Virus record (IMG/VR): IMGVR_UViG_2541047126_000018 | DNA from: a virus | Lineage: Duplodnaviria > Heunggongvirae > Uroviricota > Caudoviricetes | Reading direction: 5' to 3' (one strand) | DNA: 6,511 nucleotides | Shown: one piece after another, positions 1 to 6,511 of the stretch | Layout: each line of letters opens with the position of its first letter | Position numbering within the stretch: the first letter of the stretch is position 1 | Made by a program: the position numbers and the translations under genes | The notes under the pieces: generated by a model | Databases searched by the model: none | Seen by the model: the letters and a program-made list of their open reading frames with translations, nothing else | Told to the model about the DNA's origin: nothing

Positions 1-120
1 CTTCGCGTATCCTTCCCGCGTGTGGCGGTCTATCGTTCTGATTGCCACCTTTAAGGTGTGCTCAGTCATGTCTAACGCTTTATATTTTGGCTCTGTTCTG
101 TCTCTGCGTTTTTGGGTCAT
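1..120 (-). CDS. Hypothetical protein, N-terminal 40 codons only (gene runs off the left edge)
   Basis: Minus-strand ATG at 120-118 preceded by GAGAGG about 9 nt upstream; open frame MTQKRRDRTEPKYKALDMTEHTLKVAIRTIDRHTREGYAK continues to position 1 without a stop. Not in the supplied ORF track because it is incomplete. Lies immediately after the iteron array. Confidence 0.35.
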   Translation of the reverse strand, partial: MTQKRRDRTEPKYKALDMTEHTLKVAIRTIDRHTREGYAK

Positions 121-132
121 TTCTCGCAACCT

Positions 133-322
133 CTCACTTTTTCGCCTCACTTTTTCAAGCGTCTCACTTCGTCGCAGTTGGGATTTTCGGTTTTTCTATG
201 TGTGTGTTTCATAAGTATTTTTTTACCCCTCACTTTTGAGGATGTATACAGGTCGAAAAGTGAGGGAGAGCGGGCTAATTTTGGCCCTCTTTCTATCCCC
301 CTCGCTTTTGCTCCTCACTTTT
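133..322. repeat. Iteron array with AT-rich spacer; putative origin of replication downstream of rep
   Basis: Direct copies of CTCACTTTT or close variants at 133-141, 146-154, 163-170 (CTCACTTC), 229-237, 301-309 (CTCGCTTTT), 314-322, plus an inverted copy AAAAGTGAG at 256-264 forming an inverted repeat with the 229-237 copy; AT-rich stretch about 181-226. The last copy overlaps the rep stop codon (321-323). Confidence 0.55.
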
Positions 323-1721
323 ATAGCGGCGCTACATCATCCCCATCGATACGAATAACCCCATCTTTTTCCAGCTTGTACAGCCAGCGCCGGAAGTTTT
401 TCATTTCATACCCCAGCTTTTTCATGTCATCACGTAACAGCGGGATCGTGCACTTGTCGCCGTTCTGTGTGCGTGAACGGATGCACCCCCATAGCGCGGT
501 ATGGTTTTCCGTCTTGTTCCCTGCCTCCTCGATGCGCTCCAGTTCAACAGGAGGGCGCGGATCATCCACCACCACCAGCAACGTGATTAATTCACCGTCA
601 GCGTCGGTAAAAAGCTCCACCACGCGTAAGTCATATGCGGCTTCTTTGAGTTCCTCCGCGTCCTTCATTTTGGTGCATGAGATAACCAGCGCTTCGCTTC
701 CTGCGTCCTCCCTGCGTATCCGGTATTCAGCATCCAGCGAAGCACGAAATGCACTGGAACCGCGCGCGCCTTTCGTCTCATCCTTGCCGGAATGGTGAAC
801 CACCAGCACCGTGGCCCCTGTGCGTCGTTTCAGTTCGTCACAACCACGGATAAACGCCCCCATATCACGGGAATCATTTTCATCATTCCCACCAAAGCAA
901 CGCGCCAGCGTATCCAGAATAATCATGCGTACAGGTTTACCCGTTTCCCGCTCCACCTGACGGGCAGCGATAACCATTTCATCAACATCAAGCGGGGCAG
1001 CCGGAAAGATGGGGCGGTTTACCAGATACAGATTTTTCACCTGCTCATCGTGCACAACCTCCCAGGCTTTTACACGACGCGGAACACCTATACCGCCTTC
1101 ACCAACCACATAGAGAACCGCACCATGTGCAACCCTGCGGCCTCCCCACTGGCGACCAGTGGCAACATGGCACGCCCACGATCCGGCAAGGAATGATTTA
1201 TAGGACCCGCTAGCCCCGTATATGCTGCATAGCGATACCGCCGGAATAATCCCCTTAACCACGTAATCCAGTTGCGTGTCGTATCCGGTAGATCCAACGC
1301 TCATCGGTAGCGTGGTTTTTCGCTGGTGGTTTTTTTCTTCCGCCGGCTCTTTCCCGCGCACCCGTTCCAGGTATTCGCGCCAGTTCTCCCGCATATGGCT
1401 GTGCATCCCTTCGGGGTAATAATTCGCATCAGTTACACCCGCCGCCGCCAGCTTGTGCGCAATGGCATTAATATTTGATGGCCTGATGTGGCCTGCCTTG
1501 TACAGCCGGACACAATAGCGCCCCTCGTCGATGATTCTCAGTTCTGCCAGTTCATCCAGTTGATCATCAGCCAGCACAACGGGAGGCACATTATCGCCAG
1601 CCAGTCGCCCGTCCTGTTCCTGCCACTGTTTCGCATGTGCCCAGGCATCACTACCCGCAAAAATAATGACTTCGGTCATCTTGTCGTAAGGCTGTTTTTT
1701 TAAGTTCGGTGCGCTTTTCAT
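321..1721 (-). CDS. Replication protein, RecA-fold (AAA_25 / RepA-like) helicase-type ATPase with an N-terminal domain of unassigned type
   Basis: 466-aa ORF; deviant P-loop GASGSYKS, Walker B-like VRMIILD, and VLVVHHSGKD resembling the HH..K motif of RepA/DnaB-like RecA-fold ATPases; SD AGGGG about 7 nt before the ATG; ATGA overlap with the upstream ORF; iterons immediately downstream. Family assignment is from motif recall, not a search. Confidence 0.8.
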   Translation of the reverse strand: MKSAPNLKKQPYDKMTEVIIFAGSDAWAHAKQWQEQDGRLAGDNVPPVVLADDQLDELAELRIIDEGRYCVRLYKAGHIRPSNINAIAHKLAAAGVTDANYYPEGMHSHMRENWREYLERVRGKEPAEEKNHQRKTTLPMSVGSTGYDTQLDYVVKGIIPAVSLCSIYGASGSYKSFLAGSWACHVATGRQWGGRRVAHGAVLYVVGEGGIGVPRRVKAWEVVHDEQVKNLYLVNRPIFPAAPLDVDEMVIAARQVERETGKPVRMIILDTLARCFGGNDENDSRDMGAFIRGCDELKRRTGATVLVVHHSGKDETKGARGSSAFRASLDAEYRIRREDAGSEALVISCTKMKDAEELKEAAYDLRVVELFTDADGELITLLVVVDDPRPPVELERIEEAGNKTENHTALWGCIRSRTQNGDKCTIPLLRDDMKKLGYEMKNFRRWLYKLEKDGVIRIDGDDVAPL

Positions 1722-2017
1722 TTCTTGCCCCTGAATCCGTTAACCATGGTTTTCAGCTTCTGGATGTTTGCCCGTGCCCTGGCGTTGCTGGTGGGCACGT
1801 TATGCGGCGCGGTCTGTACCAGAGAAAAATCACGCCGGAACTGATAAACAGGCATCACGCAATCATATTCGTAACCTTCACGGCGGTAGGTTACGCGCCG
1901 TTCTTCCACGCCCTTAATCATTACCGTGCCGCCGTACTGGTCGCGGTAAATATCACCGCGCGTAAATTTAGGGTGAGTGTTGCCACTGGCAGTTAAGCCA
2001 GAATATTTAAGTTTCAT
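1718..2017 (-). CDS. Hypothetical protein, 99 aa, translationally coupled to rep
   Basis: Complete ORF; GGAGA about 9 nt before the ATG at 2017; its stop overlaps the rep start (ATGA at 1718-1721). No motif recognised. Confidence 0.6.
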   Translation of the reverse strand: MKLKYSGLTASGNTHPKFTRGDIYRDQYGGTVMIKGVEERRVTYRREGYEYDCVMPVYQFRRDFSLVQTAPHNVPTSNARARANIQKLKTMVNGFRGKK

Positions 2018-2022
2018 TATTT

Positions 2023-2256
2023 TTATTCTCCGGTGTGCTGTTCTTTATATCTGTCGTGCAATAGATCTATTTCTTGCAGTTCCATTATTACAGGCTCAAG
2101 AAGCGTTATTAATGCCGTGGCAATTCTTGATTTTTGTTTGTCGCGTTCATTGTCGCCAAGTGTTTCAAGCCATATGCGCAATATTTCCATCATGTTTTCA
2201 CTGTGAGAAAGTGCAAGAAATGCGCGGTCTATTGTTTGGTGGTAAATATCACGCAT
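2023..2256 (-). CDS. Hypothetical protein, 77 aa, predicted helical
   Basis: Complete ORF; GAGGA about 8 nt before the ATG at 2256; start overlaps the stop of the upstream 154-aa ORF by 8 nt. Confidence 0.55.
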   Translation of the reverse strand: MRDIYHQTIDRAFLALSHSENMMEILRIWLETLGDNERDKQKSRIATALITLLEPVIMELQEIDLLHDRYKEQHTGE

Positions 2257-2713
2257 GGCTTACATCCTCAGGAAATTTTCTTCTATAACGCGCCTCTGCC
2301 ACATATTCCGCATAATCGGCGGCGATATTCAGTACATCAAGCCCCGTTGATTTATATTCTCTCGTGGAAAGTAAGAAAAAAGCCGCTCTAATAAGTTCTG
2401 GCATTGACGAAAGCGCATCAGCCGCATCATCAGGAACGCCGGAAAATTCCTGTTTCAGGGAATTAAAACGATCATCACGCATAACCCCCCCATTTTCACA
2501 ATCAGCAATCAGGATAGCTTTGGCCTCATTCAGCGCCGTATCAGCACTAAATTGCATGACAGCCAGTGAGTGAGGAACGAAAGCACCGGCATATTCTGTT
2601 TCGCTGGTGGCGTGCTTATGTGCCCTGTCCGCGATAACAGAAATATCAATCAGCGCGTGCATCAGCGTTTTGATGGCTTCGGCGGCTGCGTCCGGTGTGG
2701 TTTTATTGTGCAT
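2249..2713 (-). CDS. Hypothetical protein, 154 aa
   Basis: Complete ORF; AGGGGA about 7 nt before the ATG at 2713; overlaps the upstream ORF by 11 nt; position before the replication gene recalls the small genes preceding the replication gene in P4-like elements, but no homology is claimed. Confidence 0.65.
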   Translation of the reverse strand: MHNKTTPDAAAEAIKTLMHALIDISVIADRAHKHATSETEYAGAFVPHSLAVMQFSADTALNEAKAILIADCENGGVMRDDRFNSLKQEFSGVPDDAADALSSMPELIRAAFFLLSTREYKSTGLDVLNIAADYAEYVAEARYRRKFPEDVSHA

Positions 2714-2915
2714 AAAGCATCCCCTGAATATTCGTGTTAATCATTCCGGCACGTTTTGTGATTTCCTGTAATGATTCCCTTGTGGCGACAATTGCTTCAT
2801 CTGGTAAGTGGTAATTACACACCACGCGACCTTTATCCACATTGACCAGTAGCTGCCCTGTGAATTTCTCACGAAACTGAATGCGGTTAAGGTCAGTAAG
2901 TGACAGATTAATCAT
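2703..2915 (-). CDS. Hypothetical protein, 70 aa (start moved to the internal ATG at 2915)
   Basis: Track ORF 2703..2957 trimmed: the ATG at 2915-2913 has a consensus SD AGGAGGTG 4 nt upstream and sits 2 nt after the stop of the upstream ORF (ATGATTAA junction); the 2957 start has no SD and would overlap the upstream gene by 50 nt. Confidence 0.6.
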   Translation of the reverse strand: MINLSLTDLNRIQFREKFTGQLLVNVDKGRVVCNYHLPDEAIVATRESLQEITKRAGMINTNIQGMLYAQ

Positions 2916-3111
2916 GGCGCACCTCCTGACGAATACGGGCGGCAAATACAGCAACACAACCTGACGGGCAACGGCTACGCGCTTCGCGTTCCGTCCAGGC
3001 GGTTACGTGGATGATTTGAGATTCTCCGGCACTCAGGGCCAGAAAACGCCAGATGTATTTATTCAGGTTGTGCGAGTCCCGCCCTTGCGGGTGTGTGGTA
3101 TGATTTAACAT
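2908..3111 (-). CDS. Hypothetical protein, 67 aa, first gene of the replication-side operon
   Basis: Track ORF 2908..3606 trimmed to the internal ATG at 3111-3109 with GAGGT SD; the longer version would run through the divergent promoter region and the RHH gene on the other strand. Confidence 0.5.
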   Translation of the reverse strand: MLNHTTHPQGRDSHNLNKYIWRFLALSAGESQIIHVTAWTEREARSRCPSGCVAVFAARIRQEVRHD

Positions 3112-3190
3112 AGCTACCTCGATACTGTTGCTATCGTTGGTTGTTAGACGCCCTGCATGTGTGCCACCACTGCGGGGCGTTGTTATTTGG

Positions 3191-3301
3191 TGCATCGCAC
3201 CATCTGTTTTTAACCTATCAGCAAGTGAATCGCACTTCAAGCCTTTTCTCTGAATTTTTTTTGTGTATACTGAATCGCACCAACTTAGAGAGGATTCAGT
3301 A
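3191..3301. promoter_or_regulatory. Divergent promoter/operator region between the RHH gene (+) and the small-gene/rep operon (-)
   Basis: Three direct copies of the 10-mer TG(A/C)ATCGCAC at 3191-3200, 3226-3235 and 3271-3280; plus-strand -10-like TATACT at 3266-3271; candidate minus-strand promoter TTGAAG (plus 3235-3240) with 17-bp spacer to TAGGTT (plus 3212-3217); inverted repeat CTGAATC/GATTCAG (3269-3275 / 3293-3299) flanking the RHH SD. Confidence 0.4.
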
Positions 3302-3481
3302 ATGGCAACAGGTTCAACAAATAATAAGTCGCAACAGTTAAATGCCAGATTCCCGCATGATGTTGTTGCAGACTTAGAAAAAAATTTAGATGAAGGTGAA
3401 AGCAAAGCGCAATTTATAGTTACTGCCGTTAAAGGCGAAATCAAACGCCGCCAGCGCCGCAAGGCCAAAGAGCAGGAATAG
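3302..3481 (+). CDS. Ribbon-helix-helix (CopG/Arc/MetJ-type) DNA-binding regulator, 59 aa
   Basis: ATG at 3302 with SD AGAGAGGA 7 nt upstream (the track's 3263 start is a GTG without SD); the segment QLNARFPHDVVADLEKNLDEGESKAQFIVTAVKGEIKR fits the beta-strand/helix/helix RHH pattern; basic C-terminal tail; only plus-strand gene in the element. Confidence 0.65.
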   Translation: MATGSTNNKSQQLNARFPHDVVADLEKNLDEGESKAQFIVTAVKGEIKRRQRRKAKEQE

Positions 3482-3569
3482 CCCACCAGCAAGCCAGCAC
3501 ACTGAGCACATTGCCCACCAGACAGCAAATCGCTATGATGTTCGGGCTTATGTTTAGTGTTTTCCCATT

Positions 3570-3598
3570 GGCGACCGCCACAGGTCGCCTTTGTTTTA
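3570..3598 (+). terminator. Rho-independent terminator downstream of the RHH gene
   Basis: Stem GGCGACC (3570-3576) / GGTCGCC (3583-3589), loop GCCACA, followed by TTTGTTTTA (3590-3598). Confidence 0.55.
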
Positions 3599-3615
3599 TG
3601 TGTCATATGTTCCCC

Positions 3616-3840
3616 CTACGCTGCCTTACCTGAATTAATACGATCCCGGCTTTTAACCCATTCCATAACCTCGGAAAGCAGCCAACCTACTGAACGACCA
3701 CCCAGATTACGGCGTGACGGGAAATTCCCTTTTTTCTCCAGTTCGTAGCGTGTAGTGCGGCACACTCCTGTTAACTTACGGCATTCATCCTCACGGATTA
3801 CGCGATCTGATAGTGATTGAAATTGTGTATTTTGATTCAT
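3616..3840 (-). CDS. alpA: AlpA-family (MerR-like HTH) prophage transcriptional regulator / excision activator
   Basis: 74-aa ORF; segment CRKLTGVCRTTRYELEKKGNFPSRRNLGGRSVGWLLSEVMEWV matches the AlpA HTH signature (...GxSRST.Y.L...G.FP.P..LGGRSV.W...EV..W...) from memory; located downstream of a P4-type integrase. Confidence 0.8.
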   Translation of the reverse strand: MNQNTQFQSLSDRVIREDECRKLTGVCRTTRYELEKKGNFPSRRNLGGRSVGWLLSEVMEWVKSRDRINSGKAA

Positions 3841-3875
3841 AAAAAAACGTCCTCGAACGTTGCCGAACGAGGACG
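3841..3875 (-). terminator. Terminator/attenuator-like hairpin plus U-tract between the cargo gene and alpA (minus-strand sense)
   Basis: 8-bp stem CGTCCTCG (3848-3855) / CGAGGACG (3868-3875) with 12-nt loop; on the minus strand it is followed by 7 U (plus A7 at 3841-3847) and then directly by the alpA ATG (3840); the GAGGA in the 3' arm is the only SD-like element for alpA. Confidence 0.5.
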
Positions 3876-3902
3876 ATTCTAGGCGGTAGTAAAACGCCGT
3901 TT

Positions 3903-3935
3903 GTGTGATATCACACTACCAGCACGTGATATCAC
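3903..3935. promoter_or_regulatory. Paired palindromes, candidate operator in the cargo-alpA intergenic region
   Basis: Perfect 14-bp palindrome GTGTGATATCACAC (3903-3916) and second copy of the core GTGATATCAC (3926-3935), the latter overlapping the cargo stop codon; minus-strand -10-like TAGAAT (plus 3876-3881) nearby. Confidence 0.4.
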
Positions 3936-4705
3936 TTTTTACGTTTTTGTTGAGATTCACGCCCCAAATACTTTTGCCATGTCTGCCAATGTGTTTTTGG
4001 AAATTCTATCCCTCTGGATGCAGCTATAGAATCAATTAAATCTGCTATTTTAGGTAATGATTCCGTGTCCAGGTCTACATCACCCATTTCTGGAATAAGT
4101 TTAATTAAAGAGTAAATAACCTCATTCCTTTTTGACGATGCTTTTGGGCTATCTTCTGTTATCTTCGGGAAGTCTCCCGTATTTTTTATATTATCTAAAT
4201 CACTAGCCATCACACACAAATAGTTAACATCAAATTCATAACCACCCTTACAAAAAACATACATGAGATTATCATCACCATACTTATTCGTAAGATGAGA
4301 ACATTTTATATATTGTCTCATGCTAAATTCGACATCAGCAAAAACATATGCCGGAGTATAATAAAACCCTGATAAGCTGCTAACATAATAACATTTGATA
4401 GAATTCCCTACAGGACCAATAATGGCACTATCTAAAAATTCAGTGTCACCAGTTAAACCAACTGTAAAATTACTTCCAAAAACAGCAGATTCATCATTGA
4501 AAGGATATTTTATTAATTCTTCCTCATTACAACCATTGATAAAATGACATAATGAAAAATTGAATTTTTTAGCATCAATTTTTGGTATATATACAGAAAT
4601 ATTAAGAGCACCTATATATGCGTAATGATAAAGATCTTTTATTGCACAGCCTAACTTTTCTGCCGCTTCAGGTAACGGATAATAGAGTCTTTTAGGTAAT
4701 TTCAT
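3932..4705 (-). CDS. Hypothetical low-GC cargo protein, 257 aa, translationally coupled to the integrase; candidate accessory/defence gene
   Basis: Complete ORF; ATG at 4705-4703 overlaps the int stop TGA (4704-4702) as ATGA, with SD GAAGGTGG inside the int 3' end; GC by eye about 30-35 percent versus about 50 percent in int and rep; no catalytic motif recognised; terminator follows. Confidence 0.8.
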   Translation of the reverse strand: MKLPKRLYYPLPEAAEKLGCAIKDLYHYAYIGALNISVYIPKIDAKKFNFSLCHFINGCNEEELIKYPFNDESAVFGSNFTVGLTGDTEFLDSAIIGPVGNSIKCYYVSSLSGFYYTPAYVFADVEFSMRQYIKCSHLTNKYGDDNLMYVFCKGGYEFDVNYLCVMASDLDNIKNTGDFPKITEDSPKASSKRNEVIYSLIKLIPEMGDVDLDTESLPKIADLIDSIAASRGIEFPKTHWQTWQKYLGRESQQKRKK

Positions 4706-5925
4706 TTGGCCACCTTCAGCATAACAATATTTTCATGATTTCCAGCCAGCACATCGAGGCGCTCAACCCATAGATTAAGAGCGTCACGTTTTGCATCAAG
4801 ATAACGGGAGTGATTATAGACTCGTTGCATTCCTGGCAACTGGTGCGCGGTAAGCTGCTCCACAACATGCGGTTCCACGCCTAAATCGTTCAGCATCGTT
4901 GTAAACGTGTGCCGGATGTCGTGCAACGTCCAGGGGGCTTGATTAATGCGTCTGTGTGCCGTTCTTCCGTACTCTGATACGGATGATTGCCCTTTCAGTT
5001 CTCCGAGCAATAAGCCCGTGTGCCTGTTCTGCTCCACCAGCTTCATGACAAACGGCAAGATCGCTTCCGGTATTGGCCTGAATATTGCTACCTTCGTTTT
5101 GCTGTGTTCTTTCGGCACGGTCCAGAGCATTTCTTTAAAATCCCATTCCTGGACCTCAGAGCGTCTTAGCTCAGTGGTACGACATCCGAAGACAATCAGG
5201 AGGCGAATCAGGGCGCTGTAGTACGGTGGGTAAATTTTTTCATCAAGGGCGCGTAGTAATTCCCCAAGCTCCTTGTTTGTTAGTACGCGCTCGCTTATTT
5301 CTGCTTTTTTCCCAACATCACCGACAACCATATCATCAAGAACGTTGCTGATTGCGTATCGTCGTTTTCGGCAGTACTTAAGCGCCTGTTTGCATACCTG
5401 TAGCAAAAATCCGGCTGATACCGGATTACGCTTAGCAAGCTGGTCAAAACAGGCCAGCCAGTGGCGTAGCTCGCATTTTTCCAGTGGCATAGCTCCAATC
5501 TGGCTAATTATGTGTTTATTGATCCGGCTTTTCAGTGATTCGTAGTCAGTGCGCTTTTCCTTTGCGTACGATTCAAGCCAGTAAGTGAGCGCTTCCTTAA
5601 CCGTCACGGGGGCTAACGCGTCCTGTACAGCATGATTAAGTTCATAGCGCGGATTTTTCCCCTCAGCCAGCCATGCGCGACATTGCGACGCTTTTTCCCT
5701 GGCTGCTTTCAGGCTCAAATCTGGATAATTTCCCAGCCTCAGACGTTCAGGTGATATCTGCCTACCAGTTCCGGACCTGTAAGTGAAATACCAGGTTAAC
5801 AGGCCATTGGTTGAATGCCTTACGCTAAGGTTGCCACCATCATTAAAAAAGGTGCTTTTTGTGGTTGGTGATCCGCTTAATTTTCGTAAAAGAGTGTCGC
5901 TAAGTCTATGAATTGCCCTGCTCAT
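4702..5925 (-). CDS. int: Tyrosine recombinase / integrase, P4 family (DUF4102-type N-terminal arm-binding domain)
   Basis: 407-aa ORF; N-terminal NDGGNLSV...LGNYPDLSLKAAREKA matches the DGGGLYL...LG.YP..SL..AR pattern of P4-type integrases; box I-like CRTTELRRSEV; box II LHDIRHTF...LTAHQ...RVYNHSRY with the catalytic Tyr candidate. Confidence 0.93.
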   Translation of the reverse strand: MSRAIHRLSDTLLRKLSGSPTTKSTFFNDGGNLSVRHSTNGLLTWYFTYRSGTGRQISPERLRLGNYPDLSLKAAREKASQCRAWLAEGKNPRYELNHAVQDALAPVTVKEALTYWLESYAKEKRTDYESLKSRINKHIISQIGAMPLEKCELRHWLACFDQLAKRNPVSAGFLLQVCKQALKYCRKRRYAISNVLDDMVVGDVGKKAEISERVLTNKELGELLRALDEKIYPPYYSALIRLLIVFGCRTTELRRSEVQEWDFKEMLWTVPKEHSKTKVAIFRPIPEAILPFVMKLVEQNRHTGLLLGELKGQSSVSEYGRTAHRRINQAPWTLHDIRHTFTTMLNDLGVEPHVVEQLTAHQLPGMQRVYNHSRYLDAKRDALNLWVERLDVLAGNHENIVMLKVAK

Positions 5926-5946
5926 GTTTCGTGTTTCCGGTCATCA

Positions 5947-5974
5947 AAATTAACTACACCATTGACTACACCGT
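5947..5974 (+). repeat. Direct repeat A1 (AAATTAACTACACCATTGACTACACCGT) containing two ACTACACC octamers 12 bp apart
   Basis: Read directly; ACTACACC at 5953-5960 and 5965-5972; near-identical copy at 6179-6206. Confidence 0.8.
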
Positions 5975-5988
5975 GCATCGTACAAGGG

Positions 5989-6236
5989 CGAACTGTGACG
6001 AACAAGGGCGAACAAGAAAAACGAAATTATCCTTTATAATCATAGAAATAAATTAGATGCCCACACCATGACGAACACCCACGAACACTAACTGATAAAT
6101 AACTATCATTTATAACATTTCATTGATTAGTCTTTATTTTTCACTATGTTACAAATAACAACTCCGTCAAAAACAGCGAAATTAACTACACCATTAACTA
6201 CACCGTTTCACGAACAATATCGAACAACCACGAACA
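5989..6236 (+). repeat. Eight same-orientation CGAAC(A/T) sites in three clusters with 10-bp phasing; candidate integrase arm-type sites or iterons
   Basis: CGAACT at 5989; CGAACA at 5999, 6009, 6072, 6082, 6211, 6221, 6231; within each cluster the spacing is exactly 10 bp; a 12-mer ACAAGGGCGAAC is duplicated at 5982 and 6002. Confidence 0.75.
6179..6206 (+). repeat. Direct repeat A2 (AAATTAACTACACCATTAACTACACCGT), second copy of A1, 232 bp downstream
   Basis: Read directly; ACTACACC at 6185-6192 and 6197-6204; followed by the CGAACA triplet at 6211-6236, the same arrangement as A1 plus its triplet. Confidence 0.8.
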
Positions 6237-6395
6237 AAGATCAACACGCTTTAACCGTTATCATTTTCCGGCCATCCGTTATGAAGCTGGTGGATGTTCC
6301 CCGATATGGGTATCCCCACCTACCTGGCTTTTTTTCCGGTTAAATGTTAATCAGGCTGGTGGCCTTTACATACCCTTGATCACGGTAATGATGAT

Positions 6396-6511
6396 TCAGG
6401 TGCGTACCTTTTCCCCAGTGGGGTAAAAGCTCCAACCGTAACGATGTTCGTTGTGGTTGCCTTGATGGTCTGCGTGGTCATTATGACCATTCAGAATTTG
6501 AAGGGTGATGT
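6396..6511 (-). CDS. Possible 3' end of a flanking gene (His/Asn/Asp-rich C-terminus); strand ambiguous
   Basis: Minus-strand frame is open from the window edge to TGA at 6398-6396, giving ...ITLQILNGHNDHADHQGNHNEHRYGWSFYPTGEKVRT; the antisense plus frame from ATG 6444 gives a hydrophobic MFVVVALMVCVVIMTIQNLKGD with no convincing SD. Only one can be real. Confidence 0.25.
   Translation of the reverse strand, partial: ITLQILNGHNDHADHQGNHNEHRYGWSFYPTGEKVRT

Follow-up and report, generated by a model that had tools for sequence, protein, structure and literature searches.

The array of short repeats at positions 133-322, together with the 3' end of the adjoining rep gene, very probably serves a phage-inducible chromosomal island (PICI), a type of phage satellite, as its vegetative replication origin. 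It lies in a 6,511-nucleotide stretch of viral DNA (IMG/VR record IMGVR_UViG_2541047126_000018), which is referred to below as the window. The assignment draws on the published organisation of PICI origins, on the conservation of the array among relatives of the Rep protein and on the co-variation of the repeats with a single Rep residue. An origin directly downstream of rep had been proposed before in a sequence-only reading, against which the present results are set where they bear on it.

Anatomy of the repeat array

A search of both strands locates the 9-mer CTCACTTTT exactly on the plus strand at 133, 146, 229 and 314, and on the minus strand at 256-264, the latter being the single inverted copy. 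A copy with one mismatch, CTCGCTTTT, is found at 301-309 and one with two mismatches, CTCACTTCG, at 163-171. The sequence-only reading had described six direct copies and one inverted copy; this count stands, with four of the six direct copies being exact. The 10-mer AAAAGTGAGG, read on the rep strand, is a better repeat unit than the 9-mer. Three of the seven copies in the window differ from it, those at 300-309 and 163-171 by internal mismatches and that at 133-141 by the absence of the final G (Table 1).

The iterons are arranged in a rep-proximal set (228-322) and a distal set (133-171) with an AT-rich stretch between them. The earlier claim that the array overlaps the end of rep holds: the stop codon TAA occupies 321-323, so that iteron 1 has two bases in common with it. 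Likewise, the AT-rich spacer placed within the array by that reading is clearly recognizable from its GC content (Table 1), and it is a candidate DNA-unwinding element. Iteron 3 represents the left arm, and positions 227-237 the right arm, of an 11-nt inverted repeat that is 100% complementary, the arms being separated by 18 nt. As single-stranded DNA this pair can fold with -9.6 kcal/mol (z -3.9), which we regard as a mere consequence of two iterons facing each other. An intrinsic terminator was ruled out for the inverted pair because no T-run follows it.

Two further features were absent from the sequence-only reading. A central palindrome, TGTATACA, is placed halfway from the inverted copy to the direct one at 228-237. 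At the far end of the array, the last repeat supplies the Shine-Dalgarno-like sequence of the next gene, GAGAGG, which spans 130-135 and belongs in part to iteron 7.

Table 1. Features of the window that bear on the proposed origin.
Feature	Position	Strand	Description
Next gene, 5' part	1..120	-	83-aa hypothetical protein; ATG at 118-120
Iteron 7	133..141	-	exact 9-mer AAAAGTGAG, then AGG
Iteron 6	145..154	-	exact AAAAGTGAGG
Iteron 5	163..171	-	CGAAGTGAG, 2 mismatches to the 9-mer; opens the distal set
AT-rich spacer	171..226	.	34% GC vs 46% for the window; 30% at 181-220; candidate unwinding element
Iteron 4	228..237	-	exact, direct; right arm of the inverted pair
Central palindrome TGTATACA	243..250	.	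between two inward-facing iterons (256-265 and 228-237)
Iteron 3	256..265	+	exact, inverted; AAAAGTGAGG readable on the plus strand
Iteron 2	300..309	-	AAAAGCGAGG, 1 mismatch; 13 bp past iteron 1
Iteron 1	313..322	-	AAAAGTGAGG on the rep strand, exact; shares 2 nt with the TAA stop codon
rep	321..1721	-	466 aa, stop TAA 321-323; predicted initiator-helicase
Winged-helix domain coding region	324..524	-	residues 400-466; predicted, AlphaFold2 and Foldseek
Codon of Asn442 (AAC)	396..398	-	residue just before H3, in "EMK-N-FRRWL"
DUF4222 gene	1718..2017	-	stop overlaps rep start
Phage_AlpA regulator	3616-3840	-	Pfam
Tyrosine integrase	4702-5925	-	Pfam

The occurrence of the repeats can be compared with expectation both within and outside the window. 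At no more than one mismatch, the 9-mer has 8 matches in the window, as compared to a mean of 1.84 in dinucleotide-preserving shuffles of the window (n = 200), none of which contained as many. A count of the 9-mer elsewhere, which the sequence-only reading had proposed as a check on its restriction to this locus, returned one exact match against 0.68 expected, with no clustering, for an 88-kb sample of other E. coli sequence.

Other signals around the array are sparse. The DnaA box TTATNCACA, allowing up to one mismatch, is not found in 1-400; its only matches in the window are at 2707, 2833, 3262 and 5720, and their number is below the shuffle expectation. No IHF consensus was found in 1-400, and a search of the whole window against Rfam at E values up to 1 returned nothing in that region; the lone Rfam match, a snoRNA at 4019, was judged to be due to chance. 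A scan of 1-500 yielded no sigma-70-like promoter site. The next gene starts just past the array, on the minus strand, as had been stated, and the claim that no terminator intervenes is upheld in that no minus-strand terminator-like site occurs in 1-500. One such site on the plus strand was set aside because it is on the wrong strand for these genes. It is plausible from this arrangement that transcription reads through the origin, which is embedded in an array of same-strand genes.

The island and its Rep protein

The genes for an integrase, Phage_AlpA, DUF4222 and Rep, as identified with Pfam, are all on the minus strand, and this gene content supports the window being a PICI-type island. 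PICIs combine an integrase and an AlpA-type activator with an operon running in one direction, a length of ~8-15 kb and a specific att site. Positions 1-1721 are 100% identical to an island of E. coli O157:H7 (L001), in which the region 3' of the origin encodes the 83-aa ORF, ssb, perC, a capsid gene, a decoration gene and terS; the order of 83-aa gene, ssb and perC is that of full-length islands. An identification of this O157:H7 island with EcCIEDL933, a capsid-forming PICI, was dropped: the island is ~11 kb long and has no portal or large terminase annotated. Over positions 1-3051 the window is 99.6% identical to EcCI042, an 11-kb PICI at tqsA, with the origin matching at 206/206 positions and Rep at 463/466. 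Beyond 3051, in the int region, identity falls to 79%. Fillol-Salom et al. 2018 (ISME J, PMC6092414) catalogue EcCI042 as a PICI of E. coli 042 in their Table S1, and Fig. S10 of that study includes its Pri-Rep in a comparison of four E. coli alleles.

The window as one piece is present in no complete E. coli genome, the best match covering 70% of it, and its int-proximal half represents a different mosaic. The rep-ori part is far more widespread. It occurs at ≥99% identity in 370 of 5,426 complete E. coli genomes, many O157:H7 strains included, and genomes having any origin match have it in a median of one place. All island variants fetched from E. coli, Salmonella or Enterobacter have a DUF4222 gene upstream of rep, whichever Rep allele is present.

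Rep is predicted to consist of an N-terminal module (~1-130), a helicase core (148-315) and a C-terminal winged helix (~400-466). The only Pfam match is AAA_25 (PF13481) at residues 148-315 (E 2.5e-43), and the core is similar to the RecA-fold protein RepA of RSF1010 (PDB 1g8y, E 0.005); matching records carry the annotation 'helicase RepA family protein'. No Toprim, Zn-ribbon or D5 domain was found in Rep with Pfam, and neither the N-terminal module nor the 257-aa ORF has a match in Pfam, NCBIfam or PADLOC. An alignment of 29 Rep variants displays three modules that are shuffled between alleles. Relatives of Rep in Xenorhabdus and Pectobacterium additionally carry Zn-ribbon and Toprim primase domains. 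Among the window ORFs none of the RepC type, the RepB' type or another replication protein family was detected.

The AlphaFold2 model of full-length Rep is poor (pLDDT 63.9 overall, with residues 311-394 below 50), although over residues 400-466 the pLDDT reaches ~75-92 per 10-residue block, and a model of the C-terminal domain only has a mean pLDDT of 85.9. Three helices and then a beta-hairpin are predicted for this region, and the third helix, H3 (443-452), would serve as the recognition helix of the winged helix. Foldseek matches to the domain are mostly winged-helix or related helix-turn-helix nucleic-acid binders, among them LexA-DNA, IdeR/DtxR-DNA, ORC and DnaD-N, with TM scores up to 0.77 and E values above 0.06; such weak E values are expected for a domain of only 75 residues. 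A Foldseek search with the full-length model returned only weak RecA, RadA and DnaB-type matches together with noise, owing to the low quality of the prediction beyond the core.

Conservation of the layout and co-variation with Rep residue 442

One genome per species was scanned, and Rep relatives with 49-72% identity were found to be encoded at 80 loci, in hosts ranging from Xenorhabdus to Pectobacterium, Serratia, Morganella and Pantoea; the analyses below use 79-89 loci. In ~80 relatives the array is found immediately 3' of rep, with the first iteron at the rep stop. Within 345 bp past the end of rep, 79 loci contain the core A[AG]GTGNGG at a density of 11.7 per kb, as compared to 0.19 per kb in the remaining 531 kb, a ~60-fold enrichment 3' of rep. 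The offsets of the repeats are conserved as well, with direct copies at ~0 and +13, an inverted copy at ~+55, a direct copy at ~+83, an AT-rich stretch and then direct copies at ~+140 to +190, and this layout is reproduced in an alignment of 11 loci. This is evidence that the origin layout is conserved across Enterobacterales for Reps of the RepA type.

The central palindrome belongs to the conserved part of the layout. Its TATA columns are invariant in the 11-locus alignment, and its centre is the nearly invariant TGTATAYA. Of 89 loci, 70 have the pattern YRTATAYR between +40 and +110, whereas 0.009 would be expected per 70 bp. We found no description of a conserved central palindrome in the literature text searchable here.

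The iteron sequence itself differs between groups of relatives. The form AAAAGTGAGG is shared by the window and Xenorhabdus, AAGTGGGGA and AAGTGGGGGA are found in Pantoea, Pectobacterium, Serratia and Morganella, and AAGTGCGGCA in Kosakonia, Leclercia and Phytobacter. A homologous rep-iteron module with an S-class Rep, AAGTGCGGCA iterons and a CTGTATACA centre is also carried, along with int, capsid and terminase genes, by a 16,971-bp circular K. pneumoniae record. This record is consistent with an excised, replicating satellite, which we take as suggestive only.

The variable base of the iterons is tracked, with no clear exception, by Rep residue 442, which directly precedes the predicted recognition helix. 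Considering just the loci with a clear majority base, the pairs over the whole origin are N-A in 25/25, H-G in 10/10, K-G in 29/29 and S-C in 7/7 cases (71/71 in sum), and over the proximal half N-A in 24/24, H-G in 13/13, K-G in 31/31 and S-C in 8/8 (76/76 in sum). Fitch parsimony, on a tree built from the last 330 Rep residues with residue 442 masked, requires at least 7-8 joint switches of residue and base.

A prediction set in advance held for the loci P0004 (H) and P0047 (N), which have 9 GTGGGG and 10 GTGAGG iterons, respectively. The 75-aa C-termini of these two Reps are identical except for H versus N at 442, and the last 225 nt of their rep genes differ by one non-synonymous and ~15 synonymous changes. 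A second predicted pair agrees in the proximal half, with 9 G-type copies in P0091 (H) and an A-type proximal set in P0086 (N). The distal set of P0086 is G-type, and from its sequence this origin is a recombinant. A G-type distal set accompanies an N-type Rep in L092, and the mixed repeats of L084 match their own Rep in part. Since the origins of L092 and L084 are partly mismatched, the distal set may be dispensable, or these islands may be impaired.

Linkage contributes to the association between residue and base because codon 442 is only ~75 bp from the first iteron. The co-variation is hence best regarded as strong circumstantial support for Rep reading the repeats and not as independent proof of contact. 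We lean slightly toward a more specific reading of these alignments, in which, throughout this RepA-type family, one residue capping the recognition helix at its N-terminus (Asn442 in this Rep) sets the base read at position 6 of AAGTG[N]GG (Asn-A, His/Lys-G, Ser-C), and in which islands would repeatedly have switched specificity by one residue along with a concerted change of 7-10 iterons. If true, such switches would have given rise to mutually orthogonal Rep-ori pairs, able to coexist in one cell, and the substitution N442H would retarget Rep to GTGGGG origins, yielding simple designable orthogonal replicons.

Known origins, alternative roles and significance

The sequence-only reading regarded the array as the standard rep-ori arrangement of PICIs, and this is in keeping with both the published layout (PMC6092414) and the near-identity to EcCI042 over 1-3051. 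In Gram-negative PICIs the origin is located immediately 3' of rep and comprises two iteron sets around an AT-rich region, in all PICIs identified in that study (PMC6092414). The rep-ori cassette of EcCICFT073 maintains a temperature-sensitive plasmid, for which both rep and the origin are needed (PMC6092414). EcCICFT073 resembles the window in its order of DUF4222, rep, origin, small ORF, ssb and perC, and in an origin 3' of rep in which iterons, some of them inverted, flank an AT-rich stretch; its array is a 288-bp intergenic region after rep. The two Reps have only approximately their first 122 residues in common, at 62% identity. In contrast to the RepA-like RecA-fold core of the window Rep, however, that of EcCICFT073 contains D5_N, DUF5906 (SF3 helicase) and Pox_D5, and its iterons are CTGTCTACC/GGTAGAYA instead of AAAAGTGAGG. 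EcCICFT073, the example tested functionally, is therefore a positional analogue with a different Rep-ori pair. The PICI Rep-ori module is reportedly also defined by Ubeda 2007. Searches of literature text for the iteron sequences returned unrelated papers only; the iterons in Fig. 2a of PMC6092414 are given as an image, not as text.

Among other satellites, SaPIs have Reps that recognise their iterons with a C-terminal winged helix and whose helicase is characterised as self-loading (Qiao et al. 2022, PMC9371898). As in the window, where the winged helix is predicted, initiator and helicase of SaPIbov1, SaPI1 and SaPI5 are parts of a single protein with the winged helix at its C-terminus, and the origin with its AT-rich centre follows right after rep. 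SaPI iterons are opposed on the two sides of this centre, which the window matches only in part because 256-265 and 228-237 are both rep-proximal of the AT-rich stretch. SaPI iterons are also shorter (5-6 nt versus ~10 nt), the host phylum differs, and SaPI Reps are AAA+ proteins in or near superfamily 3 with 3'-5' polarity, unlike the RSF1010 RepA-like RecA-fold core of the window Rep. Judging by published work on RSF1010 RepA, the window Rep would travel 5'-3'.

In the P4 alpha protein, a winged helix is joined to an SF3 helicase and to a primase of the DnaG type (PMC2777425), and P4 and PICIs have been argued to have evolved independently (Fillol-Salom et al., PMC6092414). Both P4 and the window island are satellites of temperate enterobacterial phages, and alpha resembles the window Rep in uniting a helicase and a C-terminal origin-binding winged helix (predicted for the window) in one protein. 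The Rep relatives of Xenorhabdus and Pectobacterium, with their Zn-ribbon and Toprim domains, match the three-function layout of alpha, whereas the window Rep lacks both an SF3 core and any primase domain. P4 also has a second, distant cluster, crr, several kb away; no second iteron cluster was found when the window and the full O157:H7 island were searched. The sequence TGTTCACC, the P4 type I iteron, is without a match in the window, in line with the earlier statement that the two iterons differ.

RSF1010 (IncQ) shares with the window a homologous RepA helicase core and an origin built of iterons. In RSF1010, origin recognition is performed by a separate RepC, and priming by RepB' at ssi sites. 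The window differs in that a predicted winged helix forms part of the helicase polypeptide, and genes for RepC and RepB are absent. The classical iteron plasmids pPS10, F, RK2 and R6K likewise have winged-helix initiators and direct repeats beside an AT-rich unwinding element. Their origins contain DnaA boxes and require DnaA as well as DnaB-DnaC loading; in contrast, the window has no DnaA-box or IHF consensus in 1-400, and its initiator carries its own helicase.

Several other roles of the repeats have to be weighed against that of an origin. Rep might bind them while the array serves mainly copy control or incompatibility (handcuffing) or autoregulation of the operon, with strand opening taking place elsewhere in the island. 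Iteron plasmids in general use the same sites for initiation and control, the array is located inside an operon and extends into the ribosome-binding site of the gene that follows, and L092 tolerates a distal set unmatched to its own Rep. We nevertheless consider a mainly regulatory role unlikely, as an AT-rich core between opposed iterons is the layout published for PICI origins, no second cluster exists in the window or the remainder of the O157:H7 island, and deletion of the equivalent region in EcCICFT073 reduced plasmid maintenance (PMC6092414). Still less probable is that the repeats are operators for AlpA, PerC or the 83-aa protein, or part of a promoter for the ssb-perC-capsid module. 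Such a role would fit an array directly upstream of the start of the next gene, but not the absence of a sigma-70-like promoter from 1-500, the tracking of a Rep residue and not of another protein, or the retention of the array where the downstream gene differs (L084, L087, L091, L093).

A packaging signal (a pac/cos-type TerS site) or ribosome standby sites on the mRNA appear very improbable, even though related islands encode a small terminase and AAAAGTGAGG includes a Shine-Dalgarno-like GAGG. The S-class iteron AAGTGCGGCA has no Shine-Dalgarno similarity and yet the same layout, one copy runs in the opposite direction, co-variation links the repeats to the Rep winged helix, and the cos sites of EcCICFT073 are described apart from the origin, in a supplementary figure (Fillol-Salom et al., PMC6092414). 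The lowest probability of all, practically nil, is left for a cluster arising by chance or as a low-complexity artefact, for which nothing speaks except the short repeat unit. The shuffled windows, the enrichment at the same position in 79 loci and the preservation of the origin in 370 complete E. coli genomes already refute it, and on these sequence comparisons chance is excluded.

With the array taken as the origin, the following course of initiation can be envisaged. Upon induction, the AlpA-dependent rep operon would be transcribed through the origin, and the C-terminal winged helix of Rep would bind the AAAAGTGAGG iterons. These fall into three groups: two tandem copies at the stop codon on the proximal side, two that face each other across TGTATACA, and the tandem copies of the distal set. 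Rep oligomers on both sides might then melt the 34% GC spacer or, instead, the TATA-containing palindrome. The RepA-like RecA-fold helicase of Rep would load itself on the opened strands independently of DnaA, and the SSB of the island, encoded two genes downstream of rep, would coat the single strands. Primers would have to come from the host (DnaG) or the helper phage because this Rep allele is devoid of Zn-ribbon and Toprim domains.

As a kind of element, this origin is already known, given that the same sequence is present in a catalogued PICI and that its organisation has been published, so that its confirmation mainly provides a precise annotation. What is added here is the base-level annotation of the seven iterons, the central TGTATACA, the AT-rich core and the predicted Rep winged helix, together with the conserved layout in RepA-type relatives, including the central palindrome, and the putative residue-base specificity rule. 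This rule is cheap to test and might find use in building orthogonal replicons. For the island, the origin would allow amplification once a helper phage induces it, and thereby underlie its high-frequency transfer. The residue-base rule, in turn, would account for the absence of cross-talk among the origins of related satellites.

Composition of the island and of a probable episomal relative

The window is a mosaic. Its first 3,051 nt (1-3051) are 99.6% identical to EcCI042, a catalogued E. coli PICI (Fillol-Salom et al. 2018), and the int gene carried within the remaining stretch (3052-6511) shares only 79% identity with that of EcCI042. As a single piece, the whole window was found in no complete E. 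coli genome, and no tRNA gene is present in it. A 257-aa ORF located next to int is without a match in Pfam, PHROGs and PADLOC, and its sole match among the fetched loci is a partial one (43%) in a Kosakonia locus. The N-terminus of this ORF resembles an excisionase or AlpA-type helix-turn-helix, and we consider it a candidate accessory or regulatory gene particular to the mosaic of the window.

Among the related loci is a K. pneumoniae record (L095; CP018459.1, 1-16971) whose depositors describe it as a circular, non-mobilizable plasmid of 17 kb. It encodes int, a DNA-binding protein, a Rep of the S class (named by residue 442), capsid, a head-tail adaptor and terminase subunits, and its Rep is accompanied by AAGTGCGGCA iterons. 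The record appears to represent a PICI-like, capsid-forming satellite in excised form, assembled as an episome.

Coordinates of the features discussed
Feature	Location	Strand	Remarks
257-aa ORF	window 3932-4705	(-)	between int and alpA; stop overlaps int start
DUF4222 gene	window 1718-2017	(-)	overlaps rep start (ATGA overlap)
Rep N-terminal module, residues 1-130	window 1332-1721	(-)	EcCICFT073 counterpart L002:5242-5610
Central palindrome YRTATAYR, TGTATACA in window	window 243-250		midway between two inward-facing iterons; equivalent position in L003-L095
Shine-Dalgarno-like GAGAGG, supplied by last iteron	window 130-135	(-)	for 83-aa downstream gene
Start codon of 83-aa downstream gene	window 118-120	(-)	
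Partly matching origin, P0086 island	L092:2607-2830		
Partly matching origin, P0013 island	L084:2916-3330		

The N-terminus of Rep and the genes flanking rep

The first ~122 residues of the RepA-type Rep share 62% identity with the N-terminus of the EcCICFT073 Pri-Rep, but beyond this point the latter continues as an SF3/D5-type helicase that is unrelated to the Rep of the window. No Pfam family covers the shared module, for which an alternating beta-alpha fold is predicted. In the Xenorhabdus and Pectobacterium relatives it is replaced by Zn-ribbon and Toprim primase domains, and the module may serve to recruit a host or helper primase.

Directly 5' of rep, the DUF4222 gene is found in all fetched E. 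coli, Salmonella and Enterobacter island variants, for RepA-type and SF3-type Reps alike, and looks like a fixed component of the replication module. On the other side of rep, the last iteron doubles as a Shine-Dalgarno-like element, and in several relatives the last GTGAGGA is followed almost at once by ATG; the origin repeats therefore overlap the translation start signal.

A central palindrome and partly mismatched origins

Between the inward-facing iterons, the YRTATAYR palindrome occurs in 70 of the 89 related loci, against 0.009 expected per 70 bp, independently of the iteron variant that a locus uses. It is missing in the EcCICFT073 origin, and the searchable literature text yielded no description of it. 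The palindrome could mark where melting begins, or it could be contacted by a region of Rep other than the winged helix.

Two islands carry origins that only partly match their Rep. Since the proximal iterons of L092, on the rep side of the AT-rich core, are A-type (GTGAGG) and its distal set is G-type (GTGGGG), next to an Asn-type Rep, the arrangement of repeats suggests a recombination breakpoint within the core. The L084 origin contains a mixture of GTGAGG, GTGGGG and CTGAGG copies. One possibility is that the distal set is not essential; another is that these two islands are impaired in their replication.

Follow-up and report, generated by a model that had tools for sequence, protein, structure and literature searches.

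The stretch of DNA analysed here (the window, 6,511 bp in all) carries an integrase gene, the activator gene alpA and a replicative helicase gene (rep), all on the minus strand, with five small open reading frames (orf1 to orf5) between alpA and rep (Table 1). Co-oriented int, alpA and replication genes with intervening small ORFs are the gene layout of Gram-negative PICIs, and the element is a phage satellite of the E. coli PICI/cf-PICI type, its nature as a satellite having already been proposed in the first-pass annotation and being supported here with no change in classification. RefSeq names the rep product 'helicase RepA family protein', and it matches PF13481 AAA_25 (E = 2.5e-43) and phrog_2850 (E = 1.5e-266). 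AlpA is needed for the induction of EcCICFT073 and EcCIEDL933 (PMC6092414; 10.1101/2022.09.08.507074); it switches on the PICI genes that lie downstream, and growth suffers when induction is uncontrolled (PMC6092414). The contig stops about 320 bp past rep, and the full set of capsid-forming genes was seen on islands with a near-identical operon and RepA (locus L001); in RefSeq relatives the full cf-PICI set comprises SSB, PerC, capsid, protease, portal, connectors, HNH, TerS and TerL. The left arm found in the window (int, a 257-aa gene, alpA and ylcI) occurs on classical PICIs too, and a search of phage DNA gave no match to the five-ORF block.

Table 1. Coordinates of the genes and of the observed or candidate features in the window.
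Feature	Coordinates	Strand	Description
rep	321-1721	minus	466 aa, RepA-type (AAA_25) replicative helicase; small ORFs lead into it
orf5	1718-2017	minus	99 aa, DUF4222 protein, last small gene; ATGA overlap with rep start
orf4	2023-2256	minus	77 aa, helical small protein; phrog_2196, E = 1.2e-42
orf3	2249-2713	minus	154 aa, fusion of two ~75-aa helical modules
orf3 C module	2249-2482	minus	own ATG at 2480-2482; phrog_24341 on residues 78-154; dN/dS 0.38
orf3 poly-G tract	2485-2491	minus	seven G (G7) on the coding strand, where the two modules meet
orf3 N module	2483-2713	minus	phrog_5146 on residues 1-73; dN/dS 0.32
orf2	2703-2915	minus	70 aa, optional cassette gene; phrog_340, E = 1e-23
orf1	2908-3111	minus	67 aa, first gene of the operon; small protein of the Icd/Kil family
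5'-leader hairpin	3148-3180	minus	conserved; followed by a C/A-rich tract (3127-3147), then the orf1 SD
Candidate operators	3190-3280	minus	three 11-bp repeats
O3	3190-3200	minus	GTGCGATGCAC, directly downstream of the -10
O2	3225-3235	minus	GTGCGATTCAC, within the promoter spacer
O1	3270-3280	minus	GTGCGATTCAG
Candidate sigma-70 promoter of the operon	3212-3240	minus	-35 TTGAAG (3235-3240), 17-nt spacer, -10 TAGGTT (3212-3217)
YlcI/YnfO-family gene (ylcI)	3302-3481	plus	59 aa, divergent; NF041551, E = 1.5e-17; candidate ribbon-helix-helix repressor of the operon
Terminator-like site for ylcI	3570-3589	plus	
alpA	3616-3840	minus	activator gene of the satellite, upstream of the operon and co-oriented; PF05930 Phage_AlpA, E = 3.4e-16
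int	4702-5925	minus	integrase

Coordinates and lengths of the five ORFs (67, 70, 154, 77 and 99 aa, from orf1 to orf5) were recomputed and agree with those first given, and all of them, like rep, start with ATG. orf1 and orf2 overlap by 8 nt (ATGATTAA), orf2 and orf3 by 11 nt, orf3 and orf4 by 8 nt (ATGCGTGA), and orf5 and rep by 4 nt (ATGA). The start/stop overlaps described earlier were thus recovered and the '2-6 nt gaps' were not, since the block has a single gap, of 5 nt, between orf4 and orf5. Each start has its own SD, as had been claimed, G-rich and 5-10 nt upstream (GAGG, AGGAGG, AGGGG, GAGGA, GGAG and AGGGG, rep included), and an SD precedes every ORF in all the loci compared. No terminator-like site was found on the minus strand from 3111 to 321, and the block indeed runs uninterrupted, as one overlap-chained unit, from the divergent promoter region to the replication gene. 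Gene-by-gene comparison of 12 loci shows the same pattern of stop/start overlaps with SDs throughout, an arrangement with which translational coupling of the ORFs into rep would be consistent.

Small ORFs in this position might have arisen by chance, as reading frames within a long 5' leader that precedes rep, and their short length, the lack of a Pfam family for three of them and their poor structure models would fit such an origin. All five, however, fall in PHROG families (E from 1e-23 to 3e-92), the SDs are kept before each start, and across the 12 loci the ORFs are intact, with no internal stops and with dN/dS values (0.32-0.45) well below 1. The exact proteins of orf2 to orf5 were each found on at least 1000 contigs, and every one of the five ORFs is annotated in RefSeq. 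We regard chance frames as extremely improbable, and as effectively refuted already. Stops or frameshifts in relatives had been named beforehand as evidence that would count against the ORFs, and that line of refutation fails because the ORFs are conserved; the sole recurrent frameshift lies in the poly-G tract of orf3, where both halves stay intact ORFs.

The five proteins had been described as showing no nameable motif, which does not hold for orf1 and orf5. The orf1 product scores 65.1 bits against the NCBIfam model NF033153 (phage_ICD_like; cutoff 25, E = 4.4e-18), a model that gives 52.6 bits on P1 Icd and 73.9 bits on the C-terminus of P4 Eta/Kil (Eta residues 85-132), and the orf5 product scores 85.7 bits against Pfam PF13973 (DUF4222; gathering threshold 27, E = 1.6e-24), covering the entire 53-position model. 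Remote homology was found for these two; PDB sequence searches with profiles or sequences of all five ORFs and of YlcI returned nothing below E = 0.3. In BLASTP, orf1 matches P1 Icd with E = 3e-7 and 39% identity over 49 aa, and residues F23, A38, E41, A44 and R45 are invariant in 14 Icd/Kil sequences from PICIs, P1, P4 and a Klebsiella cf-PICI. On the score above the curated cutoff, the similarity to P1 Icd and the common motif, orf1 (dN/dS 0.38) is assigned to the Icd/Kil family. Inhibition of cell division or killing of the cell is known for P1 Icd (P1 record note) and P4 Kil (PMC10111431), and by analogy orf1 would most likely arrest host division upon island induction, a first function that can be put to the test in a region not characterised otherwise. 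The identity to P1 Icd, only 39% and over 49 residues, calls for caution as to this function.

A CPSGC pair in orf1 had been thought able to ligate metal, and this site is ruled out by conservation: in place of Cys48, one PICI allele group and P4 Kil have Ser and P1 Icd has Leu, and P4 Kil has Tyr in place of Cys52. The PHROG label 'transcriptional repressor' (phrog_6196, phrog_1743) was also rejected for orf1, as it is most likely inherited from an old P4 CDS, 'cI gene product', corresponding to the Eta/Kil frame; the real P4 CI is an RNA (PMC10111431). A 232-aa ORF (2908-3606) in frame with orf1 was discarded as an over-extension, antisense through ylcI and with a Cys-rich, low-complexity N-terminal part. 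Within the block, orf1 alone belongs to a family whose function has been established by experiment, in P1 Icd and P4 Kil, and the target of that function is the host cell, not the helper.

Homology to Icd also allows the protein to be seen as a toxic effector, restrained until a phage protein triggers the operon, with which the island would protect the population and not itself alone. In the ECOR61 growth-arrest system six linked genes, among them an Icd-like gene and a DNA primase, are needed together; the cluster arrests growth when phage orf24, its trigger, is expressed, the effect is lost on removal of the Icd-like gene, and the Icd-like protein is its likely effector (Silas et al., 10.1101/2023.04.06.535777). 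PICIs are, moreover, known to carry defence genes. The ECOR61 Icd-like protein, however, has a long N-terminal extension (compared by description) that is absent here, its arrest may simply be satellite induction, and the block in the window is tied to replication and not to the hotspots known to house defence genes in these islands. No PADLOC-DB family matched orf1 to orf5, rep or ylcI at E ≤ 0.1, and membership of the block in a defence system was dropped as a candidate. Abortive infection or superinfection exclusion appears to us an improbable role, and we retain for orf1 the arrest of host division at induction.

As far as their sequences tell, orf2, both modules of orf3 and orf4 are exchangeable cassettes without a recognisable fold or family function. 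In the gene-by-gene comparison orf2 occurs in 5 of 12 loci, other small ORFs taking its place elsewhere; it has sub-threshold Pfam matches only (EFG_C, SCO4226-like) and no PDB sequence match, and the name 'DUF4242/SCO4226-like' given to some of its relatives was set aside, scores of 13-16 bits lying below the cutoff of 28.5. orf4 is present in 11 of the 12, two very divergent alleles among them (dN/dS 0.45). In the case of orf3, phrog_2512 spans the full length, most of the 62 matches among 1.84 billion representatives are single modules, and the AF2 model predicts two helical hairpins and a disordered linker at low confidence (pLDDT 54). Whether the two modules are fused or split is decided by the length of the poly-G tract (G7-G10): in a 10-locus alignment G7 gives the fused 154-aa ORF (window, L008), G8 gives 79 + 73 aa with an 8-nt overlap (L009-L011, L013) and G9 gives 86 + 73/77 aa (L001, L007, L016), and an additional Gly in some proteins of alignment A1 suggests G10. 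In L012 the N module is replaced by a different upstream ORF and the tract is short. Fused and split forms are each found on hundreds to at least 1000 contigs.

The first-pass annotation had suggested that this block senses or manipulates the helper phage, a proposal that remains an analogy. One or more of orf2 to orf5 would then be a derepressor or hijacking factor binding a helper-phage protein. P4 epsilon binds the P2 C repressor and P1 Ant binds C1; in both elements the gene after the Icd/Kil homologue is the (anti)repressor antagonist. The middle ORFs are, in addition, swapped between islands like specificity cassettes, and their dN/dS is moderately high (0.32-0.45). Nonetheless, the model of the epsilon family, PF25738, has no match in orf1 to orf5 at E ≤ 0.1 (P4 epsilon itself reaching 170 bits), nor was any match found to Ant, Bro-N, KilA-N or Rha domains. 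In cf-PICI work the helper prophages were induced by mitomycin C and helper reproduction was not reduced by EcCIEDL933 (10.1101/2022.09.08.507074), and PICI signalling is known to run from helper to alpA, not in reverse (PMC6092414). The published EcCIEDL933 work gives the genes of its near-identical block no role (10.1101/2022.09.08.507074). A helper-binding factor among these genes seems to us unlikely; as for the functions of orf2 to orf5, we infer a broader one for the swappable middle, whose ORFs probably act, to judge by analogy, on host, helper or competitor functions.

The last small gene stands apart by its attachment to replication, as the DUF4222 gene is always joined by ATGA to the start of the island's replication gene, whatever the type of the latter. 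Its product is modelled with moderate confidence as an SH3/Tudor-like barrel plus a basic helix, with generic fold matches, and most likely works with the replication initiator or sets its expression. A DUF4222 tblastn match in one phage annotated 'putative protein YmfM' provided a lead that was dropped, because YmfM of K-12 is not similar to orf5 (E = 9.5) and lacks a DUF4222 domain. YmfM is the division inhibitor of e14, and the two have in common only their position directly upstream of a replication gene. The genome-wide scan for DUF4222 relatives was run with strict peptide patterns, and for this reason yielded only two further species, Shigella flexneri and E. albertii.

The five ORFs, their order, their overlaps and the RepA helicase are those of the O157:H7 island EcCIEDL933, the prototype of the capsid-forming PICIs (Alqurainy et al., 10.1101/2022.09.08.507074), and positions 1700-3051 of the window have 99.8% nucleotide identity with O157:H7 EcCIEDL933-type islands. 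Being almost identical to that of the best-studied capsid-forming PICI, the block itself is routine and, judged by its sequence, is the ordinary, already annotated early operon of a well-known E. coli satellite. Upstream of about codon 20 of orf1 the sequences diverge: in the O157 islands an Ash/Eta-like N-terminal ORF runs in the direction of alpA and ylcI is missing, whereas the window has a divergent YlcI-type gene and three operator-like repeats, and integrase, attachment site (cspD-clpS) and 257-aa accessory gene also differ.

In the region between ylcI and orf1 a candidate sigma-70 promoter of the operon may be recognised, whose position and TTGA(A/C) -35 are kept in 8 aligned loci with a variable spacer sequence; its -10 is weak, and a consensus promoter scan did not call it. 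Three candidate operators lie over it, and each allele group has its own repeat triplet at the same three positions. The repeats follow the ylcI allele and not the alpA allele, given that the window and L012 are near-identical over ~3100-3483 while their AlpA proteins are only 61% identical. The YlcI-type gene would be a likely repressor of the operon. An Arc-like motif, N-x-R-[FW]-P-x-[DE]-V, is present in its product, and hhalign against Arc gives E = 0.0075, yet a probability of only 5%; 4 of 8 YlcI homologues weakly match the RHH family PF07704 (best E = 0.008), and the protein has no PDB sequence match. The RHH assignment of YlcI is a weak one. Between alpA and the operon the minus strand showed no terminator, which leaves room for read-through. 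As EcCIEDL933-type islands are without ylcI, the YlcI layer is not general.

According to their 2018 description, Gram-negative PICIs are activated by AlpA; no repressor of them is known, and that description left the repressor question open (PMC6092414). A YlcI gene with three repeats over the promoter suggests an extra repressor beside AlpA in some of them. The layout resembles the Stl/Str switch of Gram-positive PICIs (SaPIs), where a small regulator likewise stands divergent from the replication operon with operator-like repeats over the promoter; YlcI, by contrast, has no relation to Stl, being a putative RHH protein of 59 aa, and would act as a repressor only by inference. The 5' leader of the transcript would contain a conserved hairpin, which has double (compensatory) changes in 6 of 9 pairs (RNAalifold, 8 loci) and a single-sequence fold z of -2.5. 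C4/CI antisense RNA, which controls icd in P1 and kil in P4, was sought upstream of orf1 and rejected, Rfam giving no match to C4 (RF01695) or isrK (RF01394) anywhere in the window at E ≤ 1, nor between 2850 and 3900 at E ≤ 10, permissive as these thresholds are, so that regulation here differs from both models.

Gene-by-gene comparison and dN/dS covered 12 loci; gene order was counted in 18 related loci and was the same in all of them (18/18): an Icd-like gene, 1-5 exchangeable small ORFs, a DUF4222 gene and the replication gene, the last being of RepA, D5_N/DUF5906 primase or DUF927 type. With this synteny and the mosaicism of the middle ORFs in view, we read the early operon as one unit, with an Icd/Kil-type first anchor, a swappable middle and a DUF4222 last anchor coupled to the replication gene, and give this reading a probability of about 0.6. 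Transcription would start in the 190-bp region held in common with the divergent YlcI-type gene, or arrive by read-through from alpA, and would continue with no terminator into the RepA-type helicase gene, translation being chained from ORF to ORF through the stop/start overlaps. The first anchor, the homologue of P1 Icd and P4 Kil, would halt division at island induction and the last would cooperate with the replication initiator or tune its expression, while the middle cassettes, which correspond by position to P4 epsilon/orf151/orf106 and P1 ant, would probably have targets in the host, the helper or a competitor.

The left operon of P4 (vis - eta/kil, with CI RNA - epsilon - orf151 - orf106 - alpha) is organised alike, with an AlpA-like gene upstream, an Icd/Kil-domain protein first, then small ORFs and the replication gene, and with 8-nt overlaps at the kil/eta-epsilon and epsilon-orf151 junctions. 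The differences are that here the Kil domain forms a 67-aa protein of its own, that the replication gene codes for a RepA helicase and not a primase-helicase, that no CI/seqA RNA was found, and that orf2 to orf5 have no detectable homology to epsilon, orf151 or orf106. Weak, short pairwise matches of orf5 to the N-terminus of orf151 (E = 0.02) and of orf3 to epsilon (22 aa, E = 0.008) were discounted, being not significant after about 35 comparisons and with nothing in Pfam. In the P1 immI operon (c4 RNA - icd - ant1/2, onward into kilA - repL), the Icd homologue of orf1 is encoded by a gene that overlaps ant1 by 4 nt, icd translation is needed for ant expression (P1 record), and the chained design likewise heads towards a replication gene. 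P1, however, is a plasmid prophage and not a satellite, and neither a c4-like antisense RNA or its target sites nor an Ant homologue was detected here. As orf1 links PICIs to the icd and kil modules of P1 and P4, a unit of Icd/Kil gene, small ORFs and replication gene is common to a plasmid prophage, P4-like satellites and PICIs.

A more elaborate reading, which we hold only tentatively and consider rather doubtful as a whole, joins a diversifying cassette array between the anchors, the poly-G toggle and a portable YlcI repressor/operator module. The small effectors would be aimed at helper, host or rival elements, short conserved junctions, ATGCGTGA(T) for one, would be where the cassettes are reshuffled, slippage-prone poly-G would switch two modules between fused and split, and the YlcI-type immunity module would move independently of alpA. 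If this were true, Gram-negative PICIs would gain a repressor layer absent from the current AlpA-only model. The natural fused/split polymorphism of orf3 could in any case serve to ask what both small proteins do.

The five small ORFs lying between the divergent promoter region and rep are an ordinary, previously annotated component of a satellite family that is already known, and the first-pass annotation, which had depicted them as a translationally chained block, described them correctly. All five were recovered exactly (Table), and from orf1 to rep the junctions consist of overlaps of 8, 11 and 8 nt, then a gap of 5 nt and, at the rep start, an overlap of ATGA. Since a G-rich Shine-Dalgarno (SD) sequence precedes each start codon within the 3' end of the preceding ORF, all junctions but one overlap, and no terminator-like site was found on the minus strand from 3111 to 321, the proposed anatomy holds. 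The ATGA overlap could translationally couple the orf5 product to the helicase.

Table. Features of the window, with the operator-like repeats of three related loci.
Feature	Coordinates	Strand	Description
rep	321-1721	minus	466 aa, after orf5; RepA-type AAA_25 helicase (profile match)
orf5	1718-2017	minus	99 aa
orf4	2023-2256	minus	77 aa
orf3	2249-2713	minus	154 aa
poly-G tract	2485-2491	minus (coding)	G run at the boundary of orf3N and orf3C, the two modules of orf3
orf2	2703-2915	minus	70 aa
orf1	2908-3111	minus	67 aa
C/A-rich tract, then orf1 SD	after leader hairpin	minus	8-locus alignment
leader hairpin	3148-3180	minus	compensatory changes in 6/9 pairs
weak -10, TAGGTT	3212-3217	minus	8-locus alignment
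17-nt spacer	between -35 and -10	minus	8-locus alignment
-35, TTGA(A/C)	3235-3240	minus	conserved in 8-locus alignment
repeats, window	3190-3280		GTGCGATTCA(G/C) and GTGCGATGCAC
repeats, locus L007			GTGCAAGTCAC
repeats, locus L013			CTGGAATCCAG
repeats, locus L015			GTGTGTTTCAG
ylcI	3302-3481	plus	small YlcI/YnfO-family gene (profile match)
alpA	3616-3840	minus	AlpA regulator (profile match)
257-aa ORF	3932-4705	minus	low GC (31-39%), between int and alpA
int	4702-5925	minus	tyrosine integrase (profile match)

None of the five proteins had been credited with a nameable motif, a statement that does not stand for the two outermost ones. The product of orf1 belongs to the Icd/Kil family: it aligns with P1 Icd (E=3e-7), and the NCBIfam phage_ICD_like model NF033153 also matches the last 48 residues of the P4 frame formerly annotated "cI gene product" (Eta/Kil) and the C-terminus of a 324-aa protein from a Klebsiella cf-PICI. 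In a 14-sequence Icd/Kil alignment F23, A38, E41, A44 and R45 are invariant. The CPSGC pair, put forward as a possible metal ligand, is not conserved across alleles, P1 and P4, the first Cys being replaced by Ser in P4 as well as in one PICI allele group and by Leu in P1, and the second by Tyr in P4; a metal site is therefore unsupported. The "transcriptional repressor" label of the PHROG families matched by orf1 (phrog_6196, phrog_1743) appears to be inherited from the obsolete P4 annotation and is doubtful, because the P4 "cI gene product" CDS is the Eta/Kil frame, while the real CI is an RNA. A 232-aa frame in phase with orf1 (2908-3606), called "Icd-like" in some database entries, runs antisense through ylcI and looks like an over-extended gene call. 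Icd-like genes without assigned function were reported in most P4-like, PICI and cf-PICI elements in a survey of E. cloacae satellites (PMC13612085). Experiments on the Icd/Kil connection between P1, P4 and PICIs might prove worthwhile.

The orf5 product matches Pfam DUF4222 over its full length, and its AlphaFold model shows an SH3/Tudor-like barrel of five strands (residues 23-68, pLDDT 78-86) with a basic helix after it. The products of orf2, orf3 and orf4 match PHROG families of unknown function; the searches made gave them neither a Pfam family nor a relative by sequence in the PDB.

The arrangement is shared by 18 of 18 loci, 12 of them compared gene by gene and six further ones by profile searches: an Icd-like gene is followed by one to five small ORFs, a DUF4222 gene of 95-99 aa and a replication gene, which the DUF4222 gene overlaps by 4 nt in every case. 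This frame is kept whether the replication gene encodes a RepA helicase, a D5_N/DUF5906 primase or a DUF927 protein, and the middle ORFs are exchanged between islands with their overlapping junctions and SDs retained. None of the ORFs contains an internal stop in 12 loci, pairwise dN/dS values of 0.32-0.45 indicate moderate purifying selection on all five, and the exact orf2-orf5 proteins are each found on at least 1000 contigs. The decay by stops or frameshifts in relatives that would count against genuine genes is therefore not seen, the one exception being the poly-G tract of orf3. For orf1, one contig is on record with the exact protein (ERE00787.1).

Both in PHROGs and among 1.84 billion representative proteins, the two parts of orf3 (residues 1-76 and 78-154) are found mostly as independent proteins of about 75 aa, and the length of the poly-G tract at their boundary, which varies among otherwise similar loci, determines whether the two modules form a single fused ORF or a pair that overlaps. 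With G7 (the window and O157 islands) a single 154-aa ORF results; G8 (four loci) gives two ORFs of 79 + 73 aa that share the 8 nt ATGCGTGA, and G9 (three loci) 86 + 73/77 aa. An extra Gly in the fused ORF of some database proteins points to a G10 state. In every state the C-terminal module retains its own ATG, 2 bases past the G run. Each state is found on hundreds to more than 1000 contigs, so that the polymorphism is real and a sequencing artefact is excluded. A low-confidence AF2 model of orf3 (pLDDT 54) is compatible with a pair of helical hairpins connected through a disordered linker, and the variable fusion might be worth experimental attention. The junction ATGCGTGA(T), with a downstream protein starting MRD, recurs at the orf3N/orf3C (2480-2487) and orf3/orf4 (2249-2256) boundaries, with loci L009-L013 as further cases, and may serve as microhomology for cassette exchange.

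Upstream of orf1, the 190 bp reaching to ylcI can be aligned across eight loci, and from the conserved elements we infer a promoter and a structured leader. The leader hairpin matched none of the Rfam families compared. Three 11-bp repeats hold fixed positions, one beside the ylcI promoter, one within the -35/-10 spacer and one just downstream of the -10, and their sequence differs by allele group. YlcI, a putative ribbon-helix-helix (RHH) protein in which weak RHH signals accompany the Arc-like motif N-x-R-F-P-x-D-V, would be a repressor of the operon. The window and locus L012 are almost base for base alike in ylcI, repeats and leader, whereas they differ in integrase and insertion site and have AlpA proteins of only 61% identity; the repeats therefore go with ylcI, independently of alpA. 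This suggests that some Gram-negative PICIs may carry ylcI and the repeats as a portable unit of repressor and operator, a module that likewise might merit experiments; in O157-type islands ylcI is absent entirely. As no terminator was found on the minus strand between alpA and the operon, AlpA-driven read-through is also possible, in agreement with the activation of downstream genes by AlpA in EcCICFT073 (PMC6092414). The C4/CI antisense RNA, the regulator of P1 icd and P4 kil, was looked for here and not found.

Directly before the alpA start codon (3840) lies a terminator-like hairpin (arms 3845-3855 and 3868-3878) with a U7 run, whose 3' arm contains the alpA GAGGA SD. Just upstream are two exact GTGATATCAC palindromes (3905-3914 and 3926-3935), 21 bp apart and the only exact copies in the window. 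Helper-dependent control of alpA may act within 3841-3935.

The layout of the block parallels the P4 left operon (vis, eta/kil, epsilon, orf151, orf106, alpha), where two junctions overlap by 8 nt, and P1 immI (c4, icd, ant, then kilA-repL), a similarly chained design in which a 4-nt overlap joins icd to ant and ant expression requires icd. It is because of these parallels that helper-directed factors, proposed in the first-pass annotation, can be suggested; orf1-orf5 gave no match to the P4 epsilon family (PF25738), to Ant/Bro-type domains or to any PADLOC defence model. The nearest experimental precedent is the ECOR61 six-gene cluster, with an Icd-like gene and a DNA primase (10.1101/2023.04.06.535777). 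In the best-supported mechanism the operon would yield, upon induction, one polycistronic message, whose first product, of the Icd/Kil family, would most likely stop host division; the exchangeable middle products would probably be directed at host, helper or competitor, and ATGA coupling would tie production of the DUF4222 protein to that of the replication helicase.

The block was matched in 1814 of 5426 complete E. coli genomes (about a third). In RefSeq relatives, whose islands sit between cspD and clpS, rep is followed by SSB, PerC, major capsid, prohead protease, portal, head-tail connectors, HNH, TerS and TerL, an order that corresponds to the published capsid-forming PICI architecture with EcCIEDL933 as prototype (10.1101/2022.09.08.507074). 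All five ORFs are also present in O157:H7 islands, with 99.8% identity across 1700-3051 of the window. Published work on EcCIEDL933-type islands covers int, alpA, rep and the packaging genes, and left the small ORFs uncharacterised.

For the 257-aa ORF, Pfam, PHROG and PADLOC gave no assignment. Its exact protein is very common among E. coli islands inserted at cspD-clpS, which differ in their small-ORF cassettes and replication genes. In PICIs, the interval between int and alpA is often a place for accessory or defence genes. A short way past the rep stop codon, CTCACTTT is present four times in direct orientation (starts 133, 146, 229 and 314) and once inverted (257); these copies, spanning 133-322, are candidate origin iterons. 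Beside the integrase gene, a direct repeat of about 27 bp, AATTAACTACACCATTRACTACACCGT, occurs at ~5947-5973 and ~6179-6205, and probably indicates where arm-type sites for the integrase lie, close to the attachment site.

Follow-up and report, generated by a model that had tools for sequence, protein, structure and literature searches.

A ribbon-helix-helix protein gene with three operator-like repeats, a candidate repressor of the replication operon in Enterobacterales phage-inducible chromosomal islands

Among the closest comparisons for the locus described here is the immI region of phage P22, which combines the ribbon-helix-helix (RHH) repressors Mnt and Arc, the divergent promoters P_mnt and P_ant and the antisense RNA sar. 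A tetramer binds there to one operator of 17-21 bp, and the operon carries an antirepressor gene. In plasmids, the RHH proteins CopG (pMV158) and omega (pSM19035) bind contiguous sites. The immI region of P1 (c4 RNA-icd-ant) and the CI RNA immunity of P4 place an icd-like first gene under RNA control. In SaPIs and Gram-positive phage-inducible chromosomal islands (PICIs), the Stl/Rpr gene is divergent from the excision and replication operon and its product keeps the island quiescent (PMC6092414). Stl is a helix-turn-helix protein, encoded in the same orientation as int and inactivated by helper-phage proteins.

In the Gram-negative island EcCICFT073, alpA is essential for induction, and over-expression of AlpA alone triggers replication (PMC6092414). 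A survey of 2023 describes the genes of PICIs as largely unidirectional and, for the zone concerned, mentions only Bro proteins and immunity RNAs; these 'Bro zones' are reported to carry RNAs of the C4/isrK type (PMC10111431). The YlcI/YnfO proteins, to which the RHH protein studied here belongs, are named only 'prophage-associated protein' in the cargo tables of capsid-forming PICIs (cf-PICIs) (PMC13612085). The original prediction proposed for an RHH protein a role that is not known to have been assigned to one in Gram-negative satellites. This agrees with our literature search, which covered a minority of subscription-journal papers: we found no paper giving this family a function, no functional study of YlcI or YnfO and none of an RHH repressor in a PICI. 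An earlier description is possible.

The window analysed here is a stretch of 6511 nucleotides from an IMG/VR virus record (IMGVR_UViG_2541047126_000018). We identify it from its genes as the left arm, for regulation and replication, of a PICI of Enterobacterales, since the block of int, orf257, alpA and RHH genes is also found in PICI contexts in two E. coli strains. In strain 13E0780, this block lies between clpS and cspD and continues into a classical PICI body. In strain RM6927, a related block at the clpS-cspD site heads a cf-PICI with capsid, portal, protease and TerS/TerL genes. As in Gram-negative PICIs and cf-PICIs, the int, alpA and replication genes are co-directional, the attachment site is not that of a prophage, and tail and lysis genes are absent. 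The minus strand carries every substantial gene of the window and the RHH gene lies on the plus strand (table 1). The AT-rich orf257 (32% G+C versus 46% for the window) has no match in Pfam, NCBIfam or PADLOC and only a marginal one in PHROGs; it is accessory cargo. Upstream of int there are two copies of a 73-nt composite repeat (5942-6014 and 6174-6246), consisting of AATTAACTACACCATTRACTACACCGT followed by short repeats of the CGAACA type. In the attachment region they probably serve the integrase as arm-type sites.

Table 1. Coordinates of the genes and predicted regulatory features of the window.
Feature	Positions	Strand	Basis or remark
RepA/AAA_25 helicase gene	321-1721	-	Pfam match
DUF4222 gene	1718-2017	-	Pfam match
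Four small ORFs	downstream of the icd-like gene in the P_L operon	-	ORF list
icd-like gene, promoter-proximal in the P_L operon	2908-3111	-	NCBIfam NF033153, E 4.4e-18
Structured RNA (candidate), about 80 nt, antisense to icd-like start codon and Shine-Dalgarno sequence	3111-3189	+	covariation, strand asymmetry
O1, predicted operator GGTGCATCGCACC	3189-3201		about +5 to +15 of P_L
P_L, predicted leftward promoter of the icd-like/replication operon	3212-3240	-	consensus and conservation
O2, predicted operator AGTGAATCGCACT	3224-3236		fills the -35/-10 spacer of P_L
P_R -10 hexamer TATACT, predicted promoter of the RHH gene	3266-3271	+	consensus and conservation only
O3, predicted operator ACTGAATCGCACC	3269-3281		overlaps the -10/start region of P_R
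RHH protein gene (YlcI/YnfO family, 59 aa), monocistronic	3302-3481	+	ORF, Shine-Dalgarno sequence, family profile
Intrinsic terminator of the RHH transcript, ahead of alpA	3570-3599	+	terminator scan; minus-strand T-run absent
alpA, known PICI activator	3616-3840	-	Pfam Phage_AlpA, E 3.4e-16; PMC6092414
orf257, AT-rich ORF of 257 aa	3932-4705	-	between int and alpA
int, tyrosine integrase	4702-5925	-	Pfam hits

The RHH gene is the sole plus-strand ORF of the window with family support, divergent from the icd-like/replication operon and convergent with alpA, just as had been predicted. A Shine-Dalgarno sequence, GAGAGGA, lies 7 nt 5' of its ATG (3302). The 59-aa product matches the YlcI/YnfO profile NF041551 of NCBIfam over positions 1-42 of 42, with 63.3 bits for a cut-off of 30 (E 1.5e-17). 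There is no match to Pfam-A at E up to 1 (RHH families and DUF3950 included), none of a profile of the protein to PDB sequences, and none by tblastn in the 50,697 phage records of INPHARED; PADLOC gives no match for this protein, the orf257 and orf154 products or the icd-like protein. The same NCBIfam family includes two RHH-like sequences of E. coli K-12, YlcI of prophage DLP12 and YnfO of Qin; YlcI is 23% identical to the window protein over 31 residues.

The hallmark of the RHH fold is a G-x-S/T/N turn between the two helices, together with an alternating polar/hydrophobic strand that ends before a proline. Both are present in the window protein (turn residues G32 and S34), whose strand QQLNARFP aligns with QFNLRWP of Arc, an alignment that is a lead only. 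Among 127 sequences, R16 is invariant, P18 is found in 125, S/T34 in 123 and G32 in 114. In an AlphaFold model of the monomer, built with 26 homologues (pLDDT 82.7), an extended N-terminal stretch precedes two helices, the strand-helix-helix topology of the Arc/MetJ/CopG superfamily. By profile, motif and model, the protein is thus of the RHH type, with DNA binding predicted. A dimer whose two-stranded sheet would read the major groove receives indirect support from the co-variation between strand residues and operator cores presented below.

An alternative GTG start at 3263, giving a 72-aa form (annotated so for the related locus P0001), was rejected because it falls inside the promoter and because the conserved N-terminus and the Shine-Dalgarno sequence fit the ATG at 3302. 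Longer forms of about 101-104 aa occur in four loci (L001, 15319-15624; P0079; P0080; P0088). They have an in-frame insertion of about 42 codons, absent from the 59-aa form, between IKRRQ and the basic tail; it may be an oligomerization domain.

Upstream of the gene, the word TGMATCGCAC, reported in the original prediction as TG(A/C)ATCGCAC, is present on the plus strand in three exact copies, at 3191-3200 (TGCATCGCAC), 3226-3235 and 3271-3280 (both TGAATCGCAC). Only 0.07 copies are expected, and three or more were found in none of 200 dinucleotide shuffles. The repeat unit can be refined to 11-13 bp of the form xGTG-N5-CACx, which defines the predicted operators O1, O2 and O3. In 59 unique upstream regions, O2 is at -77 and O3 at -32 from the ATG; O1 is at -112 in the class of regions that includes the window (class A). 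Within class A, the 11-bp core of O2 is 100% conserved, O3 has a conservation of 0.997, and 0.97 of the O1 columns are conserved, against 0.73 in the adjoining spacer. When one mismatch is allowed, two extra sites appear, at 5566 and 5974; we do not retain them as operators, since they are within chance and not conserved, and the site at 5974 is missing from the second 73-nt repeat. The inverted repeat ACTGAATC/GATTCAGT (3269-3276 and 3293-3300) was also rejected as a specific structure: its ATG-proximal arm, GGATTCAGTAATG, is retained in loci with a different O3 core.

The repeats lie over two predicted divergent promoters, again as originally proposed. The leftward promoter P_L has a -35 element TTGAAG (reverse complement of 3235-3240), a 17-bp spacer that practically coincides with O2, and a -10 element TAGGTT (reverse complement of 3212-3217), with a predicted start at about 3205. 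In the 59 unique regions, the -35 element reads TTGA(A/C/G)G, with five positions invariant in every region, and is followed at 17-bp spacing by a -10 element TAnnTT (T56 A50 ... T51 of 59). O1 is downstream of the P_L start in the window and covers the -10 element in classes with a shorter O1-O2 spacing. The -10 hexamer of the rightward promoter P_R, which would transcribe the RHH gene, is nearly invariant (T57 A59 T59 A58 C52 T59 of 59 regions), and its last two bases are the first bases of O3. The -10 element of P_L in the window is weak and the -35 region of P_R (CTTTTC, 3243-3248) is poor; a simple consensus promoter scan called neither promoter and flagged only unrelated weak sites.

Since O1-O3 cover core elements of two divergent promoters, the layout is the one expected for autoregulation combined with repression of the operon. 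The positions are typical of steric repression, O3 lying over the -10/+1 region of P_R and O2 within the optimal 17-bp spacer of P_L, and this argues against an RHH protein that binds the sites mainly as an activator or an architectural factor. Such a protein might stimulate P_R when bound at O2, whose centre is near -48, or act as a roadblock or insulator that stops transcription arriving from alpA. Some observations do point that way. P_R has no -35 element and may need help, and an unterminated alpA transcript converges on the RHH gene. Mnt favours P_mnt. In the DLP12 lambdoid prophage, ylcI (L033, 8252-8446) lies in the late region, outside the immunity region, and is divergent across cos from nohD, a homologue of the terminase small subunit gene; its position beside nohD and cos suggests that the phage branch of the family may serve packaging or late genes. 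Taken together with its variants, an activating or architectural role appears unlikely.

A second, candidate regulatory element lies between the icd-like start and O1. It comprises a stem-loop, SL1 (3120-3136), a GC-rich terminator hairpin (3147-3181) and a T-run to 3188, and looks like an RNA of about 80 nt, transcribed from the plus strand as a cis-antisense to the start codon and ribosome site of icd. Of 58 unique versions of the hairpin, 54 fold more stably on the plus strand (-22.9 versus -16.9 kcal/mol), and the G.U pairs favour the same strand (137 versus 24). The consensus structure of SL1 and hairpin has compensatory changes at 18 of its 25 pairs; 93.8% of the cells are paired, against 36-44% when the structure is slid, and none of 500 shuffles reaches this value. 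In other loci, the SL1 loop usually carries the anti-Shine-Dalgarno sequence CCUC. A search of the whole window against Rfam at E up to 1 found no C4 or isrK RNA, only a spurious snoRNA match.

This conserved and structured RNA, together with the analogies of P1 c4-icd-ant and P22 sar, could mean that the operon is silenced mainly by antisense RNA over the icd start and that the RHH protein only fine-tunes its own level. We think this distinctly improbable: O1 and O2 lie on P_L itself, and the promoter of the RNA is uncertain, since a possible extended -10 element (TGGTATGAT, 3096-3104, plus strand) overlaps conserved codons. The RNA and RHH layers are moreover compatible with each other and not mutually exclusive.

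Related loci were collected by a scan of one genome per species, which gave 28 loci from Citrobacter, Morganella, Proteus, Pectobacterium, Dickeya, Xenorhabdus, Yersinia, Serratia, Cedecea and other genera; IMG/VR added 80, for a total of about 110. The order int(-) alpA(-) RHH(+) icd(-) is kept in Escherichia, Citrobacter, Morganella, Proteus, Pectobacterium, Dickeya, Xenorhabdus, Serratia and Cedecea. Outside E. coli, the identity to the window is 22-55% for int and 30-64% for alpA. Most loci have three xGTG-N5-CACx sites. Relative to the ATG, they lie at -32, at -77 and at either -112 or about -100. There are 89 unique upstream regions; most have a three-site score of 27-33 out of 33, above the maximum of 26 for shuffled sequences, and about a quarter score near the shuffle range. 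In the 31 unique regions of class A (mean identity 75%), conservation is 0.97-1.00 in the operator columns and 0.73-0.88 in the spacers.

All sites of a given locus have the same N5 core, and this core varies from one locus to another. It follows the N-terminal arm and beta-strand of the RHH protein and not the alleles of Icd or AlpA. Among pairs of loci with the same core, which like all the pairs counted here are not phylogenetically independent, the RHH arm and strand are at least 90% identical in 405 of 409, and the Icd N-termini are less than 50% identical in 364 of 409. Among pairs with unrelated cores, the corresponding figures for at least 90% identity are 0 of 675 for RHH and 32 of 675 for Icd. 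The strand QQLNARF is associated with the core AATCG, QKLQARA with GA(C/T)TC, QKMSARV with GCACC, QS(L/V)TARI with TCTTA, QMTTVRI with AAATA, LQVSVRL with AACAC, KRFDVRV with TCGGA, and QALKARV, the strand of EcCICFT073, with TGGCC. The strand alone does not set the specificity, as QQLNARF is paired with two cores, AATCG and, in the forms of about 103 aa, AATAC. With the strand QKLQARA constant, the arm MERDH is accompanied by outer CTG...CAG and the arm MATGT by outer GTG...CAC. This co-variation, with the fixed positions in about 110 loci, strongly supports the view that the three repeats are the cognate operators of the RHH protein, as had been proposed, and so predicts that it binds them.

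The same data bear on the possibility that the sites are bound by AlpA, the Icd-like protein, Int or a replication initiator, the RHH protein having an unrelated role. Candidates exist: PHROGs labels the icd-like family 'transcriptional repressor', and AlpA binds DNA and activates downstream genes (PMC6092414). The operator core, however, tracks the RHH arm and strand independently of Icd identity, and a Morganella locus (L003) has the AATCG operators of the window class with an AlpA of only 33% and an Icd of only 44% identity. The sites are, furthermore, found only beside the RHH gene. Copies of a locus's own operator elsewhere in the locus number 0.58 per locus, versus 0.32 for non-cognate controls, and there is no fixed place, whether int, alpA or another, at which cognate operators recur across loci. 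Binding by one of these other proteins is thus very unlikely.

Four loci (L005, L008, L010 and L105) have two RHH/icd modules, with tandem islands in L005 and L008. The strand/operator classes of the two modules differ in all four. These heterotypic pairs fit a diversification of immunity types, with a number (n=4) too small for significance.

The idea of the RHH protein as a type II antitoxin, with the repeats as its autoregulatory operator, is barely tenable, because an adjoining co-transcribed toxin gene is found neither in the window (no plus-strand ORF with a plausible start follows the RHH gene, which is separated from the convergent alpA by 135 nt with a terminator) nor in most related loci (where the gap is larger, the RHH gene is still monocistronic and the extra Bro/Ant-like genes, after alpA, are on the minus strand, which removes the alternative), PADLOC has no match, and two of the three sites serve the divergent operon.

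We therefore consider it probable that the RHH protein regulates its own expression and is a local repressor of the replication operon, belonging to a group with at least 17 predicted operator specificities. The protein would bind the three 11-13-bp sites, most likely as dimers. Occupation of O2 in the spacer and of O1 past the start would shut off P_L, and with it the icd-like/DUF4222/RepA operon; O3, over the -10/+1 region of P_R, would provide negative autoregulation. The constant residues N7, K9, S10, R16 and P18 would read the constant outer GTG/CAC, and the variable residues 12-14 and 17, with the N-terminal arm, the 5-bp core and the outermost base pair. The result would be many specificity types that do not cross-react. 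Induction would need AlpA, the unterminated alpA transcript running through the RHH gene into the operon and overriding or silencing RHH. Here fold, family, geometry, co-variation and promoter hexamers are computed, and from them we infer binding, repression and the override by AlpA.

By analogy, the mechanism would be that of a classical autorepressor of the RHH type, and its nearest counterparts in regulatory logic are Mnt/Arc of P22 and the plasmid proteins CopG and omega. Differences from these systems are clear. In contrast to the one tetramer-bound operator of P22 immI, there are three separate single sites here; the operon codes for replication functions and an Icd-like protein instead of an antirepressor, and the element is a satellite. 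No family membership linking the window protein to Mnt or Arc was found at the sequence level (no Pfam match). Unlike the contiguous sites of CopG and omega, those of the window are 22-45 bp apart and serve two divergent promoters. With P1 and P4 the window shares an icd-like first gene for which RNA control is proposed; however, a C4/isrK match is absent and the RNA is a cis-antisense, encoded on the opposite strand. Of the features of Stl/Rpr-type master repressors, only the divergent arrangement is found, together with a proposed role in keeping the island quiescent. Unlike Stl, the RHH protein has an RHH fold, its gene opposes int and alpA, and the induction known is through AlpA.

AlpA also limits the role that the RHH protein can have. 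EcCICFT073 carries the module, with a YlcI/YnfO gene (C_RS30120) facing an icd-like gene, and is nevertheless induced by over-expression of AlpA alone. Repression by the RHH protein can thus not be dominant there and is at most one layer of control; if RHH is the repressor, it has to yield to AlpA. The original proposal of the gene as a candidate 'master switch' of the element thus goes beyond what is shown, and there are no operators at alpA or int. A terminator scan found no minus-strand terminator between alpA and P_L, so alpA transcripts can cross the RHH gene (antisense to it) and the operators into the operon.

The repressor layout proposed from the start stands, but two layers of regulation had been overlooked, the plus-strand antisense RNA and a terminator in the alpA leader. 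In this leader (3841-3875, minus strand), a hairpin CGTCCTCG...CGAGGACG is followed by a U7 run ending at the alpA ATG, and its 3' arm contains the Shine-Dalgarno sequence GAGGA. Several other alpA alleles have an equivalent hairpin upstream, with compensatory changes. By analogy with AlpA of Pseudomonas, which acts as an antiterminator (PMC9371919), the leader terminator may be bypassed by AlpA itself. Upstream of the leader, the perfect palindrome GTGATATCAC occurs twice, 21 bp apart (3905-3914 and 3926-3935). It is also present in L075 and, partly, in L065, and is a candidate binding site for AlpA or for an inducer from the helper phage.

At least 1347 of 5426 complete E. coli genomes (25%) carry the module. 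Gram-negative PICIs, cf-PICIs included, are widespread, and the module has been overlooked in well-studied satellites. On the sequence evidence, the RHH protein is a strong candidate for the repressor that has so far seemed to be missing from these satellites, and the results give the uncharacterized YlcI/YnfO family a likely function. EcCICFT073 is an established experimental system that carries the module, and the candidate can be tested there. The RHH proteins and their operators would also make a naturally occurring collection of small, orthogonal repressor/operator pairs.

More tentatively, and with some doubt, the YlcI/YnfO RHH proteins could be the immunity repressors of Gram-negative PICIs and cf-PICIs. 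If so, the strand/operator pairs, which diversify rapidly (at least 17 cores sampled), would be satellite immunity groups, letting several islands share one cell. The RHH protein, the cis-antisense RNA and AlpA, acting by read-through or antitermination from a convergent promoter, would together form a bistable switch resembling that of P22 immI, and this three-layer switch would decide between quiescence and induction of the satellite. The finding suggests that satellites, as phages do, possess immunity types.

Follow-up and report, generated by a model that had tools for sequence, protein, structure and literature searches.

What controls alpA when its start codon follows directly on a hairpin whose 3′ arm holds its only SD? 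The question arises from a stretch of 6,511 nucleotides (the window), which carries the module that serves integration and regulation in a Gram-negative phage-inducible chromosomal island (PICI) of E. coli; the 95 bases at 3841-3935 are the alpA leader. The module runs in the order int, a winged-helix gene that overlaps int, alpA, and then the replication genes. In RefSeq the island is annotated as int (labelled tyrosine-type recombinase/integrase), a hypothetical gene, an AlpA-family regulator, a convergent YlcI/YnfO gene, an Icd-like gene, DUF4222, a primase, SSB and a protease/capsid fusion; it is about 11 kb in size and flanked by yljB/cspD and clpS. As in other PICIs, int, alpA and the primase/replication genes share one orientation, and the element is island-sized and has a specific att site. 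A DNA search of the whole window against phage records gave zero matches, and an AlpA-based scan of species-representative genomes returned just four distant loci, none with a comparable leader. Three genes frame the question:

4702..5925, minus strand: int, tyrosine integrase (Pfam Phage_integrase, 1.6e-17; Arm-DNA-bind_3, 2.1e-16)
3932..4705, minus strand: int-overlapping gene of 257 aa ('family A'), overlapping int by ATGA (int end 4702, gene start 4705)
3616..3840, minus strand: alpA, 74 aa, master activator/excisionase-family regulator (Pfam Phage_AlpA, PF05930, 3.4e-16)

The alpA ATG lies at 3840-3838, immediately after a U7 tract, and an identical ATG at an identical spacing from the hairpin was found in all relatives. 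The protein is assigned to the PHROG 'excisionase and transcriptional regulator', matches the AlpA-family excisionase in PDB 8c3t at 1.3e-7, and shares 31% identity with TorI (pairwise E = 3e-5); TorI scored below the cut-off against Pfam PF05930. In the related island EcCICFT073, over-expression of alpA leads to uncontrolled replication (PMC6092414), and in PICMI satellites alpA by itself triggers excision (PMC10803314). AlpA autoregulates positively in both PICIs so far tested, whose leaders differ and have no hairpin (PMC6092414, PMC11773190). In other PICIs helper phages raise alpA transcription by a route that is unexplained.

Between the int-overlapping gene and alpA, the following elements surround the hairpin:

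3848..3875, minus strand: RNA hairpin with an 8-bp GC-rich stem and a 12-nt apex (arms 3875-3868 with 3855-3848)
3841..3847, minus strand: U7 tract between the hairpin and the alpA start codon, read from the sequence
3850..3854, minus strand: GAGGA, SD-like sequence for alpA inside the 3′ arm, read from the sequence
3876..3881, minus strand: TAGAAT, a -10-like hexamer abutting the hairpin and also the A/U-rich base extension of the stem, read from the sequence

The arms CGTCCTCG (3875-3868) and CGAGGACG (3855-3848), both read on the minus strand, form a stem in which six of the eight pairs are G-C, within the range of a terminator stem (GC-rich, at least 5 bp), and U7 at 3847-3841 supplies the U-tract of an intrinsic terminator. 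The 12-nt apex reads TT-CG-GCAA-CG-TT and in the window allows two extra pairs around a GCAA tetraloop. With its flanks the hairpin folds at -19 kcal/mol (z = -4.95), and none of 200 shuffles folded equally well. An A-rich tract lies upstream and a U-rich tract downstream, and at the base of the stem an A/U-rich extension is predicted to pair with the 3′ tail up to the AUG. Within the 3′ arm, GAGGA stands 9 nt before the alpA ATG and is the sole SD-like sequence in the 20 nt upstream. The first-pass annotation had described this overlap, and on the minus strand it had placed the hairpin, U7, ATG, GAGGA and two upstream palindromes exactly where we find them. A rule-based terminator scan passed over the hairpin, whose 12-nt apical region exceeds the scan's loop limit of 8; intrinsic terminator loops usually have 3-8 nt. 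No Rfam family matched the hairpin, and the lone below-threshold match, to a snoRNA, is due to chance.

Comparison across islands indicates what has been selected. Comparing 33 distinct sequences, drawn from E. coli, Klebsiella, Providencia and uncultured contigs, we found the 7-bp core helix to be 99.1% paired, with double (compensatory) changes at five of the seven core pairs; none of 500 shuffles reached the observed score. As a control, sliding the 3′ partner by 1-3 columns dropped pairing to 33-53%. G·U pairs are tolerated solely on the alpA-sense strand, where the opposite strand would have C·A mismatches, and a covariance model scores the sense strand clearly higher in most loci. All 33 variants have a purine-rich, SD-like 3′ arm (GAGG, AGGAG, AAGGG, AGGTGG, GAGAG), with the SD-like run 6-9 nt from the ATG in those tabulated, and the ATG adjoins the hairpin tail in every variant. 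These comparative criteria identify the hairpin as an RNA structure under selection on the alpA-sense strand, predicted to sequester the sole SD by base-pairing it in a conserved stem near the start codon. Translational attenuators (ermC, cat) and riboswitch platforms likewise bury the SD in the 3′ arm of a stable stem before the start codon, and a U-tract can add termination. Unlike these, the alpA leader has no leader peptide, ligand-binding aptamer or alternative pairing; its relief would depend on the position of the transcription start or on a trans factor.

The U-tract is less constant than the stem. Its length ranges from T5 to T8 among close relatives, non-U sequence takes its place elsewhere (for example in L122, L124, L129, L192 and L265), and it is missing from 7 of the 17 palindrome-family leaders tabulated, which keep the SD-sequestering stem. 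Since some tabulated relatives lack the U-tract, SD sequestration is the conserved property and termination would be lineage-specific. Thus the earlier description of a terminator hairpin agrees with the anatomy in the window, with its U7, but does not extend to every relative. A structural switch in cis, which the same annotation had also offered, is unlikely. When full leaders were folded, the hairpin had a probability of at least 0.97 in 9 of 11; for the remaining two, a mismatch in the core of each left no probability that could be used, and their minimum-energy folds still include the hairpin. No mutually exclusive alternative structure appeared in the folded leaders, so that no alternative fold competes with the hairpin, and the 28-nt region upstream is unconserved and therefore holds no conserved antiterminator pairing.

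The covariance model detects the hairpin only at loci where int and alpA have a gene between them, and gave no hit in the islands of CFT073, MP1 or the E. coli 042 type. The CFT073 and MP1 PICIs belong to the same island class and give alpA the same role, but their int-alpA intergenic regions (366 and 427 nt) contain no family-A gene, no palindromes and no covariance-model hairpin. Confinement to loci with an intervening gene fits an insulator role for the hairpin. Homology breakpoints between island types lie within the hairpin (query positions 74 and 85).

Upstream of the hairpin lies a pair of palindromes, for which no strand applies:

3926..3935: palindrome 1, GTGATATCAC, which includes the TGA stop (3932-3934) of the int-overlapping gene
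3903..3916: palindrome 2, GTGTGATATCACAC (core GTGATATCAC at 3905-3914), 21 bp centre to centre from palindrome 1

The two exact copies of the 10-mer compare with 0.01 expected per window, and no further copies occur elsewhere in the island. Palindrome 1 does overlap the upstream stop codon, as annotated, with the TGA at 3934-3932 inside 3935-3926. Across 17 family-A modules compared, the palindromes are exact or near-exact in all 17 and lie 20-22 bp apart, with an inter-palindrome spacer of 10-12 nt whose sequence is unconserved. The 7-bp hairpin core follows after 28 nt in 13 modules and after 30 nt in the 4 window-type modules, again over unconserved sequence, and the distance to the -10-like hexamer is fixed at 22-23 nt. 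The 10-mer is invariant though the AlpA proteins of these modules share about 55-65% identity with that of the window. Other families of int-overlapping genes repeat the layout with sites of their own. In a second family (L287, L290, L297, L305) the palindromes read GGAAnTTTCC, are spaced about 21 bp and stand 28 nt from the hairpin, and a third (L288, L293) has its own inverted repeat, which ends 28-29 nt from the hairpin; modules with DUF6387 upstream keep the hairpin and have no palindromes. One locus, L270, joins a family-A N-terminus to a family-D-like C-terminus and carries a D-type palindrome; that palindrome type goes with the C-terminal domain could, however, be a matter of physical linkage instead of recognition. 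Near-invariant sites at a fixed spacing, with an unconserved spacer and flanks, support the palindromes as candidate binding sites for a dimeric protein, in line with the first-pass annotation.

None of the operators considered offered a match. The host-factor sites compared (CRP, LacI/GalR, DnaA, IHF, LexA, lambda cI) have a half-site spacing unlike that of GTGATATCAC. Many viral contigs of 50-60 kb carry TGATATCA arrays beside a TTGACA-17-TATAGT promoter and were considered as a source of helper-phage operators, but the context differs and the spacing is 12. These contigs appear AT-rich and are not obviously E. coli phages, and no connection to the islands was found.

The gene between int and alpA had been called cargo, but to judge from its features it is no passive passenger. 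Its family-A protein combines an N-terminal winged-helix domain of the excisionase/MerR type with a variable beta-rich middle and a conserved helical C-terminus. Searches of Pfam, PHROGs, PADLOC and NCBIfam gave no matches, so it is not a recognised defence gene. Its overlap with int and its place before alpA are repeated in relatives and resemble the layout of the Vibrio PICMI satellites, to whose iolg it can be likened by position and overlap. There, int and iolg are constitutive and alpA is phage-induced (Barcia-Cruz et al. 2024, PMC10803314). The iolg lies between int and alpA, overlaps int by 1-13 nt (most frequently by ATGA), comes in 13 unrelated families and is needed for phage-induced excision, and how the phage activates alpA is an open question (PMC10803314). 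In contrast to the island studied here, no leader hairpin, palindromes or DNA-binding domain are described for PICMI, and AlpA there left transcription of the satellite genes unchanged (PMC10803314).

We also asked whether the leader contains a promoter. The -10-like hexamer follows the pattern nAnnAT in about three quarters of the 33 relatives (own alignment count) and is TTAAAT or TTTAAT in the rest, so that 8 of the 33 variants have no critical A at -11 (own count). It pairs with the 3′ tail in 79% of cells, and this pairing explains its A/T richness equally well. A promoter scan predicted no canonical sigma-70 promoter in the leader, and a search for a -10 element within the 28-nt spacer and the hairpin apex gave weak, non-positional A/T-rich matches only. 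No -35 element occurs at the right spacing in the leader, and a putative promoter would therefore rely entirely on a hypothetical activator. Two DUF6387-type E. coli modules have TTGCAC and TTGCTT as -35 elements at the right spacing, which is not general in other palindrome-less modules. The promoter of EcCIMP1 alpA that has been tested (-449 to +50) has a leader of a different type and is thus uninformative for this one.

The arrangement of sites is reminiscent of lambda OR/PRM. In lambda, the dyad operators OR1 and OR2 lie about two turns apart, the proximal one abuts the -35 of the weak promoter PRM, and the bound dimer activates it. The palindrome pair here is likewise about two helical turns apart, and the geometry of 20-22 bp between sites plus 22-23 nt to the hexamer is present, with a poor -10 in 8 of the 33 variants. 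Unlike the 17-bp lambda sites, these are 10 bp long; a divergent promoter is lacking, and the protein that would bind is putative.

Two further elements, which the first-pass annotation had missed, lie in the hairpin apex and have counterparts in the att arm:

3864..3868, minus strand: GTTCG box 1, a candidate excisionase/AlpA-type box, formed by the last base of the 5′ arm and the apex
3854..3858, minus strand: GTTCG box 2, at a distance of 10 bp from box 1, sharing bases with the SD and the beginning of the 3′ arm
5989..6013, minus strand: three tandem GTTCG boxes with a 10-bp period in the att arm upstream of int, found by motif search
5949..5972, minus strand: doubled motif GGTGTAGTCAAT-GGTGTAGTTAAT, a candidate Int arm-type site that varies with island type

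The pattern GAAC-N6-RAAC, expected 0.49 times in the window, matches 8 times, with the matches clustered in the att arms. The three tandem boxes occupy the same positions relative to the int ATG in 13 of 13 islands examined (sequences displayed for ten), and in the islands examined GTTCG boxes lie at about -165/-155 and -91/-78 from the int ATG and at -28 from the alpA ATG. Such tandem GTTCG-like pentamers, with a period of about 10 bp in an att arm beside int, have the form of TorI/AlpA-type boxes. In KplE1 (CPS-53), TorI, a small winged-helix excisionase that doubles as a transcriptional regulator and represses intS, binds GTTCG, GATCG and GTCCG in attL; upstream of the integrase gene, the tandem pentamers there are grouped 2 + 3 with a 10-bp period (Panis et al. 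2010, PMC2951348). We verified this arrangement in the K-12 sequence. The KplE1 boxes regulate int, whereas the island here has an extra pair in the regulator's own leader, at the hairpin apex. A doubled motif analogous to GGTGTAGTCAAT-GGTGTAGTTAAT is present in the HE-PICI attP (PMC10111431), and in CFT073 GAACAA is repeated five times in tandem about 300 nt upstream of alpA. The apex is inverted in the window type relative to other types, and the double-stranded motif is retained.

The best explanation for these features is that three devices are superimposed in the leader: an insulator that shields alpA from constitutive int transcription, an alpA promoter under operator control, and boxes for feedback by AlpA. 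For the combination as a whole we judge the case to be evenly balanced; its parts differ. Anatomy, covariation, conservation, geometry and the shared motif are observed, whereas termination, occlusion, the identity of the binding proteins and the place of the transcription start are deduced from them. The insulator is probable. The hairpin would end or silence the constitutive transcript of int and the int-overlapping gene, in the window with the anatomy of an intrinsic terminator (8-bp GC stem plus U7), and any read-through RNA would have its sole SD buried, together with the bases up to the AUG that the A/U extension would pair. Because AlpA alone triggers excision and runaway replication in related islands, such an insulator would keep alpA off in quiescence.

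For the palindromes we lean slightly towards operator function. The two copies of GTGATATCAC, two helical turns apart, would serve a dimeric regulator as binding sites, with the int-overlapping gene's product as the most probable candidate, and this regulator would control a weak promoter that has no -35 and whose -10-like TAGAAT abuts the hairpin. Nested transcripts would then start within the 5′ arm (around 3869-3867), escape the hairpin and leave the SD free. This start site is suggested by geometry only and is a tentative proposal; the palindrome centres would lie near -41 and -62 relative to it, like lambda cI at OR2/OR1 relative to PRM. Read-through had been proposed as the gate on alpA, but with the palindromes placed where a regulator of a hairpin-abutting promoter would sit, alpA output would have other routes beside it, and it is probably not the chief one. 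Finally, the apex GTTCG boxes, identical to the att-arm repeats, would let AlpA act directly on its own leader; whether AlpA binds them is about an even chance. Boxes downstream of the proposed start predict negative autoregulation, whereas it is positive in the two PICIs tested, with their different leaders, and this counts against the best explanation. So do the palindrome-less DUF6387-type modules, the poor -10 in 8 variants, the missing -35 and the ability of the palindromes to pair in RNA.

A leader that works by attenuation or antitermination, in line with the read-through gate of the first-pass annotation, is the rival that survives best, although we consider it rather unlikely. It would have no alpA promoter downstream of the 5′ arm, and alpA would be expressed only from hairpin-containing RNA, made from the int promoter or from a start upstream of the hairpin, once a trans factor (a helper-phage protein, AlpA, the int-overlapping gene product, an sRNA or a helicase) suppressed termination and/or opened the stem. 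The hairpin and U7 directly before the ATG suit this reading, and so does covariation of the A/U extension with the 3′ tail, which is relevant only in RNA having both sides. The poor -10 in 8 of 33 variants and the lack of a predicted canonical promoter also favour it, as do the positive autoregulation by AlpA and the rise in alpA transcription upon helper-phage induction in other PICIs, and the P4 AlpA homologue Vis has been suggested to bind int mRNA (earlier study cited in PMC2951348). However, the 28 nt upstream of the hairpin contain neither conserved sequence nor conserved alternative pairing, several relatives have no U-tract, so that antitermination cannot be the common mechanism, and pure read-through leaves the fixed palindrome-hairpin distance unexplained. 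Nor does the antitermination precedent of the same name apply. P. aeruginosa AlpA also acts at an intrinsic terminator just upstream of a regulated gene (PMC7969949, PMC9371919), but it is an unrelated 21Q-like, eight-helix antiterminator with no sequence match to this AlpA or its profile. The AlpA studied here showed no homology to the PA0907/21Q type, and phmmer and a PDB profile search gave only the excisionase 8c3t; we therefore rejected the Pseudomonas protein as a homologue, and the shared name is a coincidence.

It is improbable that the palindromes act in RNA rather than as a DNA operator, as a 10-bp stem-loop placed at the 3′ end of the message from the upstream gene and serving stability, processing or ribosome release. 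Palindromes 1 and 2 can indeed pair together in a 10-bp stem, which is found in the minimum-free-energy fold of most leaders folded, and the L306 sites, GTGAAATCAC and GTGATTTCAC, are individually non-palindromic and exact reverse complements of one another. An RNA stem would be expected to covary freely, whereas the 10-mer is sequence-invariant; in L307, a symmetric change within one palindrome (GCGATATCGC) breaks the inter-site pairing, and the L263 and L267 sites are poorly complementary. The 20-22 bp spacing and the fixed 28 nt to the hairpin are instead typical of protein sites on one DNA face.

Still less probable is an ordinary Rho-independent terminator of the int operon, with an incidental SD overlap and no regulation of alpA. 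The GC stem with U7, the A-rich upstream and U-rich downstream tracts that are common in terminators, and the restriction of the hairpin to loci with a gene upstream would all fit. Such a terminator would not account for a stem whose pairing, SD content and distance of 6-9 nt from the ATG are conserved, with compensatory changes, in relatives that have no U-tract, for an ATG that abuts the tail in every variant, or for conserved GTTCG boxes in the apex. Highly improbable, finally, is an element that acts in DNA only, as a protein-binding or recombination site (excisionase/Int assembly or a module-exchange hotspot): the boxes common to apex and att arms, the inverted apex that keeps its double-stranded motif and the island-type breakpoints inside the hairpin are in its favour, but the boxes account for the apex and not for the stem, whose arms covary rather than conserve sequence and accept U·G but not the opposite-strand C·A.

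Returning to the three superimposed devices, a conserved insulator hairpin would explain how alpA stays silent beside a constitutively transcribed integrase operon, the operator pairs, each specific to a family, point to the product of the int-overlapping gene as the regulator, and the GTTCG boxes nominate an AlpA binding site for excision and autoregulation. A bolder extension, which we regard as speculative and more doubtful than the explanation itself, is that the int-overlapping genes of PICI/PICMI-type satellites are the missing helper-phage sensors: winged-helix regulators with a fast-evolving middle domain, seated on family-specific palindrome pairs about 40 and 61 bp upstream of a start site concealed in the insulating hairpin, that would convert a phage cue into a hairpin-less, translatable alpA mRNA, with AlpA feeding back through GTTCG. 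If true, this would account both for iolg being essential to the phage-induced excision of PICMI and for the induction of Gram-negative PICIs in the absence of a Stl-type repressor. The question thereby narrows to about 100 bp of DNA and one protein, on which it can be put to defined experiments. The leader is a compact natural case in which an RNA hairpin, a protein operator and excisionase boxes may occupy the same bases, and it could serve in engineered PICI "drones". As alpA is the master switch of Gram-negative phage satellites, the anatomy of its leader gives a testable route to their activation by helper phages.

Over the 501 bases compared, the window matches with 100% identity an island located between yljB/cspD and clpS in E. 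coli O157:H7, O145:H28, O103 and other strains. The gene order of the island (int, a 257-aa hypothetical protein, an AlpA-family regulator, a convergent YlcI/YnfO gene, an Icd-like gene, small ORFs, DUF4222, primase, SSB and a ClpP-protease/major-capsid fusion) is, by gene content, that of a Gram-negative phage-inducible chromosomal island (PICI). The master activator of such islands is alpA, whose expression the helper induces (PMC6092414). An ATGA overlap joins the 257-aa gene to int, as in the 'iolg' genes of the Vibrio PICMI satellites; there, int and iolg are expressed constitutively, alpA is induced by phage, and excision requires iolg (PMC10803314). The convergent YlcI/YnfO-family gene lies on the plus strand at 3302-3481 (RefSeq annotation; PHROG 949, E = 3.5e-24), with a terminator-like plus-strand hairpin at 3570-3589 between it and the alpA end; a 232-aa minus-strand ORF after alpA (2908-3606) is probably spurious. 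In the chromosomal copy of O145:H28 (L001), a small ORF carries a frameshift and the SSB gene an internal stop (10770-11002 and 13880-14290), and this element may be partly decayed.

Re-reading the minus strand between the 257-aa gene and alpA gave the features listed here.

3935-3926 and 3916-3903: palindromes 1 and 2, from the sequence
3934-3932, minus strand: TGA stop codon of the 257-aa gene, within palindrome 1
3875-3848, minus strand: hairpin with arms CGTCCTCG and CGAGGACG, read from the sequence
3854-3850, minus strand: GAGGA, the sole SD-like run, in the hairpin 3' arm and 9 nt from the ATG
3847-3841, minus strand: U7, between the hairpin and the alpA ATG
3840, minus strand: alpA ATG, from the sequence
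Leader, minus-strand sequence: ...AAAAA-GTGATATCAC-gtgctggta-GTGTGATATCACAC-aaacggcgttttactaccgcc-TAGAAT-CGTCCTCG-TT-CG-GCAA-CG-TT-CGAGGACG-TTTTTTT-ATG

The first-pass annotation had placed the hairpin, U7, ATG and both palindromes correctly, and its claim that the only SD of alpA is the hairpin 3' arm was borne out, no other SD-like run being present. What it observed is confirmed, and how it interpreted this is only partly supported.

With its flanks, the hairpin folds at -19 kcal/mol (z = -4.95; 0 of 200 shuffles as stable); a rule-based terminator scan did not call it because its apex is 12 nt. Related leaders were drawn from E. coli genomes, IMG/VR, metagenomes and contigs encoding homologues of the 257-aa protein (Klebsiella, Providencia and sequencing-run assemblies). 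Across 33 distinct leader sequences the 7-bp core was 99.1% paired, and sliding the 3' partner by 1-3 columns left pairing at only 33-53%. Both sides had changed in five of the seven core pairs, one position being C-G, U-A, U·G or A-U, and the observed covariation score was reached by 0 of 500 shuffles (a 16-sequence version was also run). At the base, an A/U-rich extension of 3-6 pairs was 79% paired and covaried where the tail is not U-rich (TTAAAT/ATTTAA in locus L129, CAATAT/ATAT in L124). The 3' arm is purine-rich and SD-like throughout, with the ATG 6-9 nt further on in the variants tabulated. U·G pairs are frequent in the stem and would be C·A on the opposite strand, showing that the constraint acts on the alpA-sense RNA; a covariance model scored the sense strand clearly above the other in most loci. 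An Rfam search with the hairpin matched no family. As read from these alignments, the alpA-leader hairpin is a selected RNA structure.

The hairpin had been taken as a terminator, with alpA gated by read-through or a structural switch. The stem is followed by T5-T8 in the window and its close relatives, in keeping with a terminator, but other relatives carry AUUAGAUU, AUAUCCAU, AUUUAAAU, AUACAUAA or AAUCAUUU instead. Since the U-tract is present in some relatives and replaced in others, the conserved property is sequestration of the SD and near-AUG region, and termination is a predicted addition in some lineages, including that of the window. A structural switch finds no basis: hairpin probability was at least 0.97 in 9 of 11 complete leaders folded (the other two have a core mismatch and gave no usable probability, the hairpin still appearing in their minimum-energy folds), and the 28 nt upstream of this stable hairpin are unconserved. 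The covariance model detected the hairpin exclusively at loci with a gene lying between int and alpA; it found no hairpin in the E. coli 042-type, EcCICFT073 and EcCIMP1 islands, where int-alpA spacers are ~366-430 nt. This distribution fits an insulator shielding alpA from the constitutively transcribed operon that ends 55-110 nt upstream, and the SD-sequestering hairpin, in the window also a predicted terminator, would insulate alpA.

We also considered a promoter nested at the hairpin. The hexamer abutting its 5' side is TAGAAT in the window and fits the pattern nAnnAT in roughly three quarters of 33 relatives, the rest having TTAAAT or TTTAAT (counted from the alignment). Were it to act as a -10 element, the start site would lie in the 5' arm, giving an mRNA without the hairpin (residual fold -3.7 kcal/mol, z = 0), with the palindrome centres near -41 and -62. 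The leader has no -35 element and a promoter scan called none, so such a promoter would be activator-dependent, and the A/T richness of the hexamer is equally explained by the stem extension. Judged on geometry, the nested promoter is a tentative reading that leans towards doubtful.

Chance would give 0.01 exact copies of GTGATATCAC per window; two were found, 21 bp apart, with no further copy elsewhere in the island. In 17 modules of family A (the 257-aa gene and its homologues) the layout is GTGATATCAC, a 10-12 nt spacer (11 nt in 13 modules), GTGATATCAC, 28 nt and the hairpin core, this last distance being 30 nt in the window type. These modules have exact or near-exact palindromes, with no conservation of the spacer or of the 28 nt, and in most of them the gene ends at the TGA within palindrome 1. 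Binding by a dimeric regulator, as first proposed, is favoured by locus L307, whose variant GCGATATCGC carries a symmetric change within one site; at L306, the sites GTGAAATCAC and GTGATTTCAC are reverse complements of one another, which fits either a protein complex with overall two-fold symmetry or an RNA stem. No host-factor site is known to fit the palindrome.

The upstream gene and its palindromes vary by family. Family D, a second family of int-overlapping genes (L287, L290, L297, L305), has an N-terminus like family A and a different C-terminus, and its palindromes, GGAAnTTTCC, have a spacing of ~21 bp and the same 28-nt distance to the hairpin. In a third family (L288, L293) a different inverted repeat ends 28-29 nt from the hairpin, and L270, with an A-like N-terminus and a D-like C-terminus, carries the D-type palindrome. 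The 257-aa protein matched no family in any library searched; its AlphaFold2 model, from 18 homologues, reached pLDDT 78. Mean pairwise identity was 55% for the N-terminal domain and 59% for the helical C-terminal domain, against 27% in the beta-rich middle, and we infer a conserved DNA-binding end with a fast-evolving middle, as expected of a sensor-regulator. The palindromes would form an operator pair specific to each family and associated with the int-overlapping winged-helix gene, whose product is the predicted binding protein.

Modules with a DUF6387 upstream gene have the hairpin, and no such palindrome pair was found in them. A single 13-nt palindrome, CACCGTCGCGGTG or variants, followed by a U-rich run, ends 21 nt before their alpA hairpin (L272, L273, L275, L284, L285, L289, L299, L302); it could serve as a further small terminator or as a distinct operator. 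Arrays of TGATATCA/GTGATATCAC palindromes with spacing 12 occur directly downstream of a consensus TTGACA-17-TATAGT promoter in an unrelated phage group (L057, L061, L063 and about 40 other IMG/VR contigs of 35-60 kb), presumably as the operator array of its own repressor. These TGATATCA arrays were rejected as a related case, their context being different.

The apex with its closing pairs reads GTTCG-N5-GTTCG in the window and CGAAC-N5-CGAAC in most relatives, indicating that the apex segment is inverted in the window type. Within 3854-3868, the 12-nt apex of the window type has TTC...GTT, against AAC...GAA in all other types (L003, L072 and others), with the stem kept; this looks like inversion of the segment between the arms, which keeps the double-stranded GTTCG boxes and flips their orientation. 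The leader motif matched the window 8 times, against 0.49 expected, the remaining matches forming arrays of 3, 2 and 3 boxes with a 10-bp period upstream of int. Boxes lie at about -165/-155 and -91/-78 from the int ATG in 13 of 13 islands examined (att-arm sequences displayed for ten), and at -28 from the alpA ATG in hairpin-bearing islands with a motif-fitting apex. TorI, the KplE1 excisionase, binds GTTCG, GATCG and GTCCG sites, 2 + 3 in attL, and represses intS (PMC2951348). In the K-12 sequence this same GTTCGtcatgGTTCGcttcaGATCG was read directly, adjoining the -35 element. AlpA is 31% identical to TorI (E = 3e-5). This similarity, with boxes shared with the att arms and TorI sites, argues that the apex most likely carries two AlpA boxes, which could either activate or, like TorI, repress.

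AlpA activates its own promoter in EcCICFT073 (PMC6092414). In that island (L317, 8190-8250), five tandem GAACAA-type repeats with a 10-bp period, a candidate upstream activating site for AlpA, are located ~300 nt before alpA. The P. aeruginosa 'AlpA' antiterminator was rejected as a homologue, being a 21Q-like protein of an unrelated family.

On the minus strand of the window at 5940-6240, two blocks of three GTTCG boxes plus doubled GGTGTAGTTAAT stand ~230 bp apart (6235-6181 and 6013-5949), with two further boxes between them (6086-6072). The second block lies at the far end of the island in L001 (17991-18014), so that the window has the appearance of an attP junction, from an excised circle or tandem copy, and not of attL. 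Upstream of int in L001, L002, L263, L265, L268, L269, L270 and L317, the doubled 12-bp motif varies by island type (GGTGTAGTTAAT, TGTGTGGTCAGT, GGTGTATCACG and others) while the GTTCG boxes do not change. The doubled motif would accordingly be the arm-type site of Int, and the boxes would go with the conserved AlpA, in parallel with the doubled motif reported in HE-PICIs (PMC10111431).

Homology between island types begins inside the hairpin, at query positions 74 and 85, or window 3872 and 3861 (E. coli hits H40-H46; L002, L003). The hairpin thus marks the join of varied upstream modules, each a gene with its operator, to the alpA module. We propose that this stretch is a composite alpA leader, in which an insulating hairpin would be combined with a family-specific operator pair and excisionase-type boxes in the apex; no description of this leader was found in the literature searched.

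Follow-up and report, generated by a model that had tools for sequence, protein, structure and literature searches.

How Gram-negative PICIs detect their helper phages has been an open question since these elements were first described: AlpA is the activator, and what switches on alpA is stated to be unknown (PMC6092414). Analysis of the DNA next to alpA in one such element revealed an uncharacterized gene, ORF257, positioned between the integrase gene (int) and alpA. A preliminary description of this DNA regarded ORF257 as an orphan low-GC cargo gene, possibly for defense, that had been acquired separately from its neighbors. Here, we ask whether ORF257 is exchangeable cargo or part of the control of alpA. 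The analyzed DNA, referred to below as the window, is the whole 6,511-nucleotide (nt) stretch of IMG/VR record IMGVR_UViG_2541047126_000018 (Caudoviricetes), and all coordinates refer to it.

The window derives from a PICI-type satellite

Annotation of the window revealed a tyrosine integrase gene (int, 407 amino acids [aa], positions 4702 to 5925, minus strand), the product of which matched the Pfam models Phage_integrase (E value of 1.6e-17) and Arm-DNA-bind_3 (2.1e-16) and is designated a tyrosine-type recombinase in RefSeq. This gene is followed by ORF257 (257 aa, positions 3932 to 4705, minus strand), found by ORF calling and present in RefSeq as the "hypothetical protein" WP_000775337.1, and by alpA (74 aa, positions 3616 to 3840, minus strand; Phage_AlpA, 3.4e-16), which encodes an activator/excisionase-type satellite regulator. 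The window also holds a YlcI/YnfO-family gene (positions 3263 to 3481, plus strand), a DUF4222 gene (1718 to 2017, minus strand), a gene for an AAA_25 RepA-type helicase (321 to 1721, minus strand), and several small ORFs.

The int-ORF257-alpA segment was 100% identical to part of an island of Escherichia coli 2014C-3061, which is located between clpS and cspD/yljB. The latter island carries a primase gene, terS, and a major capsid gene and is thus a PICI or capsid-forming-PICI-type phage satellite. The hallmarks of Gram-negative PICIs and capsid-forming PICIs were found as int, alpA, DUF4222, and the AAA_25 helicase in the window and as terS and the capsid gene in the 2014C-3061 island. Among 5,426 complete E. 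coli genomes, WP_000775337.1 was detected in 55, chiefly of serotypes O157:H7, O145:H28, and O103:H2, and the conserved 3' end of ORF257 together with the adjoining candidate operator DNA was detected in 66. At least 80% of the window was present in none of the complete E. coli genomes, which indicates a mosaic origin of the window from different satellite lineages.

ORF257 is a real gene that overlaps int

The start codon of ORF257 (positions 4705 to 4703) overlaps the int stop codon TGA (4704 to 4702) in an ATGA arrangement. The Shine-Dalgarno (SD) sequence GAAGGTGG, read from the sequence at positions 4717 to 4710 on the minus strand, is located within int, 4 nt before the ATG. The reading frame, the overlap, and the position of the SD sequence were thereby confirmed as previously described. 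The same or a similar SD sequence was also found in the Klebsiella and Providencia homologs, and an overlap of 4 or 8 nt between int and the family ORF was kept in Klebsiella, Providencia, and Salmonella. This conservation supports the coupling to int that had been claimed, and the coexpression expected from it is an inference. None of 20,000 composition-matched shuffles of the ORF257 bases remained open, and comparison with the closest allele (L027) gave a dN/dS ratio of 0.18 (0.20 for the core and 0.09 for the C terminus of the protein). These results demonstrate that ORF257 is a real gene.

The GC content of ORF257 is 0.323 (0.213 at third codon positions [GC3]), that of int is 0.484 (GC3 of 0.502), that of alpA is 0.462, and that of the repA-like helicase gene is 0.541. 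The reported composition far below that of int was therefore correct; the downstream neighbor, however, is alpA and not rep. Family ORFs in Klebsiella, Salmonella, and Providencia also had a GC content 10 to 15 points under that of their own int genes. As described below, the int-alpA spacers of 79 related islands without an ORF were equally AT rich (GC content of 0.31 to 0.40), and low GC content thus characterizes the int-alpA slot itself. Since the offset also tracks each host, the low GC content does not mark one foreign import, and the conclusion that it identifies separately acquired cargo was not supported.

The int-alpA slot is empty or holds this one gene family

The preliminary description had placed ORF257 in an integrase-adjacent hotspot for antiphage genes and had proposed a comparison of the same slot across related elements. 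For the slot survey, 80 islands were fetched via their integrases (74 to 100% identical), regardless of slot content. In 79 of these 80 closest int relatives, the spacer between int and alpA was noncoding and 353 to 421 bp long. An ORF occupied the slot in one island, the window's own element, and any other gene in none. The slot was thus either empty or filled by this one family among the 80 relatives, and an exchange of the gene for known defense genes was not observed in them. The immune hotspots of PICIs have been reported between att and int, at the 3' end, and downstream of pri but not between int and alpA (PMC11364771, PMC10085698). Taken together with the content of the slot, these reports leave the hotspot-cargo interpretation unsupported. 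Integrases with 97% identity function in islands without the ORF257 gene; most related satellites do without it, and ORF257 is therefore not a general solution.

In all 37 fetched loci with a family ORF, alpA was located 50 to 135 nt downstream, and int was located upstream, mostly with an overlap of 4 or 8 nt, in every family locus that extended that far. This int-ORF-alpA synteny, in which the slot held no gene besides the family ORF, spanned int identities of 26 to 100% and several chromosomal insertion sites. Seven further contigs with the family were found through the DNA motif described below, resulting in a total of about 44 contigs from at least six enterobacterial genera, including Escherichia, Salmonella, Klebsiella, Providencia, and Pantoea, plus an uncultured Enterobacterales metagenome-assembled genome.

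Comparison of the window with an empty-slot island, the int 3' end of which was 95% identical, revealed that homology breaks at about position 3808, within the 5' end of alpA, and at about position 4723, 18 nt before the int stop codon. These breaks indicate that the ORF and a new region upstream of alpA were gained jointly, in place of the whole native region of about 400 bp. The control of alpA must therefore be rewired. The earlier proposal of an acquisition is supported insofar as ORF257 belongs to a cassette that was swapped relative to the closest int relatives; the GC pattern argues against one recent low-GC import. The same alpA allele (97 to 100% aa identity) accompanied ORFs with overall identities of 32, 52, and 100%, and an int of 69% identity was found next to an identical ORF-alpA block. 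With a confidence that falls slightly short of even, we interpret the ORF257 family as an integral component of the control region between int and alpA in some enterobacterial satellites and not as exchangeable cargo.

ORF257 belongs to an undescribed three-module protein family

The first search for ORF257 relatives yielded 19 clusters at 90% identity, all from Enterobacterales and all annotated as "hypothetical"; an exhaustive profile search yielded 390 representatives at 50% identity, of which 54 fell below 1e-30. The gene is therefore no orphan, although the designation as uncharacterized was appropriate. ORF257 itself had no match in Pfam and NCBIfam, nor did it match a repressor family in Pfam, NCBIfam, or PHROG. 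The sole PADLOC match was mad1 (E value of 0.015, 13.6 bits), confined to the generic HTH region at residues 8 to 34, and the sole PHROG match was a faint one to phrog_13283 (E value of 0.021) over the N-terminal 45 or so residues. In these profile searches of Pfam and PADLOC (PADLOC-DB v2), no significant match to any known or candidate defense family was obtained, and the suggestion of a defense gene gained no support from them. Sequence relatives of ORF257 were not present in the PDB, a PDB profile search gave nothing meaningful, and a fold search of the viral structures in BFVD gave nothing at an E value of 1e-3 or lower. A peptide-pattern scan of one-genome-per-species contigs detected no family members. 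Among 121 scanned relatives, one reached HTH_17 (E value of 9.6e-4), and no other domain was found; ORF257 did not reach the gathering threshold of HTH_17 or Phage_AlpA. The Bro-N, KilA-N, ANT, AntA, Phage_pRha/Rha, and P22_AR domains were absent from ORF257 and from the 121 relatives. A literature search retrieved no mention of WP_000775337 or of a regulator between int and alpA in Gram-negative PICIs.

An AlphaFold2 (AF2) model of ORF257 (pLDDT of 78) predicted a strand-helix-helix-wing fold at residues 8 to 40, a beta-rich core at residues 51 to 166, a disordered linker at residues 178 to 186, and a helical C terminus at residues 187 to 255. In agreement with this model, alignments revealed a conserved N terminus, a hypervariable core, and a conserved C-terminal module, and ORF257 is accordingly a member of an undescribed three-module protein family. 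The N-terminal module (residues 1 to 45, positions 4571 to 4705, minus strand) is predicted to be a winged HTH of the excisionase/AlpA/MerR type, the key residues of which are the best conserved superfamily-wide. It displayed the strand-helix-helix-wing fold of this class, and its best structural matches were the excisionases Pukovnik Xis, RdfS, and GIsul2 AlpA-family Xis. The supposition that the N terminus is HTH-like was thus borne out by the predicted fold, and according to the model, the N terminus is in the excisionase/AlpA winged-HTH class by structure and not by HMM. This HTH is the only ORF257 domain with a DNA-binding fold, and it does not covary with the palindromes described below.

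The hypervariable beta-rich core (residues 46 to 185, positions 4151 to 4570, minus strand) is proposed to be an input or sensor domain. Its aa identity to the window protein was 16 to 34% and reached 94% only in the closest allele, L027; the corresponding identities across alleles were 36 to 96% for the N terminus and 40 to 99% for the C terminus. At the DNA level, core identity fell to 30 to 66% between flanks of 90 to 100%. No match to the core was found in the PDB, BFVD, Pfam, or PHROG. The conserved helical C-terminal module (residues 186 to 257, positions 3935 to 4150, minus strand) belongs to a subtype, here called subtype 1, and ends in ...TWQKYLGR and a basic tail. Separate Pfam and PHROG scans of the core and C-terminal segments gave no match, the C-terminal profile retrieved from the database only fragments of ORF257's own family, and the C-terminal module had no DNA-binding fold match.

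A dedicated control region separates ORF257 from alpA

The spacer between ORF257 and alpA is 91 nt long. Inspection of this region revealed two palindromes, GTGATATCAC at positions 3926 to 3935, which overlaps the ORF257 stop codon (AAG TGA), and GTGTGATATCACAC at positions 3903 to 3916 (core at 3905 to 3914), 21 bp from the first palindrome when measured center to center. These were the only two matches of the motif within the window, with 0.2 expected by chance. About 22 nt of unconserved sequence follow between palindrome 2 and the -10-like hexamer TAGAAT (positions 3876 to 3881, minus strand), a predicted alpA promoter element that abuts the 5' arm of a hairpin. The hairpin is also directly bordered by an A/T-rich, -10-like hexamer (TACAAT, CAGAAT, AATAAT, or TTAAAT) in most other genera; this hexamer is weak in a few loci. 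A recognizable -35 hexamer was not found upstream of TAGAAT. The alpA promoter and start in the window are predicted from one weak -10-like hexamer.

The hairpin, CGTCCTCG-(12 nt)-CGAGGACG at positions 3848 to 3875 on the minus strand, has a predicted free energy of -17 kcal/mol. The alpA SD sequence (GAGGA) is contained in its 3' arm, the 5' arm is the corresponding anti-SD sequence, and the loop holds GTTCG-N5-GTTCG. Pairing of the arms was supported by covariation: 91.9% of the alignment cells paired compared to 37 to 48% in slid controls, six of eight pairs had compensatory changes, 24 cells had double changes, and none of 500 shuffles reached the score. A run of seven T residues (positions 3841 to 3847, minus strand) between the hairpin and the alpA ATG makes the structure resemble an intrinsic terminator. 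This T-run was present in the E. coli and Salmonella versions and absent from those of Klebsiella and Providencia, in which the SD/anti-SD pairing is conserved; the hairpin was therefore rejected as a simple universal intrinsic terminator. An Rfam scan gave a spurious snoRNA match only, and a tRNA search gave none.

The paired palindromes, 20 to 22 bp apart, the -10-like hexamer, and the hairpin formed a fixed geometry across genera. The same layout was observed in Salmonella, Klebsiella, Providencia, Pantoea, and metagenomic loci, with unconserved sequence between the elements. In the empty-slot islands examined (L002 and EcCICFT073), palindromes and hairpin were absent. The synteny and this dedicated palindrome/promoter/hairpin region point to a regulatory component and not to cargo.

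The palindrome type follows the C-terminal subtype of ORF257

In all 18 distinct loci with the C-terminal subtype 1 (...TWxKYLGR), the palindromes were GTGAnnTCAC pairs. A second C-terminal subtype (...GKTxxxWLxxV...) was accompanied by GGAAnnTTCC pairs in five of six distinct loci and by GTGGGAATTCCCAC in the sixth. In some subtype 2 loci, the pair is located inside the last codons of the ORF. Three of these loci (L018 to L020) had been considered to lack operators; this was rejected because GGAAnnTTCC-type pairs were found in the last ORF codons (a single GTGGGAATTCCCAC in L018).

The N-terminal HTH was rejected as the covarying element because the N termini are nearly the same in subtypes 1 and 2 while the palindromes differ. 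AlpA was rejected as the palindrome reader as well. L020 (GGAA type) and L031 (GTGA type) have AlpA proteins that share their recognition helix and 81% of their residues, the AlpA proteins of L020 and L021 (both GGAA type) are only 36% identical, and L002 encodes an AlpA 84% identical to that of the window yet has no palindromes; proteins that are 81 to 84% identical thus go with different palindrome types or none. GTTC(G) repeats phased at 10 bp were found in the att-int region and in the alpA leader, also in empty-slot islands, and to judge from this distribution, these repeats are a better candidate for an AlpA or Int-arm site than the palindromes.

ORF257 is the best candidate for the palindrome reader because it is the only protein specific to the module, and the match between palindrome type and C-terminal subtype makes the C-terminal module the probable reading domain. 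Since the two lie next to each other on the DNA, this covariation could also stem simply from physical linkage. The paired motif GTGATATCAC-N9-13-GTGATATCAC occurs elsewhere, and 129 of 139 other occurrences were in unrelated contexts. The paired palindrome was rejected as a mark of helper phages, as the viral contigs carrying the pair are an unrelated family with GTGATATCA iterons.

Proposed function of ORF257 and alternative explanations

On the basis of these results, we propose, at somewhat under an even chance, that ORF257 regulates the alpA promoter on behalf of the satellite and senses the helper phage through its variable core, in functional analogy to SaPI Stl. In the quiescent island, ORF257 would be made together with the integrase through ATGA coupling and would bind the two palindromes that start at its own stop codon. 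Counted from the start predicted by the hexamer, the palindromes are centered near -40 and -61 of the putative alpA promoter. Read-through transcripts from int and ORF257 would fold the hairpin, which would mask the ribosome-binding site of alpA and probably also terminates transcription in E. coli and Salmonella. Transcripts from the alpA promoter would start about 5 to 9 nt downstream of TAGAAT, around positions 3867 to 3871, within the 5' arm of the hairpin and so would escape it. By analogy with SaPI Stl, the hypervariable core may recognize a helper phage product and thereby set which phage switches on alpA.

With respect to the sign of regulation, we lean slightly toward a gatekeeper or repressor. 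Such a role is suggested by the presumed constitutive coexpression with int, by the Stl analogy, and by the insulation that an auto-activating alpA would require; the missing -35 hexamer and the operator positions suggest activation of alpA instead. Auto-activation of alpA in PICIs and the role of AlpA in their induction have been described (PMC6092414). A more far-reaching reading, which we consider doubtful, is that the ORF257 family is the missing helper phage sensor of a class of Gram-negative satellites: an Stl-like switch made of unrelated parts, in which interchangeable cores would decide through the alpA promoter which helper induces, the C-terminal module would be a new DNA-binding domain for GTGAnnTCAC or GGAAnnTTCC pairs, and the core would be a new phage-protein-binding fold.

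Three other explanations were weighed. ORF257 might be an antiphage defense or helper interference gene, carried as cargo in a merely accessory slot, with a variable core that senses and blocks phage. A core that is hypervariable between conserved flanks is expected of a protein facing fast-evolving phage partners, and the low GC content and the gain or loss by recombination relative to close int relatives fit this explanation. PICIs carry immune genes, accessory genes between int and the regulator have been mentioned in general terms (PMC10085698), and novel single-gene PICI systems such as Tai also lack database matches (PMC11364771). However, no defense HMM matched, no other gene occupied the slot among the 80 relatives, the reported immune hotspots lie elsewhere, and no enzymatic or membrane effector feature was evident. 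Cargo also leaves the strict synteny and the palindrome/promoter/hairpin region unexplained, and gain of the gene deletes the native control region of alpA. We therefore consider this explanation unlikely.

In P4, the promoter upstream of the alpA homolog is a direct target of the helper proteins Cox and Ogr. By this precedent, which is touched on in PMC10111431, a helper phage or host regulator could read the palindromes, and ORF257 could merely be adjacent and have another role, e.g., in immunity between competing satellites. The lack of a DNA-binding fold match for the C-terminal module, the lack of covariation between the N-terminal HTH and the palindromes, and the function of GTGATATCA-type repeats as operators in unrelated phages speak for such a reader. 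We nevertheless assign it a low probability: the palindromes were found only in ORF-bearing modules, their type switches with the C-terminal subtype across very divergent sequences, and the viral contigs yielded no helper-like phage with the paired motif, which was seen there in one unrelated phage family. A role of ORF257 as a recombination directionality factor or integrase accessory, in which it would direct integration and excision by bending DNA or interacting with Int, is in our estimate very unlikely, even though the N terminus best matches the excisionases named above and the translational coupling to int is conserved. Such coupling is found in many int-xis operons. The palindromes, the sole sites covered by this test, have no further copy in the island and are separated from the att end by about 2 kb. 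These satellites usually have AlpA as their excisionase-type factor, and alpA is retained here. Known factors of this kind are far smaller than ORF257 with its 257 aa and large variable core, and integrases with 97% identity work without ORF257.

As a putative regulator of alpA, ORF257 may help to explain how such satellites sense their helper phage. The module is a compact candidate for experiments, as it combines a single protein with a pair of palindromes, a predicted promoter, and a hairpin in about 900 bp, and natural allele swaps of the putative sensor domain are available on an otherwise identical background. It makes the open question of alpA induction a small testable system, though most related satellites do without it. 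The module occurs mainly in Shiga toxin-producing E. coli lineages (O157:H7, O145:H28, and O103:H2), in which the interplay of satellites and prophages affects gene transfer. The slot survey also cautions against equating a low-GC gene next to an integrase with defense cargo: the slot was AT rich even when empty and had no other occupant in the 80 int relatives surveyed.

Comparison with known regulators and satellites

By analogy, SaPI Stl is the closest functional analogue of ORF257; membership in its family fails on sequence and gene arrangement. Like Stl and the Rpr proteins of Gram-positive PICIs, ORF257 is satellite encoded, is located beside int in a presumably constitutively expressed unit, and adjoins the predicted promoter of an induction gene. 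The proteins are also alike in an N-terminal DNA-binding domain (a predicted one in ORF257) that is joined to a highly divergent domain and in an allelic diversity that could set helper specificity. For ORF257, we propose the logic of Stl and Rpr: binding of a phage protein to the variable domain would switch on the induction genes. In contrast to them, ORF257 has no sequence relationship and no XRE/HTH_3 match, as judged by family profiles. It is codirectional with and downstream of int, whereas Stl and Rpr are encoded upstream of int and divergently from the induction genes; its proposed target is the activator gene alpA and not a whole operon; and it has an extra conserved C-terminal module.

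AlpA, P4 Vis, and excisionases with a winged HTH (Phage_AlpA, HTH_17) are single-domain proteins of 60 to 75 aa, to which ORF257 adds about 210 residues. ORF257 further differs from this class in that the Pfam models remained below threshold and a separate AlpA is encoded immediately downstream.

Among satellites, empty-slot PICIs such as EcCICFT073 resemble the window in element type and in the gene order int, alpA, ylcI/icd-like, DUF4222, and primase/helicase. Islands of the EcCICFT073 type also share the AT-rich int-alpA interval and the phased GTTC/GAAC repeats near att and upstream of alpA. They differ in having a noncoding spacer of 353 to 421 bp without the ORF, the GTGAnnTCAC pair, or the SD-sequestering hairpin.

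The Bro-N/KilA-N/Rha proteins, e.g., PLE CapR, resemble ORF257 in being modular, as they combine exchanged partner domains with one conserved end that binds DNA, and some of these satellite proteins act as repressors. ORF257, unlike the proteins of this network, has no Bro-N, KilA-N, Rha, ANT, or AntA domain, and it is located in the integration zone upstream of alpA, whereas the Bro zone lies downstream of alpA. Bro-type genes (Phage_pRha and AntA) were separately present after alpA in Salmonella and Providencia loci.

Mosaic structure of the window

Comparison of the window with related islands revealed that it is a recombinant mosaic. Its integrase is 97% identical to integrases from empty-slot islands, i.e., relatives with a noncoding int-alpA spacer in place of an ORF257 homologue. 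A metagenome contig (L025) carries an ORF257-alpA block identical to that of the window, joined to an int gene with 69% identity. The left part of the window encodes a RepA-type helicase, which is distinct from the primase carried by the O157-type island L001. None of the complete E. coli genomes covered at least 80% of the window.

Downstream of alpA, a 232-aa minus-strand ORF (positions 2908 to 3606) showed no family match and is probably not a gene. It overlaps a YlcI/YnfO-family gene (positions 3263 to 3481), which is located between alpA and the icd-like region and is the sole plus-strand gene in the window.

Phased motifs upstream of int and alpA

Analysis of the int/alpA coding strand revealed that all 10 GTTCG motifs of the 6.5-kb window fall either in the att-int region (positions 5993 to 6013, 6076 to 6086, and 6215 to 6235) or in the loop of the alpA-leader hairpin (positions 3854 to 3868), in both cases with 10-bp phasing. 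The spaced pair GTTC-N6-GTTC occurs 6 times, compared to 0.06 expected occurrences. At other loci, similar phased GTTC/GAAC pairs precede int and alpA; the empty-slot islands L002 and EcCICFT073 are among these loci. These motifs represent candidate sites for AlpA (as excisionase/activator) or candidate arm-type sites for Int.

A 73-nt direct repeat is positioned upstream of int in two copies (positions 5942 to 6014 and 6174 to 6246) with 74% identity. Each copy contains a GGTGTAGTTAAT-like doublet in tandem, after which comes the TTGTTCG array, and the repeat probably marks protein-binding arms within the attachment region.

The empty int-alpA spacers (loci L182 to L260) are AT-rich and noncoding, with a length of 353 to 421 bp and a GC content of 0.31 to 0.40. 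In that of EcCICFT073 (L041, positions 3051 to 3415), the motifs GAACAAC and GACACAA form runs of direct repeats. In PICIs of the common type, the empty spacer presumably houses the helper-responsive elements that control alpA.

Distribution of the palindromic repeats

Iteron arrays of GTGATATCA between divergent small genes were detected in an unrelated phage family, represented by contig L045 (positions 1690 to 1800) and about 40 similar IMG/VR contigs of ~55 kb. These arrays also contain the exact pair GTGATATCAC-N12-GTGATATCAC; thus, presence of the motif by itself is insufficient to identify the satellite module. In two loci with subtype 2 of the family ORF (L019 and L020), two copies of the operator repeat TGGAAATTTCCA lie within the last ~45 nt of the coding sequence. 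Because these predicted DNA-binding sites are inside the coding sequence, both proteins terminate in a repeated peptide, …LEISKSAMEISKK.

Follow-up and report, generated by a model that had tools for sequence, protein, structure and literature searches.

The DNA analysed here, called the window throughout, is a stretch of 6,511 nucleotides in which all open reading frames lie on the minus strand. The int gene at one side of the repeat array encodes a tyrosine integrase that harbors a Pfam Arm-DNA-bind_3 domain (residues 8-95, E=2e-16) and a Phage_integrase domain (E=2e-17), and that is 22% identical to the Int of phage P4 and 78% identical to the Int of an island located at the phoQ site. AlpA shares 43% identity with Vis, the excisionase of P4, and 31% with TorI. 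Several small open reading frames are DUF4222 and Icd-like according to the annotation of relatives, and they are also found on the minus strand. The features of the locus are as follows.

321-1721, minus strand: open reading frame for a RepA-type helicase (Pfam and ORF scan of the window)
3616-3840, minus strand: alpA, encoding a 74-aa winged-helix protein (Pfam Phage_AlpA, E=3e-16), proposed excisionase and regulator
3849-3873, minus strand: alpA leader hairpin and then a T7 run, directly upstream of the alpA ATG, with the sixth 10-bp-phased CGAAC pair (3854 and 3864)
3932-4705, minus strand: open reading frame of 257 aa without family (ORF scan of the window)
4702-5925, minus strand: int, tyrosine integrase of 407 aa with an N-terminal arm-DNA-binding domain
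5949-5972, minus strand: int-proximal doublet, two copies of the 12-nt unit GGTGTAGTYAAT on the int strand, with ACTACACC at 5953 and 5965; proposed Int arm-type sites
5987-6014, minus strand: proximal phased triple, TTGTTCGC, TTGTTCGT and CAGTTCGC on the int strand, 10-bp phase; proposed AlpA (excisionase) sites
6015-6071, no strand: proximal-arm spacer, AT-rich, with a conserved block CTATGATTATAAAGGA, kept in relatives
6070-6087, minus strand: core-adjacent phased pair, two GTGTTCGT sites, 10-bp phase; proposed AlpA sites
6093-6113, no strand: core (identity block), TGATAaATAACTATCATtTAT, with the crossover within 6099-6109
6114-6184, no strand: distal-arm spacer, AT-rich, with one weak IHF-like match at 6116-6128 (minus strand)
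6181-6204, minus strand: int-distal doublet, two copies of the 12-nt unit GGTGTAGTTAAT on the int strand; proposed Int arm-type sites
6209-6236, minus strand: distal phased triple, three TTGTTCG sites, 10-bp phase, plus a degenerate fourth at 6241-6246; proposed AlpA sites

The leader hairpin accompanies the same alpA module in one of the related loci (L115) and is present in flipped orientation in several fis-site islands; it was not found in L112 or L113.

The repeats upstream of int are real and far beyond chance. The window contains exactly four copies of ACTACACC, at 5953, 5965, 6185 and 6197, which form two pairs with 12-bp spacing, while shuffling gives an expectation of 0.10 copies and four were reached in 0 of 200 shuffles. 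The repeat unit of these doublets is 12 nt long, ATT(A/G)ACTACACC. On the plus strand, CGAACA occurs at 5999, 6009, 6072, 6082, 6211, 6221 and 6231. Four pairs of exact CGAACA at exactly 10 bp are observed and none appeared in 2000 first-order Markov simulations; for any hexamer, the maximum number of 10-bp pairs was 1 in 300 simulations. All ten of the ten CGAAC pentamers on the plus strand of the window lie within 10-bp-phased arrays, one of them being the additional pair at 3854/3864, immediately upstream of alpA. Modules 1 and 2 are 74% identical over a 73-nt alignment and lie 232 bp apart in direct orientation. The first-pass annotation had described a two-module ordered array in direct orientation, and exact counts, shuffles and simulations place the repeats where it had put them. 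It had also counted three CGAACA sites per module, which holds for module 2 (6211, 6221 and 6231) and fails for module 1, where the first phased site (5989) is CGAACT, so that the module-1 triple shares only the pentamer CGAAC. The two further phased CGAACA sites that it listed between the modules, at 6072 and 6082, are both present, as is the AT-rich stretch, with a GC content of 23-25% at 6080-6169. A degenerate fourth site of the distal arm, TCAACA, is found at 6241, and an inverted CGAACA at 6445-6450. The latter was considered as an att site and is probably unrelated, since the surrounding block is conserved in the phoQ-type island too, where the phased sites differ from CGAACA.

The crossover core was mapped by comparing the window with the attL and attR of an integrated sister island (RM6927) and with the empty attB of K-12. 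RM6927 carries one island between clpS and yljB/cspD. The int end of this island matches window 4754-6113 at 99.7%, and its far end, adjoining clpS, matches window 6093-6511 at 99.8%. The same segment, 6093-6511, has a 99.8% match in many chromosomes of O157 and other Shiga-toxin-producing E. coli (STEC), directly beside clpS, at the island end far from int. The four sites read as follows.

attB (K-12): ...ctccaca TGATAgATAACTATCATcTAT cgttgg...
attL: ...ctccaca TGATAgATAACTATCATtTAT aacatt...
attR: ...cactaac TGATAaATAACTATCATcTAT cgttgg...
window (attP form): ...cactaac TGATAaATAACTATCATtTAT aacatt...

The 21-bp core at 6093-6113 is common to attB, attL, attR and attP, and two marker bases within it are exchanged reciprocally (g..t in attL, a..c in attR). 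Because the marker bases are distributed in this reciprocal manner, the crossover is placed inside ATAACTATCAT (6099-6109). The last 8 nt of yljB, a 24-codon gene between cspD and clpS, fall within the core in K-12, and these include the stop codon. The tRNA and Rfam scans detected no tRNA, tmRNA or Rfam family in the window, in agreement with the earlier remark that no tRNA or tmRNA 3' end lies near this integrase; such a gene is missing next to int because the target is the 3' end of yljB. The int-proximal arm spans 5926-6092 and comprises module 1 and the pair 6072/6082, whereas the int-distal arm, at 6114-~6280, comprises module 2. The outer limit of the site is given by a second attP, in record NZ_CP148328.1, whose homology to that of the window stops near 6278. 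The doublet centres lie ~140 bp (proximal) and ~91 bp (distal) from the core centre. The supposition that both modules flank the crossover core and that the window holds an intact attP-type site is thus borne out by the attL and attR of a 99.7-99.8% identical island together with the K-12 attB; in other genomes these repeats lie at opposite ends of integrated islands. It is likely that 5926-~6280 is the complete attP of a Gram-negative phage-inducible chromosomal island (PICI), in which an Int of the broad P4-type family would use the doublets as arm sites and AlpA would bind the phased sites. The exact integration site and the core are thereby fixed for a very common satellite family of E. 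coli O157 and other STEC.

PICIs are characterized by an int gene, alpA and a replication module in the same orientation, a small size, their own attachment site, few packaging or capsid genes and the absence of lysis and tail genes, and by induction, excision and packaging that depend on a helper phage. In the window, int, alpA, DUF4222 and the RepA-type helicase are present, with int, alpA and the replication module in one orientation, and the full-length relatives at yljB have 9-15 kb and harbor terS and capsid genes. Judged by its gene order, the element is therefore a Gram-negative PICI. The P4-specific genes (sid, psu, delta, epsilon, cI RNA immunity and the alpha primase) are absent among the Pfam families of the relatives, many of whose genes have no Pfam hit. 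A sister PICI with an Int 78% and an AlpA 70% identical to those of the window is integrated at the 3' end of phoQ (phoQ/roxA) through a different core, about AATATGTCC. In this sister the ACTACACC doublets are unchanged in both arms, and the phased hexamers are GAAACA/GGAACA. Alignment with the att regions of related elements, which had been suggested as a check, thus finds the same layout in the phoQ-site island and in NZ_CP148328.1. Strain NCCP 13894 has two identical copies of the phoQ-site sister in tandem, and the internal junction between them is of the attP type.

From the comparison of related loci we strongly infer that the ACTACACC doublets are Int arm-type sites, to be bound by the N-terminal domain of the integrase. 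The set comprises 80 loci with Int relatives (43-78% identity, from Shigella to Shewanella), 79 of which have enough upstream DNA. In 72 of these 79 loci, the best direct repeat at no more than 140 bp from the int ATG has a spacing of exactly 12 bp and lies 30-60 bp from the ATG. The doublets belong to several classes, namely GTGYAGT (that of the window), GTRTATCA, TGTATAAAC, GTGGGGTA, GGGGTACAT, GTGTGTAGC and GTATTGC. The N-terminal beta-strand region of Int changes with the doublet class, and near-identical AlpA proteins are found with three or four classes. Covariation was assessed in 58 loci, taking residues 25-70 as the Int N-domain. Among locus pairs, which are not phylogenetically independent, those whose Int N-domains are at least 75% identical share the doublet class in 375 of 375 cases, including 73 pairs with AlpA proteins less than 65% identical; pairs with AlpA at least 85% identical and an Int N-domain less than 60% identical share it in only 2 of 190, and the discordant lineages are several and separate. 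The 40 loci that have the same fis-type core carry seven doublet classes, at 134-158 bp from the core (mostly 135-138), and therefore the doublet does not follow core specificity. In loci that extend to the int-distal island end, another doublet of the same orientation lies ~85-95 bp from the second core copy, and a co-oriented second doublet is also present in L032, L097, L105 and L110. The proximal doublet is 100% conserved in a sister attP that is 87% identical to that of the window (L111), and TGKTGGTATC, the arm-site consensus known for another integrase of the P4 family, resembles the doublet. The CP4-57 element (intA/alpA of K-12) was tried as a test case; it has a TAGGCCCA doublet with 12-bp spacing upstream of intA, and since both of its proteins differ from those of the window, it does not discriminate. 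This covariation argument is the one modestly new point of the analysis, the architecture being otherwise that of P4, KplE1 and the published PICIs. On the basis of sequence alone, it argues for the doubled motif of PICI attPs being the arm site of the integrase, which is useful for the annotation of island ends, for attP/attB PCR assays of satellite induction and for the design of orthogonal Int/attP pairs.

By analogy with mapped excisionase sites, the phased GTTCG sites are, on balance, AlpA (excisionase) sites. There are eight of them at exact 10-bp phase, 2+3 in the proximal arm and 3 in the distal arm, with TTGTTCGC, TTGTTCGT, CAGTTCGC and GTGTTCGT among their forms on the int strand. 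As a rule, recombination directionality factors (RDFs, the excisionases) have direct repeats at a distance of one helical turn as their sites, and repression of int is a further role in KplE1 and P4. In EcCICFT073, overexpression of AlpA leads to excision and replication and activates its own promoter, with int expression unchanged. The phased sites are kept in the sister attP L111, and in L115, which combines the AlpA of the window (71/74 residues) with a different Int N-domain, GTTCG is kept and the doublet becomes GTGTGGTC. A simple AlpA code is contradicted by L077 and L079, and also by L113, which has a window-like AlpA helix-turn-helix yet GTTYC sites like those of the phoQ-type island; L112 has the same AlpA DNA-binding region and no phased pair upstream of alpA. 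Covariation between AlpA and the phased block was set aside as a proof: the 58 nt on the upstream side of the doublet show a correlation not only with AlpA (Spearman 0.68) but also with the Int N-domain (0.49), and discordant classes score alike. The occurrence of putative excisionase sites in both arms is unusual, as those of TorI, Xis and Cox lie in one arm.

The attP of phage P4 was reportedly described by Pierson and Kahn in 1987. As background, P4 integrates into a leucine tRNA gene and not into yljB. The P4 record NC_001609 annotates an 'attP arm sequence repeat' at 3942-3965, beside the int ATG, and another at 4151-4174, beyond the core at 4078-4097. Both P4 and the window thus have a 12-nt doublet tens of bp from the int start codon and a second co-oriented doublet across a ~20-bp core; the proximal doublet of the window corresponds to the P4 repeat 3942-3965 and the distal doublet to the repeats 4151-4174. 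The distances between doublet and core centres are 134 and 75 bp in P4, and 140 and 91 bp in the window. Between its core and its proximal doublet, the place of the phased sites in the window, P4 has four 10-bp-phased (G/A)TCCG units, and its excisionase is Vis, the 43%-identical relative of the AlpA of the window. P4 differs in its Int (22% identical), in its arm motif (TTGGGGGCAT), in its core sequence, and in an inverted arm copy over the int start codon that is absent from the window.

In KplE1/CPS-53 the TorI sites are CAGTTCGC, CAGTCCGC, CAGTTCGT, TGGTTCGC and CAGATCGT (Panis et al. 2010, PMC2951348), that is, (C/T)(A/G)G(T/A)(T/C)CG(C/T) 8-mers at 10-bp phase (PMC2951348). The elements of the KplE1 attL follow the same order as in the window: core, RDF pair (I1/I2), spacer, RDF triple (I3-I5), Int arm sites and int ATG (PMC2951348). 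The core of the RDF site, GTTCG, is that of the window, one of the sites (CAGTTCGC) is identical, and in both systems the int promoter region is embedded in the arm. The TorI sites are described on attL only, whereas the window has a second triple in its distal arm. KplE1 also differs in having TAAA within the IntS arm motif and argW, a tRNA gene, as its target, and the identities are low (21% for Int, 31% between TorI and AlpA). The attPs of helper-embedded PICIs (HE-PICIs) contain the tandem doublet tgTGTATTGCantgTGTATTGCa twice, co-oriented, at 81 and 132 bp from the attP centre (NAR Genom Bioinform 2023, PMC10111431). Their integrases belong to the same clade, and the GTATTGC class (L105, L107 and L109) is the HE-PICI motif. 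That paper reports the motif for HE-PICIs only, whereas in the present set each Int class, fis-site PICIs included, has its own doublet in the same place. The lambda attP also has a heterobivalent integrase, arm sites in both arms, head-to-tail excisionase repeats at one turn and AT-rich bending regions. Lambda has five arm sites (2+3), Xis sites in one arm and well-defined IHF and Fis sites, whereas in the window the arm sites are arranged 2+2 at a spacing of 12 bp, both arms have putative excisionase sites and a clear IHF site was not found.

The proteins had been assigned the other way round in the first-pass annotation, with the phased CGAACA sites as Int arm-type sites and the ACTACACC doublets as AlpA sites. 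In favor of that view, the P'1-P'3 arm sites of lambda are likewise tandem at about one helical turn, and the 2023 HE-PICI paper does not decide which protein binds the doubled motif, be it Int, AlpA or a different one (PMC10111431). However, the class of the doublet tracks the Int N-domain (375/375) and is shared in only 2/190 pairs that combine near-identical AlpA with a different N-domain, the phased motif stays GTT(C/T)N across the Int classes, the P4 record annotates the doublets as arm repeats, and the TorI sites are GTTCG at 10-bp phase. The assignment is very improbable and was probably reversed: the doublet, equivalent to the P4 arm repeat, follows the Int N-domain and not AlpA, and the phased sites resemble those of excisionases of the AlpA/TorI/Vis type. 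It could also be argued that the doublets are indeed Int arm sites and that the phased GTTCG sites are bound by a protein other than AlpA, either a host response regulator of the OmpR/PhoB type or another island protein. Such regulators use direct repeats with a 10-11 bp period, the covariation with AlpA is mixed, and the GTTY core is nearly constant across very different AlpA alleles. Moreover, the phased unit of the fis-site relatives, GCTGTTCATAG, resembles the TorR 'tor box', whose consensus we take to be CTGTTCATAT. This reading is nevertheless unlikely, as the phased sites match the mapped TorI sites in sequence, number, phasing and order and follow the pattern usual for excisionases, GTTCG and the AlpA of the window stay together in L115, the alpA leader has a phased pair of its own and AlpA is an autoactivator, and an element that crosses genera from Escherichia to Shewanella would hardly need one particular host regulator. 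As for the repeats being iterons of a replication origin or a partition site, which had been named as the finding that would overturn the att interpretation, short phased direct repeats in an AT-rich region do look like iteron origins, and P4 has ori/crr repeats close to its attP. This idea can practically be dismissed: in integrated copies the modules are at opposite ends with the whole island between them, they flank the demonstrated crossover core, and the replication protein, unlike the integrase, does not covary with the doublets: both RepA-helicase and D5-primase replicons have the same arms.

Being of the attP form, the window carries either an excision product, from an excised circle or a replicating concatemer, or the junction inside a tandem; this shows that the sequenced copy is not a single integrated island. 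An excised or circular form, or a junction, had been anticipated. An excised circle or a replicating concatemer is favoured over a chromosomal tandem. Among 5,426 complete E. coli genomes, ~1,880 match parts of the window and ~940 match the att region; 368 match the junction region, in the median as two separate halves, and no chromosome covers the attP junction. Exact look-ups of the Int, 257-aa and RepA proteins retrieved single integrated islands only, no phage record matches the window, and an exact search did not find the attP junction in IMG/VR, in the GTDB species-representative genomes or in the JGI metagenomes. The only other attP of the yljB type found is that of NZ_CP148328.1, a closed circular 'plasmid' record of 10,790 bp that corresponds to an excised yljB-type sister PICI and carries the same attP across its origin, which answers the call for a circular form, in a sister island. 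The two attPs are 87% identical overall, with all sites in register and no indel: agreement is complete in the core (21/21) and the doublets (36/36), and amounts to 61/64 positions for the phased sites and 177/218 for the remainder. That the sequenced molecule was in the excised or tandem state points to an active satellite in the source sample.

The possibility that the attP junction, or the whole window, is an assembly chimera has to be weighed here, since the window is a mosaic. Positions 1-3051 match the phoQ-site island at 99.9% identity, positions 2908-6113 match at 99.8% the yljB-site island found in the same O157:H7 genomes, and the joint lies within a shared stretch of 144 bp. This joint is not contiguous at 99% identity or more in any of the 5,426 complete genomes, and the exact junction is missing from IMG/VR, GTDB and the JGI metagenomes. 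The mosaic joint is possibly a recombinant satellite or an assembly join at the shared repeat. However, attL and attR have only 11 identical core bases, too few for an assembler to join them, and the modules are only 74% alike; therefore, the junction at 6093-6113 needs real reads that contain attP. As the same attP is also present in an independent closed circular record, a chimeric origin of the junction or of the whole window is quite improbable. The mosaic on the left-hand side could be artefactual with no effect on the att site.

The proposed model is that the N-terminal domains of an Int tetramer bind the two co-oriented doublets (GGTGTAGTYAAT), bridging arms and core as in lambda and P4. 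AlpA, as an excisionase of the Vis/TorI type, would bind the eight phased GTTCG sites head-to-tail, and in doing so it would bend the arms and steer recombination to excision. Only 27 bp separate the end of the proximal arm from the int start codon, so that Int and AlpA, when bound to this arm, are probably regulators of int as well. More tentatively, the 12-bp doublet in each arm may be a general recognition code of the P4/PICI integrase clade, its class being set by the N-terminal beta-sheet of Int independently of the core and of the AlpA allele, while AlpA might bind phased GTTCG in both arms and in its own terminator-like leader hairpin, thus coupling excision to its own expression by hairpin remodelling. 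If this possibility is true, the doublet code answers the question left open for HE-PICIs, and arm specificity becomes predictable or re-engineerable from sequence.

With regard to transcription, no sigma-70-like int promoter was detected in the proximal arm. A candidate in the distal arm, TTGACG-16-CATAGT (6170-6143, minus strand), would direct transcription through the core and into int in the attP form alone; it was rejected as chance, given 2 matches against 1.7 expected, and its -10 is not conserved in L111, nor is either hexamer in L002. For IHF, no good consensus was found in the proximal spacer (6015-6071) and no convincing site in either arm; the single one-mismatch match to WATCARNNNNTTR, at 6116-6128 (minus strand), is not conserved in the sister attP L111. 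Some distant relatives, judged by eye, appear to have a perfect IHF consensus in the spacer.

Judged by sequence identity, the window combines parts of two phage-inducible chromosomal islands (PICIs) that reside together in O157:H7, and is thus a mosaic. Its replication half (1-3051) is 99.9% identical to the PICI integrated at the phoQ/roxA site, whereas the int-alpA half (2908-6113) matches the PICI of the yljB site at 99.8% identity. The two halves are joined at a 144-bp Icd-like stretch that is common to both islands. No contiguous high-identity copy of this joint was found among complete E. coli genomes, and the joint is due either to genuine recombination or to the assembly.

The int-alpA half carries the following features between int and the alpA start codon:

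3932-4705, minus strand: 257-aa ORF between int and alpA, overlapping the int stop codon
3905-3914 and 3926-3935: on the upstream side of alpA, a pair of perfect GTGATATCAC palindromes at a distance of 21 bp
3849-3873, minus strand: terminator-like hairpin, followed by a run of seven T (A run at 3841-3847 on the strand given)

The 257-aa ORF, for which no Pfam family was found, is an accessory cargo gene. The yljB-site islands of O157 have it too, but it is missing from the island of strain RM6927 and from the comparison loci L111 and L112. An ORF of similar size (239 aa) occurs in another relative, L115. The GTGATATCAC palindromes look like an operator at which a dimeric protein would regulate the alpA promoter, and helper-phage control may act here; comparable pairs lie upstream of alpA in four other loci (L034, L040, L042 and L044). 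The hairpin ends 8 nt before the alpA ATG, and the likely ribosome-binding site falls within its 3' half. The hairpin as a whole holds two CGAAC units, 10 bp apart, of the kind proposed as AlpA sites. Many relatives that use the fis site keep a hairpin at the same place before alpA, which often contains a pair of (C/T)GAAC units oriented oppositely to those of the window. This leader hairpin may be a point of AlpA control over its own expression.

Beyond the attachment site, the block at 6320-6508 recurs with 86% conservation in the phoQ-site island, despite the differing att cores, and is present twice (5136-5554 and 5901-6075 of locus L003) in the capsid-forming island of RM6927. Within it lie the inverted CGAACA (6445) and, at 6460-6504, an imperfect inverted repeat of 22 nt; it had no Rfam match.

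Relatives in tandem or excised form were also found. Strain NCCP 13894 (NZ_CM167691.1) carries two identical phoQ/roxA-site PICI copies in tandem, at 7256-17692 and 18466-28902 of locus L002, with an internal junction of attP type. Either chromosome-level assemblies do contain tandem satellites of this family, or here the assembly placed a replicating concatemer in the chromosome. The circular 10,790-bp record NZ_CP148328.1 (L111), although filed under the plasmid name pZ1323HEC0475-3 and classed as non-mobilizable, is in fact an excised PICI, with int, alpA, primase and capsid-protease fusion genes and an intact attP spanning the record origin. In Shewanella sairae (L102), int is preceded by two co-oriented arm doublets, at distances of 275 and 41 bp. 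The second of them is on the chromosomal side, past the fis-type core, and suggests that this genome too has a junction of attP or tandem type, or else the remnant of an earlier island.

Three tandem 12-nt arm units, instead of two, are found about 60-100 bp upstream of int in L115 and likewise in L064 and L082 (GTGTGGTCAGTT or TGTATAAACATT, three times each). Therefore, the number of arm half-sites per arm is not fixed at two. In the K-12 cryptic prophage CP4-57, a TAGGCCCAttgaTAGGCCCA doublet with 12-bp spacing likewise lies just upstream of intA (about 45-65 bp), with an inverted copy nearer the intA ATG; the doublet layout thus reaches distant P4-type integrases in K-12.
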